Of a stretch of DNA of 64,000 nt, positions 1 through 64,000 are shown piece by piece; the stretch's first letter is position 1; every line of letters begins with the position of its first letter. The notes beneath the pieces are model-generated. The model was not told the origin of the DNA. It did not search any database and saw only the letters and a list, made by a program, of their open reading frames with translations. The position numbers and the translations under genes were made by a program. The DNA comes from Akkermansiaceae bacterium (lineage in GTDB: Bacteria > Verrucomicrobiota > Verrucomicrobiia > Verrucomicrobiales > Akkermansiaceae). The stretch is from assembly GCA_043758445.1 (NCBI GenBank), contig JAYVNM010000166.1, positions 398 to 64,397 on the forward strand, read 5' to 3'.

Positions 1-30
1 CATAATGTTGGTCGGTTGGTTGGTTGGGCG

Positions 31-1462
31 CGGGCCATCCCCACGCGGGTGGGGAAATCACCTTTGCGGTAGAGCAGGTCATGCCCCTTGACGGGCCATC
101 CCCACGCGGGTGGGGAAATCTTGGGCGAGGGTGACGTGGGGTAATTGGTCGGCGGGCCATCCCCACGCGGGTGGGGAAATCCAAGCCGGATTCAAAAAGG
201 TGGATTCCGCCGCCGGGCCATCCCCACGCGGGTGGGGAAATCCACGGCGCTCGCGGCCACGGTGAGCGCCATCTCGGGCCATCCCCACGCGGGTGGGGAA
301 ATCACCTTTCTCCTCGGCACCAGCTCCACGATCCTCGGGCCATCCCCACGCGGGTGGGGAAATCGCAAGCAGGATATTGTTCGCGCCGTCGATGGCCGGG
401 CCATCCCCACGCGGGTGGGGAAATCATGTGTGGTATCTCCTACCGGCAGCGGCAAGACGGGCCATCCCCACGCGGGTGGGGAAATCGCGCTCAAACACGG
501 TCGTTAAACCCATGCCGCCGGGCCATCCCCACGCGGGTGGGGAAATCGCGAATGCCCACACTGCAAAGGCGACGGAACGCGGGCCATCCCCACGCGGGTG
601 GGGAAATCTTTGGACTGCTCGAATATATGAAGCCAAAGATCGGGCCATCCCCACGCGGGTGGGGAAATCCGATTGTAATGTTCAGCGCGCGTCCAGCCGT
701 GCGGGCCATCCCCACGCGGGTGGGGAAATCCTCCTCTGCTTCAGCCCATCCATCTCCAAAAACGGGCCATCCCCACGCGGGTGGGGAAATCCTTTTCGGC
801 GGCCTTCTTGGCCTTGTCGTCGGCGGGCCATCCCCACGCGGGTGGGGAAATCTAGTTGAGAGTTGAGAGTTGAGTGAAAGAATTCGGGCCATCCCCACGC
901 GGGTGGGGAAATCGTCACTGGATTCGACAAAAACCAAACCCCATCCGGGCCATCCCCACGCGGGTGGGGAAATCCACGGTCGAGGTGATTTGATCGTGTT
1001 GAGGGCCGGGCCATCCCCACGCGGGTGGGGAAATCGGCAAGCGGCGGCTCAAGAGCTGGGGAATGACCGGGCCATCCCCACGCGGGTGGGGAAATCGGAT
1101 GGGAATGCACTGGTGTGGACCTCGCCGACGGGCCATCCCCACGCGGGTGGGGAAATCATGCGCTGATGGCCACGCCGGCGAAAACGACGCGGGCCATCCC
1201 CACGCGGGTGGGGAAATCCTCGGCGAGACCGGTATCATGCACCCGCTTTACGGGCCATCCCCACGCGGGTGGGGAAATCCCGCCGAAGGCGACCTCGATG
1301 AGGTGCGTTTCCGGGCCATCCCCACGCGGGTGGGGAAATCGCAGCGGCTAGCTACCCACTCGACAGCGGCCGCGGGCCATCCCCACGCGGGTGGGGAAAT
1401 CCAAGATTGCTTGGCTTGAGCCCCGCGCCCGAGCGGGCCATCCCCACGCGGGTGGGGAAATC
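31..1462 (-). CRISPR. Type I-E CRISPR array: 24 identical 29-bp repeats and 23 complete 32-bp spacers (61-bp period). The partial spacer at 1-30 shows the array continues past the window edge
   Basis: The plus-strand repeat CGGGCCATCCCCACGCGGGTGGGGAAATC recurs exactly every 61 nt from 31 to 1434. Its reverse complement GATTTCCCCACCCGCGTGGGGATGGCCCG matches the E. coli K-12 I-E repeat GAGTTCCCCGCGCCAGCGGGGATAAACCG at GAxTTCCCC...GGGGATxxxCCG, and has a CCCCAC/GTGGGG stem. That sets the transcribed strand as minus, the same as the adjacent cas genes. Confidence 0.97.
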
Positions 1463-1543
1463 TCTGCCGTTTTCAATGACTTATAGCAAAACTTGGTACA
1501 GCTTTTACTGAATCTGCAGGTGTGTCAAGCTGTCTAATCTCTG
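1463..1543 (-). promoter_or_regulatory. CRISPR leader (AT-rich, between the cas2 stop and the first repeat)
   Basis: An 81-nt AT-rich non-coding segment directly abuts the repeat at 1434-1462 and lies downstream of cas2, which is the canonical I-E leader position. It contains ATAGCAAAACTTG (1483-1495), which also occurs inverted upstream of cas3. Confidence 0.6.
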
Positions 1544-1855
1544 TTAAAAAGGGCAGTTATCGGGCTCGATCCATGATTCAGCAATGAGCGAAATTCCTGA
1601 CAGCTCGACGCCGATTCTGCCGGATTTTCCATCTGGGCCGGTTCGTTCCACCTCATATCCTTGACAGTTCGGGGCGGAGGAGATGACGAGCATCCCGAAT
1701 TCTTTCGGGACGTTTCGCAGGATGTAATCCATCACCTTACGATGCGTCCTCACATTGAGCGTACCGACGAAGACATTCGGTTTTGGCTCGATGAACCAGC
1801 GCTTGAGATGGCCGCGTATGGCGGGCGGGACATCATTGCAGACGAGAACGGTCAT
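1544..1855 (-). CDS. cas2: Cas2 (type I-E)
   Basis: 103 aa. VCNDVPPAIRGHLKRWFIE aligns with E. coli Cas2 VTENVPPRLRGRLAIWLLE. It is the last gene before the leader and array. Confidence 0.9.
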   Translation of the reverse strand: MTVLVCNDVPPAIRGHLKRWFIEPKPNVFVGTLNVRTHRKVMDYILRNVPKEFGMLVISSAPNCQGYEVERTGPDGKSGRIGVELSGISLIAESWIEPDNCPF

Positions 1856-1893
1856 GATGGGTGTGGTTAGATGTTAGAATATGGAAGTTAGGA

Positions 1894-1977
1894 GATTGGA
1901 GATTGGAGATTGGAGATTGGAGATTGGTGATTGGTGATTGGTGATTGGTGATTGGTGATTGGTGATTGGTGATTGGA
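1894..1977. repeat. Tandem heptanucleotide array in the cas1-cas2 spacer: 4 x GATTGGA, 7 x GATTGGT, 1 x GATTGGA (12 units)
   Basis: Read directly from the sequence. It sits in a 129-nt stretch (1854-1982) with no C on the plus strand, so the cas mRNA sense is G-free here. Confidence 0.95.
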
Positions 1978-1999
1978 TTTTTCCACAATCCACGATCCT

Positions 2000-2896
2000 T
2001 CAAGCCTCCGAGTGGGGTTGGAGGGGGTGGTCGGGCGGGGCGTCGTCGGGATTTTCGCCGAGGCCAACGAAGAGTTTTTTTAAATCTTCCGGCATTCTGC
2101 GGAGCATGCGGGTTTCCTCGACCTTCTGTTTGAGCAATTTTCTTACAAGAGTGCCATCGTCATTTGGATTGATGGAAAGTGCTTCGAAGGCGGCAGGCCA
2201 ACTGGTCTCATGTTTATAGAGATCCGCCGCATCGTAGATGAATGGCAGTGTCCCGGCAGCATGGACAAAGCCTAGCTGGGGGATGAACCCCATCGAGCAA
2301 CAGACGGCAGCGGTGAGGGCGTAGAGCGATGCATTGGAGGCTGATAGAGCGCGGTTAATACCATCGGCGAGCTGCCAGTTGTCTGACTTGTAATCGCGGC
2401 CTTTCCAAGTGACGCCGTATTTCAGGCCGAGATCGGCGTAGGTTTGTTTTACGCGTTTCCCCTCCATGCCCCGGAGTTGTTTGATGTTCACCCCATGCAC
2501 GCTGGCTTGAGGGAAACGGTGGAGAAACATCCGGCGGGCGATTTCATTCTGGGATTTTTTATCGGCCCAAGCGGTCGCATGGATGCGGGCCATGGAGTTG
2601 TCGTGATTCGGCGTGATGCCGAAGGCGTAGAAGCGCAGTCCATCCTCGCCCAGCCAAAGCAGCGGGCAATTGCACTGCGCGGCAGCTTTCACTGCGGCGT
2701 GGGTGATCGTGGTGCCGGGTCCGAGAATGAGCGCGGAGACGGTGGCCACGGGAAGCCGGGTGATGAGTCCGTCGCTACCGATCCATTTCACCGAGGAGTC
2801 ATCCACCTCCAGTCGCCCATGTTCCAGATAGATCGGGGTCCAGCGGTCCTTGGCGGGAGCGAGCGTATCGAGGGGCGGGCGTTCGAAGATGGGCAT
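2000..2896 (-). CDS. cas1: Cas1 (type I-E). Start taken at MPIFERPP; an alternative ATG at 2938 would overlap cas5
   Basis: PAKDRWTPIYLEHGRLEV and ITHAAVKAAAQCNCPLLWLGEDGLRFYA align with E. coli Cas1 PLKDRVSMIFLQYGQIDV and VSHAAVRLAAQVGTLLVWVGEAGVRVYA. Confidence 0.92.
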   Translation of the reverse strand: MPIFERPPLDTLAPAKDRWTPIYLEHGRLEVDDSSVKWIGSDGLITRLPVATVSALILGPGTTITHAAVKAAAQCNCPLLWLGEDGLRFYAFGITPNHDNSMARIHATAWADKKSQNEIARRMFLHRFPQASVHGVNIKQLRGMEGKRVKQTYADLGLKYGVTWKGRDYKSDNWQLADGINRALSASNASLYALTAAVCCSMGFIPQLGFVHAAGTLPFIYDAADLYKHETSWPAAFEALSINPNDDGTLVRKLLKQKVEETRMLRRMPEDLKKLFVGLGENPDDAPPDHPLQPHSEA

Positions 2897-2903
2897 TGGA
2901 TGA

Positions 2904-3620
2904 TCAGGGGCGTTCGCCGGGGCTGAGCCGCCGGACATGGCGGGAGTGGTAAGCGGCTGGGACGGGTCCGTGGTGACGGCCAAAGGCGATGGGTTGGTCG
3001 GATTGGTAGAAACTGCCATCGCCGGAATTTTCTGTCAGACCCTCGAGGGCTGTCATTTCCGCAGGGTCACAGCCAAGTATAGTGGCGAGTTGTGCAAGTG
3101 CTTCACTTGCGGTCACCGCGACGACGGGACTGAGAGGCGTGGCAGGAAGACAGGATTTTCGACCGAACCAGACTCCCCAGACGGGATCGAGCAGGGCGGC
3201 GGCGGCATGATGCAGGGTTGCGGGATCGCCTTGGAAGAGAGCGATGAAGCGAGCGTCGGTGAGGTAGGTGCGGCGGGTGATGACGGTGCCGAAGGGGCTG
3301 CCATCGCCGGCCTTGCGTGGAATGTGAAGTCTTTGAACGGGATCTGTCTTGTCATAGCCGCCGCCGATGGTGTGGAAATCAGCAAGGCGGAGGGAGGGAT
3401 GAGGCTTCGGCCAGCGCAGGACGCTGAAAGTGAGTGCTGCGTAGGGCGCGAGGAGTTCCGCTTCATCCGGCGCGTGTTTGTCGATGCCGAGGGCGGCGGC
3501 AAGCACGCCGACGAGGGCGCTCTTGGTCGGCCAGCTTTCGGTTTCCCGGCGCTGGAACTTTGACGAGACGCCCCAGGATTGGAGTGGCGCGTCGATGAGG
3601 AAGGCGAGGGTTTCAGACAT
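2904..3620 (-). CDS. cas5: Cas5e (CasD), Cascade subunit
   Basis: Start MSETLAFLIDAPLQSWG compares with E. coli CasD LILRLAGPMQAWG. The later FGRKSCLPATPL compares with LGRRSCPLTHPL. An ATGTCTGA overlap joins it to the cas7 stop. Confidence 0.88.
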   Translation of the reverse strand: MSETLAFLIDAPLQSWGVSSKFQRRETESWPTKSALVGVLAAALGIDKHAPDEAELLAPYAALTFSVLRWPKPHPSLRLADFHTIGGGYDKTDPVQRLHIPRKAGDGSPFGTVITRRTYLTDARFIALFQGDPATLHHAAAALLDPVWGVWFGRKSCLPATPLSPVVAVTASEALAQLATILGCDPAEMTALEGLTENSGDGSFYQSDQPIAFGRHHGPVPAAYHSRHVRRLSPGERP

Positions 3621-4635
3621 CGGTGGCGAGGAGTTGGGCAATAAAGGAGTCGAGGCCGGTTTCAGTGAGCCAAAATTTATCACCGAGGCTTCCCCAGGTT
3701 TTTTCGAGAGATGCGAGGTGTTCCTTCATCGTCGTGAGGGAAGCGGTCTGAAGGCCCTTACCCTTGGTTTTGATGGGATCTTCAAAGGCGTTGATGAGTT
3801 GGAGCGGTTGACCCTTGGACTTGCGGATGCCCAGAACCTCAAAAGGTAACGTGGCGGCGTTCATCGAATTCTGGCGGGCACCGGGGACGGCGATGAGGGA
3901 GGCCCGTATGAAATCTGCAAGGATAGTGCGACGCTGTTCCGGGTTGAGCTTTCCAAGGTTTTTTTCGCAAGCAAACTGGTCAAGATTGATGGCGGTGTAG
4001 CGATAGTAGGTGGCGGAATTGAATTCAAGGGTTCCAATCATACTTGCACCGGCATCTTCCGCATCGGCCTTGAGGTCATCGACCGAGGAGAAGAAGTCGA
4101 TTTCGTTAGAGGCAGAGTGCGTGGAGAGGGCATGGGAAAACATGGCGGCACCTTCGACGTTGAGAGTGGCGTCATTGGCCACCATGCGGCCGAAGAGCGC
4201 GATGTCCGCAGCGTCGAGGCGATCCACTTTCTTGATCGCTTTCTTGGGTTCTTCCCCCCCGGCGATGGCTGTGGCGATCTGTTGGATTTCACCGGGCGAT
4301 AGATAGACGGCAGTGGTAACTTGATCGGGCTTTTTCGCATCTACCTTGCTGAAGGCTTCGCAAACGCTCTTTGCTTTTTCGGCGGCGGTAGTTTCATCCA
4401 TGCCAGCGGCAACCAGTGCTTTGGTAAATGGCTCCAACAGGAAGCGGCTTCGGATGCCTTGGAAAGCGGTTGATTCGCTGCGGGCTAGCAATCGCACGGC
4501 GCGTTTCAGCGATTGGCTGGACAAGCGGGCGCGTGTGACACCGCCGAAGACGGCGGATTTCGGCGAGCCGACGTCGTCGCGGTTGAGGCAGGAGACGGGG
4601 AAGGACTGGAGGATGTGGAGTTCGATGAGGTTCAT
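3613..4635 (-). CDS. cas7: Cas7e (CasC), Cascade backbone subunit
   Basis: [40 protein letters not shown] compares with E. coli CasC [40 protein letters not shown]. Confidence 0.93.
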   Translation of the reverse strand: [340 protein letters not shown]

Positions 4636-4653
4636 TGGAGTTGATAGATGATG

Positions 4654-4670
4654 GTTGAGAGTTGAGAGTT
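4654..4670. repeat. Short heptamer tract (GTTGAGA x2 plus GTT) in the 33-nt gap upstream of the cas7 ATG
   Basis: Read directly. The plus strand 4636-4680 contains no C, so the mRNA sense is G-free. The same heptamer makes up spacer 853-884. Confidence 0.8.
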
Positions 4671-5511
4671 AAGATTTTTTCTGGGAGATGCGATTTTTGG
4701 ATTCGGTGAGGGCTTTGAAGTTTTCGGTTGTTGAGATTTTGTTGCCGCTTTTGGCTTCGAGGGCTTTGCGAGCATCGCCGGCGATGGTGCCTCCGGCTTT
4801 GGCAGCTTGTTGGTTTTGGGGAAAGCCATGGGCGTCGCGCTTTTTGGCGATCTCGGTGGTGGAGGCCTCGCCGAGCATGGTGAAGATGAGTTCGAGGTCG
4901 GTCATGTGGTCGCGGAGGTTCTCCTTGGGATTGGAGAGAGCCTTAAAATCTTTGTATTCGGATGGCGTCATGCCGAAAGTGGCTTTGCTGATTTCCGCTG
5001 TGAGGATGGCAAATTCTTTTCCCTCTTTCACACCGCGCTTACTCCACTCATCGGTGAGTTCGTCACGAACGGCGATGCCGCGTAGGCGCTTTTCAATCCA
5101 TTCTTCCGAATAACCCTTTTGTTCGTAAATTGTCCGCATGCGCTTGGCTGCGAGCTCGGGGTTTTCAATTTCCTCAAGCCGCTCGTAACCAATCTTCGCC
5201 AGCCAACGCTTGAAGGGCTCGGCTTTGGGGGAGGGAATGGACTGGATGAGGCGGAGAAGTTGTTCCGTGTCAGCAACATCCGTCATCCGCTGCTTGCCGT
5301 CGGCAGCCGTCATTTTCAAACCGTTACAATTTGTAACGGTTTCATTTCCCTCCGCGATGAGACGTTTCTTCATCACCCGCCAATAGACTTGTGGATTCGG
5401 GCTTTCGCTCAGAATTGCGATAACATCGACGACGGCGAAAACCCATTTTTCTTCGGTGGCGTTCCAGGCACGACGGACTTGTTTTTCTCCAAATAGTGAA
5501 ATGGCAGACAT
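4669..5511 (-). CDS. Bro-N / DinD-like protein (280 aa) embedded in the Cascade operon
   Basis: The ATG at 5511 is 4 nt after the cas6e stop, and the stop at 4669 is 33 nt before the cas7 ATG. The N-terminus FGEKQVRRAWNATEEKWVFAVVDVIAILSES...YWRVMKKRL is Bro-N/KilA-N-like. The C-terminal half (IPSPKAEPFKRWLAKIGYERLEEIENPE ... NLRDHMTDLELIF ... AKAGGTIAGDARKALE) is collinear, as I recall it, with E. coli DinD (ILDHMGSTELAANLF...). The longer ORF in the track (to 6054) overlaps cas6e and is taken as an artefact. Confidence 0.7.
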   Translation of the reverse strand: MSAISLFGEKQVRRAWNATEEKWVFAVVDVIAILSESPNPQVYWRVMKKRLIAEGNETVTNCNGLKMTAADGKQRMTDVADTEQLLRLIQSIPSPKAEPFKRWLAKIGYERLEEIENPELAAKRMRTIYEQKGYSEEWIEKRLRGIAVRDELTDEWSKRGVKEGKEFAILTAEISKATFGMTPSEYKDFKALSNPKENLRDHMTDLELIFTMLGEASTTEIAKKRDAHGFPQNQQAAKAGGTIAGDARKALEAKSGNKISTTENFKALTESKNRISQKKS

Positions 5512-5515
5512 GAGT

Positions 5516-6151
5516 TCAAATCGGTGAGAGGCAGAGCATACCGAAGCCGAAGGCCTTGGCGGAGCCGATGCCGTGGATGAAAGCTTCGCGGAGAAGGACG
5601 GGGTTGGTGACGGTAAGGATGCCGGCGAACTCAGTGGCTGTGTGGAGACCTGGCTTTCCTCCTTTCGAGAAAGGCTGTCGTGGTTGCGGGATGGTGCGAA
5701 TCTCGCCGGGGACGATGATGAAGCCATGCTGGGTGGACTTGCGTTCGAGCCAAGCGAGCAGGTCCTCGCGTTTGGATATAGGGATGCGTTTAGCACTACG
5801 GCGTTTGCCACTGGCATCGCGCGGTGCGGCGAGCTTCTTGGTCGGATTGGCGAGCAGTGAAAAACGGTAGGCCGAATGGGTGAGGAAATTTTCGCCGACG
5901 GGTTTGGTTTTCCATCCTTGATCGGGACACCAATCAGGCTTGGTAGGCGTGGTGGCAGATAGCAACAGAAGGCGGAATCCCTGACCGATGTCATCGAGAC
6001 GAGTGAGGAAATCACGAGCGGCATCCGGCTGGCCGGGAAAACAATCCCAAGCACGCTTATGCCAAGCGTAGCTATCGGAGAAACCGCCGTCCTTCCGCCA
6101 ACGGGCGGCGATCTCGTAGGGAACGAGGGCTTGGGTGAGGTGAAGGTTCAT
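5516..6151 (-). CDS. cas6e: Cas6e (CasE), crRNA endoribonuclease
   Basis: FPGQPDAARDFLTRL and C-terminal GIGSAKAFGFGMLCLSPI compare with E. coli CasE FPNRPDAARDFLFHV and GIGPAKSMGCGLLSLAPL. An ATGA overlap joins it to the cse2 stop. Confidence 0.9.
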   Translation of the reverse strand: MNLHLTQALVPYEIAARWRKDGGFSDSYAWHKRAWDCFPGQPDAARDFLTRLDDIGQGFRLLLLSATTPTKPDWCPDQGWKTKPVGENFLTHSAYRFSLLANPTKKLAAPRDASGKRRSAKRIPISKREDLLAWLERKSTQHGFIIVPGEIRTIPQPRQPFSKGGKPGLHTATEFAGILTVTNPVLLREAFIHGIGSAKAFGFGMLCLSPI

Positions 6152-6642
6152 GCGGCTGGGAGGTCGAAGGGGGCTTGCCAGAATTCTTTGGCCCAATCCG
6201 TTTTCACTCGCTCGGAGTATCCAGCGGACCAGAAATTCAACTCTCGGAGAAGTTTGGCATAGTCGACCGGCACGGCTTCGCGGCTGAGGCGTTTGACGAG
6301 ACGGTGGAGCTGGGGGGCAAGTTCGGCGATATTACTACAAGCTAACAGACGTCGGAAATGGCGGTCATAGGGATGCTCGCCGTCCTTTCTTTCACCCAGG
6401 CGGATGGCGGCGCGGCCAATTCCCATTCCTTCCGCGTGGAGTGGATGGACGGCGTAAAGTGCGGCGACGGTAGATTTGCGATCATCGCCGATGGCACCGA
6501 GTCGGCCGAGCAAGGGCAGGGCTTGATGCTCAGTCGTGTCGCTCCAATAGCGGCGGAGAGCAGCGGCGTGCCCACGGTCATTCTCGCAAAGCTTCACGAG
6601 CTGTGCGATGAACTGGGAGTTGGATTCTTCGTGGGATTTCAT
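6148..6642 (-). CDS. cse2: Cse2 (CasB), Cascade small subunit
   Basis: 164 aa, between cse1 and the next Cascade gene. Arg-rich helical protein (AALRRYWSD...), with size and position typical of CasB. Confidence 0.8.
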   Translation of the reverse strand: MKSHEESNSQFIAQLVKLCENDRGHAAALRRYWSDTTEHQALPLLGRLGAIGDDRKSTVAALYAVHPLHAEGMGIGRAAIRLGERKDGEHPYDRHFRRLLACSNIAELAPQLHRLVKRLSREAVPVDYAKLLRELNFWSAGYSERVKTDWAKEFWQAPFDLPAA

Positions 6643-8090
6643 GGTGTGGCTTTGGGAGTTTTCAACTTGGTGGATTTCGGGCGGAGTCGGCGAAGGCCGA
6701 GCGCATAAGCCTCGATCTGGCGAGGGGTGGAGCGCGGACAGGCATGGTCGTAAGCGGCATAGACCGCCTTGCGAATGGCGAGAGTCCAGGGATCGGAGGC
6801 TTCGCCAAAATTCGCTGAGTCGAGCGGGGTGGGATCTTTAACAAGTTCCAACAGAAGCTGGCGTTCGAGATCGAGGGCATTCCAGAAATGGCGCTGGGCC
6901 ACATCCACCGGAGCGGAAGCGTGCATCATTGAGTCCGAGTAGGCTTTGACGGCGGAGTAAATGAGTGTGGATTGAGCATCAGCGTATTTCATTCCGTTGG
7001 CGTAGGTGAGCTGGCCACTTTCGGTAAAAAGCCGATGCGGGACGGTGAAGCGATCTTCGATGCCATCGAGAATCTTGGCGTCCTTCGCTTTGATGAGTTC
7101 GCCGACCCACAAATCAACATCACCATCTTCGTGCTCGAAAATATGACTCTGGAGAACGAGAGGCGCGGACTGTGCTTGGGTGCCACGAAGGACGGCGAGG
7201 CAGTGGAGATCACGCCAGATTCTGCGGTTCGTGTCGGCACGCAGGAGACGATGTTCTTCCTTGTAAGGAACGATGGTGGCGGAAGGTTCCCGGCATTCCG
7301 GATAAGCGGGATGTTCCAGACCTTGGTCGATGTGAATGGCATACCCGTCCAAAACATTTCCCGTGACATCAAGGCGACAGGAAAGTGGAACCAAGCGTCC
7401 GAGATAGGTTTCAGTGAGTTCTCTAGCAGCGGTGCCTTTAATTTGATCCGGAGTACCGATTTCCCAATAGGGCTTGCCGAAGTTCGGCATGTTTGCAGTA
7501 TCGAGACAATTCGCGAGGATGGTCTGTTTGAGACTTTTTCCTATTAGAAAGGTGTGGAGCATTTTCAAGCTTGGGCCGTTTCCTTTCACCTTGGAGGCCA
7601 TGCTGCCGCCGACAAAGAAGTTCTGATAGCAGAGGATCAGACGGGCTAAACTAGCGGGATCGATGTCACGGGCATCTTCCCCGAAATGATCCAACAGCGT
7701 CGGTGAATTCCCAGCCGCTAGGGTGAAACTCATTTGAACGAGCGGGTAACTCTTATCACCCGGCGTGGCTTTGCACTGAATAAACCGAGGACCGTCGCCG
7801 AAGAGATTGAAATGTGGGTGGATATCCGGTCGGGCGAGATAGGCAGGAACTTTTTCCTCAAGGTCGCTGCCGAATTCCGGCCAGCCATAGATATCCTTGG
7901 GCGCGCCGAGGGCTGCTTGGGTGATGCAGACGAGCAGGCGGATGAGCGAGATGCGTTCGTGAGGGGCGGCATCCAGATCGGCGATTTCTCCGGCGTGGCG
8001 GAAGAGTTCGTCGAGGCTGGTGAGGGAGTGGTGACCGTCGAGCCAGCGGACGGGAATCCAAGGGTGGGAGATGAGGTTGAATTCGGACAT
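6639..8090 (-). CDS. cse1: Cse1 (CasA), Cascade large subunit
   Basis: 483 aa. N-terminus NLISHPWIPVR compares with E. coli CasA NLLIDNWIPVR. It lies immediately downstream of cas3 and has a 4-nt overlap with cse2. Confidence 0.85.
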   Translation of the reverse strand: MSEFNLISHPWIPVRWLDGHHSLTSLDELFRHAGEIADLDAAPHERISLIRLLVCITQAALGAPKDIYGWPEFGSDLEEKVPAYLARPDIHPHFNLFGDGPRFIQCKATPGDKSYPLVQMSFTLAAGNSPTLLDHFGEDARDIDPASLARLILCYQNFFVGGSMASKVKGNGPSLKMLHTFLIGKSLKQTILANCLDTANMPNFGKPYWEIGTPDQIKGTAARELTETYLGRLVPLSCRLDVTGNVLDGYAIHIDQGLEHPAYPECREPSATIVPYKEEHRLLRADTNRRIWRDLHCLAVLRGTQAQSAPLVLQSHIFEHEDGDVDLWVGELIKAKDAKILDGIEDRFTVPHRLFTESGQLTYANGMKYADAQSTLIYSAVKAYSDSMMHASAPVDVAQRHFWNALDLERQLLLELVKDPTPLDSANFGEASDPWTLAIRKAVYAAYDHACPRSTPRQIEAYALGLRRLRPKSTKLKTPKATP

Positions 8091-8102
8091 GGAAGAATCG
8101 GG

Positions 8103-10751
8103 TTAGAACCAGCCATCATCTTCGGGTTCGAAGGACGGTGGGAATTGGGCTGCTGGATTACGGGTGTGACTAAGGCCAGTTTCAGGATGGTAGTCGAGGA
8201 GGTAAGGCGGGATTTCCGGCGAGCCGATGAGTTCACAGGAAGTCGAGTCGGTCGGGACGGTGGCGAGCACTGCGTCGCTGCAATGTTTCACGAGCCAATC
8301 AGGTTGTCCTTTCAAGTGGCGGACGAGGTAACGCGGGATGCGGATGGCGTTGCGATGGAGGGCGAGGGCGAGCGGATAGTTGAACGGGCCGTAGGAACCT
8401 TGTTGGAAGGGAATACGGTCGCCGCTGAAAAGATCGAGGTGAGTGGAGGTGGCGTTGAGCGGTTGGCGCAAGAGAACGAGCAAGGCGGTGGGCTGGTTGT
8501 TCCAGCGGGTTCGGGCTCCTTCCTTGTCGTCGTAAGTGGCGGAGTTGAAAACGTCTAACATCCTGGCGGTGTTGAGCATTTTCCGGGTTTCCTGATCCAA
8601 ATGATCAAGGAAGACGGCCGCTCCGGTTTCGAGGGTTTCGGGAATCTCGTATGATTTCTCCACCAGATCGCGGATGTCCTGCGGCAGGGTGATCGTGCTT
8701 TGCGGGAGTTCCAAAATAACCTTTGCCGCCTGATAGAGCGAGAACGGTGGATAAACCCAAGCGGAAGGTCCCAGCGCGGATTTGATTTCGCTTTCCGGCG
8801 CAGACCAATTGACTTGCGGCATGAGGATGATGCAGCGCGGTGTTTCAAATCCGGCGGGGCGGGAGCGCGGGTGGCGATGGAGACGGCCGAGGCGTTGGAG
8901 GATGAGATCGACGGGGGCCAGATCGGTGACGAGCAGGTCGGCATCGATATCGACGGATTGCTCGATGACCTGGGTGGCGACGAGAATGCAGCCGTGCGGG
9001 CGGCAGTCGTCGGATTTTCCGAGTTTTTCCATCCAAGCTTGTTCGTTTGCGTCGCGCTGAAATTGGGCGAAGCGGCTGTGGATCAGACCAAAAGTGACGC
9101 GTTGATCCCGGCAGATGGATTTGAGATGACGATAGGTGTCCTGGGCGAGCTTGACGGTATTGCGGATGACGACGACGCAGGCACCGGATTCGGCGGCGGC
9201 GGCGATTTTTTGCCAGATTCCATCGGAGCTGCTGTCAACTTGTTCGATGGTGACCTGAGTGGACGAATGTTCGTTTCCGATCACAGAAATGCTTTCGGCA
9301 TAAGAGCTGCCCTTGGCGACCTTAGTGATGAGTGGGTAGGCCGTGGGTGTTCCTGATTCCACCGCGCCTACCGCAGCGACGAGAGACTTCCGCCTAGAAG
9401 AAGCGAGTGTTGCGGATAAAATGATGACTGAACAGCCGACATCCATAAGCCATTTCACAGTGCGGTCCACGAGAGCCGAGGTGTAGGGATCGTAGGAATG
9501 AACTTCGTCGATGATGACCATTTTCCCGGACAGCGCGAAAAGGCGGAGTGCGGAGTGTTTCACCGGCAGGCAGGACATAATGGCTTGATCGATGGTGCCG
9601 CTGCCAAACGGGGCGAGCAGAGATTTACGACCAGAGGCATACCAACCGCAAAGATTCGTAGCATCTTCTTCGTGAGCGATGGTCGGAGAAATCGCGACGA
9701 TTCGGTCGGGTTTCATCCAGGCGTTGCCGTGGACGAGAGAGGTGATGACGGAATCCGAAACGACGTTTTTCAGGAACCCGGCGACGCGGCTGTGGATGCG
9801 ATTGCTGGTGAGTTGGGTAGGCAGGGCAAAGTAGAGTCCGCGTTCCTCCCCGTCGGTCCAACGTCGGTAGCAAGCGGCGAGAGCGGCTTCGGTTTTCCCG
9901 ACACCCATCGGTGCTTCCACGATGTAGAGACCGGGGGAATCCATTGCGGCGATGAGTGCGGATTGAAGCGGGCGCGGAGATTCTACGCCGGGAAAGAGAG
10001 CACTGAATGCGCAGTGCGGATTTACATCGCGCTGATGCCATGCGAGATCGGAGATGGCTTTGGTCGCATTTTCACGGACACTTGCAGGAGTCTCCTGATC
10101 GGCGAGTGGTCCGCCGGAGGATAGAGGAAACCAGCGGGTGTCGGAGCCGATCCAGTCCGAAAAAGTGATGAATCCGGTAAGCCAATGGACGATAACTCCT
10201 TTGGGGATGTCATTTACAGGAAGTTTGCCGAATACGGCTTCCAGTTCCAGAAGGAGTTCGTCGCGAAGAACCGATGGCCATGTCAGCCCATCCTCATCGA
10301 TCTTCGGAAAATGGCCGCCTTCAGAAGCGAAGTATTTCCCGTGGTGGCCACCCGCCGCGAGCACCCAATCGTACGGACGTCGTCCGACACGCACCGCGTC
10401 CAAAGAAGCAAGGTAAGCTTGGCTGACGATAGAGTGATTTCCCTGATAAGAGTCGCTGCCCTTCGCATTGGTAAAATCCCAGTGCGGACGAGCTTTGAGT
10501 TGAAACCCGGGAGTGATTTTCCCAATATCATGCGCTGCTGCTAAGGTCACCGCTCCAACCGGGGGGAGGTTGCGACATGCTTTCGGAAGTCGCCCTTGGA
10601 CCGCTTCCGCTACTGCACCAACGATTAAGCAGTGATCTCTTACCGTCAGCGCAGGATGGCCAGTGACGGGATCGGTTTTTGCCCAGCAGTCTTGCAGGCG
10701 TATGGGAGGGGTAATCAAATTGATAGATTTGGTTGAAGCAATGCAGCGCAT
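8103..10751 (-). CDS. cas3: Cas3 HD nuclease / SF2 helicase (type I-E)
   Basis: 882 aa. HD region HDIGKITPGFQ, Walker A APMGVGKTEAAL and DExH box IIDEVHSYD. It is the first gene of the operon. Confidence 0.93.
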   Translation of the reverse strand: MRCIASTKSINLITPPIRLQDCWAKTDPVTGHPALTVRDHCLIVGAVAEAVQGRLPKACRNLPPVGAVTLAAAHDIGKITPGFQLKARPHWDFTNAKGSDSYQGNHSIVSQAYLASLDAVRVGRRPYDWVLAAGGHHGKYFASEGGHFPKIDEDGLTWPSVLRDELLLELEAVFGKLPVNDIPKGVIVHWLTGFITFSDWIGSDTRWFPLSSGGPLADQETPASVRENATKAISDLAWHQRDVNPHCAFSALFPGVESPRPLQSALIAAMDSPGLYIVEAPMGVGKTEAALAACYRRWTDGEERGLYFALPTQLTSNRIHSRVAGFLKNVVSDSVITSLVHGNAWMKPDRIVAISPTIAHEEDATNLCGWYASGRKSLLAPFGSGTIDQAIMSCLPVKHSALRLFALSGKMVIIDEVHSYDPYTSALVDRTVKWLMDVGCSVIILSATLASSRRKSLVAAVGAVESGTPTAYPLITKVAKGSSYAESISVIGNEHSSTQVTIEQVDSSSDGIWQKIAAAAESGACVVVIRNTVKLAQDTYRHLKSICRDQRVTFGLIHSRFAQFQRDANEQAWMEKLGKSDDCRPHGCILVATQVIEQSVDIDADLLVTDLAPVDLILQRLGRLHRHPRSRPAGFETPRCIILMPQVNWSAPESEIKSALGPSAWVYPPFSLYQAAKVILELPQSTITLPQDIRDLVEKSYEIPETLETGAAVFLDHLDQETRKMLNTARMLDVFNSATYDDKEGARTRWNNQPTALLVLLRQPLNATSTHLDLFSGDRIPFQQGSYGPFNYPLALALHRNAIRIPRYLVRHLKGQPDWLVKHCSDAVLATVPTDSTSCELIGSPEIPPYLLDYHPETGLSHTRNPAAQFPPSFEPEDDGWF

Positions 10752-10994
10752 TGAAACTGCTGATAGAAAATTGTCGAGGTGAAAGGTCAGTTACAGACGA
10801 ACTCCGTTGAGTTGATACAAGTTTTGCTATTCGGAATCTGCTTTTTATCACCCAGAGTGGGACAAATAGAAGGTCAGGCTCAAAAAAGTCTGAATAGTTT
10901 TTAAATGAATTCGCAGGAATGCTCATGGCGCAGTGGACGCCAGAACAGTCTTACTTCGTATCGTTCGCCTTGGACGATTACTGGCAGCTCCAAG
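10752..10994 (-). promoter_or_regulatory. cas3/Cascade operon upstream region (promoter not mapped)
   Basis: A 243-nt lower-GC non-coding gap between the malQ stop and the cas3 ATG. It contains CAAGTTTTGCTAT (10818-10830), the reverse complement of the leader 13-mer, followed by GAATCTGC (10834-10841), which is also in the leader. Confidence 0.45.
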
Positions 10995-13685
10995 CTATGA
11001 GCGCCCGGCAGCTTGAATCAGTCTGGCTAGCTTGCGGTTGAAGGCACAGGCTGCCGCGAGTTCACCGAGGCCGAGGTGCATCCGGTAGCGCCAGTAATAG
11101 GGCATGATCGCCGGGACGTTGATTCGCTCTGCGTCCGGGTTCGGGTGGCGGAGTGTTTCATCCATCGCTAGCAAGTCTTGGAGTGGAAAAATTGCCCACA
11201 TCGCGGGGGCTTGCAGGTGTTGCCAAATGATGCGAACGGCGACCTCGCCCGAGAGTTCGGCTACGGGATTTTCCATGCCGAACATCTGCCGAGCAAACCG
11301 AGCGGTCGCTTGGGCATCCTCTTGCCACCAAGCCCGCAAGGTCGGCATGTCGTGGGTGGAGGGACTCACTACACTCATGTAAGTTGCGTCCAAAGGATTA
11401 TAAAACTCCCGGTCCGAAGTCTTCGGCATCCGCTGGATTTCTAACGAAAGAATACCTAGCTCCTGGAGCACGCCCGGCACACAGGCGGGCACCATGCCGA
11501 GATCTTCGCCGCATAGCAGCATTGGGCTAGCCTGCCGCATCGCAGGCAGTTTCCCATAACCGCTCGCCTGCCAGAAACTCTCCTGTCGCTGATAGAAATA
11601 GTCGTTGTATAGTTCCTCAATCCGCCACCGGCTTTCATGCGGAAGGTCGCGGAAAGAATTAGTCGCCTGCATTGAGCAACGCGGATGGAACTGCGTGCCA
11701 TGCGAGCCAGGCACTTCAAAAAACAAAACCTCGCTTGCGCAATCTAGCAAACCTTGGCGGATGAAATCAGCATGGGGATTTTCCGCGAAATAATCATCGA
11801 TCCGCCGCTGCGTGAGAACTTGTTCTCGGAGTTGAAAATAGCCGTTTCCACAATCGTGGAGGAAATGGTTTTTCACATAATCCGCTTTATCGCCAAAGTA
11901 TTCCATCAGGGCATTCCAGCGGATATAGGGGCGGCAATATCGATTGTAATCAAAGTCGATGCCGCGTCTGCGGATTTCATCAATATGGATAGGCATGGCC
12001 GGATCAAAGTAGCCCATGATACCTTCAATGTGCGCGTAAGGGACCTGCCAGATCCGGAAAAATCCCAGAATATGGTCGATCCGGTAAGCATCGAAATAAC
12101 GGCTCAGTTGGGCAAATCTCGACCGCCACCATGCGTAGTCATCCTGTTGCATGACATCCCAACAATACGTCGGAAAACCCCAATTCTGGCCCTTCACGGC
12201 GAAGGCGTCCGGCGGAGCACCGGCCTGCGCGTCCATCTTGAATAAGTGCGGCAACGACCAAGCATCCACCGATTGGCGGTCGATACCGATGGGCAAATCT
12301 CCCTTGAGCGCAAGGCCCAGGTCATGCAAGTGACGGACCGCATCCGCGAGTTGGCAGTCGAGTTCGCATTGCAGCCAAATGTGATAGGCAAGCTCAGGCC
12401 ACTCGGCGTGGCCAGGTGATGTTAGAGCCAATGCTTTTTCCCGATCATAGGTGGCCCACTCTTCCCATTGAGAGAAATCCGCCGTGCCATAGTGATCGCG
12501 TTTCACACAAAACACCGCATAGGGAATCACCCAGTCGGCATTTTTTTTCAAAAATTCCTGGAACGCGGCCTGGCTAGTTATTTCACGCTGGTGTTGGTCA
12601 TACATCCGTCGGGTGAGTTTCATTTTCACCTGCATCACCGCCTCATAGTCCACCTGTTCCAGCGCGTTTAGGGCGACCCGTGCGGTGTCTCTATCCACAG
12701 TGAAATCCGGCGGCATGGTATAACTCAAATCATCTATCCGCAGATAGAGCGGGTGCAGAGCGAACACACTGATCGCGGAATACGGATACGAGTCCGTCCA
12801 GTCATGGGATGAGGTGGTGTCGTTGATCGGTAAGATTTGGATCAGTTTCAGCCCGATGCCACCCGCCCAATCCGCCAGCGGCTTGAGATCGGCGAACTCC
12901 CCCACCCCAAGGCTTTTCTCCCCACGCAGCGAGAACACCGGCAAAGCCACCCCGGCCCCCCGGAACAGCCCGCTCGTATCCCGGCGGAAACATTCATCAC
13001 TGATCTTCGTCAACTGACGGGCGGCCATCTGCCGGACTGGTAGTCGCCGGTTCTCGCCGAGTTCGAGACTCACGACGCAGTTTAACTTGAGATCAAACAA
13101 GCCATATTTATAGTCAATATTCCAATCCGCCGGGAGATATAGATTTACCTGCCAGACATTCGGTGCCGTTTCGTGCAGCGGCACGCCGGAATGCCAGCCC
13201 CAGTCGCCAAGCTCGCTCACACTTCCTAGCAGGCACGGCACTAGGCTGACAGGCACGGCAGCCATGCGGAGCTGGAACGAGTGATTTACGCGCTCCGGCT
13301 CAACCAAACTAACAAACCATTCCCGCACAGGTAGGACGGCGCGAAACGCACTGGTTTCAAATGCATAGTCGGCAGTCCCGGCCGAGCACCAGCTATCCAG
13401 CAGTAGGAGCGCCTCCTGCGCCGTGAGATCGATCTCCGCGATCCGTGGCCCATGCCACTCGTCCAGCTCGACGCCGTTGGTCTGGCGGAGCTGATAGTTG
13501 TATTCGATGCGGAAACACCCCGCGCCCCGGATCGCCACGCTGGTTTCCCACTGTTCGTCATTGAGCCAACGCAGCGGCACGACCTGATCGAAACGAACGC
13601 CATTCGCATCCAGCACGGTCGAGTATTTCAGCCACAGCGACTGGCCGGGGACGGTGTGATAATTCAGACGAAAAACGATTTTCAT
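10995..13685 (-). CDS. malQ: 4-alpha-glucanotransferase (GH77, DPE2-like, with N-terminal starch-binding-type modules)
   Basis: GVALPVFSLRGEKSLGVGEFADLKPLADW...LIQILPINDTT...YPYSAISVFALHPLYL is the GH77 signature. The start is set at MKIVFRLNY. Confidence 0.85.
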   Translation of the reverse strand: MKIVFRLNYHTVPGQSLWLKYSTVLDANGVRFDQVVPLRWLNDEQWETSVAIRGAGCFRIEYNYQLRQTNGVELDEWHGPRIAEIDLTAQEALLLLDSWCSAGTADYAFETSAFRAVLPVREWFVSLVEPERVNHSFQLRMAAVPVSLVPCLLGSVSELGDWGWHSGVPLHETAPNVWQVNLYLPADWNIDYKYGLFDLKLNCVVSLELGENRRLPVRQMAARQLTKISDECFRRDTSGLFRGAGVALPVFSLRGEKSLGVGEFADLKPLADWAGGIGLKLIQILPINDTTSSHDWTDSYPYSAISVFALHPLYLRIDDLSYTMPPDFTVDRDTARVALNALEQVDYEAVMQVKMKLTRRMYDQHQREITSQAAFQEFLKKNADWVIPYAVFCVKRDHYGTADFSQWEEWATYDREKALALTSPGHAEWPELAYHIWLQCELDCQLADAVRHLHDLGLALKGDLPIGIDRQSVDAWSLPHLFKMDAQAGAPPDAFAVKGQNWGFPTYCWDVMQQDDYAWWRSRFAQLSRYFDAYRIDHILGFFRIWQVPYAHIEGIMGYFDPAMPIHIDEIRRRGIDFDYNRYCRPYIRWNALMEYFGDKADYVKNHFLHDCGNGYFQLREQVLTQRRIDDYFAENPHADFIRQGLLDCASEVLFFEVPGSHGTQFHPRCSMQATNSFRDLPHESRWRIEELYNDYFYQRQESFWQASGYGKLPAMRQASPMLLCGEDLGMVPACVPGVLQELGILSLEIQRMPKTSDREFYNPLDATYMSVVSPSTHDMPTLRAWWQEDAQATARFARQMFGMENPVAELSGEVAVRIIWQHLQAPAMWAIFPLQDLLAMDETLRHPNPDAERINVPAIMPYYWRYRMHLGLGELAAACAFNRKLARLIQAAGRS

Positions 13686-14059
13686 GGGTTGCTTGGCAGA
13701 AATCTTGCCCCGCCCACCGACCACTTGGCGATGCGAAAAAGTCCTCAGAATCCGACTTCATCCCTTGACCCGATGCCCACCCGCGACGAAACCGACATAT
13801 GCTCCATTTACTAACCCTTACGATCGTGATCTGCGGGATTGTCGGCGGTCTGGCACTCGCCCGCCTGATCACGAACTGGTTCGCCGACCGTTGAACTTAG
13901 AAACCGCGAATTAACGCGAATGGACACTAATAAATAACTGATAATAATATAGTTACGTAGTTTCTTGCCATTCAAACACAAGCCCAACTCTGCGTCCCTT
14001 TGCGACCTCTGCGCCTTTGCGGTGAAAATCTTTTCTCAAACTGCGGATTTTAGTTTGAA

Positions 14060-15106
14060 TCAACTCTGCGAGACTTTTTGCAACAGACGAAGTTTTTCCA
14101 ACGCCGCACCGCTGGTGATCATCTCACGCGAAATTTCGATGCCATCGCCCATGTCATCTGCTAGACCGGCGCAGGCGAGGGCGGCCCCGGCGTTCATTAG
14201 GACCATGTCGCGCTTCGGCCCGGTTTCGCGTCCGGCTAGGATGGCTTCGAGGATCGCGGCGTTCACCTTGGCATCGCCGCCTTGGAGTTCCGCCACCTCC
14301 GCGTGTTTCATGCCGAAATCGTGCGGGTGGATTTCCTCGTCCACCATTTCCTGATAGAGACCGGATTTAAAAATCCGCGTGGCCCCCATGAGGCTGACTT
14401 CATCGACGGCGCGGCCATCGCCCGTGGTGCCGTGGACGACCCAAGCGCTGTGGCGGCCGAGACGTTGCAGGATTGCGGCGAAGTCCGGGCAGAGGTCGCG
14501 ATTGAAAACCCCGATGAGTTGGCACTGCGGGCGGGCCGGATTGAGCAGCGGGCCGATCAGGTTGAAGATCGTCTTCACGCCTTGGGCCGCCAGCGATTTT
14601 CTAACCGCGACGACCGCCTTGAAGGCGGGATGATAGAGCGGGGCAAACATGAAGCCGATGCCCGCTTTTTCCACACAGTTGCGAAAATCATCCGCCGGCA
14701 GATCAATGCGAATTCCGAGCGCCTCAAGCACGTCTGCGCCACCACTTTTCGAAGTGATGCCGCGGTTACCATGCTTCACGACCACGGCCCCGGCGGCGGC
14801 GGCGATGAACATGGCGGTGGTGGAAATATTGAATAAATCAAGCTGATCACCGCCCGTGCCACAGACATCGAGGGTGGGGCCTTCGAGATCGAGCAGGCCG
14901 AGATGCGGATTGATCGCGTGTTCGAGAAATGCCTCCACGAAGCCCGCGATCTCGCCCGGAGTTTCGCCCTTGAGGGCCAAGGCCGCCAGCAGCCGGGCCT
15001 TTTTCTCGTCCGGCATGGCCGGGTCTAGCAATAGCGCCGCCGCCACTTCCACTTCGCGCGGAGACAGCTCCTGTTTGGCTTCCAAATGATGAATCAAGGC
15101 ATCCAT
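14060..15106 (-). CDS. trpD: Anthranilate phosphoribosyltransferase
   Basis: CGTGGDQLDLFNISTTAMFIAAAAGAVVVKHGNRGITSKSGGADVLEALG is the TrpD motif block. Confidence 0.92.
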   Translation of the reverse strand: MDALIHHLEAKQELSPREVEVAAALLLDPAMPDEKKARLLAALALKGETPGEIAGFVEAFLEHAINPHLGLLDLEGPTLDVCGTGGDQLDLFNISTTAMFIAAAAGAVVVKHGNRGITSKSGGADVLEALGIRIDLPADDFRNCVEKAGIGFMFAPLYHPAFKAVVAVRKSLAAQGVKTIFNLIGPLLNPARPQCQLIGVFNRDLCPDFAAILQRLGRHSAWVVHGTTGDGRAVDEVSLMGATRIFKSGLYQEMVDEEIHPHDFGMKHAEVAELQGGDAKVNAAILEAILAGRETGPKRDMVLMNAGAALACAGLADDMGDGIEISREMITSGAALEKLRLLQKVSQS

Positions 15107-15219
15107 GGCCGGAAGCTAGCCACCCGGGTGACGGACTGCCAGAACGAACGCATCGACCGGTGGCGGCGAGAGCCAAGCAAGCCGAACCGAAGTCAGGCCA
15201 TGCAATGTGCTGGATTCCC

Positions 15220-16224
15220 TTATTTGGCGAGTTCGAAATCCGCCGCTTTCAGGTTTTTCTTGTAGCCGTTGAACTCGTATTTGTTAGGTTGATAGTCACC
15301 CACCAAAGTTACATCGGACTTCGCTGGAATTTCGATGCCCAGCCCCCACAGCACGCCGTTCACGACCAAGCGGCGGAGGCCTTCGTTGGTTAGATCTGTG
15401 GCCGCGCCCATGGTGGTGCAAAGGATTTTGTTGGTCTTGCCGGCGGCGTTTTTAACCTCACGGTGCCATGCGATGGGCATCATCGGTGTGTTGATGTCCT
15501 GTTTCTCCTTGTCGGCCCGAAGTTTCTCATAGACCGCTGCAGAGTCCTTCGCATCCATGCCCTTGAGCACTTGCCCCCTGAACAAGATCACCGCATCGGC
15601 TGGCGGATAGGCTTCATAAACATCGGTATCGACAAATACGTCTTCCACCCCGCGCAGGATTGGATCTTGACTGGCGGTGGCCTCCATCACGGCGCGGGTG
15701 GCCTCCGACTTGTGCTTACCCCAGTGATTGACCCAGCCCTCGCCAAGGACGGTCTTACCATATTTGTTATATTGTTTGAAACCGCTGGTGTCGGGCAATT
15801 GGAAGGAATGGGTGCTCGTCCTGATGCCCACAATGGGAACCCCGCGCTGGATCGCCGCATCGAAGTGTTTCATCGTCTCGTCCGGCCATTTGCGGAAACG
15901 CAGCGAGGTGACGATGGCGTCGGCGGAATCCAAGGCCTCGGGTTTGCCGAGACTTTCGCCCTTGTTCGGATTGATCGTGCCGTCGGGATCCGTCGAGAAC
16001 AACACCGTGCATTCGAAGCCAAAGCGGGTGCTGAGAATTTTCGCCAGCATGGGGAGGGCTTCCTCCGAGCGGTACTCCTCATCGCCCGCTAACAGCACAA
16101 CGTGTTTTCCCATGCCCGGAGCCGCGCCGCCCGGGTAGGAAACCCAGCCGATTCCGGATTCCGAAAAAGCGGGTATGACGGTGGCGACAAGCGTGAGACC
16201 TAAGGCGGCGATAGTTTTTTTCAT
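15220..16224 (-). CDS. Secreted ThuA-like / class I glutamine-amidotransferase-fold protein (function tentative)
   Basis: Signal peptide MKKTIAALGLTLVATVIPAFS. HVVLLAGDEEYRSEEALPMLAKIL resembles the ThuA-domain proteins of PVC bacteria as I recall them. Confidence 0.5.
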   Translation of the reverse strand: MKKTIAALGLTLVATVIPAFSESGIGWVSYPGGAAPGMGKHVVLLAGDEEYRSEEALPMLAKILSTRFGFECTVLFSTDPDGTINPNKGESLGKPEALDSADAIVTSLRFRKWPDETMKHFDAAIQRGVPIVGIRTSTHSFQLPDTSGFKQYNKYGKTVLGEGWVNHWGKHKSEATRAVMEATASQDPILRGVEDVFVDTDVYEAYPPADAVILFRGQVLKGMDAKDSAAVYEKLRADKEKQDINTPMMPIAWHREVKNAAGKTNKILCTTMGAATDLTNEGLRRLVVNGVLWGLGIEIPAKSDVTLVGDYQPNKYEFNGYKKNLKAADFELAK

Positions 16225-16330
16225 GGGGTAAATTTCTAATCGATTTGTAGCGGGCATCTTACGCCACGCAGATGACCTGATTCAAACAGCGTTTTTCCGG
16301 GAATCAAGATCAGAAAACGGCCGACCGCAC

Positions 16331-16936
16331 TTATCTAACAATGATCGCGCGGGGCGGTGGGGCGGAAAAATCGTCATCCGGTTTTTTGGGCACCGCCTGC
16401 GTCGCCACGGAACTGGGCGCGGCTGGAGATGAGGCGGAGTTCACCGGGACGAGCTTGCTCTCGCTGGGATTGGTGACGTTCCCGACATTCGTCGCTCCAC
16501 CCAAACGTGCTTCAAAATAATCGTAACCCCGGATCGCCGAGTACACCAGTCCACAGGAGAGAATCAACACGCCCACCCCGGATAACCAGCCGCTGGTGAC
16601 TCCGCGTTCAGGAATTTTCTCCTCATTTTTCGCCACAATAACCTCCATGAATGGGCGGGCGATTTCCCCCACGACGAAGGGGGCAGGCTGCAGCGCGTCC
16701 AACCAAACCGTGGCGTCCACGTTGAGAAACTCACTGTATTGGGAAAGGAAACTCTTGGCATAAGACGGCCCTGGAAAAGCCGAGAAATCCCCCGCTTCCA
16801 GTGCTACGATCACCGAGCGCGGGATGCGGACGCGGAATGTGACATCTTCCACGGTCAGCCCCGCGGTGTTGCGCGCCGCTTGTAAGCGCATGCCGATTTC
16901 ATCCTGGAGGTCTTTCACGTTACTTCTAGGCACCAT
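16331..16936 (-). CDS. RodZ-like helix-turn-helix membrane protein
   Basis: N-terminal HTH (IGMRLQAARNTAGLTVEDVTFRVRIPRSVIVALEAGDF) followed by one TM segment and a Pro/Ser-rich tail. Confidence 0.6.
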   Translation of the reverse strand: MVPRSNVKDLQDEIGMRLQAARNTAGLTVEDVTFRVRIPRSVIVALEAGDFSAFPGPSYAKSFLSQYSEFLNVDATVWLDALQPAPFVVGEIARPFMEVIVAKNEEKIPERGVTSGWLSGVGVLILSCGLVYSAIRGYDYFEARLGGATNVGNVTNPSESKLVPVNSASSPAAPSSVATQAVPKKPDDDFSAPPPRAIIVR

Positions 16937-17032
16937 AGCAAATCAGCCCGCCAGTGCAAGCCCGGGGTCATTCCGATTACCGGGGTCATTCCGATTTGAC
17001 GAAACGGGCGGCACCCGCCATGGTCCGCCGCG

Positions 17033-17518
17033 ATGTCCGACAAGAAGCATGTGCTATTCGTTTGCACTGGCAATACCTGCCGCAGTCCGATGGCCGAGGG
17101 GCTGTTCCGCAAGGCGGTCGCGGGGCGCGAGGATTACACGGTGAGTTCCGCCGGGGTGGCCGCCTCCAAGGGAACTCCGGCGAATCCGGAAACCGCCGCG
17201 CTGTTGCAAAAGCATGGCGTGGCCCTGGACAGATTTGTCAGCAGATCAGTCTCGAATGCCCTCCTCAGAGAGGCGACTCATGTGTTCGCCATGACCTCCG
17301 GCCACTTGCGGGCGCTCGAATCCCGATTTCCCGACCATGCAGATAAATTCTACCTCGTCTGTGAATTCGTGGAAATCCCAGGTGAGGGCATCGGTGCCGA
17401 CATCCCCGACCCCATCGGCATGGGCCGCCGGGCCTATGAAGAAGTCGCGGAGATGTTCGACCTCGCGATCCCTGCAATCATCACCTACATGGATCAGACA
17501 TGGAAATCCCCCGTGTGA
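17033..17518 (+). CDS. Low-molecular-weight phosphatase (protein-tyrosine or protein-arginine, YwlE-like)
   Basis: The P-loop VLFVCTGNTCRSPMAEGLF is the LMW-PTP signature CX5R(S/T). Confidence 0.88.
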   Translation: MSDKKHVLFVCTGNTCRSPMAEGLFRKAVAGREDYTVSSAGVAASKGTPANPETAALLQKHGVALDRFVSRSVSNALLREATHVFAMTSGHLRALESRFPDHADKFYLVCEFVEIPGEGIGADIPDPIGMGRRAYEEVAEMFDLAIPAIITYMDQTWKSPV

Positions 17519-18036
17519 ATCCCGCCTAGCGAAGCTGGCTGCATTTCCGACAGAATTGTTTTGCCTTCCGCGAGAGGATTGTTAGCCTGCGCCCGCTTTA
17601 CAGTCATCGTTCCTAACATAATTACCCGAGATACTTCTACTTGATCGTGTCGTGAATCCTTAGAGGCGGTCTGAAAAATGGAGTGCGGATCGTCAGTCCG
17701 CCTCTTCCAAATGGTTGATGATGGGAAACACGAAGGATTTTGCACTGCGAATCAGACCAACCTATTTAAGTTCACACTACTGCCGTAACTGTCCCGATTT
17801 CTAATAACTCTTTTGCCCTGCCAGAACCTTCGATGTGGAGGGGATTGAGGGGGCGGCGCATGGACTTCACCCCGGAGAGCGGGAGGGAGTTGGTGCCTGG
17901 CTCGGAGGCGTTCTAGCATTTCTTGATGTTAATCCGCTGGTACCATCGATAAGGCCGAGTCGCACGTCGCTTCGGGCTTGTTCAACCAAAGGGCGCAGCC
18001 GAAGTCTTCGCTGTCTTTCAGCCTTCGCAGCACCCT

Positions 18037-18642
18037 TTATTGTTGGGCTTTCTTTTTGTGTTTGTCGATGAGGCTGTTGACCAGCAGCAGCGTAGGAATA
18101 CCTAGTGCTAGCAATTCGAGATATAACGCAGGAGCTGTCTTGACCCTGATATTCATCATCATTGCTGTAGCCATAGACCCTCCTAATCCCGAAAACGGAT
18201 CATCTGAAGATTGAGACTTCTGTGACTCAGATGCTCCCTTCGACATCGATTCAATAATCTTCTTCTTCGCAGGAAACCCAATGACGAGCTGTAACAAAAT
18301 CAATCCGAGAGCAACTGCTGGCAGAACAGAGGACAACTGAACGGCTGCTTCAGAGCCTCGAAATAATGCAAGATATGAAAACCAAATAGCAGCAACGACT
18401 GCGATGAAAGCAAGACCAATCAAAGGAGATAAGCCCATCGAATCAGGCGACTTTGAATCACTTTTTGTTTTGGTGTCATCGCCCAAAGCTTTCATCTCAT
18501 CGGAAGCAGATCCTCCACCGTAGATCACTTGGAAGCCTGATTGAGTTGCCATGCTCTTCTCGGAACACTGTATATCGAGCCAAGGAAGAACAAATAGAAA
18601 GAGGGCAGCGAGTGAGGAACTGAATCTGATTTTCTTAAACAT
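18037..18642 (-). CDS. Hypothetical multi-pass membrane protein, low-GC gene
   Basis: Start set at MFKKIRFSS. There are several hydrophobic segments and no family recognised. Hand-sampled GC is about 40-52%, against about 60% nearby. Confidence 0.5.
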   Translation of the reverse strand: MFKKIRFSSSLAALFLFVLPWLDIQCSEKSMATQSGFQVIYGGGSASDEMKALGDDTKTKSDSKSPDSMGLSPLIGLAFIAVVAAIWFSYLALFRGSEAAVQLSSVLPAVALGLILLQLVIGFPAKKKIIESMSKGASESQKSQSSDDPFSGLGGSMATAMMMNIRVKTAPALYLELLALGIPTLLLVNSLIDKHKKKAQQ

Positions 18643-19277
18643 AGGTGGTGGTGCTGGAATTGAGTGTTTTTTTGGCGAACAAAATTTATTCGTAGGGCCT
18701 CCGCCGATCATATCCAGCGGGGAACCACTTCGTAAAAGTGTCGGGAATTCTCCGGTTTTACAAGGAATTTTGTGCGGGTGCGTATATCAGGTGGATTCTG
18801 ACGGGGCGTTTCCGGGCGGGATTATCTAGCAGATATACGGGACCGCAGGCATGGAAGATGGGACAAGAGTGTCCCTACTCCTTATTTTAAAATGTGTTCC
18901 TTTGACACTTTTTGGGTTGACTGGCCGTCATGAGTTCCGAAAAGGCATTTGAAACATATCGCCGGTGGTCCGGCTATGCCCTATGGGCTAGGTCTCCACC
19001 ACACCCTTTTCAGATGCCCGATGTCCTAAAATCAAGAGTTTCAGCGCCTCAGAGGGGTGGAAATCGGGGGGGGGTGCTGTAACGGCGAAAGTCGGGCTAA
19101 CGCATCCACTCTCGACAAGCGCTGAAGGCCGGATAGCCTTCGACCATGAGAACGGCATTAGTGGAATTTATCCACCCGCGTGTTTGGATCGCTCGCGTCA
19201 ACCATTTTTGCCAGCTTCAGCTTGATCATTGCGTGTGACCACCACTCCTAACTGAGAAAATTCCAATTCCTAAACCC

Positions 19278-21650
19278 ATGCAAGTCCGCTGCCACGTCTC
19301 TAGCCACATTGTTGCTTTGTTGTTCGTCATTGTTCCGGCTCTGGCCGCGGCCACGCTGAATAAGCCGGTGTTATATGTCACTCAGGTGCCCATCCCGGAT
19401 GAGAGTCTAAGCAAGACGATCAAACTTTCGGAAATGAACATCACCACCACGATGATGAGTCCACTGGCTGATACGAAATCCGCTGCGCGTGGCGGGGCGC
19501 TCTGGATCCGATACACCGACGGCTCACGGCGGAACCTCACCGAGGCCGCTGGCTTCGGTGGGGCAGTCGATGCCAATCACAATGCAACCGGTTTCCAAGG
19601 CGCTAACAGCATCGCCGTGATGCGGCCCTTCATGCATTGGAACGGCACGAAGGCGATCTTCGCCATGGTGGTCGGTGCCCCCACGAGCGCGTCGGACATC
19701 ACCGAGTTCCGTTGGCAGCTTTATGAAATTACCAATTTCGGCCAAGGCCTGACGCCGCTCATCACCCGGGTCATTGGCCAGCGTGCCGACTACAACAACT
19801 ACCATCCCTGCTACGATACGCAGAACCGGATCATCTTCGTGAGCGATGCCCCACACGACTTGCTTTCCAATCTCTATCCACAGCTCGACGAATACATGTC
19901 GCTGCCCTGCAACACCGGCCTCTGGCGGTTTGATCCCGCGTTGAATGATCTCAAACAAATCATTCACACGCCCTCAGGTGTGCAGTCGCCATTCATCGAC
20001 AGCGCGGGTCGTGTGATCTTCGTGCAATGGGACCACTTCACCCGTGATCCACAGGCATCCACGGATCGACCACCTATTGCGGGAAATGGGGATAACTGGA
20101 CTCAGACTTTTAATGGTAATGGTAATTTCACCAGTGAAGCCCCCGGTGCCGCTTTCACCCAAGGCACCGTGCCGTACTACCCAACTAACAATTCTTACCC
20201 CGAGCCGCGCAATTTCGACAAGACCGCCTTGCTTGGCACTAACTTGAACGGCAATGCCCTGAACCAGTTCTTCCCTTGGGAGTGCCGCGAGGATGGTTCC
20301 AGCCACGAGGTGGCGAATCATGCCGGTCGCCATGAAATCTCAAATTCGATCACCACGAGCTTCACCGATGATCAAAACTTGGTGGCCTTGAACAAAAACA
20401 GCCCGTCCACCACTGGCCTGAACTTCATGCAACTCACCGAATCGCCAATCACAGCCGGCCTGTTCTTTGCGGTGAACGCCGTGGAGTTCGGTACCCATGC
20501 CGCCGGTCCGATCATTACTTATGATGGGTCGAATTCCTCCGCTCTTCCCGGAGCCGGCCGCCGCGTTTTGCCAGTGCCGATGCATGACGCCTCCGCCCTA
20601 ACGGAAAATCCGCCGGTAGCAGGTGCGCCGCTGGGTTCGGTGAAACTCGGCAACGATGGCTCATGGGCCGCTGTCCTGCCCGCAGGCCGTGCGATGTCAT
20701 GGCACCTGCTCGACGGCGTCGGCACCAAGAGCCAAGTCAAGGAGCGCTATTGGGTCACCTTCGCTCCCGGCGAAGTCCGCACCTGTGCGGTCTGCCATGG
20801 CGTGAACACCCACGATCAAGCGGGAAATGCCGGCGTGCCGCTCACCAAACCGGCGGCGCTCTACACCCTCCTCGATTTTTGGAAAACCGCCCACCCTCCT
20901 GGCCGCGTGCAGCACTCCGCCTCTTCCGCCTCCGTCATGAAATCCGCCGGTTCCGTCACCCTGAACGTCGCCCGCGTGAATGGCAGTACCGGGCCGGTCA
21001 GCGTGCAATACACAACCGCCAACGGCAGTGCGATCGCAGGCACCGACTACGCCACCAGCACCGGCGTTCTAAATTGGCTCGACGGTGACACCGCACCCAA
21101 ACCCATCACGATCACCCTGCTGAATCCCACCACCATTGCCACAAGCAAACAGTTAGGCGTCACCCTCAGCAGTCCGCAATACGCCAGCCTCGGCAACCCA
21201 GTTTCCGCCAGCGTGACAGTGGATGAACCGCCCTTCCAAGCATGGCTGTTCACGAAGCTCGGTGCTGGCGCTAACACCGCGAACGGTCAGGCATTGTCAG
21301 ACCCCGACAACGATGGCCTACCCAACCTCGTCGAGTGGGCACTCAATGGTGACCCTACGGTCAATTCCACGGCACAGCAGCCCGTAGGCAGCCTGCAAAG
21401 CAACCACCTGACCATCGCCTTCACCCGCAATCTCTCCTCCACCGCCACCTGCATCGTCGAGGTTTCTAACGATATACTAACATGGACACCCGGCTCCACC
21501 TATGGCCCTTCTAGTAGCACGCTAACCACCGCAGCAACCACTGATATCACACCCGCTGCCAGCCCGCCGGGATACACAGTCGTGCGCGACAATCTCCAGC
21601 AAGCTCTTGGCGCCCGGCGTTTCATCCGCGTCCGCGTGCAAGGCCCCTGA
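19278..21650 (+). CDS. Large secreted protein with a CxxCH motif and a Calx-beta-like module
   Basis: Signal-like N-terminus. CAVCHG heme-binding-type motif. VTLNVARVNGSTGPVSVQYTTANGSAIAGTDYATSTGVLNWLDGD is Calx-beta-like. A DPDNDGLPNLVEWALNGDP motif is also present. Confidence 0.6.
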   Translation: MQVRCHVSSHIVALLFVIVPALAAATLNKPVLYVTQVPIPDESLSKTIKLSEMNITTTMMSPLADTKSAARGGALWIRYTDGSRRNLTEAAGFGGAVDANHNATGFQGANSIAVMRPFMHWNGTKAIFAMVVGAPTSASDITEFRWQLYEITNFGQGLTPLITRVIGQRADYNNYHPCYDTQNRIIFVSDAPHDLLSNLYPQLDEYMSLPCNTGLWRFDPALNDLKQIIHTPSGVQSPFIDSAGRVIFVQWDHFTRDPQASTDRPPIAGNGDNWTQTFNGNGNFTSEAPGAAFTQGTVPYYPTNNSYPEPRNFDKTALLGTNLNGNALNQFFPWECREDGSSHEVANHAGRHEISNSITTSFTDDQNLVALNKNSPSTTGLNFMQLTESPITAGLFFAVNAVEFGTHAAGPIITYDGSNSSALPGAGRRVLPVPMHDASALTENPPVAGAPLGSVKLGNDGSWAAVLPAGRAMSWHLLDGVGTKSQVKERYWVTFAPGEVRTCAVCHGVNTHDQAGNAGVPLTKPAALYTLLDFWKTAHPPGRVQHSASSASVMKSAGSVTLNVARVNGSTGPVSVQYTTANGSAIAGTDYATSTGVLNWLDGDTAPKPITITLLNPTTIATSKQLGVTLSSPQYASLGNPVSASVTVDEPPFQAWLFTKLGAGANTANGQALSDPDNDGLPNLVEWALNGDPTVNSTAQQPVGSLQSNHLTIAFTRNLSSTATCIVEVSNDILTWTPGSTYGPSSSTLTTAATTDITPAASPPGYTVVRDNLQQALGARRFIRVRVQGP

Positions 21651-21698
21651 TTTGCGATCCGTGTAGGAGGGGTGGTGGTGTGTTGCCTGAGAATGGGA

Positions 21699-23354
21699 TC
21701 AGTGCGACAGTGTGGGGCCGAAGTTTCCTGGCATCTTGGGGGCATGGACGGATTGGAAAAAGAGCTGGCGCTCTAGCAGTTCGGCTAACAGCAGTAGCGG
21801 CAGCGCGGTCCATGGATGGATGCTGGCGGTGAAGAGGGCGCAGAGGGCGAGGGCGAATCGGGCGCGGAGGATGACGCCCAAGGGACCGAGCTGGAGGCGG
21901 GCACTGTGGACATCTGGTGACCATGGCGTGTCCTCATCTGCGCCGAGTTGTAAGAAGCGGGCTTCTGGAAGCATCTTGAGGATAACTGCCGTGATTAACA
22001 GAAACCAAGCGGGCGTGGTGGGTCGGACGAGCAGATTTCCCAAAGCAGCGAAGGCGGCGACGGTGCCGAAGAAACGCATGGCACCGAGCGGGAAGCGCCA
22101 GAGCGAGCGGTGGGTATCGTGATAGATCATGACGCTGGTGAAGACGGCTATTAGGCCGAGGGGAAGTGCCGAGTGATCAATAATTTTTGAGCAGAGTGGG
22201 AGGAGGTGAGCGGCGATGGGTGGAAGCGGGAGTTTTGGGAAATAGGGGAGCGCGGCGAAGACGATGAGGGCGCAGGGGATGGGGGCGAAGAGGGAGAAGG
22301 CGAGGATTTCCCGCGAGAGCCAGGAGGTGCGCAGGCCGAGGAAGAAGCGCCAGGCTTTGAGCGGTTGGCCGAGGTGGAAGATAGAGGCGGCCATGCCGGA
22401 AAAGAAGATGGTGGCGGCGGCGAGGGTGACGGGGAGATTGCCGCTGGCGGTGAGGAGTAGTCCGACGCCGGCTTGGGTGAGCATGAGCATGAAGACGAGC
22501 GGCCAGTGGGCGTGCTGGGGGATGAGAGCGTCGGTATCTGCGGCGGTGGCGGATGCGGGAATTTCCCGACCGACGTAGCGGGTGGTGGGGAGGGTGATGG
22601 CGGAAGAGGGGATAGAGGATAGAGGATTGAGGATAGTGGATTGAGGATTGAGGATTGAAGATTGGAAGAGGTCATTGGCTGACTGCCGCCTGCTGAGGTC
22701 CGGTTTTGGGATTTTGACGATGCGGATGGCTTCGGTGGGGCAGGCTTGGACGCAGGCGGGGGCTTCACCCTCGGCCAGGCGTTGGTGGCACATGTCGCAT
22801 TTTCTAACGATGCCGCGTTTTTTCGAATACTTGGGAACATCGTAGGGGCACTTGAGGATGCAGTAGGAGCAGCCGATGCATTGGTCGTCGAGGTGGCGGA
22901 CGATGCCGGTATCGGCGTCCTTTTCATAGGCTCCGACGGGGCAGCCATTGAGGCAGCCGGGATCGGCGCAGTGGTGGCAGGCGGTGGTGATGGTTTGCTG
23001 CCAGCCGGGACTGTCGGAGCCGCCTAACAGGGTGCCGACATCGCGCCAGGATTCGTGTGCGTCGAGGCCGTTGAGGGAGTGGCAGGCGGAGACGCAGGCC
23101 TTGCAACCGGTGCAGCGGTCGAGCGAAACTTCGAAGGCATATTGTTCGCCGCTGCCGGGTTTGGTGAGGGGGATGAGGCTGCGATAGTGGTCGGCGAGGT
23201 CTGGCTGGCGGCGCTGATGGGTTTCGGAAAACCGGGCGACGGGAGTTTGGAGTTGTTTTTGCTCGGCGAGGAGTTGGTCGATGAGGTTGGCCTGCTCGTG
23301 GTCGGGCTTGGTAGGCCGGGGGATCGAAGGGAGGCGTTGGAGGGTTGAGGGCAC
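21699..23354 (-). CDS. 4Fe-4S dicluster (DmsB/NrfC-like) domain fused to a DmsC/NrfD-like polytopic membrane domain. Start uncertain (GTG 23354 proposed)
   Basis: Cys clusters CTGCKACVSAC, CHHCADPGCLNGCP, CIGCSYCILKCP and CDMCHQRLAEGEAPACVQACP, followed by about 8 hydrophobic segments. The track ORF start at 23537 would overlap the upstream flavodoxin gene. Confidence 0.7.
   Translation of the reverse strand: MPSTLQRLPSIPRPTKPDHEQANLIDQLLAEQKQLQTPVARFSETHQRRQPDLADHYRSLIPLTKPGSGEQYAFEVSLDRCTGCKACVSACHSLNGLDAHESWRDVGTLLGGSDSPGWQQTITTACHHCADPGCLNGCPVGAYEKDADTGIVRHLDDQCIGCSYCILKCPYDVPKYSKKRGIVRKCDMCHQRLAEGEAPACVQACPTEAIRIVKIPKPDLSRRQSANDLFQSSILNPQSTILNPLSSIPSSAITLPTTRYVGREIPASATAADTDALIPQHAHWPLVFMLMLTQAGVGLLLTASGNLPVTLAAATIFFSGMAASIFHLGQPLKAWRFFLGLRTSWLSREILAFSLFAPIPCALIVFAALPYFPKLPLPPIAAHLLPLCSKIIDHSALPLGLIAVFTSVMIYHDTHRSLWRFPLGAMRFFGTVAAFAALGNLLVRPTTPAWFLLITAVILKMLPEARFLQLGADEDTPWSPDVHSARLQLGPLGVILRARFALALCALFTASIHPWTALPLLLLAELLERQLFFQSVHAPKMPGNFGPTLSH
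22611..22666. repeat. Eight imperfect tandem heptamers (GATAGAG/GATTGAG/GATAGTG/GATTGAA/GATTGGA) inside the FeS-membrane ORF
   Basis: Read directly. They encode the linker SSILNPQSTILNPLSSIPS between the FeS and membrane domains. The plus strand 22602-22672 has no C. Confidence 0.9.
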
Positions 23355-23398
23355 TGTGGATGGAAGGGAATTCGCGCGGCATAAATTCCGCGTTCCAG

Positions 23399-23986
23399 TT
23401 AGGCGGCGACGAGTGCCTTTTCCAACTGGGCAATCCAATTGGCGAAAGGAACGTCGTAATCGACGTCCGACTCGATGATGGGGATGAGCGGATTTGCCCC
23501 CAGCGCGGCGAGGCGGGTGTGGAAATCGTGGCCGCACTTGCAGAAGTCCGGGTAGCTGGAATCGCCGAGCGCGAGGACGGCGAAATTGACGGCTTCCAAG
23601 TACGGGGCGGCGGCGGCATGGAGCGCGGCGTGGAGCGTGGCGGCGTTGTCCGGTGGTTCGCCATCGCCGTAGGTGGAGGTGATGATGAGCACGTTTTTTG
23701 TGGCTGATAGATCGGCGAGTGATACATCCGCCATGTCGCGCAGGGTGGGAGCGTGGCCTTTTGCGGCGAGGGCCTTGCTGAGTTTTTTACCAAGTGCCTC
23801 GGAGTTGCCGGTTTGGGAACCCCAGAGAATGGTGACGGGAACTCCGGCGGACGGGGAAACAGCGGGCGCGGCGGAGGCACCGCCGGAGTGATGCAGCAGG
23901 GCGGAGTTGATGGCATCGAGATAGCCCTTGAGCCACATGCGTTGGGGGCCCGAGAACGGGGCGGTGTTCGGAATAGTGAGTGGCAT
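23399..23986 (-). CDS. Flavodoxin-like FMN domain protein (like the CysJ N-terminal module, with no FAD/NADPH domain)
   Basis: VTILWGSQTGNSEALGKKL...VLIITSTYGDGEPPDNA...FAVLALGDSSY is the flavodoxin/CysJ FMN signature. The ATG at 23986 is 11 nt after the nirA stop. Confidence 0.8.
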   Translation of the reverse strand: MPLTIPNTAPFSGPQRMWLKGYLDAINSALLHHSGGASAAPAVSPSAGVPVTILWGSQTGNSEALGKKLSKALAAKGHAPTLRDMADVSLADLSATKNVLIITSTYGDGEPPDNAATLHAALHAAAAPYLEAVNFAVLALGDSSYPDFCKCGHDFHTRLAALGANPLIPIIESDVDYDVPFANWIAQLEKALVAA

Positions 23987-23997
23987 GGCAGTGGATG

Positions 23998-25764
23998 TTA
24001 GGCTGCGGCGATTTTGGCGGGATCGCAGAGTCCCATGAGTTGCTCCGGCGTGTGGCGGTTTGCGAAATGGGAGAAACTCTCGTCTGCGATTCGCTCGCGC
24101 AGATAGACCACGAGGATCTGCTCGATGAGCGCGGGCATTTCGTCGGCGCGGACGCTTTTCCAAATTTCCCGGGCGATGGCTTGGGTGTCATCCACGCCGC
24201 CGCCGAGCACGATGTTATAGCCATCCACAGTCGAGCCGTCTTCGATTTTCACGCGAGTGCCCATCATGCCGATGTCGCCGATGTAGTGCTGGGCGCAGGA
24301 GTTCTGGCAGCCGGTTAGATGAATGTTGACCGGTTGGTCGAGGATCATTTTGTTGGCAAGATGGTTGCCGAGGAGAATCGCCTGGCCCTTGGTGTCGGCG
24401 GCGGCGAATTTGCAGCCCTTGCTGCCGGTGCAGGCGATGAGGCCGCCGGTGATTGTGTTGTTCCGGTGGTCTAGGCCGATGGCTTGGATCGCGGTGATGA
24501 CAGCTTGGAGATTTTCCTCGGCGATGCCGGGGATGATAAGATTTTGCCAGACTGTTAGGCGGATTTCCCCACGGCCGAATTCGTCGGCAATGTCGGCCAG
24601 TGCGAGCATTTGCGTGACGGACATGCGGCCGACAGGAGTGAGGACGCCGAGGTAGTGTTTGCCATCGGACTGTGGGTGAATGCCGAGGTGGCCGTGCTTG
24701 GATTTCGGCGCGGAGGGCTTGCAGAGTTCCAGCGGAAAATAGCGCAGTGCGAAGGTCATCTTCTTCGCGGTTTCCTCAAGGGTTTTGGGGATTCCCCAAT
24801 CATCGACGAGGTACTTGAGGCGGGCTTTCTTACGGTTGGTGCGGTCGCCGTTTTCGACAAACACACGGATTAGCGCGGCGGCCACCGGGATCGTTTCGGC
24901 AGGTGTAAGTAGCACACCGCAATCGGTCGCGAACTGTTTGTGGCCGGTGATGCCGCAAAGTTGCATACGGAAATAGACGCCCGGCGCGATACCATTTTCG
25001 TTAGCTTCGACCTTGACTGCATAAAAGCCGATGTCGTTTGTATCGGCGCAGACGGACACGCTGCCACCCGAGTCGTAGGAGATATTAAACTTGCGCGGCA
25101 GGCCGTAGAGGTCGCGGTTTTTCAGAATGTAATGATGCATCGCCCGAGCGTAGGGCATGACGTCGATCAGTTCGGTGGGGTCGAAACCGGTTGTGGGTGT
25201 GGCGGTGATGTTGCGGATATTGTCCGCGCCTGAGCCTTGTGAGGTGAGTCCGAGATCGGTGAGTTTCATCAAGATCGCCGGGCAGTTTTCCGGCATAATC
25301 TCGCGGACTTGGAGATTGGCGCGGGTCGTTAGATCGGCATGACCGGGTCCCCAGTCGGCGGCGATTTCGGCGAGGCCGCGGAACTGATAGGTGCTGAGTG
25401 CGCCGCCAGCGATGCGGCAGCGGAGCATGAAACTTTCCTGGGCTGGGGTGACGAAGAACAGGCCGTGGAATTTATAGCGAAACACATCGCCGTCGGTCGG
25501 AAAGCTGTTGGTCTCGGCATTCGCAAGGATGACGTCATAGCAATCGAGGCCGTTTTGCTGATACTTAATTTGCTCCTCGCGGCAGAGTTCATCGACGGGT
25601 GTGTTGTGAACCATCTCGATGGCTTCCGCCGGATCATGAGTAAAGCGCCCGCCAGCGTCCTGACCGAGAAAGGGGAGGTCGCCTGCTTGCAGGATTCCCG
25701 AGACGAATCCTGAGAGATAGGAGGTTTGCTCCTCGGTGAAGCCTGAGTTGTTGAAATCGACCAT
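23998..25764 (-). CDS. nirA: Ferredoxin-type nitrite/sulfite reductase hemoprotein (NirA/Sir family)
   Basis: 588 aa with duplicated NiR/SiR modules and the siroheme-4Fe4S Cys pattern [10 protein letters not shown]...[11 protein letters not shown]. The nitrite assignment is favoured only by the adjacent NrtA/NasS-like gene. Confidence 0.8.
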
Positions 25765-25871
25765 GGTGGTTTTCCCTGGCCTGAGGAAAAGCAGCGCCTA
25801 TGCCAGTGACGATTTCCCCGGGTTGTCATGAAGGAATCCGCGCCACGCTGGCTATGAGGTTGATTCATGGG

Positions 25872-26900
25872 TTAGATTTCGGCGGCATGATAGAGATCTT
25901 CGCGGAAAATCCTTGAGAGTGCGCCGCAAGTGCCGTCCGGGATGGTGCCGGCATTCCTAAGTTCGGCAAGGACCCACGAGGCTTTGTCCATGCTGGGGCG
26001 GTTGACCGAGTCACCATGGAAGATATGGAATCCCGTGGCGCTGATGCGATCCACGCCGGAGTTAAAAATTGGTCCAAGGCTGTTTCTCAAGACCTGTGGG
26101 GAGGTTCCGGTGTAGGCTTTGAGGGCGAGGATGGCGATCAGATCTTCGCGGAAATCGGGGGATTCACAGAGCTGGCAGGCCTCGATCAGCGCGGCTACTA
26201 GCCTGATAGATTCCGCCTTTTGTTCGTGCAGGAAATTTCCTGAAAGCAGGAGGACTTTCTCCGGATGACCGCGGGCGATCTCGGACGAGGTGACGGGACA
26301 CCAGCCGGTTCCAGTTAGAATCGACTCGGAATTCCACGGCTCGCCGACGCAGTAGCCATCGATATGCCCGGCCTTCAGTGCGCGCGGCATCAGGGAGGGC
26401 GGCAGGAAAATGATCTCTACCAGATCGGGAGAGTTTACGCCATGGCGGTTGAGCCAGGATTTCAGCAGCGTGAAATGGGACGAGTAGCGATGGGTGACGG
26501 CGAGGGTAAACGGGCGGTCCTTTTTCCAGTGATAGGTTAGAAAATTCCGCAGGCCTTCGCCCCGTCCGATTTTATCTAGGCTGATCGCTGTGGCGAGTGT
26601 GATGGCGTTGCCATGCAGGCTCAAAATCAGCGGCACGGCGACTTCACAACGCATTTCATTGATGCCCAGGCCGAGCGCTATGGCGATTCCTGCGATCGAC
26701 TGGGCGGCATCGAGATGACCGTAAACGATTTTGTCGCGCACGCTGGCCCATCCGAGTTCGCGGGAGAGTTCGACTTGGAGGCCATGACGTTCGAAAATCC
26801 CGGTTTCTTGGGCGACCGCGATCGGCGCACAATCACTGAGCGGAACGAAGCCCAAGCGGATGGTGGGCTTGGCGGAGAAATTGCGGACAGGAGTGACCAT
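25872..26900 (-). CDS. NrtA/NasS-like nitrate-binding protein without a signal peptide (probable cytoplasmic sensor)
   Basis: IRLGFVPLSDCAPIAVAQETGIFERHGLQVELSRELGWASVRDK is typical of the NrtA/CmpA/NasS family. The N-terminus has no signal sequence. Confidence 0.65.
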   Translation of the reverse strand: MVTPVRNFSAKPTIRLGFVPLSDCAPIAVAQETGIFERHGLQVELSRELGWASVRDKIVYGHLDAAQSIAGIAIALGLGINEMRCEVAVPLILSLHGNAITLATAISLDKIGRGEGLRNFLTYHWKKDRPFTLAVTHRYSSHFTLLKSWLNRHGVNSPDLVEIIFLPPSLMPRALKAGHIDGYCVGEPWNSESILTGTGWCPVTSSEIARGHPEKVLLLSGNFLHEQKAESIRLVAALIEACQLCESPDFREDLIAILALKAYTGTSPQVLRNSLGPIFNSGVDRISATGFHIFHGDSVNRPSMDKASWVLAELRNAGTIPDGTCGALSRIFREDLYHAAEI

Positions 26901-26939
26901 GGGGAAGCTCGCATAGCGGCAGGGATGCCAAAATTGAGA

Positions 26940-26975
26940 AATTCTCAGAAACCGGGATAATTCTCAAAAACCGGG
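26940..26975 (-). promoter_or_regulatory. Two 17-nt direct repeats (AATTCTCAGAAACCGGG / AATTCTCAAAAACCGGG, 19-nt period) upstream of the nasS-like/nirA gene string
   Basis: Read directly: 16/17 identical, located 40-75 nt upstream of the ATG at 26900. Confidence 0.4.
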
Positions 26976-27001
26976 TGATGAGCGGCTTCAGCGTGGGATG
27001 T

Positions 27002-27835
27002 TCAGGCCGGTGCGACGGGGGCGTGGTCGATCAGCCGGACCTCACCGTAGAACACCGCCACCGCCAGCACGGCGGGGCGCAGGATTTCCGCGACGGGCTG
27101 GAGGGATTCGGCATCGACCAGTGTGAGGTAGTGGATGCGGATCAGGGGGGAGGCTTCGAGCGCGGCGCGGGCGGAGGCGAGAATTGCCTTGGCCGATCCG
27201 AGGGTCGCAGCACCTAACAGCGCTTGCCGGAGGCGTGGGGCATCTTGGCGTTGTTGCGGCGTGAGGCGGGAGTTGCGAGACGACATCGCCAAGCCATCGG
27301 GTTCGCGGACGGTGGGACCGGAGACGATTTCCACCGGGACATCCAGATCGCGGACCATGCGGCGGATGATGGCGAGCTGCTGGAAGTCTTTTTCCCCGAA
27401 AATGGCGGTGTCGCAGCCGGTGAGCAGGAAAAGTTTCAGGACCACGGTGCAGACGCCATCGAAGTGTCCCGGTCGGCTGGCGCCGCAGAGATCGCGGGAC
27501 AGCAGGCTTTCGGTAACGCAGACCGAGCGATCCGGGAAATACATGGCATCGGCGGCGGGGGTGAAAACGACATCCACGCCATTTTCCCCGCAGGCTGCTA
27601 GATCGCTTTCTAGCAGTCGCGGATAGGCGGCCAGATCTGCGGCCCGGTCGAACTGGATCGGGTTGACGAAAATCGAGACAATGACCGTGCCACCGGGGCC
27701 GGCGTGGGCGCGGGCCTGTTGCATCAGCGCGAGGTGGCCGGCGTGGAAGGCGCCCATGGTGGGGACGAGGACGCAGGGGCGCGGGGCGTTTTTCAGAATC
27801 TCCCTCAAGGCCGTGCTGGTGTCCGCGATTTGCAT
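27002..27835 (-). CDS. panC: Pantoate--beta-alanine ligase
   Basis: VPTMGAFHAGHLALMQQAR is the PanC HIGH-type motif. 277 aa. Confidence 0.92.
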   Translation of the reverse strand: MQIADTSTALREILKNAPRPCVLVPTMGAFHAGHLALMQQARAHAGPGGTVIVSIFVNPIQFDRAADLAAYPRLLESDLAACGENGVDVVFTPAADAMYFPDRSVCVTESLLSRDLCGASRPGHFDGVCTVVLKLFLLTGCDTAIFGEKDFQQLAIIRRMVRDLDVPVEIVSGPTVREPDGLAMSSRNSRLTPQQRQDAPRLRQALLGAATLGSAKAILASARAALEASPLIRIHYLTLVDAESLQPVAEILRPAVLAVAVFYGEVRLIDHAPVAPA

Positions 27836-27975
27836 TGCGGGTGGTGTTACGGCAATGGCGGGAGGCGGGCAAGTCCCGGAGTTGGGGCGATTCTTAATTT
27901 TTTCTCGGCCGCAAACCCGTTCTGGACACGCGGCAATGCGCTGCTACTTTCCGCGCTCTTCCACCAATTACATCC

Positions 27976-28860
27976 ATGATCCGCAAATTCATTCCCGGCG
28001 CACTGGCCCTCGGCCTGATCGCCTCAAGTCCCGCCGCCCCCAAGCCAACCGTTGAAGTCACCCCGGCCCCACCGGATGCCGCCGCACCCGCCGTGGTCAC
28101 TCCCGCCAAGCCCAAGCTCGATCCCGCACTGGTCAAGTCGGATTCGTCCTACGCCCTCGGTTTCCGCACAGGCGGCGGGTTTTCCCAACAGTTTGGTAAA
28201 TTCGGCGTCGGCGCGGATGATCTAGACACCGAAAATTTCCTCAAGGGCTTCATGGCCGCCATTAAGGGCAAGAAGCCTGAACTCGAAGAAGCGAAACTCC
28301 AAGCCGCGATGGAAGCGCTGGGCGATATGCTTCAAGGTCGTGAAAAAGTATCCGCTGCCGCTAACCTCGAAGCTGGGAAGAAATTCCTCGCTGAAAACGG
28401 CAAGCGCGAGGGCGTCATCACCAATAAGAGTGGCCTACAATATGAGGTCAGCACCAAGGGCGGCACGGAGAAATACGTCGCACCCAAGGAAGGTGCCGTG
28501 GACAACAAACAGTTCATGGTCCATTACAAGGGCACCCTGATCGACGGCAAGGAATTCGACGCCTCACCTCCCGGTGAACCGGTCCCGATGACCCTGCAAG
28601 TGGTCGAGGGCTTCAAGGAGGCGCTCACCACCATGCCCGTGGGTGCCAAGTGGAAACTCTTCATGCCGAGCGCGCTGGCCTACGGTGAAGAGCGCCGCAG
28701 TGCGGAAATCGCGCCGAACAGCGTGTTGATTTTTGAATTGGAGCTCGTCAAAATTCAAGACGCGCCACCAAGCCCCGAAGGCGGCCTGCCATTCCCGCTG
28801 CCAGAAGGTGGTCCGGGCGGTGGCGGTCCTGGTGGCCCCGGCGGTCCTGAAAAAGAATAA
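27976..28860 (+). CDS. FKBP-type peptidyl-prolyl isomerase (FkpA/Mip-like, secreted)
   Basis: Signal peptide, then a C-terminal FKBP domain: GLQYEV...FMVHYKGTLIDGKEFDAS...VLIFELELVKI. Confidence 0.9.
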   Translation: MIRKFIPGALALGLIASSPAAPKPTVEVTPAPPDAAAPAVVTPAKPKLDPALVKSDSSYALGFRTGGGFSQQFGKFGVGADDLDTENFLKGFMAAIKGKKPELEEAKLQAAMEALGDMLQGREKVSAAANLEAGKKFLAENGKREGVITNKSGLQYEVSTKGGTEKYVAPKEGAVDNKQFMVHYKGTLIDGKEFDASPPGEPVPMTLQVVEGFKEALTTMPVGAKWKLFMPSALAYGEERRSAEIAPNSVLIFELELVKIQDAPPSPEGGLPFPLPEGGPGGGGPGGPGGPEKE

Positions 28861-28880
28861 GGTTCCCGAAATTTTCCCGC

Positions 28881-28914
28881 AAGGCTGTCAGGCATGTCTT
28901 GGCAGCCTTTTTCT
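28881..28914 (+). terminator. Rho-independent terminator candidate after the FKBP gene
   Basis: AAGGCTGTCA (28881-28890) pairs with TGGCAGCCTT (28900-28909, one G-U pair), followed by TTTTCT. Confidence 0.45.
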
Positions 28915-29030
28915 CGTACATAGAGCGTGGACATCTTGCCCACTGAGTTAGCCGAGAAATCTAAAACGTGGCGGTGGCGGCGCACGACGGAGAATGTTCG
29001 AACGAGGACATCCGACCTCAATCATCGAAT

Positions 29031-29729
29031 TCACTCTGCGCTCAGATATTTGTAATCTTGGAAGTTTTTCGAGCAAAGCACACCGGCGGCGTCTTCATAG
29101 ATCACTGAGACAAAATTGCCCGAGGTTCCCACGGACAATGCCTTCAAATCGTTGCCCCCGCATCTCAGCGGGATATAGCCGGAACTTTGTTGGATGGCGG
29201 TGCGCTCAAGACTGAGGCGTTTGACTACCAGCGTCTCCCACTTGTCGTCCGAGTGACGGATCTCAACTTTCAGTTCGGGCTCGCGCGTCACGTTCACAAT
29301 CGTGGCGGTGCGCTTGTGCTCGGGTTCAAGCTGTTTGAGCTTGAGAATGCGGATCTTCCAGTAGCCTGGTTTTTCCTTAGTGGCGGGGAACCATTCGACA
29401 AAGGGTATCAAGGTAGTGGTTTCATTTTTCGCCACATCGATTTTGGCTTCCCCGCCTTCCACCCCTTCACGCCGGAACGACACCTTGTAGGAGGCTGGCT
29501 TTTTTGAAATACCGCCGGTGACATCCCCGAATTCGTAGCCTTCTTCGCGCACCTTGCTGCCATCAATGAGGAAGTCAAGTTTCCCCGATCCACTGCCTAC
29601 CGCATTCAACAATCGTAGAAAACCACGGGGGCCAACGGTTTCTTCCTGCCCTTGCGAGCGGGCTTCGAGACCCAACCCAAGAAATACCAATGAGACGATC
29701 AATCTAACGATAACAGCTTTAGAAATCAT
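29031..29729 (-). CDS. Hypothetical secreted protein, last gene of the pseudopilin operon
   Basis: Signal peptide MISKAVIVRLIVSLVFLGLGLEA. It overlaps the upstream gene by 11 nt. No family recognised. Confidence 0.55.
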   Translation of the reverse strand: MISKAVIVRLIVSLVFLGLGLEARSQGQEETVGPRGFLRLLNAVGSGSGKLDFLIDGSKVREEGYEFGDVTGGISKKPASYKVSFRREGVEGGEAKIDVAKNETTTLIPFVEWFPATKEKPGYWKIRILKLKQLEPEHKRTATIVNVTREPELKVEIRHSDDKWETLVVKRLSLERTAIQQSSGYIPLRCGGNDLKALSVGTSGNFVSVIYEDAAGVLCSKNFQDYKYLSAE

Positions 29730-32727
29730 GGGAGTTGAGAATTTTGATGTTAGTCTTTCCTGGAATGATGGCCCCGTCCTGCGTGCGCTCTCCGGGTGCC
29801 GCCATGAGAGTGTAAACCTTTCTGACCTCTGCTAGGATTTCCGTCGCGGCTGAGGCCGAGATTGCGGGAGCCACGGATTGTGCGACGACCCACACTCGGA
29901 AATTTCGGGAACGGACGGTCGCTGCCTGATAAACGCGGGAGAACACCTCCTCCGCAGCAGCGTCCGTCCACTGCACATTCTTGGAATCCGCATAGAGGTC
30001 CCGGTTTCCGAACACCCCCCTGCCGTTGGGATCTTTCGCCAAAGCGATTTTCGAGGTGCTGCCGTAGGGCCTGCCCGACACAACCGCGTCCGCGATCGTA
30101 TCAGCCAACAATGTCATTTTGGGAGCGTCCAACTTCATGGGTGAGGTGGGCGGAGCCATCGTTGGCGCTCCAAGATGCGCCGTAGCCGTCACCTTTGAAA
30201 GCGCCGGGTCCATCATCAGCGATCCCGCCGCGATCGCGCGGATGGCGTCACGGGACGCGGTGTTGAAATTGACCTGACCCTGGATGCGCACGATAGGCCC
30301 CGTTCTCAAAGCGACGTCGGCCGATGCAGGCTGGCCGGTGTGGAAAAGATCAAGTAAGCCGATGGCCCGGTTCTCCTTGGTGCCATCAATATTGAACGCC
30401 GTATGTTCGGGGCGGCCGATTCTCAAGGTATTACCGCCACCATAAAGCGGGCTTCCCTGCCCACTCTTCGCATCGGGCCATGAAGTCTCGCCCGCAGGCA
30501 TCTTGCTGTTGCTTCTGAAGCTGTTAGTGTCCGCCGTATTCGAGAAGGTGGGCGCATACATGATAGGATCGAACACACGACCCAGTTCCGTGGCGCTGTA
30601 GTAATAGCCACGGTTTGAAATCATCTGAATGGCGGAATATTTCGAATCCGGGTCATAGGTAAAATTGAATTTAGGATCGGTTAGTTCCGTTGCATCGCTA
30701 GTACCGGGCGACCATGTGCCGACCGCCGGATCATGTCCACCGTCCGACCACTCGGAAGGCTGCATCCTTGCATAAACCTTGGGTCTCTCAGGTAAGTCGA
30801 AATTGTAAATTTCCAATCGCAGGGACCGCCGGTTCGGGCTCGCGTCCTCAGGATAGGCACTTTCATCCAAAGGTGAGTTCTTCGAGCGATTCAGGTAGTG
30901 ACTGATACGCGGATCACCGGTATTTCCGTAAAACTCCGACGAGGAGGTTTTCTGATATAGCAAAGCCGGAAGATGATCCTTGGTCAGGACTTTAGGCTTT
31001 CCAACGAGATAGCCACCGGTCTGCTTGCCGTTGGTAACTCCATAGATGAACCCCGTCTGACGCACCATGCCCTGCTGTCTTTCGACAATGTCGTTGTTCC
31101 ACATTAGCGAACTGCCGCTCTCCGCCCTGTCCTCTATAAGACTGAATGGAGTTGTATCGCTGATGAGATTGGTGGCAACGGCTCCCTGATCGACGTGATA
31201 GGTCACGTCGGCGAAGCGCCAGCACTTGAATTCATTGGGCCGGAGTTGAACCGGAATGGCTTTTGACCAATATTTATCTGATACTTTTTCCAGGTCATGT
31301 GTGGAAAACGCGGGATTATCCAGAAACACGTTGCTGTCAAACGAGGGGCTTACTGTGCCGGTTCCGAGCCCATCCACTTTCAGCGCGACTTCATAACTCA
31401 ATCTGGCGAAGCCGGAAACACTGAGATTCGTCGGATTATAGAGTTCTGCAAACAACCGGATGTTGAAGTTCAGATACTGGCGTCCGTTGACAACCGTCAT
31501 GTTTTGATAACTGACTTTGAGTGCAATTTCAGTGGTGAGCGGGTAGGAATCGATGCCTCGGTACTCGCCGTCCGCCAAGGTCGGGCTATCGTCCTTATCC
31601 GCATAGTCGATCGCGTTGGCCGCCAGCGTTTTCACATAGTTGTCAGGGAATCCGCCCTTGCGGTTCTCGAACTCGGGATATGCGGAGTTAATGAATTTCG
31701 CCATTTCTTCCACGGCAGATTTCCCTCCCGTCGCGACGATCCGGTTGAGGTTGAGTTTCGGTTTACCCGCCACCGAAGAGTCGATGCCTGGAAGAAATGG
31801 AACGACTGGCTGCTCATCATACGGCTGGATTCCACTGATCAGACTCTCTTCCGCTGCCCAGGCCTTGGGGTCTGATAGATGACCGCTGCTGTCACGAGTG
31901 ATCGGTGCCTGAATCGCTGCCGCCGCGAGCACGGAATCGGGTGAGACAAGCAGCTTGCGGTTGTTGATAAGCGTCTTACCTAATAGAGCCTGACTCGTTT
32001 CGCTTGCATTAGGGTCGATCGCATAGAGCGCGACTTGATTCAATGCCGATTGATCCGACGCACCGGTGGCTGGATCATCCATGCCAGGTGCCGGAAATGG
32101 AAAAGGCTCACGGGCATGGTTCTGTGCACCGTCATCGAGGTTCCCCACAATCTTTGGATCGATCCTTCCCTGAAGATCCTCCACCCAATAGGCATAGCGG
32201 GCGATGGTGCGGCCCTGATCATCTTTGACGGGCAGCCATGAAGCCCGCACCTTGTCGTTATAGGGTAACGTGGTGAAATCCTTGTAATCATTCGCTGCGG
32301 CACCCACCAACGGTTCAATCAACGGAGCGGTTAATGTGCTATTGGTGGCGGGATAACTTTGGGTGCTGAAGAGCGGGAGATAGCGATAATTATAACTTGT
32401 TCCGGCTGCTTTTCCCCGAGCGAGAAAGAGTTGAGGCGCGGATTGGTAACCGGCGGTGATGGGAGTGCTAAGTGTCGATTGGATGATCAGGAAATCATCA
32501 TTGGCGGCTTCCGTATTGAGTATGCCACGGAGGTCTTCCAGACCGGCGCGGGCGGCGAGTTCGGCGCGCTGGCGGTCGGAAAAGGAGCGGGCGGTGTTGC
32601 GCTCGATGCCGACGACGAGAAGCACCCCGACGGCGAGGATGAGCAGTGCGCCGACAACAACGAGGACCACGGGCAGGGAAAATCCTGACGCGGCCTGCAG
32701 GCGGCGGTGTGAATCACGGGTTGACAT
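29719..32727 (-). CDS. Giant GspK-like minor pseudopilin-associated protein (about 1002 aa)
   Basis: N-terminal anchor FSLPVVLVVVGALLILAVGVLLVVGIERNTA. It occupies the K position after the H/I/J-like pseudopilins and overlaps the upstream gene. Confidence 0.55.
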   Translation of the reverse strand: MSTRDSHRRLQAASGFSLPVVLVVVGALLILAVGVLLVVGIERNTARSFSDRQRAELAARAGLEDLRGILNTEAANDDFLIIQSTLSTPITAGYQSAPQLFLARGKAAGTSYNYRYLPLFSTQSYPATNSTLTAPLIEPLVGAAANDYKDFTTLPYNDKVRASWLPVKDDQGRTIARYAYWVEDLQGRIDPKIVGNLDDGAQNHAREPFPFPAPGMDDPATGASDQSALNQVALYAIDPNASETSQALLGKTLINNRKLLVSPDSVLAAAAIQAPITRDSSGHLSDPKAWAAEESLISGIQPYDEQPVVPFLPGIDSSVAGKPKLNLNRIVATGGKSAVEEMAKFINSAYPEFENRKGGFPDNYVKTLAANAIDYADKDDSPTLADGEYRGIDSYPLTTEIALKVSYQNMTVVNGRQYLNFNIRLFAELYNPTNLSVSGFARLSYEVALKVDGLGTGTVSPSFDSNVFLDNPAFSTHDLEKVSDKYWSKAIPVQLRPNEFKCWRFADVTYHVDQGAVATNLISDTTPFSLIEDRAESGSSLMWNNDIVERQQGMVRQTGFIYGVTNGKQTGGYLVGKPKVLTKDHLPALLYQKTSSSEFYGNTGDPRISHYLNRSKNSPLDESAYPEDASPNRRSLRLEIYNFDLPERPKVYARMQPSEWSDGGHDPAVGTWSPGTSDATELTDPKFNFTYDPDSKYSAIQMISNRGYYYSATELGRVFDPIMYAPTFSNTADTNSFRSNSKMPAGETSWPDAKSGQGSPLYGGGNTLRIGRPEHTAFNIDGTKENRAIGLLDLFHTGQPASADVALRTGPIVRIQGQVNFNTASRDAIRAIAAGSLMMDPALSKVTATAHLGAPTMAPPTSPMKLDAPKMTLLADTIADAVVSGRPYGSTSKIALAKDPNGRGVFGNRDLYADSKNVQWTDAAAEEVFSRVYQAATVRSRNFRVWVVAQSVAPAISASAATEILAEVRKVYTLMAAPGERTQDGAIIPGKTNIKILNSHDF

Positions 32728-33475
32728 AATTTCCAAAACGCAGGGTGGCTTTGTAGATTTGGAGGTTTTTATTAGTATCGGCCTTCGACGGCTGGCCGAG
32801 GAAATTACCAGAACTGCCGGCACCGTCCCAATCTGCGGACTGGGTGAGTTTCCCGACAAGGCTGCGGCGGACCAGGATGAGTTTCACTTCGAATACCTCG
32901 GGGCCGATCGTATTATTTTTTACCCAGTCGGTCCAGTTCCCGCTGGCGTCGCGGGATTTCGGACGAGCCTCGAAAGATAGCACCCCGAAGGCGACCGGCT
33001 CGTCGAGTGCGGCGGCGGCGGTAAACAGCGAGGGCACCTTATCATCTTTGACGGCCTTGAACGTATCAGTGCTTTCACGAAAACCACGCATCAGGCAGCG
33101 GACGGTTTTACCACTGAGTGTCAGATCCTTGATGTAATAATTCACCGCGCAGAGGTCGCCGATGCGCCCGGCGTCGGATTGCGCTTGGGCGGGTTGCAGG
33201 CTGAGAAATCCAAGGCTGTCAACCGGCCAGGTGGCGGCGGATTTGGTAATCAGTTCTTCCTTGTTGAAGCTGCCGCTTGCGAAGTCCGCCGCGAGTTGGG
33301 TGATGAGCATCCGGGCCTCGCGCTCGACGGATACGGTGCCGCCGATGCGCTCATAGCCATCGCCCGAACTGCTGAGCATCGTCGCCGCTAGAATCAGGAT
33401 CATTGAGCCGATGATCATCGAGAACAACAGCTCGATGAGCGAGAAGCCGCGACTGCGTTGGTGGGAAAATTTCAT
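32714..33475 (-). CDS. Pseudopilin with a prepilin-type N-terminal methylation motif (GspJ-like position)
   Basis: RGFSLIELLFSMIIGSMILILAA is the prepilin cleavage/methylation motif. Confidence 0.75.
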   Translation of the reverse strand: MKFSHQRSRGFSLIELLFSMIIGSMILILAATMLSSSGDGYERIGGTVSVEREARMLITQLAADFASGSFNKEELITKSAATWPVDSLGFLSLQPAQAQSDAGRIGDLCAVNYYIKDLTLSGKTVRCLMRGFRESTDTFKAVKDDKVPSLFTAAAALDEPVAFGVLSFEARPKSRDASGNWTDWVKNNTIGPEVFEVKLILVRRSLVGKLTQSADWDGAGSSGNFLGQPSKADTNKNLQIYKATLRFGNYVNP

Positions 33476-34002
33476 GGCAGGCGGGAGTAGAATCCGATTT
33501 TCTGGCGTTTCGCCGCAGGAGCGCCCACCGGGTATTCCAGAGAAATGGCGGCCCGCATCATGGCTGGCGCGCCTGGCTTAGCGTCGATCTCAGCTTTCGT
33601 TAGGACAATCGCGGTCGCGCTCAATGTTGCGATGTAGCGCACCGCTTGGCCGTTGAAATCCTTGGTCCCACTGTCATAGACGGACTTGGTGATTTTTCCG
33701 AGTGCTTTGCCTTCGGGCGAAAAGACGAGAGCCCAGATGTCGCCGACGGGTGGGAATGCCTGGCCAGCAGTCGTGGCGGTGAAAAACTGCGGCCGTCCAT
33801 CGCGGGATGCCCGGATCTCGTCCATGCAGACCGGGACGATCCATGCGCTGCGGGTTTCCAAGACGGAGGACATCGTGCTTTTCCCGGATTCCGCCAAGGT
33901 GCCAAAGACCAACGGGATGGCCACGGCGAGCACGCCCATGGCGATCACGGTTTCGATCAGCGACGAACCGTTCCGCGCGGATGATGTGGCAATGAGGGTC
34001 AT
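33472..34002 (-). CDS. Pseudopilin (GspI-like position)
   Basis: NGSSLIETVIAMGVLAVAIPLVFG is a prepilin-like N-terminus. It has 4-nt overlaps with both neighbours. Confidence 0.7.
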   Translation of the reverse strand: MTLIATSSARNGSSLIETVIAMGVLAVAIPLVFGTLAESGKSTMSSVLETRSAWIVPVCMDEIRASRDGRPQFFTATTAGQAFPPVGDIWALVFSPEGKALGKITKSVYDSGTKDFNGQAVRYIATLSATAIVLTKAEIDAKPGAPAMMRAAISLEYPVGAPAAKRQKIGFYSRLP

Positions 34003-34676
34003 GGATCAATGCGGTAGGGACGGGCGATGCTGCGGCCGATTTTCAGCTGATTCTCCGTCGGGGATTGCTGTCCGGCACGCAGGTTCGCGGTCGCCATCGG
34101 AGGGGTGCCACGATAGCCGCCTTCTGCCACCCGAATGACGACGGGTGTGGAGCCGACAGGATAAAGCAGCCCGCCCCTGGAGTTAAAGGCGAGGGCATGA
34201 AACTGACCTTTCACGGTTACTCCACCTGCGACGTAGGAGATCTCGATTTGTGGCTGGTCCAGCGGGTTGGCGACGCCATCCACATTGCCGCCGATCAGGA
34301 CGATGCCGGTATTCAAGGTTTGCCAGTTCGTCCGCAGCGCACCAACGAGGGACAATGGGGACGGCGCTGGACTCGGCCAATCCTTGGCGATTTTGAACAA
34401 TCCAATGCGGCACCGCTCGTCCGGCGATGGCGGGTCTCCGGGTTCGGCAATCGCCAGAACCACCGTGCTGCGGGATGTGACCGCCATGGTGCGGGCCTGC
34501 TCGATCATGCCGGAGAGCAGGTCCGCTCCCGCCCGGCGTGACTGGCTGCCAGTGCCGTTCAAGAGGCTCACGCTGGCCGTCATCAAGATGATGAGAATCA
34601 CGATGACCACCACCATTTCAACGAGCGTGAAGGCGGTTTTTCTCAAGATGCGGGTGGCTTGACGAGAGGGAATCAC
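33999..34676 (-). CDS. Pseudopilin (GspH-like position), GTG start
   Basis: KTAFTLVEMVVVIVILIILMTASVSLL is the prepilin motif. First gene of the operon. Confidence 0.75.
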   Translation of the reverse strand: MIPSRQATRILRKTAFTLVEMVVVIVILIILMTASVSLLNGTGSQSRRAGADLLSGMIEQARTMAVTSRSTVVLAIAEPGDPPSPDERCRIGLFKIAKDWPSPAPSPLSLVGALRTNWQTLNTGIVLIGGNVDGVANPLDQPQIEISYVAGGVTVKGQFHALAFNSRGGLLYPVGSTPVVIRVAEGGYRGTPPMATANLRAGQQSPTENQLKIGRSIARPYRIDP

Positions 34677-34853
34677 GAAATTGGAAAGATCCTTTCAGGG
34701 AATGCAGGCACAGAACTTGCCAATGCTTCATGAACACGCAAAGAAAGATTCACCCAGTCCACACATCAACCTGCGTTTTGTGACAGAACTGTCGATGTAG
34801 GATAAAGCACAAAAACCCGGCAACCTAGGGATTTCTCACTCCGAGCGCACATC

Positions 34854-35240
34854 TTACCAGAAATGCTCTGCGGCCTGACGGTCGTCGCTGCGGAAGACTT
34901 TGCGGACGAAAGCGGGGTTGCGAAACAGATACCAATCGCCGAATTGATCGAATTTCCGGCAAGACGTGACCGGCGGAGTCCAAAACAGCGTGCCCCAGCC
35001 GCGTCCAGATCGGCGACCGTGAGCTTTCAGGCGGCGGGCGAAATCCACATCCTCGACGGAGACGAAGCGTGAATCGAAACCGCAGATTTCCTCGGTGGCG
35101 TCGGTGCGGCGGTTGAGCACCACGATGATTTCGACCGACGAGTCGATCTTCGCGGCGGCGAGGGCGGCGGCGGCCAGACAGGCAGGTAAGAACGCCGCTT
35201 CGTTGTGAGCGGGGATGATGAGGGAAATCCGGGGGGTCAT
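34854..35240 (-). CDS. Abnormally short family-2 glycosyltransferase-like ORF (possible internal-deletion remnant)
   Basis: The N-terminus ISLIIPAHNEAAFLPACL and the C-terminal EDVDFARRLKAHGRR...TSCRKFDQFGDW resemble the two ends of GT2 enzymes, but the whole ORF is only 128 aa. Confidence 0.4.
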   Translation of the reverse strand: MTPRISLIIPAHNEAAFLPACLAAAALAAAKIDSSVEIIVVLNRRTDATEEICGFDSRFVSVEDVDFARRLKAHGRRSGRGWGTLFWTPPVTSCRKFDQFGDWYLFRNPAFVRKVFRSDDRQAAEHFW

Positions 35241-36751
35241 TGCGGGGGATTTTCCGGTTCGTCTTGAGTGGGAGCGGGAGTTGGGGTGCCGCCAAGCAAT
35301 CCGTCGAGAATCCCGGTGACCTCGCGAATGGTTTTCGTGCCTTTCTCGATGATTTTCACGCCCTTCTCGATAGATTTGGAGGACGGCTCGCCGAGCAGTG
35401 AGTGGGTAAATTTGATCACTTTTTCCCCTGTTTCCGGGATTTGGTCAAACATCCGCAGGCCGGCAGCCATGATGAGACGGTCGGTGAGATCTTCCTTGGG
35501 ATCGTCCAGGGTTCCGGTGAGGCGCAGGGTCGTCCACAGCAGGCCACGCTCACCGGGCAAAAACACGTCCGTTTCCGCGCCGGGGATGGTGGCGAGAGTG
35601 CCGGGGGCTAGGCCGAGGCGGAACCTGCCATCCAGCGCTTTGCCACGGATGGTGATGTCGCCTTCCAAGCGCACCAGTCCCTCGCTGGCGAGCACCAGTT
35701 TGGTAAGGGTGAGTTCGTCCTGTTTCCAATGCCAGTCAGTATGTGACTCGCTGAGCGTGAGCACCCGGAACCGGCGGGTATCGGCGTAGGCAGCGAGCGC
35801 ATCAAGCATCGGCAAGGCGGTGAGCATGCCATTTTTGAGGGTGAGCTTGCCGCTGGCTGCCGGGGTTCCCGAGCCGTTTTCCAAGGTGAAATCCGAGGTC
35901 ACGTCTCCAGTCAGGCGTTTTGCCCAATCCGGATTGAGTATGTCCTCGCACTTGAGACCGGTGGCATCGCCGGTGACGGCGAAGTGCTTGGATTTCAGGT
36001 CCCACTCGCCGCTGGCCTGAACGCGGCCATTGGCCCACGCCGCCACCGTTGAATCGGTTAGGAAAACATGATTATCCTTGTAGCGCAGGCGCGCGTGGTC
36101 GAGCCGAAGATCCGGCACTAACGAAAAAGGCAGCCGCACTGTCCCACCCTCGATCTCGGCGCGGTAGGCGTCCTTGCCCCCGGCTTGTTCGGCATGGATA
36201 CTCATTCCGGTGACGGTCGCCAAGCCCTCGGTGAGCATGGCCTTGACCACCAACTCACGCACGTCGAGGCCTTGCACTTCCGCCTCACTCGGGAACCAAG
36301 CGGGGCGTTTCGATTTCAAATGCTCCTTTGTCGGCTGGCCTGCGTCCACCGTTTCATCCATCGGTTTCCTCGCATCCACGGCGACCTCCAAGCGGCGCAA
36401 GCTGGACCCCCGGATTTCCCACACCCCGCGCCGCACCCCCCCCAGGCCGACTTCCGTGTGCAGGCCGTCCGCCCGCACGGCAGTCACCAAACCGGTTCCG
36501 GTCGCCTCGAAGGAATCGGTATCCACCGCAAGGCCTTCCCAATGAAATGGCGCGAAGCTCCCGGTCACGCCCGCCGTTTCGCTCGCCTCGGCGGAGAGAA
36601 ATTTCCGGAACGCATCGCTGTGCAAATAGCTCCGCAGCATCCCGTAGCCGACCACGATGACGATCACGCTTAAAATCAACAGCGCCACCACCGCCTTGCC
36701 CAGCCAGCGGCTCTCTCCTGCGACCCTGCGTTTTCTTGACCGGCGGCTCAT
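35237..36751 (-). CDS. Hypothetical membrane-anchored protein
   Basis: A basic N-terminus (MSRRSRKRR), then the TM segment AVVALLILSVIVIVVGYGML and a long periplasmic-type region. It overlaps the downstream ORF by 4 nt. Confidence 0.55.
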   Translation of the reverse strand: MSRRSRKRRVAGESRWLGKAVVALLILSVIVIVVGYGMLRSYLHSDAFRKFLSAEASETAGVTGSFAPFHWEGLAVDTDSFEATGTGLVTAVRADGLHTEVGLGGVRRGVWEIRGSSLRRLEVAVDARKPMDETVDAGQPTKEHLKSKRPAWFPSEAEVQGLDVRELVVKAMLTEGLATVTGMSIHAEQAGGKDAYRAEIEGGTVRLPFSLVPDLRLDHARLRYKDNHVFLTDSTVAAWANGRVQASGEWDLKSKHFAVTGDATGLKCEDILNPDWAKRLTGDVTSDFTLENGSGTPAASGKLTLKNGMLTALPMLDALAAYADTRRFRVLTLSESHTDWHWKQDELTLTKLVLASEGLVRLEGDITIRGKALDGRFRLGLAPGTLATIPGAETDVFLPGERGLLWTTLRLTGTLDDPKEDLTDRLIMAAGLRMFDQIPETGEKVIKFTHSLLGEPSSKSIEKGVKIIEKGTKTIREVTGILDGLLGGTPTPAPTQDEPENPPQ

Positions 36752-36803
36752 TTTCAAAAAGCCTAGCGTGCCCATCCGCCACCGCAAGCCCACGCCTGCG
36801 AAA

Positions 36804-37199
36804 TCACCAATTCGCGAAACCGCCCACCGCGCCGCAGCGTCTCTCTAGCCAGTCATTCTCCGGTTTGAGGTTATCGCTCAAACCTATCTTTGGGGATCTG
36901 AGGCGGAGTTTTTTGCAGGCACGTTTCACCGTGACAAGGGGCACGCCGAAGGCTTTGGAAATTTGACTCTGCGACGCGCTGCCGTTGGCGATGAGTTGGC
37001 GGGTAAAAAACCGGAACGAGGCGATGTCTTCGACCGGATGGGTGAAGACGGGAAAGTGTCCGTTGAAGTAATAGACCTGCCCGTCACGCTGCTCGAAAGC
37101 GAGTTCTGAGGTGATGGCGGTGCTGCTGGCCGGGAATATGGGAAGCTGAATCTGCGGCATGGCGTTAGCCGGCACCTCGCCCGCAAAAAACGCCAGCAT
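36804..37199 (-). CDS. Small HTH-containing ORF, possibly a regulator or transposase N-terminal fragment
   Basis: SQSQISKAFGVPLVTVKRACKKL is HTH-like. No partner gene is present and the C-terminus is low-quality. Confidence 0.25.
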   Translation of the reverse strand: MLAFFAGEVPANAMPQIQLPIFPASSTAITSELAFEQRDGQVYYFNGHFPVFTHPVEDIASFRFFTRQLIANGSASQSQISKAFGVPLVTVKRACKKLRLRSPKIGLSDNLKPENDWLERRCGAVGGFANW

Positions 37200-37358
37200 G
37201 GGGCATCGGGTTTCCTCGCCTATGCCCGCGAATCCACGGCTTTCATGGGTAGGTCAGGATGTCTGAGTCTTCTCGGTTGAAGGAGGTGCATCAAATCCCT
37301 CCGCCCGAACACACCACCGACGCTCTACGCTGGATTCTGACAGACAAGTGATCATCTG

Positions 37359-39899
37359 TTAAACGCTAGCTTCGCTGGTTTCCGGCTCAGGTTCGGGGCG
37401 GGTGGAAAGGAAATCCAGTTCATCGGCGTCGGCTATTTTCACGACGTTCACGAAGTCGCCCGGTTTCACGTCGCCGCGCAACAGTGACTCGGCGAGCGGG
37501 TCTTCGAGAAAACGCTCGACGGCGCGGCGCATCGGCCGTGCGCCGTAGGCGGGATCGAAGCCCTTGGTCGCCAGCAAATCGCGGGCCTCGGCGGTGAGGG
37601 TGAGCACGATGTTCTTGTCCATGAGTCGCTTGACGAGCTTGCTGACCTCGAGATCGACAATCTGGTTGAGGTCCACTTTTTCCAGCATGTGGAAAACGAT
37701 GAGGCCATCGAGGCGATTGAGGAACTCGGGTTTGAAGTAGTGTTTCGACTCCTCCAAAATCTTTGCCTTCATCCCCTCGTGGTCCGCGTCGTCCGCCGCC
37801 ATCGCGCCAAAGCCGAGCGTGGTTTGGCGCTTGATGGAGGAAGCACCGACGTTGGAAGTCATGATGATGATCGTGTTCCGGAAGTCGATCTTGCGGCCTA
37901 ACGAATCGGTGATGGTGCCTTCTTCAAGGATTTGCAGGAGCAGGTTCATCACGTCCGGGTGCGCCTTTTCGATTTCGTCAAACAAGACGACCGAGTAGGG
38001 GCGGCGTCTAACGGCTTCGGAAAGCTGGCCACCTTCCTCATAGCCGACGTAGCCCGGAGGCGAGCCAATCAGGCGGCTGGCAGTGAATTTTTCCATGTAC
38101 TCGGACATGTCGATCTGGATCAGCGAGTCGGCATCGCCAAACATGAACTCGGCGAGGTTACGGGCGAGGTAGGTTTTGCCGACGCCGGTCGGGCCGAGGA
38201 ATAGGAAGGAGCCGATCGGGCGGCGCGGGTCCTTGAGGTCGGCACGGGAACGGCGAAGGGCCTTGGAAATGGCAGACACGGCCTCGTTCTGACCGATGAC
38301 GCGGCCTTTCAGCTCGTCCTCCATTTTGAGCAATTTCTCCGTTTCCTTCTCCTCCATGCGGCGGAGCGGCACGCCGGTCCACTTGGAAACGACGGCCATG
38401 ATATCGTCGTCGGTGACGGTGACGATGGTCTCCTCGGACGAGGCGCGCCAGTTTTTCAGAGTCTCCTCCAGGGCCTTCTTCGCGTGCTTTTCGTCGTCAC
38501 GGAGCGAGGCGGCTTTTTCGAAATTCTGCTCGGCGATGGCCGCCACCTTGTCACGGCTAATCTGCTCGATGCCGGCCTCTAATTGCTTGATGGATGGGGG
38601 CCGGGTCATCGTGCCGATACGCGCGCGGGAGCCTGCCTCGTCGAGCACGTCGATGGCTTTGTCCGGCAGGAAACGGGCGGTTAGATAGCGCGAGGTCAGT
38701 TTCACCGATGCGGCGATGGCCTCGGGGGTGTATTTCGCCTTGTGGTGAGTTTCGTATTTTTCCTGAAGTCCTTCGAGGATTTTGATCGCGTCATCGACGG
38801 ATGGTTCCTCGACTTTGACCTGTTGGAAACGGCGTTCTAGCGCGGAGTCCTTCTCGATGTATTTGCGATACTCGTTGAGCGTGGTGGCACCGACGCATTG
38901 CAACTCGGCGCGACTGAGGGCGGGCTTGATGATGTTAGAAGCATCCATCGCGCCCTCGGCGGAACCGGCACCGACGATGGTGTGCAACTCGTCGATGAAA
39001 AGAATGACATTCTTCACCTTGCGAATCTCGTCCATGACCGCCTTGATGCGCTCCTCGAACTGGCCACGGTATTTCGTGCCAGCGACCATCAGGGCGAGGT
39101 CGAGGGTGATCACCTTCTTGTCGCGGAGGATCTCGGGCACGTTGCCGGTGGCGATTTCTTGGGCAAGGCCTTCGACGATGGCGGTTTTACCGACACCGGC
39201 CTCGCCGATGAGGACCGGGTTGTTTTTCGTCCGGCGGCAGAGGATTTGAATGACCCGTTCGATTTCGCTCTCGCGTCCGATCACGGGATCAAGGCCACCC
39301 TCGCGGGCGACTTTCGTGAGATCGCGACCGAAGGCTTTTAGGGCCGGAGTTTTCGATTTCGCATCGCCATCCGCCGCCGGAGCTTGGGGCTGGCTTTCGT
39401 CCTCGAAGGGGCCGTCGCTGTCATCGGCCTCGTCGTCGTCATCGTCCCGGTCGTCTGGAGAAAAATTCGGGTCGATCTCCGCGAGGATCTCGTTGCGGGT
39501 GCGTTGGATGTCCACGTCGAGGCGCTTGAGCACGCGGGCGGCGACGCCTTCGCCCTCACGGAGCAGGCCGAGCAGGAGGTGCTCGGTGCCGACGTAGGAA
39601 TGATTGAGCGCCTTGGCTTCCTTGTTGGCGAGGGCGAGCACTTTTTTCACCCGAGGGGTGTAAGGGATATTTCCCACTGATTTCTGGGGTGGGCTGGAAC
39701 CGACTTCCTTTTCCACCTCCATGCGTACGGCTTCCAGTTCGAGACCCATGCGTTCGAGTACGTTCACGGCCACACCCTGACCCAGCTTGATCAGGCCGAG
39801 GAGCAAGTGCTCGGTGCCGACGTAGGAATGGTTGAAACGGTCCGCTTCTTTGCGGGCGAGAGCGAGGACTTGTTGGGCTCGTGGAGTGAAGTTGTTCAT
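37359..39899 (-). CDS. clpC: ATP-dependent Clp chaperone ClpC (double AAA+ with N-terminal Clp repeats)
   Basis: [33 protein letters not shown], two Walker A motifs ([15 protein letters not shown] and [15 protein letters not shown]) and a UVR-type linker. Confidence 0.93.
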
Positions 39900-41023
39900 G
39901 TGTCGCCTGGGTTGATGGGGTCGGAAAAACTTTTTCCGTCGTTCGATGAGATACGGTTATCAGGGGATTCGAGAGAATGCAAACGGGAGCGCACGATTTC
40001 CGCACGAATTGCATCGCGTTCTTCGGGTGAAAGTTTGCGCCCCGAGTGAAGCTGGAGGTGGGCGGGCTGGATATCCATCAGCAAGGTGTCACACGCCATC
40101 ACGGTTTCCGGCGGGAAAAACCCGAGCGTGCCGCCGAGGCGCAGCAGCGAGAGGTGATTGAGCGCTTCCTTGGAGTCGATGATATGGGCGTGCCGCAACA
40201 CGCCGTAAGCCCGGCCGATTTTGTCGGAAACCATTTCTGGATCATCCTCCAGCAGCTTCTCGCGGGCGTTCTGCTCGTGGCTGGAAACCTGGGAAATCAC
40301 TCGCTCCAAGCGGCGGATGATCGTTTCCTCACTCTCCCCGAGGGTGGACTGGTTGGAAATTTGATAAAGGTTCCCGAGCGACTCGGTGCCTTCGCCGTAG
40401 AGGCCGCGGACGGCCAGACCGATCTTGTTGACCGCTTGCAGGACTTGGCCGATCTGGTCGCTCAGGACGAGGCCGGGCAGGTGCAGCATGGCGGAGGCAC
40501 GCAGGCCAGTGCCGAGATTGGTCGGGCAGGTGGTGAGGTAGCCGAGCTTGGGATCGAAGGCAAATTCCAGCGAGCTTTCCAATTCCGTGTCCAGCTCGGC
40601 TAGGGCGTTGAAAGCGGCTGTTAGCTGGAGGCCCGGCCGGATGGCCTGCATCCGCAAATGATCCTCCTCATTGAGCATCAGGCTAAAGGTCTGGCGGCGT
40701 TCGATGACGGCTGCCGACCCATCACCCCGGGCGGCGTGCTCGCGGGAAATCAGGTGGCGCTCGACGAGGACTTGTTTCTGCACCGATGTCAGATCGCCGA
40801 GTTCATGGGAAAACGCACCTTTCATGGCAGGCAGGGATTCCACCGCCGGGCGCAGTAGATCAAGCGCGGCGGCCCGTTGGTCGCGCTTGGCCCAACCGGG
40901 AAATGGATGGCGGCGCAGGTTCCGGGCGAGGCGGATGCGCGAGGTCAGCACGGCACCATGCTCACTCTGCCCGCCGGTCATCCAATCGGCGGGGTGCTTG
41001 ATGAGGGTGGAGAAGCGCATCAT
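39896..41023 (-). CDS. mcsB: Protein arginine kinase McsB
   Basis: Guanido-kinase motif CPTNLGTGLRASAMLHLPGL. It overlaps clpC by 4 nt. Confidence 0.88.
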   Translation of the reverse strand: MMRFSTLIKHPADWMTGGQSEHGAVLTSRIRLARNLRRHPFPGWAKRDQRAAALDLLRPAVESLPAMKGAFSHELGDLTSVQKQVLVERHLISREHAARGDGSAAVIERRQTFSLMLNEEDHLRMQAIRPGLQLTAAFNALAELDTELESSLEFAFDPKLGYLTTCPTNLGTGLRASAMLHLPGLVLSDQIGQVLQAVNKIGLAVRGLYGEGTESLGNLYQISNQSTLGESEETIIRRLERVISQVSSHEQNAREKLLEDDPEMVSDKIGRAYGVLRHAHIIDSKEALNHLSLLRLGGTLGFFPPETVMACDTLLMDIQPAHLQLHSGRKLSPEERDAIRAEIVRSRLHSLESPDNRISSNDGKSFSDPINPGDT

Positions 41024-41051
41024 GGTGGTGGACTGTTAGGTGAGGAGATTT

Positions 41052-41561
41052 TTAACGTTTCACTTCATCGAGATGGCGGATTTCATCACGGATGCCAGCC
41101 GCTTCCTCGTAGCTTTCCGAGGCGATTGCCTGATCGAGCCGCGAGCGGAGTTCCTCGATGCGTTGATGGCGGAACTGCAGCGCCATCAGGCCTTCCGGCA
41201 CCTTGCCGATATGCGAGGTCCCCTTGTGCATCCCGCGCACCATCTGGCCGACTTCCTCGCCGAAGGTCGCATAGCAATCGCTGCAACCAAAACGGCGGAC
41301 GCGGCGCAGGTCATCCAGCGTGAAGCCACAGGTCGCACATTTCCGGCCATTGCCTGATGCGACCGGCGAGGCGTTGGCCGTGACCGTACCCGGACCTCCG
41401 GGCAAGCCGCCTAACAAGAGATCCGCCAGCGAGAACCCGGTGGGGTCGGTGACTCCGCGCTCCTTCGCACACGGATCACAAAGGCACACTTTTTTCATCT
41501 GACCCTCGACAAGTTGGGTCAGAAAAACGGTGGCTTTTTTCTCGCAGAAATCACACTTCAT
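41052..41561 (-). CDS. mcsA: McsA (zinc-finger / UVR-domain activator of McsB)
   Basis: Paired CxxC motifs (CDFCEKK...CLCDPC, CATCG...CSDC) and a C-terminal UVR-like helix ESYEEAAGIRDEI. Confidence 0.8.
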   Translation of the reverse strand: MKCDFCEKKATVFLTQLVEGQMKKVCLCDPCAKERGVTDPTGFSLADLLLGGLPGGPGTVTANASPVASGNGRKCATCGFTLDDLRRVRRFGCSDCYATFGEEVGQMVRGMHKGTSHIGKVPEGLMALQFRHQRIEELRSRLDQAIASESYEEAAGIRDEIRHLDEVKR

Positions 41562-41570
41562 GGTCGTGGC

Positions 41571-42452
41571 TCATTGACTTGCCAGAGCAAAGGGAGTGCC
41601 AGTGCTCATAGTAAGTTGGTGGAAGGCTTCGAGGAATCGGGCGGTGAACGGACCCGGTTTGCCGGTGCCGATCACGCGCCGGTCCAGCGCGACAACGGGA
41701 ATCACCTCCGCAGCGGTGCCAGTGAGGAAACACTCGTCTGCCGTGAATATATCATACCGTGTCAACGAGCATTCTTTGAACGGCACGCCGAGATTTTCCG
41801 CAAGCTCGATAATGACCGAGCGGGTGATACCATCGAGCGCCCCGTCGCTAATGAAGGGTGTGAGCAGCATGCCATTTTTCAGGAGAAACAAATTGTCGCC
41901 TGTGCATTCCGCCACGTAGCCCTGCTCGTTGAGCATCACGGCTTCCAGCGCGTTCGCTTGGATCGCCTCGACCTTGGCCATGATGTTGTTCAGATAGTTC
42001 AGCGACTTCACCTGCGGCATCAGCGCGCCGGGGGCCGGGCGGCGGGTCGCGCAGGTGATGATCGCGAGGCCGTTCTGATAAGTCTCGTCTGGATAGAGTT
42101 TGATCGTCGAGGCGATGATGAACATCGACGGCTTCGGGCAGAGGTATGGATTCAGCCCGAGCTCCCCTGCCCCACGGGTGATGACTAGGCGGATGTAGCC
42201 GTCAGTCAGACCGTTCGCGGCCGCCGTTTCGCAGGTGAATTTGCAAACTTCCGCCTGCGTCCACGGCAGATTCAGCAGGATCGCTTTAGCGGAATCGAAC
42301 AGCCGCCGGATGTGTTCCTCCAGCCGGAAAATGCGACCGTTGTAAAAACGAATGCCTTCAAACACCCCATCCCCGTAGAGCAAGCCATGGTCAAAGACCG
42401 ATACCTTTGCTGCGGATTCGTCCACCAATTTACCGTCGAGCCAGATTTTCAT
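41571..42452 (-). CDS. ilvE: Branched-chain amino acid aminotransferase (class IV PLP enzyme)
   Basis: KIWLDGKLVDESAAKVSVFDHGLLYGDGVFEGIRFYNGRIFRLEEHIRRL is a typical IlvE N-terminus. Confidence 0.88.
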   Translation of the reverse strand: MKIWLDGKLVDESAAKVSVFDHGLLYGDGVFEGIRFYNGRIFRLEEHIRRLFDSAKAILLNLPWTQAEVCKFTCETAAANGLTDGYIRLVITRGAGELGLNPYLCPKPSMFIIASTIKLYPDETYQNGLAIITCATRRPAPGALMPQVKSLNYLNNIMAKVEAIQANALEAVMLNEQGYVAECTGDNLFLLKNGMLLTPFISDGALDGITRSVIIELAENLGVPFKECSLTRYDIFTADECFLTGTAAEVIPVVALDRRVIGTGKPGPFTARFLEAFHQLTMSTGTPFALASQ

Positions 42453-42575
42453 GTGAGATTCTTGAGCAAGGGTAAGTGGATGCACGGCGCTGGCAAGCGG
42501 GAGATTAGAGAAAGATTCAGCGAGCGGCGGTGGGCGCGTGGTGAGGCGGAAATCTGATATTCGGGTTCTAACCCC

Positions 42576-43139
42576 TCAATGCTTTTCCCCCTCTGGATCC
42601 GTGATCGGCGTCCAGTCCAGCGCACCGTGATCGAGCCGTTGGACCTCGCTGGCATAGACGGCGTCCTCGTTTTTCGGGTCCAGTTCAGCGGCGAGTTGGA
42701 TAAAATAGCGGGCCAGTTTCTGGTTTTCCTCGCCGCCTTGTTTCGCCAAGAGCTGACCGCGGGTCAGGATCAGCCGGGCGAACACCTGCGGACTGTAAGC
42801 GCTATCCGTGACCTCGGGCAGCAGACTTTTCGCGAGTTGGAAATTCACCACCACCGCCCGCTTGTTACGCGGGGAAAGCTGGAGCGCCAGCGCCAATATC
42901 CGTCGGACCTCCGCCAGCGCGGCTGCCGAAGCCTTGGTGCTGGCCACCCGGTTCGCGGCCAGCGTCGCCAGATTCGTCGCATATTCCTGGCGCTCGGAGT
43001 CGAGCATCCCGAGGTCCTGAGAGAAAACGCTGGTCGCCACCTTGGGCGCATTCCAATTGAATCCCTTCACCGCTTCCTCACCACTGAGAAAAGAAACCGT
43101 GATCAAAAAAACCGCTGCCACTTGCCAGAGACGCATCAT
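42576..43139 (-). CDS. Hypothetical secreted protein
   Basis: Signal peptide MMRLWQVAAVFLITVSFLSG, followed by a helical repeat-like body. No family recognised. Confidence 0.5.
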   Translation of the reverse strand: MMRLWQVAAVFLITVSFLSGEEAVKGFNWNAPKVATSVFSQDLGMLDSERQEYATNLATLAANRVASTKASAAALAEVRRILALALQLSPRNKRAVVVNFQLAKSLLPEVTDSAYSPQVFARLILTRGQLLAKQGGEENQKLARYFIQLAAELDPKNEDAVYASEVQRLDHGALDWTPITDPEGEKH

Positions 43140-43175
43140 TGGGGCTAAGGATGGAAGAAGTCCGATTCTTGGCAA

Positions 43176-43706
43176 GTGGCAATTCCCGATCCAACCCCTG
43201 AAAAATCCCAACTCCGCGCCACCATGCGCCGGGCTCTGCGCAGTCTAACCATAAGCCCTGCCCCGGCCTGTGCCGCCCTGGACCTATGGCTCCAAGCCCA
43301 TCCCGACCTCCGCACCATCGCCGTCTATGCTGCCCTCCCCGGCGAGGTCGATCTGACAAATACGATCCAGCGCCACCCCGCCCGGCGCTGGGTCTATCCG
43401 AAAATAGTCGCCGCCGACCTCACCTTCCACCGGGGGGATAATCTCGTCCCCGGCCCCTTCCAAATCCCCGAACCCGCCCCCGGTTCACCCGCCGTCCCGC
43501 TCGCGGAAATCGACGCCTTTCTCTGTCCCGGCCTCGCCTTCGATCCCCAAGGCGGTCGCCTAGGCCGGGGCGGCGGTTTTTATGACCGGATGCTCGCCAA
43601 GGCCCGCCCGGACGCCCTCAAGATCGGCATCTGTTTCCCCTGCCAGATCGTTTCCAACACCTTTCCAGAACCCCATGACATCCCCATGGATGAGATCCTT
43701 CACTGA
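43176..43706 (+). CDS. 5-formyltetrahydrofolate cyclo-ligase (GTG start; an alternative ATG lies at 43224)
   Basis: KSQLRATMRRALR...VYAALPGEVDL...AFDPQGGRLGRGGGFYDRML are the MTHFS motifs. Confidence 0.85.
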   Translation: MAIPDPTPEKSQLRATMRRALRSLTISPAPACAALDLWLQAHPDLRTIAVYAALPGEVDLTNTIQRHPARRWVYPKIVAADLTFHRGDNLVPGPFQIPEPAPGSPAVPLAEIDAFLCPGLAFDPQGGRLGRGGGFYDRMLAKARPDALKIGICFPCQIVSNTFPEPHDIPMDEILH

Positions 43707-44036
43707 AGAGTTTTAACCTAAAAAGGAAAATGGGCGCGTTCGCTCATCGCCTTTGAGCGAGGCTGCGGTTGGCTGATTCGGTTGGTGATGGAGCGGTCGG
43801 TTTTTATCCGCTTGGGAGGAGTTCGGCTTCGTCTGGTAGGCCTGGAAGCCACTTTCCGCCCAGCCAGCGCCTGAGCAAACGGGTCAAAAGCAGGCTCCAG
43901 CGTTTGATCGAGCGGATATCACGGTCACCAGAGCTTCCATGACCTTGCTATGACGTCACTTGCCGCGTTTTGGCGAGCTTTCCATTTTCCTCTTTAGGCT
44001 AAGAACACAACTGGCAAGATGCCCGCACTCCTTGAA

Positions 44037-44076
44037 TGAAAAAGCCCCGGCACGCTGGGGGGCGGGCCGGGGCTTG
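44037..44076 (-). terminator. Rho-independent terminator after rpoC
   Basis: Minus strand AAGCCCCGGC...GCCGGGGCTT (10-bp stem) followed by TTTTC. Confidence 0.55.
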
Positions 44077-44091
44077 GTGGGTTGTTATGGA

Positions 44092-48303
<4,212 letters not shown>

Positions 48304-48348
48304 GTTGTTAGTAACGGTTTAGGTCTGGTTTGGGGTTCGCGGTTAGAA

Positions 48349-51300
48349 TTAGAGAGTAAGATCATCGAGGGAGTAGTCATCCAAGCCACCGGTCATGCCG
48401 GAGCCGTGGGTGGAGCCCTTGCGACCCGGACGGACATCGAGGCCGAGGGATTGCATTTCCTTGATGAGAACGTTGAAGGACTCAGGTGTGCCGGCTTCGA
48501 GGTTGTTGTCGCCTTTGACAATCGCCTCGTAGATCCGGGTGCGGCCTTGCACGTCGTCGGATTTGACGGTGAGGAGTTCTTGGAGGGTGTAGGCGGCACC
48601 ATAAGCTTCGAGCGCCCACACTTCCATTTCTCCGAAACGCTGACCACCGTATTGCGCCTTACCACCGAGCGGTTGCTGGGTAACGAGCGAGTAGGGGCCG
48701 ACGGCGCGGGCGTGGATCTTGTCGGCAACCAAGTGACCGAGTTTCAGGATGTAAATCATGCCAACCACGACCGGGTTGTGGAAAGCCTCGCCAGTGCGAC
48801 CATCATAGAGGGTCGATTTGCCACCGGTGGTGCCGTCCTTGCCGTCGCCGATCCAAGTGTAGCCGCGGCCTTCGGGTTCGCCCGGCTTGCGGGCGCGGAG
48901 TTCGCCGTTGTCGCCGACGAATTTCACGCCATCGACCTTCTTGGCCTTGGACATGAAATCCCAGATGACCTCTTCCTTGATGCCGTCGAAAATCGGGGTG
49001 GCAACCTTGAAACCGAGCGCCTTGGCAGCGACGCCAAGGTGGGTTTCAAGCACCTGACCGACGTTCATCCGCGAAGGCACGCCGAGTGGGTTGAGGCAGA
49101 TATCAACCGGAGTGCCGTCCGCGAGATAAGGCATATCTTCCTCGGGCACGATGGTGGCGACGACGCCCTTATTGCCGTGGCGACCGGCCATTTTATCACC
49201 CACTGAAAGCTTGCGCTTGGCGGCGATGAAGACTTTGACTTCCTTGATGACGCCGGGATCGACTTCATCACCGGACTCGAGCGAGTCGAGTTTGCGCTCG
49301 CGTTCCGTGTCGAGTTCTTGGAAACGGCCCTCGAAGGAACCGATGATTTCCAAAATTTTGTTACGGATCGGGGAAGGGTCGATTTCGATGTGATCGTGGA
49401 CGGAAGCGAGCTTGCGGAGAAGCGTCTTGGTGATTTTGCGGTTCGCGGGGATGATGATTTCACCGGTTTGCGCATTGACCACGTCGAGCGGAATTTTCTC
49501 GCCTAACAAAATGTCGGAGAGGCGCTCGGTGAGGTCGTCCGTGAGTTTATCGGCCTTCTTTTTATGCTCGTCGTTGATCTTCTTGAGCGTCTTCTTCAGC
49601 TCGGCGGGATCGACTTTTTCCTGGCGCTTTTTGGCGAATCCACTTTGGGAAACGCGAACGTCTTGAACAATGCCCATGCAGCCGGATGGCACGCGGAGGG
49701 AGGTGTCTTTCACGTCGGCGGCCTTTTCACCGAAGATCGCGCGAAGGAGGCGCTCTTCAGGGGCGAGTTCGGTTTCGGACTTCGGCGTGATCTTGCCAAC
49801 GAGGATGTCGCCGGGTTTCACTTCCGCACCGATGCGGATGATGCCGTCGTGGTCGAGGTTGCGGAGGGCGTCCTCACCGACGTTCGGGATGTCACGGGTG
49901 ATTTCTTCGGGGCCGAGTTTGGTGTCGCGGGCGGCCACGTCGAACTCGGAAATGTGAATCGAGGTGTAAACGTCGTCCTTCACCACGCGCTCGGAGATGA
50001 CGATGGCATCTTCGAAGTTGTAGCCATTCCAAGGCATGAACGCGACTAACACGTTACGACCGATGGCAAGTTCGCCGTCTTCCGTATTCGGTCCGTCGGC
50101 GAGCACTTGGCCCTTTTTGATTTTCTGGCCGAGCTTAACGATGGGCTTCTGGTTGATGCAGGTGCCGGCGTTTGAACGCATGAACTTCCGCAGCGGATAG
50201 GCCATGATGCCCTTCGCGACGTTGGATTTCACCGAGTCGGCATCGCTGAGGAATTTTTCCTCGGAGACTGGCAGCTTGCCGTCCGGGGTAGTGACGATGA
50301 TTTCCGCAGTCGCGGCGGCAACGATGCCGTCCGCTTCAGAGACAACCACCGCGCGGGAATCGCGGGCAGCCTTGCCTTCCAGACCGGTGCCGACGAGCGG
50401 CGACTCGGAAACGAGCAGCGGCACGCCTTGGCGTTGCATGTTAGAACCCATCAGCGCGCGGTTCGCGTCATCGTGTTCGAGGAACGGGATCAGACCGGCG
50501 GCCACCGAAACAAGCTGCTTCGGCGAGACGTCCATGTAGTTCACGTCGCTTGGCAGAGCTTCGATGAACTCGCCGCCTTTTTCACGGGCGGTGATGCGTT
50601 CGGTTTGGAAAACACCTTTCTTGTCGATCGGGTTATTCGCCTGAGCGATGAGGAAATTTTCCTCTTGGTCGGCGGTGAGATATTCGATCTCGTTGGTGAC
50701 CTTCGAGTCCACCACGCGGCGATAGGGAGTTTCGATGAAACCAAACTCGTTGATCCGGGCATAGGTACACATCGAGTTGATGAGACCGATGTTAGGACCT
50801 TCTGGAGTTTCGATCGGACAGATCCGGCCGTAATGGGACGGATGCACGTCGCGGACTTCGAAGCCCGCGCGGTCGCGATTGAGACCACCTGGTCCAAGCG
50901 CCGAGAGACGGCGCTTGTGGGTGAGCTCGGCGAGCGGGTTCGTCTGGTCCATGAACTGCGAGAGCTGTGACCGTCCGAAGAAATCGCGAACCACGGCGGA
51001 CAGGGCCTTCGGGTTGATCAATTTTTGCGGCATCATGCCTTCGATGTTCACGTCGAACAGCGTCATGCGCTCCTTGACCAAGCGCTCAGTCCGGGCAAGT
51101 CCGACACGGCACTGGTTGGCAAGCAATTCACCCACCGCACGGACGCGGCGCGAACCGAGGTGGTCGATGTCGTCGATGACACCGTCGCCTTTTTTCAGTT
51201 TCAGGATGTAACGAACGGCGGCCATGAAATCCTCGGGGACCATGATGCGTTGGTCCGAATCCACTTGGATGCCGAGCTTTTGGTTGATCTTGTAGCGACC

Positions 51301-52296
51301 GACGCGGGTGAGGTCGTATTTTTTTGCATCGAAAAACAAGCGCTTGAGCAAAGCACGGGCATTCGCAGCCGTCGGTGGATCTCCCGGACGCAACTTGCGG
51401 TAAATGTCCTTGAGCGCGGTTTCCTCATCCTTCGCCGGATCTTTCCGCAGCGATTTTAAGAGAATTTCGTCCTCGCGGCCGTCGATGACTTCGCAGCTCT
51501 TGTGACCGAGCGCGAGGAGTTGGCGGACGATGCCGATGGTGAGTGGTTCGTAGGCCTTTGCAACCGTGAGCTCGCCGTCGAGAATGTCCTCGAAAGGAAC
51601 TTTGTGGCCGAGTTCACCTTCGTCCATCGTCTCGCTGAGAGCCAGCGATTCAGGGGAGTAGAAATGGCTCACGATGTCGCGGTCCGTCGGGTAGCCGAGC
51701 ACGCGCAGGAAGGTGGTGGCTAGGAACTTGCGGCGGCGGCGGCGGCGGTCAAGATAGACGTATAACAGATCGTTGGTGTCGAACTGCACTTCCAACCACG
51801 ATCCGCGGTCAGGAATGATACGGAAGGAATGAAGCAGCTTGCCATTCAAGTGCTGCGAGGTTTCAAAGCAGATCCCCGGCGAACGGTGAAGCTGGGAAAC
51901 GATGACGCGTTCGGCACCGTTGATGATGAACGTGCCACGGCGGGTCATCATTGGCAATTCGCCCATGTAAACCCGCTCTTTCTTGGTGCCAGTCTCGTCC
52001 TTCAACTTAAACGTCACGTAGAGTGCCGCACTGAAGCTCTCACTGTTGCGCAGCGAGTCGAGGGACGTGATTTTTGGATCTTCAATGTCGTAGGTGACGA
52101 AATCGAGTTCGATCGCCTCGTCATAGCTTTTGATGGGGAAAACCTCGCGGAAGACCGCTTGGAGACCTGCATCAGCACGCTCACTGGGGAGCACTTCCTT
52201 CTGGAGGAATTCATCGTAGGACCGGCTCTGAACCTCAATGAGGTTAGGCGGCTCAATAACTTCTTCGAATTTTCCGAAATAGAGACGTTCAGCCAT
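48349..52296 (-). CDS. rpoB: DNA-directed RNA polymerase subunit beta
   Basis: 1315 aa. Rif-region block [30 protein letters not shown]. Confidence 0.98.
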
Positions 52297-52434
52297 GGCG
52301 TTTAGTGGTATTCTTCTTACAAATTGAGCCCGAGCCGCTAGCGGTCTCAGGCAGGGTGGATCAAGCGATGAAAAGTTTTGTCGGAATCGGCGGGAAAGTC
52401 TCGGTTAGCATTTAGTCTCTCCCGCCGGTCACGA

Positions 52435-52468
52435 CAGAAAATCCCGGAGCGGATTCCTCCGCCCCGGG
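52435..52468 (-). terminator. Hairpin plus U-tract between rplL and rpoB (attenuator-type terminator candidate)
   Basis: Minus strand CCCGGGGCGGA-GGAA-TCCGCTCCGGG followed by ATTTTCT. E. coli has an attenuator at the same position. Confidence 0.5.
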
Positions 52469-52484
52469 AAAAATCTGATAAGTG

Positions 52485-52856
52485 TTACTTGAGTTCGATT
52501 TTGGCACCAGCCTCTTCGAGCTTCTTCTTGGCAGCTTCGCCGGCGTCTTTGGCAACGCCCTCGAGAATCTTGGCAGGCGCGCTCTCGACGAGCTTCTTCG
52601 CATCTGCAAGACCCAGACCAGGAGCGACTTCGCGGACTGCCTTGATGACGGCAATTTTGTTCGGGCCGCATTCCGTGAGGACTACGTCGAATTCGGTCTT
52701 CTCCTCGACAGCTTCGGCGACGGCGGCAGGACCAGCCGCAGCGACTGGAGCAGCGGCGGAAACGCCCCAATGTTCTTCAAGTTTTTTAACGAGATCGACA
52801 GCTTCCAAAACGGTGAGCTTGCCGAGTTCTTCTACGAGTGTATCAATATTAGCCAT
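52485..52856 (-). CDS. rplL: Ribosomal protein L7/L12
   Basis: [35 protein letters not shown]...AGAKIELK. Confidence 0.97.
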
Positions 52857-52996
52857 TTTTTTTGTTCTCCTTGTTCGGTGTCGTCGCCCCCAGAGCCTCC
52901 GGGGATTTCAGAGCGGCAGCCGCCGCTCCGACGAGGAACCATTGTGGGTTCAGGTGGCAACAAGAGTCGTGGCCACCATCACATCAGATTGTTTGT

Positions 52997-53680
52997 TTAT
53001 TCAGCGGCGGGGGCTTCGGTTTCAGCGGGGGCTTCGGCGACTGGTGCCGCTTCGGCCACGGCTTCAGCGGCTGGTGCCTCTTCGGCAACGGCTTCAGCGG
53101 CAACGGCTTCAGCGGCGGGGGCTTCGGTTTCGGCGGTAACTTCAGCGACCGGGGCTTCTTCGGCAACAGCTTCTGCGACTGAGGATTCTTCGGATGAGCT
53201 TCCGCCGTCGGGGTTGAATTTGGTTTGCACGATGCGAGCGATGCGGGATGCAGGCTCAAGGATCGTAGCCAAGAGTTGCGATAGCACGGCTTCGCGCGAT
53301 GGGATGTCGGCGATGGCCTTGAGCTTTTCGGCATCGAGCACCGCATTGCCAAGGATGCCCACCTTCATTTCGGGCTTCTTGAATTCCTTTTCGAAATTCT
53401 TGATGACCTTTGCGGCGGAGAAGACTTCGGCTTCTCCCATGACGTAGGCCATTTGACCGGTGAGGTCGGCACCGATGTCCGGCATTCCGGCTTCGGCTAG
53501 GGCTTTGCGCATGTAGCTGTTCTTGGCGACGGTGCAGTTAGCACCACCCGCGCCGAGACGGTTACGGAGCTCTGTGAATTGCTGCACCGTGAGGCCGGTA
53601 TAGTCGATGACGATCAGATAGGGCGACGCGTTGACGCGATCCAACAGGCCGTTGATGATGATTTTCTTATCGGGATTCAT
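52997..53680 (-). CDS. rplJ: Ribosomal protein L10 with a C-terminal Ala/Glu/Pro/Val-rich repeat extension of about 69 aa
   Basis: The N-terminus KKIIINGLLDRVNASPYLIVIDYTGLTVQQFTELRNRL is L10. The tail is AEAVAEEAPVAEVTAETEAPAAEAVAAEAVAEEAPAAEAVAEAAPVAEAPAETEAPAAE. Confidence 0.93.
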   Translation of the reverse strand: MNPDKKIIINGLLDRVNASPYLIVIDYTGLTVQQFTELRNRLGAGGANCTVAKNSYMRKALAEAGMPDIGADLTGQMAYVMGEAEVFSAAKVIKNFEKEFKKPEMKVGILGNAVLDAEKLKAIADIPSREAVLSQLLATILEPASRIARIVQTKFNPDGGSSSEESSVAEAVAEEAPVAEVTAETEAPAAEAVAAEAVAEEAPAAEAVAEAAPVAEAPAETEAPAAE

Positions 53681-53700
53681 ATGCGTTGGCGGACCGTGGC

Positions 53701-54408
53701 TTAGGCGGAGGCTTTGGTGTAGGTGGCGGCTTCCAGAGGAATGCCGGGAAGCATCGAGGCGGCGAGCGTCACCGCTTGAATGTAGTTGCCTTTGGCGGAA
53801 GCCGGCTTGGCGCGAACCACGCTGTCCACGAAGGCACGGGCGTTTTCTTCCAATTGGGCAGGATCGAAGGAGGACTTGCCGATCGAACCCGAGACGTTGC
53901 CGTTTTTATCGAGTTTGAAATCCACGCGTCCGGCCTTCACTTCGCGAACCGCCTTCGCGGTGTCGTCGGTGACGGTGCCGGTCTTTGGGTTCGGCATCAG
54001 GCCGCGGGGGCCGAGAATCCGAGCGATTTTCCGAACTTCGGTCATCGCGTCCGGCGTAGCGATCGCGGAATCGAAATCCGTGAAACCTTCTTGGACGCGC
54101 TTGATAAGATCTTCATAACCGACGTGTTCAGCTCCGGCGGCGATGGCAGCCTCAGCAGCCGCGCCAGAGGCGAAGACGACGACGCGGACATTTCTGCCGG
54201 TGCCGTGTGGCAACGAGACAGAACCACGGACCATTTGGTCGCTTTTCCGTGGGTCCACGCCGAGGTGGAAGGAAAGCGTGACGGTGGGGGTGAATTTCGG
54301 CGCCGGGAATTCCTTCACGGTGCTGATTGCATCGGTGAGCGAGTAGCTCTTGCCAGCTTGGACAAGGGCGACGGCTTTTTTGTAGCGTTTGCTGCGGTGT
54401 TTTGCCAT
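53701..54408 (-). CDS. rplA: Ribosomal protein L1
   Basis: MAKHRSKRYKKAVALV...VRGSVSLPHGTG. The start is set at the ATG at 54408, and the longer track ORF is an upstream read-through. Confidence 0.95.
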   Translation of the reverse strand: MAKHRSKRYKKAVALVQAGKSYSLTDAISTVKEFPAPKFTPTVTLSFHLGVDPRKSDQMVRGSVSLPHGTGRNVRVVVFASGAAAEAAIAAGAEHVGYEDLIKRVQEGFTDFDSAIATPDAMTEVRKIARILGPRGLMPNPKTGTVTDDTAKAVREVKAGRVDFKLDKNGNVSGSIGKSSFDPAQLEENARAFVDSVVRAKPASAKGNYIQAVTLAASMLPGIPLEAATYTKASA

Positions 54409-54502
54409 TTTCGTATCGGTTTGCAGTTCGGGCGGAAATCGCGGGATGCGCTTCCCTCCTGCGGGTGCCGGGAACTCTTGATGAGCGTCCGGCGGTAAAA
54501 AT

Positions 54503-54931
54503 TTACATGCCTTCGATTTCAAGTCCCATCTGACGGGCGGTGCCGGCGAGGATGCGGCAGGCGGCTTCCGGGTCCTTGGTGTTGAGGTCGGGCATCTTGA
54601 TTTTGACGACCTCCATGAGCTGGGCCTTGGTGATCTTGCCAACCTTGATCTTGTTTGCTTCCTTCGAGCCGGAAGCGAGTCCCGCAATCTTCTTGAGCAG
54701 ATTTCCTGCGGGGGGCTTCTTGGTGATGAAGGAAAATGACTTGTCCTTGTAAACCGAAATCACGACCGGGAGCACATCTCCCACTTGGGACTGTGTGTTC
54801 GCGTTGAATTCCTTACAGAACGCCATGATGTTGACACCTGCCTGACCGAGGGCTGGGCCGACGGGAGGTGATGGATTGGCGGCTCCGGCTTTGATCTGGA
54901 GCTTGATGATTTTGACGACTTCCTTGGCCAT
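54503..54931 (-). CDS. rplK: Ribosomal protein L11
   Basis: [36 protein letters not shown]. Confidence 0.97.
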
Positions 54932-55014
54932 AAAATTGTGCGGTTATTCTTGCGGGAGAGGGGTGGTTGTATATTCGGGACTGCGCGTCGAGACAATTAT
55001 GATCTTATTGCTCT

Positions 55015-55584
55015 TTATGCTCTTTCGACCTGCCAATACTCGAGTTCGACCGGCGTGCTGCGTCCGAAGATCGTAACGGAGACGCGCAGCTTGCCGCGTT
55101 CTGGGTCGATTTCTTCAACCACACCGTTCTGACTCTGGAACGGACCATCGGCCACCTTCACGGTATCGCCGACTTCGAAACTGATGGCAGGACGCACGCT
55201 TTCTTGGCGTTCCTTGATTTGCGAAAGCATCGCCTCGACTTCGCGTGGCCGCATCGGCGCGGGGCGGTCTTTCGTCCCTGCGAAGCCGATCACGCCTTCC
55301 ATTTCTTTGATGAAAAACCAGGTCTTCTCGACGAGTTGGTTGTCCTCGGTGGCGAGGTTCATGTTGACAATGATGTAGCCGGGAAAGAACTTCTTCTTCG
55401 TTTCCGTCTTCTTGCCACGGCGGATCTCGGAGACCATTTCGGTCGGCACGAGCACCTCGCGGATGTATTCGGTCATGCCCTCCGCCTCGGCGGTGCGGGC
55501 GATCCGGTCACGGACCTTGCCCTCCTGGCCGGAAAGGACTTGGACAACGTACCATTGGTCGCGGAATGTGCTGGTTTCTGACAT
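55015..55584 (-). CDS. nusG: Transcription termination/antitermination factor NusG
   Basis: WYVVQVLSGQEGKV... with a C-terminal KOW, VKVADGPFQSQNGVVEEID. Conserved secE-nusG-rplK order. Confidence 0.95.
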   Translation of the reverse strand: MSETSTFRDQWYVVQVLSGQEGKVRDRIARTAEAEGMTEYIREVLVPTEMVSEIRRGKKTETKKKFFPGYIIVNMNLATEDNQLVEKTWFFIKEMEGVIGFAGTKDRPAPMRPREVEAMLSQIKERQESVRPAISFEVGDTVKVADGPFQSQNGVVEEIDPERGKLRVSVTIFGRSTPVELEYWQVERA

Positions 55585-55627
55585 GACGGTTCGGTCGGAG
55601 ATGGATTAAAACAAAGTGGGCAGCGGA

Positions 55628-55879
55628 TTAACTGTTGCCACGGGTGAATAGGTAATCCGCCAAATCGTTGAGGAAACCGACGATTTGGACGTGGAAGAAA
55701 TCCCAGAATTGGACGAAGCCCGCGAGCAGGATCACAGCGATGAGGACGACGACCGTCGAGTCCACCAGTTCTTTGTATTTCTTCAGACCCTTGATTTTCG
55801 GGTCTGATTCCCACGGCCAGCTTGCTTTGCGGAGCTCGCCTTTTACCTCGCCTAGGAAATTTGAAATTTTGGAAAACAT
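55628..55879 (-). CDS. secE: Preprotein translocase subunit SecE
   Basis: 83 aa. FLGEVKGELRKASWP followed by one TM segment. Conserved position between tRNA-Trp and nusG. Confidence 0.85.
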   Translation of the reverse strand: MFSKISNFLGEVKGELRKASWPWESDPKIKGLKKYKELVDSTVVVLIAVILLAGFVQFWDFFHVQIVGFLNDLADYLFTRGNS

Positions 55880-55912
55880 GATGTCGTTTGACGGTGATAC
55901 TGGAATGGAAAG

Positions 55913-55988
55913 TGGCACGGCAGGAGGGACTTGAACCCCCAACACTCGGTTTTGGAGACCGATGCTCTACCAATTGAACTACTGCCGT
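55913..55988 (-). tRNA. tRNA-Trp (anticodon CCA), 3' CCA encoded
   Basis: The minus strand ACGGCAGTAGTTCAATTGGTAGAGCATCGGTCTCCAAAACCGAGTGTTGGGGGTTCAAGTCCCTCCTGCCGTGCCA folds as a cloverleaf (acceptor ACGGCAG/CTGCCGT, anticodon loop CTCCAAA). Confidence 0.93.
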
Positions 55989-56085
55989 TTTGAGGCGAAT
56001 CGAGGGCAGCCCGTTTTGACCGGGATGCCCCTGATTCTAGCTTTGGCTTCCCGCTTGTAGGCGGAAATCAAAGCCCTTAATTTTT

Positions 56086-57270
<1,185 letters not shown>

Positions 57271-57330
57271 GGTGGTTTGTTGTTCTGCTTGAGACGGTTG
57301 AGACGATATTGAGATTTTTCGAGGTACCCT

Positions 57331-57405
<75 letters not shown>

Positions 57406-57670
57406 ATCTTGAATGTTTAGCTCTTCCTTCGATCCGACAAAAACACCGCGACCGATCTACGTTAGCGAGACTGGACGCGGCACCCCTGAGTGGTTGTGGG
57501 GAAGAGCGGCGGGACAGTAGCAAAGTCGATCACCCTGTCAAAAAAAATCTCCACGAAAAGAACATTTATCCAAATCCCTTGAAAATGTGGACCTTAGATA
57601 CGTGGTGAGAGCTTGCCTAACAACCAATCCCGTATTCGCTCTTTGGCAACAGCCCCTGAGTTTCTGATCC

Positions 57671-57844
57671 ATGGAAATACCACTCCTCGCAAAATTCGAC
57701 ACTTTTGATGGGATTGTTTCCGCCTTCACCCACCTGATTTTAGCCGCCACCGCCCTGCGCGGTCAAAGCGTGACCCGCCCGCCGGAGGCAAGCAGCCCGA
57801 TCATTTTAGTCGGCGATTCCACCGTTGCATCCGTGGGTGACTGA
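57671..57844 (+). pseudogene. 57-codon ORF resembling only the N-terminal GDS block of an SGNH/GDSL hydrolase (probable remnant)
   Basis: Translation ends ...SSPIILVGDSTVASVGD*. IILVGDSTVA resembles block I of rhamnogalacturonan-acetylesterase-type SGNH enzymes. The rest of the domain is missing, and rnpB begins about 65 nt downstream. Confidence 0.25.
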
Positions 57845-57908
57845 CAGACGAGGATCATTTGAAATGTGTTTTTGATTGGACAACGATCCGGACTCCCCCA
57901 CCCTGTGC

Positions 57909-58303
57909 GGGCCGCTCCCCGGACGGTCGCAGTTTCGCGCAAGCGGAGGTGAGGAAAGTCCGGACACCACAGGGCAACGCGCCTCATGAAAGTGAGGGAT
58001 GGGAACCGCGAGGAACCTAGACGGAAAGTGCAGCAGAAAGATACCGCCGATGGCTCGACGCAAGGAGGGCACAGGCAAGGGTGAAATGGTGGAGTAAGAG
58101 CCCACCGCGAATCCGGGTAACCGGACGGCACGGCAAACCCCGCGTGGTGCAAGACAGAACAGGGGATGAGCTGCCCGCTCATTGATCTCCGGGTATTAGT
58201 CGCACTCTGCGCAAGCAGGGCACTCCGCCTCGGCGGGGTGAGAGAAATGGCCGTCCAGCCTCGCAAGAGGGGGACAGAATCCGGCTTACAGGGGAGCGGC
58301 ACT
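57909..58303 (+). ncRNA. rnpB: RNase P RNA, bacterial type A
   Basis: P4 halves GAGGAAAGTCCGGAC and ACAGAATCCGGCTTA, GGGTGAAATGGTGGAGTAAGAGCCCACC, AGATACCGCCGATGGC, and P1 pairing GCCGCTCCCC (57911-57920) with GGGGAGCGGC (58291-58300). Ends are good to about 5 nt. Confidence 0.9.
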
Positions 58304-58317
58304 CCCCCCATTTTTTT
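58291..58317 (+). terminator. Hairpin plus T7 tract at the 3' end of rnpB
   Basis: GGGGAG-CGGCA-CTCCCC followed by CCA and TTTTTTT (58311-58317). Confidence 0.4.
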
Positions 58318-58581
58318 GAACATCAATCAGCGAAAGCTTAACGCTGAATATCGAAGTGAGGTTCGCCTTAGGAACGTCGGTTTCCCACCTTTTGACAACT
58401 TAATTTGCAAAATTTAATAATTAACTTTCCTTAATTATTAAAAATTTCGCTCCGCCACAAAGTTGTAACTCACTGTATTTCAATGGAATTCTAAAATCCG
58501 TAAATTTACAGAATTTTAAAAATGATCAAGGTTTGCCAACCTTCCATTCGTAGGCTTGAATTTCGACGTTCCCCCCAACTC

Positions 58582-59523
58582 ATGAAAACGCCCGTGCCCC
58601 CCCACATGGCTCTCCTCGTTCTCAGCATGATCGCTCCGCTTTCTGCTCAGAATATGGTCAGCGCCCTCCGCCCCTCCGAAGTCAGCATCAAAGCGGATGC
58701 CATCGAAGGTAATAGCAATCAAAGCTTTGCCGAAGGTTCCGCCCTTCACGGCAAGTACGAGGTTCCTTCCGTCAAGAAAGCTCAAGGCGATCTCTCGGAT
58801 GGGAAGTCGGTTTACGCCGCGCAAGATTCCGCCACCCTCGAAACGCGGGCTTCCAGCCAGCAAAAAGTGGAATCAGTGGTCGATCTCAACTTGCTATGCA
58901 ACCCATCTCCCTATCGCAAGGTCGCGGTGAGCACCGCTACCAAGCCCTACGAAATTGCCACTGACAGCCTGCAAACCGGGCTCGCGCTGATTTCCGCCGT
59001 TTACCGTGAATCCGGTAAGGCGGAGGCGGGCAAGGATTGCACGAAGGTCGCACTTTCCGTCGAACAACGCATTCGATTGGATGTATCCAGAGTGCTTGAA
59101 GTGGTCGAATCCGAAGTGGGTGCCAATCCAACCTGTGCCTGCGAGATCGTGAAATCCTCGATCAAAGCCAGCGACGCAGACGTCAAGCAAGTGGTGGCCA
59201 TCGTCCAAGCCGCCATCACCGCTTCTCCTGAAAACATGCGGATCGTCTCCCAGTGCGCGATCGCTTCCATGCCGGAGTCCATTACCGAAGTGCAGGCATT
59301 GCTCGCCAAGCTTGACCCAAATAGCGGCGACGCGGGTGCCTACAGTTCGAAGAGCGCGAAGAGTTCCAAAAGCGCGAAGAGCGCCAAGGTGGCCATTTCC
59401 GCTCCGGAAATCCCGAATCCCCTCGACCTGCCACCTGCCTATCCTCCTATCCCGCCAATCATCCCACCGCCGGTCACCACCGTAAATCCAGATCCGCATC
59501 CATGTCACTACTCGATGCGTTGA
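58582..59523 (+). CDS. Hypothetical secreted protein with a SKSAK repeat and a Pro-rich C-terminus
   Basis: Signal peptide MKTPVPPHMALLVLSMIAPLSAQN. SSKSAKSSKSAKSAKV and PPAYPPIPPIIPPPV are low-complexity segments. No family recognised. Confidence 0.55.
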   Translation: MKTPVPPHMALLVLSMIAPLSAQNMVSALRPSEVSIKADAIEGNSNQSFAEGSALHGKYEVPSVKKAQGDLSDGKSVYAAQDSATLETRASSQQKVESVVDLNLLCNPSPYRKVAVSTATKPYEIATDSLQTGLALISAVYRESGKAEAGKDCTKVALSVEQRIRLDVSRVLEVVESEVGANPTCACEIVKSSIKASDADVKQVVAIVQAAITASPENMRIVSQCAIASMPESITEVQALLAKLDPNSGDAGAYSSKSAKSSKSAKSAKVAISAPEIPNPLDLPPAYPPIPPIIPPPVTTVNPDPHPCHYSMR

Positions 59524-59577
59524 TCGGATAAGCCATCCGCTAACAGTGGGACACGGCTCCTAGGGAATCTCCAAGAA

Positions 59578-59609
59578 CCCGGCACACGATTGATGTGCCG
59601 GGTTTTTTA
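59578..59609 (+). terminator. Rho-independent terminator
   Basis: CCCGGCACA-CGATTGA-TGTGCCGGG followed by TTTTTTAT. Confidence 0.65.
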
Positions 59610-59670
59610 TTGGAAAAATGCCACGGTTTTCTGTCGTTAAAAAAAATCGCATTTTCCTGCTATTGGCGGA

Positions 59671-59698
59671 TTGACAACCCGCTTCCGATACCTAGAGT
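59671..59698 (+). promoter_or_regulatory. Sigma-70-type promoter candidate for rpmH-rnpA-yidD-yidC
   Basis: TTGACA (59671-59676), 16-nt spacer, TAGAGT (59693-59698), about 57 nt upstream of the rpmH ATG. Confidence 0.35.
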
Positions 59699-59754
59699 TC
59701 GCGCCCCGAGCCGAGTACCGGACGGATTACGAACCTTTATCTGAGGCCCAAGCC

Positions 59755-59940
59755 ATGAGCAAACGCACCTATCAGCCATCCAAGCGCACCCGTAAAAACC
59801 AATTTGGCTTCAGGGCCCGCATGGCCACCAAATCCGGCCGCGACATCATTCGCCGCCGTCGTCAAAAAGGCCGCAAGCGCTTGGTTCCCAAGGGCGTTGA
59901 AATCCAATACAGCCGCCACACGACGCAGCACGGTGCCTGA
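59755..59940 (+). CDS. rpmH: Ribosomal protein L34 (61 aa, about 15 aa longer than usual at the C-terminus)
   Basis: [43 protein letters not shown] matches the L34 consensus. Confidence 0.9.
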
Positions 59941-59984
59941 TTCACCGGGCCCGCGCCGCAACGGGAGCCCACAGCATCCCTGCC

Positions 59985-60350
59985 ATGCGACTCCCGCGGA
60001 CATCCAGCATCACCCGCCGCGAAGATTTCGCGCGGGTCAAGAAAACCGGTCAGGCGAAAGCTGGCCGGTTTGTTATTTTAAGCACCCTGCCCGATCCCAC
60101 TTTGCGGACCATCCGCACTGGCTTCATCACCACCAAGCGCAGCGGCAAGGCGCACGACCGGGTCCTCCTCCGCCGCAGATTCCGCTCTCTTGTGCAAGCA
60201 TACGCTCCCGATTTTTTTGAACTCCGCCGCTACTTGGTCACTATTGCCCGCCCTAACGCCGCCCAAGCGACATACGCGGAGCTCGAGGCCGACTGGGTCC
60301 GACAGGCCCGCCGCCTCGGCATTCTTCCACGAATTGGCCAAGCACCGTGA
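59985..60350 (+). CDS. rnpA: RNase P protein component
   Basis: Basic 121-aa protein ([12 protein letters not shown]...[21 protein letters not shown]) in the conserved rpmH-rnpA order. Confidence 0.88.
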
Positions 60351-60652
60351 TCTCGCGCCTCCTCCGTTTCCTGATCCGAGTGCTGATCCGTTTCTATCAA
60401 CGGTTCCTCAGTCCGCTGCTCCATTTAGCCGCCGGACCCGCTGGCGGTTGCCGCTACACGCCCTCATGTTCGAACTATTTTCTGCAAGCGGTAGAACTCC
60501 ACGGCCCCGGTCGTGGGTCGTGGTATGGAATTTGTCGGATTTTCCGCTGTCATCCATGGGGTGGGTCCGGTTATGACCCCGTTCCGTCGCCCCGAACTGC
60601 GGACACCCCTTCTCATTCCTGCTCATCCCATCGCGAATCACCCCGCATCTAA
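60347..60652 (+). CDS. yidD: Membrane protein insertion efficiency factor YidD (GTG start overlapping the rnpA stop)
   Basis: [13 protein letters not shown]...[19 protein letters not shown]...[17 protein letters not shown]. Confidence 0.9.
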
Positions 60653-60669
60653 CATCACTCCACGCCTCC

Positions 60670-62502
60670 ATGTACGATCGAAAAACTTGGGTGGTTCTCG
60701 CCCTCTGCGGCGGACTGCTTGCCGCCAATTTCTACTTCAAGCCGAAGCCCCCAGCAGAGCCTCCTGCAGTCATCCAAGAGACGGCAAAACCAACCGATAC
60801 CTCACACGCCGATCTCACCGTCGAGCCACCACCGCCGCCGACCGAGGAGGAGACCGTGACTCTCGAAAGCTCCGAAGTTATTTTCACACTAACTAACATC
60901 GGCGGCGGCGTCAAATTTGCCGATATCAAAAGCCAGTTCAAAGTCGGCAGCAATTCAGATCCGGTCCGGATCAACCTGCACGGCTCTGGCCCCATCGGTG
61001 GTCTCGCCGGGGCTGGCGACAACCTCGAAAACATCGCTTACGCCTACAAATCCGACGAATCGGTGGCGGGCAAAAAAGCCGTCTATATCGCCAAGCTCGC
61101 GTCGGGCCTCATCGCAAAAAAAACCTTCGCCCTCGTGGATTCCGACAAGCCAGGCTCCCCTTACCTGTTGGATTTTGATCTCAAGCTTGAGAACGCCTCC
61201 ACCAAGGCCGTCAACATCAACCAATGGAGCATCTTCCTCGGCGAAGCCTCCCCGCTCTATCAGGCGGAGGTCGGCCAGCAGACAGGCGTTTTCTGGCGGG
61301 AAAATGGTGGCATGAACTTCAGAGATAGCTCGTTCAAGGATTGGTGGTTCCAATCCGCAAAATCCACCATGAAAAACGTGGGCCAACAGCCAGTTGATTT
61401 CGCTGGGGTTTCCAGTCAGTATTTCGCCACCGCGATTCGCCCCAAAGCAGCACTAACCACCAATGTTTGGGCCGCAAAAGATCTGATCAACCTCACTCCA
61501 GAGGCGAAGCCCGTCACCTCCGTCCGTGCCGGCATCCAGCTCCCCACCGCCACCCTTGCGCCCAGCGAACTCCAGACAGTCAGCTACTACATCTTCATCG
61601 GTCCCAAGCACAATCCCCTCCTCCGCAAAATGGAGGACAACTGGGGCGACGGCTGGGGCGATGTCATGCAATATGGCTGGTTCAGCATTGTTTCCCGCAC
61701 CCTCAATTTCATTCTCAACTCCTACCACAGCCTCCTCGATAAGGTCGCTGTGAACTGGTCCTGGGGCCTCGCCGTCATCTTCCTAACCATCACCGTTCGC
61801 GTCTGCATCTGGCCACTCCACGCCAAGTCCACACACACGATGAAGAAGATGAGCAAGCTCCAGCCGAAGATGGCGGAAATCAAAGCCAAATACGCGGATG
61901 ATCCTAACAAGATCAACACCGAAACGATGGGGCTCTACAAGAAATACGGCATCAATCCACTCGGCGGCTGCCTGCCGATGTTCATCCAGATCCCGGTCTT
62001 TTTCGGCTTCTATCGGATGCTGCAATACGCGGTCGAGCTGCGCGGCCACAGTTTCCTTTGGATTCATGACCTTTCCCAGCCAGACACCCTCACCCACCTC
62101 TCATTCCTCAACAATCTTCCGCTCAACATCCTGCCAATCATCATGGCGATCACGAGCTTTTTACAAATCCGCATGACCCCGAAAACCGGCGATGCGACCC
62201 AGCAGAAAATCATCATGTTCATGCCGTTCATGTTCTTTTTCTTCTGTTATAACTTCGCCTCCGCCCTCGCCCTCTACTGGACCACCCAGAACATCTTCTC
62301 CATCGGCCAGACCTGGCTCATGAATAAGATCCCCGAACCGGAACTCAAGGCACGCACCGGCAGCGATAAAAAATCCTGGGCCCAGCGCATGGTCGCCCGC
62401 CAAGCGGAAATGGACCAGCAGCGCAAGCAAGGTGCCACCAACGGTATGCGCGACGCCACACCCGATAAGAAAAAGCCGCGCCCCCCGCGCACCGGCGGCT
62501 GA
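60670..62502 (+). CDS. yidC: Membrane protein insertase YidC
   Basis: 610 aa. N-terminal TM, large periplasmic domain and a conserved core: KLQPKMAEIKAKY...GINPLGGCLPMFIQIPVFFGFY...ALALYWTTQNIFSIGQ. Confidence 0.95.
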   Translation: MYDRKTWVVLALCGGLLAANFYFKPKPPAEPPAVIQETAKPTDTSHADLTVEPPPPPTEEETVTLESSEVIFTLTNIGGGVKFADIKSQFKVGSNSDPVRINLHGSGPIGGLAGAGDNLENIAYAYKSDESVAGKKAVYIAKLASGLIAKKTFALVDSDKPGSPYLLDFDLKLENASTKAVNINQWSIFLGEASPLYQAEVGQQTGVFWRENGGMNFRDSSFKDWWFQSAKSTMKNVGQQPVDFAGVSSQYFATAIRPKAALTTNVWAAKDLINLTPEAKPVTSVRAGIQLPTATLAPSELQTVSYYIFIGPKHNPLLRKMEDNWGDGWGDVMQYGWFSIVSRTLNFILNSYHSLLDKVAVNWSWGLAVIFLTITVRVCIWPLHAKSTHTMKKMSKLQPKMAEIKAKYADDPNKINTETMGLYKKYGINPLGGCLPMFIQIPVFFGFYRMLQYAVELRGHSFLWIHDLSQPDTLTHLSFLNNLPLNILPIIMAITSFLQIRMTPKTGDATQQKIIMFMPFMFFFFCYNFASALALYWTTQNIFSIGQTWLMNKIPEPELKARTGSDKKSWAQRMVARQAEMDQQRKQGATNGMRDATPDKKKPRPPRTGG

Positions 62503-62570
62503 TCCGCAAAGTGGCTGGAGCATGCCTGCTCCCGACCATGATCGTAGCGTCTCCGCTCCGATTCTTCTTC

Positions 62571-63650
62571 TCACCCCACGCTCTCAAACACTCCGCCGCC
62601 TAACAAGCTGCCGCCCTCGTAAAACGCGCAGATCTGCCCCGCCGCGAGCGCCCGTTGCGGGCGTTGAAATTCCAGCCGGACCCTGCCATCGCCTATCGGC
62701 TCTAACACCGCCGGCTCCGCCTTCGCGCGATAGCGTGGTTGGGCCTCGATCCGCCGCTTCGTGTCGAACGATTCATGCAGCGCAGACAGCGTGCCGACCG
62801 TGCATTCCCGCGCATAAAGCCCGGCCGATTCCAGCGCATCCCAGCCGACGATCAAGCGGTTTCTCGCCGCATCCTTGCCCACCACCACGTAGGCCATGCC
62901 CTCGCGTGGCGAGGCAACACCGTGACCTTTCCGCTGGCCCAGCGTGTAAAGATGCAGCCCATGGTGAGTGCCTAACACTTTGCCTGAAAAATCGACGACC
63001 TCCCCCGGCGAGTCCGCCACATAATGCCGCAGGAAATCGCTCATTTTCACCTGCCCGAGAAAGCAAATCCCTTGGCTGTCCTTCTTTTCCGCCACCGGCA
63101 GATTGAACCGACGGGCCACCTCGCGGACTTCCGGCTTGAGCATTTCCCCGGTCGGAAATAACGCGTGCGCCGCCTGCCGCTGGGTCATCAGGGATAAAAA
63201 ATAACTCTGATCCTTATTCGGATCCGCCCCGCGCAGGATGGCTGCCGTGCCGTCCGTTAGAGTCCGCCGCCGCGCGTAGTGACCCGTCGCCACCTGCTCG
63301 AAGCCCTGTGCCAGCGCATAATCCAGAAACACCCCAAATTTCATCTCCCGGTTGCACCACACATCCGGATTCGGCGTGATCCCCGAGCGATAGCCTGCCA
63401 CCAGATAGTCAACGATCCGGTCCTTGTAAGAATCGATCAAGTCGATCACCCGAAACTCGATGCCCAGCGTTTTCGCCACCGCCCGCGCATCCTCGATGTC
63501 CTGCTCCCACGGACAATCCCCCGGAATTCCCTCGTCGTTGATCCAGTTCTTCATGTAGCCCGCCGCCACCTCATGCCCCTGCTCCACCAGTAGTGCCGCC
63601 GCCACCGCGCTATCCACGCCGCCTGATAGACCCACCAACACCTTCGCCAT
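62571..63650 (-). CDS. mnmA: tRNA 2-thiouridine(34) synthase MnmA
   Basis: PP-loop KVLVGLSGGVDSAVAAALL. 359 aa from the ATG at 63650. Confidence 0.92.
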   Translation of the reverse strand: MAKVLVGLSGGVDSAVAAALLVEQGHEVAAGYMKNWINDEGIPGDCPWEQDIEDARAVAKTLGIEFRVIDLIDSYKDRIVDYLVAGYRSGITPNPDVWCNREMKFGVFLDYALAQGFEQVATGHYARRRTLTDGTAAILRGADPNKDQSYFLSLMTQRQAAHALFPTGEMLKPEVREVARRFNLPVAEKKDSQGICFLGQVKMSDFLRHYVADSPGEVVDFSGKVLGTHHGLHLYTLGQRKGHGVASPREGMAYVVVGKDAARNRLIVGWDALESAGLYARECTVGTLSALHESFDTKRRIEAQPRYRAKAEPAVLEPIGDGRVRLEFQRPQRALAAGQICAFYEGGSLLGGGVFESVG

Positions 63651-63670
63651 GCGGGAAAGGTGAACCTTGA

Positions 63671-63698
63671 ACATCGAACGTCCAACATCGAACGTCGA
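63671..63698. repeat. Tandem 14-nt duplication ACATCGAACGTCCA / ACATCGAACGTCGA, 21-48 nt upstream of the mnmA ATG
   Basis: Read directly; 13/14 identical. Confidence 0.85.
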
Positions 63699-63821
63699 AG
63701 TGTGAGAAATTTCTCCTCCTCTCTCGATTAAGAACGTTCACGGCGGAGCAGGGCAAGGAGGCCGAGGCCACCGATCAATGAGGGGTGCCGGACAAAAAAG
63801 TTAGTGGGTAGGGAATTTTGA

Positions 63822-64000
63822 TCAATTTGACCATCTTGGTGCTTTGCTGTGTTCTTGGGTGAGATGGTTTCGCCGGGTTTTCCAGGCTTCCTCGAAGTGG
63901 GGGCCGAGGATGAGGCAGCGGAGACTCAGTATGTTTTCGGCACCGGGTTCGCTCCAGAACATGCCGGATTGTTTGAGGCGGCGACCGACGGCGGTCTTGC
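63822..64000 (-). mobile_element. 3' end of a transposase-like gene truncated by the window edge
   Basis: The minus-strand frame reads ...RRLKQSGMFWSEPGAENILSLRCLILGPHFEEAWKTRRNHLTQEHSKAPRWSN*. The GMxWSxxGAxxxLxLR...W tail is a pattern I associate with DDE transposase C-termini. The family cannot be assigned by eye. Confidence 0.35.

Follow-up and report, generated by a model that had tools for sequence, protein, structure and literature searches.

Between cas6e and cas7 of a type I-E CRISPR-Cas operon, in the 64,000-nucleotide stretch of Akkermansiaceae DNA analysed here (the window), lies a gene for a protein of 280 aa, which we call gene X. We read it as an optional, co-transcribed gene whose product would be a DNA-lesion-binding accessory, or an embedded defence candidate, and not a subunit of Cascade. 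The mechanism that goes with this reading is one that we infer, and we put the probability of the reading as a whole at roughly 55%. Its relatives recur within I-E, I-C and I-G operons alike, so that gene X looks less like a subunit or junk than like a supplement with which Cas3-based immunity may or may not be equipped.

Gene X and its host operon

The I-E locus that hosts gene X is intact. On the minus strand, cas3 (HD nuclease and helicase; 8103..10751), cse1 (cas8e; 6639..8090), cse2 (cas11e; 6148..6642), cas6e (5516..6196; PF08798 and TIGR01907, with the true start probably inside the ORF), cas7 (cse4/casC; 3613..4635; PF09344 and TIGR01869), cas5e (2904..3683), cas1e (2000..3019; TIGR03638, 292 bits) and cas2e (1544..1855) were all assigned by Pfam and NCBIfam. 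They are accompanied by a CRISPR array at 31..1462, made up of 24 identical 29-nt repeats with a 61-nt period, the spacers of which match neither the rest of the window nor any of the loci that we fetched.

Gene X itself occupies 4669..5511 on the same strand, from an ATG at 5511 to a TAA at 4669-4671. Upstream, the TGA of cas6e (5516-5518) is separated from this ATG by the four nucleotides ACTC, stop codon and gap together spanning 5512..5518. Downstream, 33 nt (4636-4668) separate the TAA from the ATG of cas7 at 4635, and both gaps are thus as the first-pass annotation had described them for a 280-aa ORF on the cas strand. The downstream spacer is A/C-rich, holds CTCTCAA twice, and contains no Shine-Dalgarno-like motif. 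In related I-E loci that bear the gene, the gaps upstream of it measure approximately 11-26 nt, and cas7 is preceded by similar repeat-containing leaders in loci with and without gene X alike. It should be noted that the ORF list carries the frame of gene X on to a GTG at 6054, which would give 461 aa; the ATG at 5511 is supported as the start because all homologues begin at MSAISLF.

The first-pass annotation had seen no room for a promoter or terminator of the gene's own, and a scan of the cas strand near gene X found neither a sigma-70-like promoter nor an intrinsic terminator, which is weak evidence, as Verrucomicrobial promoters may depart from the sigma-70 consensus. Given the shared strand and the tight packing, the most economical assumption is that gene X is co-transcribed with its neighbours, and judging by this spacing it would be made from the Cascade operon mRNA. 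More than 8000 homologues were found, the family comprising 992 clusters of 50% identity at an E-value of 1e-30 or better and ranging over bacteria and DPANN archaea, and the backbone of the protein has a dN/dS of 0.03-0.07 at a near-saturated dS of about 0.8-2 within the I-E clade. With these homologues and this ratio gene X is a real gene, and a dN/dS this low at a dS this close to saturation means that selection has long preserved it.

Domain architecture and family membership

According to profile searches, the product of gene X is a full-length member of two described families. The PADLOC model for PDC-S13 (PDLC04920) matches residues 3-277 with its positions 6-278 of 286 (418.8 bits, E=2.5e-126), and phrog_15286 matches with an E-value of 2e-105. 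The first-pass annotation had proposed a Bro-N module for the N-terminal ~100 aa, and this is borne out by PF02498, which matches residues 12-105 (5197..5478, minus strand; model positions 2-91 of 96) with 39.2 bits, well above its cut-off of 25.6. In the AF2 model, which has a pLDDT of 80.5 over the whole protein, the N-terminus takes on a fold of the Bro-N/KilA-N type with the order beta-beta-alpha-alpha-beta-beta-alpha at a pLDDT of ~84-89 (strands at 14-17 and 22-26, helices at 27-35 and 40-53, strands at 63-68 and 74-80, and a helix at 82-91). Fold matches in BFVD are Bro-N/KilA-N proteins as well, some of them named ‘repressor domain’ or ‘antirepressor’. This module is followed by an all-helical, ultra-conserved C-terminal domain (residues 106-262; 4726..5196, minus strand), the AF2 helices of the C-terminal half covering residues 95-255, and by a disordered basic tail (residues 263-280, together with the stop codon 4669..4725, minus strand) in which residues 266-280 have a pLDDT below 50. 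We would describe the product as a predicted two-domain DNA-binding protein of a Bro-N/DinD-like superfamily.

No nuclease domain (HNH, GIY-YIG, LAGLIDADG, PD-(D/E)XK etc.) was found in gene X by Pfam, NCBIfam, PHROG or PADLOC, nor was there a nuclease fold among its structural matches in the PDB or BFVD. The possibility of a homing endonuclease or recombinase was considered and rejected, as neither a nuclease nor a recombinase domain or fold was found.

The N-terminal Bro-N is common to gene X and the phage Bro-N/KilA-N ‘antirepressor’ proteins, and relatives of gene X at 48-61% identity are found on seven viral contigs in IMG/VR. Could gene X then be an antirepressor-type or DNA-binding transcriptional switch for expression of the cas operon, as had been suggested at first pass? 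Bro-N is indeed known in phage antirepressor and regulatory proteins, the BFVD matches include such proteins, and in one related locus (L003) a BrxR/WYL regulator lies near gene X. However, no cognate repressor gene is conserved beside gene X, which furthermore lies mid-operon and not at a regulatory boundary, and a protein that is at least 70% identical occurs in unrelated operons (ABC transporters, comM, type III R-M). Moreover, the ultra-conserved C-terminal domain resembles that of DdrC (see below) and is not of the KilA-C, Ant or Bro-C type. The suggestion finds no support, and we regard such a switch as very unlikely. From phage Bro proteins gene X also differs by its chromosomal location inside a cas operon and by a degree of conservation well above what is typical of them.

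Likeness to DinD and DdrC

The C-terminal half had also been described as collinear with E. coli DinD, and this description is weakly confirmed. E. coli DinD (b3645) matches gene X in size and, as far as the weak C-terminal similarity goes, in domain order, carrying a Bro-N itself (32 bits) followed by a helical C-terminal domain, and its predicted secondary-structure order is collinear with that of gene X. Positions 148-250 of the NCBIfam DinD model (NF008573 / PRK11525, an equivalog) align with residues 148-253 of gene X, the BLASTP alignment with E. coli DinD covers 111 aa at 25% identity (E=0.002), and hhalign gives a probability of 33% (E=4.6e-4). The DinD-like stretch of gene X (residues 148-253) holds the motif K-ENLRDHMTDLEL; a K-x-L-DHM-x3-EL motif is weakly common to E. 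coli DinD and the C-terminal domain of gene X, and DHM-x3-EL is kept in the alignments of both families. Each of the two families is highly conserved and patchy in distribution. However, the NCBIfam model scores a mere 16.6 bits (E=0.0038) against a cut-off of 242 bits, by which gene X is rejected as a DinD orthologue. The alignments point, weakly, to a C-terminal helical domain that is remotely DinD-like. The two genes also differ in their surroundings: E. coli DinD is an SOS gene that stands by itself, flanked by yicC and yicG, and gene X is embedded in a cas operon. According to the accounts in PMC6590174 and, for Uranga 2011 (PMC3190988), in PMC8989531, E. coli DinD is LexA-regulated and modulates RecA via postsynaptic filaments, LexA/SOS induction and the inhibition of such filaments being documented for the E. 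coli protein alone.

When the AF2 model of gene X was compared with the PDB by Foldseek, the sole significant matches were chains of DdrC, with a probability of 1.0 and E-values from 3.7e-6 to 1.1e-4. The match extends over both domains with 206-251 aligned columns, at TM-scores that are modest (0.3-0.5). Deinococcus radiodurans DdrC (PDB 7qvb, 7udi, 8u0g) consists of two domains similar in size to those of gene X and is, like DinD, induced by DNA damage. Its N-terminal domain (~1-98) recognises the lesion, its helical C-terminal domain provides core DNA binding and dimerisation, and the protein binds paired nicks or double-strand breaks (PMC11347143). Homology to DdrC at the level of sequence was not detected with an 82-sequence profile of the X family against PDB sequences at E-values up to 10, and single-sequence phmmer with gene X against the same sequences returned nothing meaningful and no DdrC. 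As modelled, the likeness between gene X and DdrC is one of fold only. R13 and R87, which are invariant in the X family, are numerically near the nick-recognition residues R14 and R81 of DdrC, a proximity that is one of numbering only. Unlike gene X, DdrC has been reported to be restricted to Deinococcus and has no link to CRISPR. For the model of E. coli DinD, DdrC is also the top match in the PDB, though a non-significant one (E=0.11), the C-terminal domain of that model having a pLDDT of ~55.

Distribution and genomic contexts

The junction cas6e-X-cas7 recurs in six other Verrucomicrobial I-E loci, and across these seven loci the Cas proteins have diverged to ~50% identity. A passenger confined to this strain and bordered by insertion scars, which the first-pass annotation had allowed for, is contradicted by this recurrence at the same junction and by the strong purifying selection on the gene. 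On the other hand, gene X was absent from the cas6e-cas7 junction in all related metagenomic I-E loci where this junction was readable. I-E relatives without the gene include L084 and L085, with a Cas7 that is 87% identical, as well as L093 and L089, and in a Cas7 tree the X-bearing and X-less I-E loci are interleaved. Gene X is optional, being neither strain-specific nor core; the candidate role of core Cascade subunit was rejected on its absence from close I-E relatives with 86-87% identical Cas7.

Relatives of gene X are also located within the I-C operons of seven loci and the I-G operons of four, where they often adjoin cas3, and one further I-E locus (L140) carries two tandem paralogues ahead of cas3. 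Type I cas operons hold or adjoin about 21 of the 35 relatives at 69% identity or more. The other contexts are positions directly after comM, type III R-M, and the ABC-transporter operons of L024 and L028. Distant relatives (58-64% identical) are mostly found in unrelated neighbourhoods, meaning that a CRISPR-specific role of gene X is not required.

Such contexts also bear on the question whether gene X might be a selfish or tolerated mobile cassette, or an island-edge module, that inserts neatly after stop codons and for which cas operons are merely permissive, without any benefit to CRISPR. Its patchy distribution would fit this, as would its precise insertion, which leaves no scars, with gaps of a few to ~25 nt upstream and ~20-63 nt downstream. 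Between X-bearing and X-less junctions, no direct or inverted repeats were found that could represent insertion scars, both kinds having A/C-rich leaders with short tandem repeats. In the I-C locus L025, roughly the last 30 codons of cas6e remain upstream of gene X, and in six loci gene X, coming first behind comM, opens an island beyond which duplicated 3’ fragments of comM follow. The ABC-transporter operons likewise speak for a mobile cassette, and so do PIN/Phd toxin-antitoxin pairs that are hosted by the same cas operons. Against it stands the strong concentration of close relatives in type I cas operons, and neither in gene X nor adjoining it was a transposase, integrase or nuclease domain found. 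Furthermore, the backbone clades are specific to their context (see below), which argues against frequent hopping, and the dN/dS within the I-E clade is that of a gene under long-standing constraint. We consider a selfish cassette quite unlikely. The ‘tolerated selfish insertion’ of the first-pass annotation is contradicted by the selection data, although gene X has evidently moved between contexts.

Cassette, backbone and composition

Comparison of alleles and of dN marks residues 27-82, within the Bro-N domain, as a hypervariable, swappable cassette, which in the window is of allele type A (5266..5433, minus strand). Pairwise identity among the alleles A, A’, B and C reaches only 32-38%, whereas outside the cassette the protein is at least 87% identical among close Verrucomicrobial copies, and dN amounts to ~0.7 in the cassette versus ~0.05 in the backbone. 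The alleles are common to I-E, I-C, I-G and comM contexts and do not track Cas type, which speaks against the N-domain having one particular Cas protein as its partner. The sequence of the C-terminal tail, by comparison, follows genomic context, its identity to the tail encoded in the window being 67-89% for copies from I-E loci and 28-61% for copies from anywhere else. When residues 27-82 are excluded, a tree of the backbone unites the I-E copies in one clade and its clades are context-specific, with the I-C copies L006 and L007 nesting within the I-E clade. A polyphyly of the I-E copies, as seen in a tree of whole-length gene X, proved to be an artefact of the swapped cassette and is gone once residues 27-82 are left out.

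The I-E-specific backbone clade and I-E-specific tail, the strong purifying selection, and the constant placement of gene X after cas6e and ahead of cas7 in seven loci with Cas proteins of ~50% identity would all be expected if its product were an accessory subunit or regulator dedicated to this I-E lineage and physically bound to Cascade or Cas3, thereby coupling interference or primed adaptation to DNA-damage handling, which is the strong form of the first hypothesis in the first-pass annotation. We nonetheless deem this unlikely, as the nearest I-E relatives (L084 and L085, and also L093 and L089) do without the gene, the same family appears in I-C, I-G, comM, type III R-M and ABC-transporter contexts, the Bro-N cassette alleles are exchanged whatever the Cas type, and I-C copies sit inside the I-E clade.

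The low GC content of gene X had been taken as a hint of a separate origin. The observation itself is partly right, with 52.1% GC for gene X versus 53.5-63.2% for the other cas genes, but the case for a separate origin is weak, as GC3 is 60.1% versus 61-68% in neighbouring genes. This closeness in GC3 indicates that the lower GC of gene X is mainly a matter of amino-acid composition, rules out GC as a sign of foreign origin, and leaves composition as no argument for recent import.

A possible role in handling DNA lesions

So what might an optional DNA-binding protein do within a Cascade operon? If gene X is a DNA-lesion-binding accessory or embedded defence candidate, as we prefer to read it, the analogy with DdrC suggests that dimerisation and binding to duplex DNA of any sequence would be the task of its helical C-terminal domain, and that the Bro-N domain would be the recognition module, bearing the swappable cassette. 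The protein would then bind discontinuities in DNA, i.e. nicks, gaps and ends. Such lesions would be those that Cas3 creates on its targets, and the same lesions may be made or processed by restriction enzymes and recombination helicases. Two outcomes can be envisaged. Gene X may reinforce immunity, for example by blocking RecA-type recombinational repair and escape, as E. coli DinD acts on RecA filaments, or by holding the broken DNA. Alternatively, it may work on its own, as a single-gene module for defence or DNA damage that makes use of the operon for its expression. A link between gene X and DNA damage or recombination is plausible, and it is strengthened by the DdrC fold match and by recurrence beside cas3 in I-C and I-G operons. 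Conversely, it counts against our reading that gene X of the window does not adjoin cas3, and that some relatives sit in ABC-transporter operons, which are unrelated to DNA cleavage.

A more specific proposal, which we put forward tentatively and consider doubtful, is that the PDC-S13/DinD-like family constitutes a recurrent DNA-lesion-sensing accessory of Cas3-dependent (I-E, I-C, I-G) systems. A DdrC-type dimer of gene X would in that case capture the products of Cas3, be they nicks, gaps or ends, and this would either keep the target from being repaired by recombination and from escaping, or direct fragments towards primed adaptation. Exchange of the Bro-N cassette would lend variety to recognition. 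If true, Deinococcus DdrC and E. coli DinD would belong, as divergent members, to a single widespread superfamily for ‘DNA-break-handling’ with a use in immunity.

To our knowledge, accessory genes that recur in the Cascade operons of three type I subtypes are rare. Recurrence across three subtypes points to a common need downstream of Cas3, namely the fate of nicked or degraded DNA. The connection between CRISPR and recombination has so far been discussed mostly via RecBCD and RecA; should gene X handle lesions made by Cas3, CRISPR interference or adaptation would be joined to recombination control. The DdrC fold match would moreover offer an initial clue to the mechanism of PDC-S13, a widespread defence candidate, and of E. 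coli DinD, and DdrC would lose its status as a Deinococcus-only orphan. At minimum, gene X is a well-documented example of an embedded gene that is conserved and whose recognition cassette is modular and recombines.

Relation to other embedded genes

Phage defence candidates (PDCs) such as PDC-S13 owe their definition to genes that lie inside BREX, DISARM and type I R-M systems (Payne et al. 2024, 10.1101/2024.01.29.577857), and for most of them anti-phage activity is putative. Like gene X in I-E, PDC-S13 is a single gene embedded in another defence system; the hosts of the PDCs are BREX, DISARM and type I R-M, whereas those of the X family found here are I-E (the window and six further loci), I-C and I-G CRISPR-Cas operons, besides type III R-M. 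The paper that defines the PDCs (10.1101/2024.01.29.577857) makes no mention of CRISPR, and its supplements hold no text on PDC-S13. Our search of the literature found no experiments, fold assignment or mechanism for PDC-S13, and nothing relevant on Bro-N together with CRISPR and Cascade, while a preprint on CRISPR-linked genes leaves Bro-N, DinD, KilA and antirepressor proteins unmentioned.

Genes embedded in type I R-M and other systems, such as RhuM, Fic/DOC, YhcG-DUF1016 and PrrC, are like gene X in being small and placed between subunit genes with minimal intergenic space. Gene X differs from these in having a Cascade operon as its host, in belonging to another family, and in its swappable recognition cassette. 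These findings carry ‘guilt-by-embedding’ beyond R-M, BREX and DISARM and into CRISPR-Cas operons, for RhuM, YhcG and Bro-N-Fic as well as for gene X. In another I-E clade, genes for RhuM, YhcG and Bro-N-Fic are found between cse1 and cse2.

Gene X in the type I-E operon

Gene X, a Bro-N plus DinD/DdrC-like ORF of 280 aa, runs on the minus strand of the window from an ATG at 5511 to a TAA at 4669-4671, within a type I-E locus that looks intact: Pfam and NCBIfam models identify cas3, cse1, cse2, cas6e, X, cas7, cas5, cas1 and cas2, along with a CRISPR array of 24 repeats with a 61-nt period (31-1462). The sequence ACTC lies between the TGA of cas6e (5516-5518) and the ATG of X, and 33 nt separate the TAA of X from the cas7 ATG at 4635, so that the first-pass annotation correctly described a cas-strand ORF with gaps of 4 and 33 nt between cas6e and cas7. 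In the mechanical ORF list the longest frame of X opens at GTG 6054 and overlaps cas6e; we place the start at ATG 5511 because all homologues begin with MSAISLF. Near X, a scan of the cas strand turned up neither a sigma-70-like promoter nor an intrinsic terminator, and X would presumably be made from the Cascade mRNA. The order cse2-cas6e-cas7-cas5 differs from that of the E. coli I-E operon; it is common to nearly all related metagenomic I-E loci long enough to show it. The GC content of X is indeed below that of the other cas genes (52.1% vs 53.5-63.2%), but the separate origin that this had suggested does not follow: GC3 is close to theirs (60.1% vs 61-68%), and the low GC is therefore largely a matter of amino-acid composition.

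The same gene occupies the same position in some related I-E loci. A survey starting from X recovered the cas6e-X-cas7 arrangement in six further loci (L002, L004, L008, L009, L018 and L019, where L numbers denote loci fetched for comparison; L004 and L001 are one contig, as are L009 and L003), whose chromosomal neighbourhoods differ and whose Cas effector proteins share as little as 47-58% identity. Conversely, in a reverse survey from Cas7, comprising 47 metagenomic loci whose Cas7 is 32-89% identical, X was absent from the cas6e-cas7 junction in every locus covering it, including L084 and L085 (Cas7 87%, 35-nt gap) and L093. In a neighbour-joining tree of a small Cas7 sample, loci with X and loci lacking it are intermingled within three crown subclades. 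Given this forward recurrence and absence in the reverse survey, X is an optional yet recurrent component of one I-E lineage. Its place between two Cascade genes might call to mind a dedicated Cascade/Cas3 subunit, which we consider unlikely, as X is missing from the nearest I-E relatives and its variable cassettes (see below) are independent of context.

The I-E loci are themselves strongly mosaic. Compared with the window, L002 and L009 have Cas1 92-97% identical and Cas3, Cse1, Cse2, Cas6e and Cas5 47-58% identical, and L004 has Cas7 58%, Cas5 87% and Cas1 97% identical, which implies a probably frequent exchange of modules between adaptation and effector genes.

Gene X in other contexts

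Packed into the Cascade operon here, X recurs in other Cas3-dependent systems; with neighbours annotated partly by our own ORF caller and phmmer, about 21 of the 35 loci at least 69% identical to X are situated within type I cas operons or next to them. In I-C loci it is found as cas3-X-cas5c-cas8c (L026, with a similar layout in L013), as cas7c-X-cas4-cas1-cas2 (L021, Ignavibacteriaceae), or upstream of the operon (L006, L007, L038), and in I-G loci as cas3-X-(718 to 826-aa protein)-GSU0053-GSU0054 (L011, L015) or upstream of cas3 (L016, L017). Elsewhere it stands beside a Cas3-like helicase only (L014, L020, L032, L050), between res and mod of type III R-M (L054, L074), between ATPase and permease of an ABC transporter (L024, L028), or directly after comM with a gap of 17-20 nt (L027, L035, L139, L140, L142). 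X thus often adjoins genes for DNA helicases or translocases, namely Cas3, ComM and type III Res. In L014 (7137-14106) it has a Cas3-like helicase-HD gene on either side (955 and 998 aa), and in the ABC-2 transporter operons of L024 and L028 (~9064-11621) the gaps around the X relative are 13 nt and 19-22 nt. The neighbourhoods of relatives 58-64% identical (Bacteroidota, archaea) are for the most part heterogeneous, and R-M and toxin-antitoxin genes are modestly represented in them.

In the comM cases, one of them on a 4.39-Mb Akkermansiaceae chromosome (L139, CP059069), X heads variable islands, and duplicated comM 3' fragments (52-149 aa) follow the island in several loci; in L010, L012 and L141, X lies between such fragments, one of which precedes it. 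The island of L140 reads comM-X-X'-cas3-cse1-cse2-cas6e, a whole I-E CRISPR-Cas locus in which X and X' are tandem paralogues 48% identical. The 3' end of comM looks like a hotspot for integration at which X is the edge gene. A possible trace of movement is also seen in the I-C locus L025, where approximately the last 30 codons of cas6e (ending in GSAKAFGFGTLCLSPF and a stop) lie directly upstream of X and an I-C cas5 follows; judging from this remnant, X probably brought its I-E flank along. Junction comparisons place X with a leader of roughly 4-26 nt right after the upstream stop codon and revealed no direct or inverted repeats, and no transposase, integrase or nuclease was found associated with X.

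Protein family and predicted structure

Profile searches bear out the Bro-N assignment of the N-terminus (residues 12-105, 39.2 bits against a Pfam threshold of 25.6), whereas the proposed likeness to E. coli DinD may hold for architecture and not for orthology. The NCBIfam DinD equivalog matches collinearly (residues 148-253 on model positions 148-250), though at 16.6 bits, far below 242. E. coli DinD, which also has a Bro-N domain, is 25% identical to X across the C-terminal 111 residues (E=0.002); profiles of 82 X relatives and 38 DinD relatives align with a probability of 33% (E=4.6e-4), and the motif K-x-L-(R)DHM-x3-EL is invariant or nearly so in both alignments. The weak equivalog score, the shared Bro-N domain and the C-terminal motif therefore suggest that X is DinD-like in architecture; it is not an orthologue of this LexA-regulated modulator of RecA (PMC6590174). 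Two profiles match the entire protein: phrog_15286 (E=2e-105) and PDC-S13 (E=2.5e-126), a phage defence candidate in PADLOC. Relatives of E. coli DinD are 74-84% identical across Enterobacterales, Aeromonas, Pseudomonas, Limnobacter and one Chlorobiaceae MAG; DinD proper, like X, is unusually conserved and patchy, which suggests strong constraint plus horizontal spread.

An AlphaFold2 model from an 82-sequence alignment (mean pLDDT 80.5) predicts an N-domain ordered beta-beta-alpha-alpha-beta-beta-alpha, then a purely helical C-domain (residues 95-255) and finally a disordered tail. Its sole significant fold matches in the PDB are chains of Deinococcus radiodurans DdrC (7qvb, 7udi, 8u0g; E 3.7e-6 to 1.1e-4, probability 1.0, 206-251 columns, TM-scores 0.31-0.50). 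For an E. coli DinD model of lower confidence, DdrC ranks first but without significance (E=0.11). X is thus a conserved protein of two domains that pairs a Bro-N domain of recognition type with an overall fold predicted to be like that of DdrC. The resemblance is structural only, no link to DdrC being found for the X family at the sequence level, and the invariant R13 and R87 of the family are close to the nick-recognition residues R14 and R81 of DdrC in residue numbering alone. As a homodimer, DdrC binds pairs of nicks or double-strand breaks; lesions are recognised by its NTD, and its helical CTD supplies core DNA binding (PMC11347143). Its authors report no identifiable homologues outside Deinococcus; as the sole solved structure resembling the Bro-N/DinD-like family, DdrC may therefore be a divergent member of this widespread family. 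Viral fold matches to the model are Bro-N/KilA-N/antirepressor proteins. An antirepressor-type switch is in our view a most improbable role for X. In the literature searched we found no record of a DdrC-like fold for the X family, nor of the swappable cassette described below.

A variable cassette in a conserved backbone

Alignment of the copies reveals a discrete hypervariable cassette (residues 27-82) that spans the Bro-N helices and beta-hairpin. At least four allele types exist: A in the window; A' in L008 and L009; B in L018, L019, L025, L026, L027, L030, L032, L041 and L056; and C in the archaeal locus L067, to which the viral copy L137 is similar by eye. Alleles are 32-38% identical to each other, while the backbone is at least 87% identical among close Verrucomicrobial copies. 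Since the same alleles occur in I-E, I-C, I-G and comM contexts, I-E copies are scattered in a tree of full-length X. Without the cassette, context-specific clades appear (neighbour-joining, small sample): the I-E clade includes L005 and nested I-C copies (L006, L007), the I-C copies L025 and L026 are its sister, and comM and I-G form separate clades. The disordered C-terminal tail likewise tracks context. Context-specific backbones with shared alleles thus point to a backbone inherited with its host operon and a recognition-like cassette exchanged by recombination.

X matches more than 8000 database proteins, the best 120 all at least 82% identical, and, in a search of 1.84 billion cluster representatives, 992 clusters with an E no worse than 1e-30. 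In species-representative genomes, relatives 58-93% identical occur in Verrucomicrobiota, Proteobacteria, Bacteroidota, Ignavibacteriota, Patescibacteria and DPANN archaea. This conservation is not due to recent transfer, because the backbone among I-E copies has a dS of 0.8-2.1 (dN 0.03-0.06, dN/dS 0.03-0.07). The same dN/dS, together with the context-specific clades, argues against X being a tolerated selfish insertion, which we deem even less plausible than a dedicated subunit.

Possible function

With a probability of roughly 0.55, X is an optional, co-transcribed DNA-lesion-binding accessory, or a self-contained defence or DNA-damage module, in the operon. On this reading, X would dimerise and bind DNA with its conserved C-terminal domain, and the ligand of its variable Bro-N surface would be a DNA discontinuity or something else associated with infection. 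In type I systems, obvious substrates would be the nick that Cas3 makes and the gapped or single-stranded DNA that it leaves behind, at which X could block RecA-type repair or recombinational escape, or alternatively stabilise DNA fragments. A functional coupling specifically to Cas3-made lesions is a tentative part of this reading; X may instead be a self-contained module merely sharing operon expression.

Other embedded genes and leaders

Embedding is a general feature of these I-E loci. In a different I-E clade the embedded genes lie at the cse1-cse2 junction: RhuM (L115, 3682-4785; L117, 3649-4788; L120, 2233-3258), a YhcG/DUF1016 PD-(D/E)XK protein (L096, 3711-4883), or a RhuM fragment with a Bro-N-Fic fusion (L119, 3167-4760). 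RhuM, YhcG/DUF1016, Fic-type and PIN/Phd genes are classes known to nest in type I R-M operons. Between cas5 and cas1, several X-bearing I-E loci have a PIN/PhdYeFM toxin-antitoxin pair encoded on the other strand (L001/L004, 2902-3557; L002, 10699-11360; L003/L009, 10670-11362 in L003 coordinates; L008, 12642-13334), with a second PIN gene in L002; the window, whose cas5 and cas1 overlap, lacks the pair. PDC-S13 is already listed as a defence candidate, and embedded genes have been described for R-M, BREX and DISARM: PDCs, PDC-S13 among them, are mostly putative defence genes picked out through 'guilt-by-embedding' in BREX, DISARM and type I R-M systems, in a paper that does not mention CRISPR (10.1101/2024.01.29.577857). 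In the literature searched we found no record of recurrent PDC-S13/X-type embedding in type I-E, I-C or I-G operons.

The cas operon leaders of the window carry short tandem heptamer repeats without a Shine-Dalgarno-like motif: approximately 17 copies of GGAGATT/GGTGATT (plus strand) between cas1 and cas2 (1863-1988) and two of CTCTCAA before cas7 (4636-4668). Leaders upstream of cas7 in related loci (L008, L002, L009, L019) have five copies of CCCCAAT, four of GAAAACT, and CCATCTG/C. Such repeats might act as leaders for translation or be tracts prone to slippage. Directly upstream of cas3 lies a 909-aa ORF (10995-13724, minus strand), which, judged from its sequence by eye, we take to resemble a glycoside hydrolase or 4-alpha-glucanotransferase.
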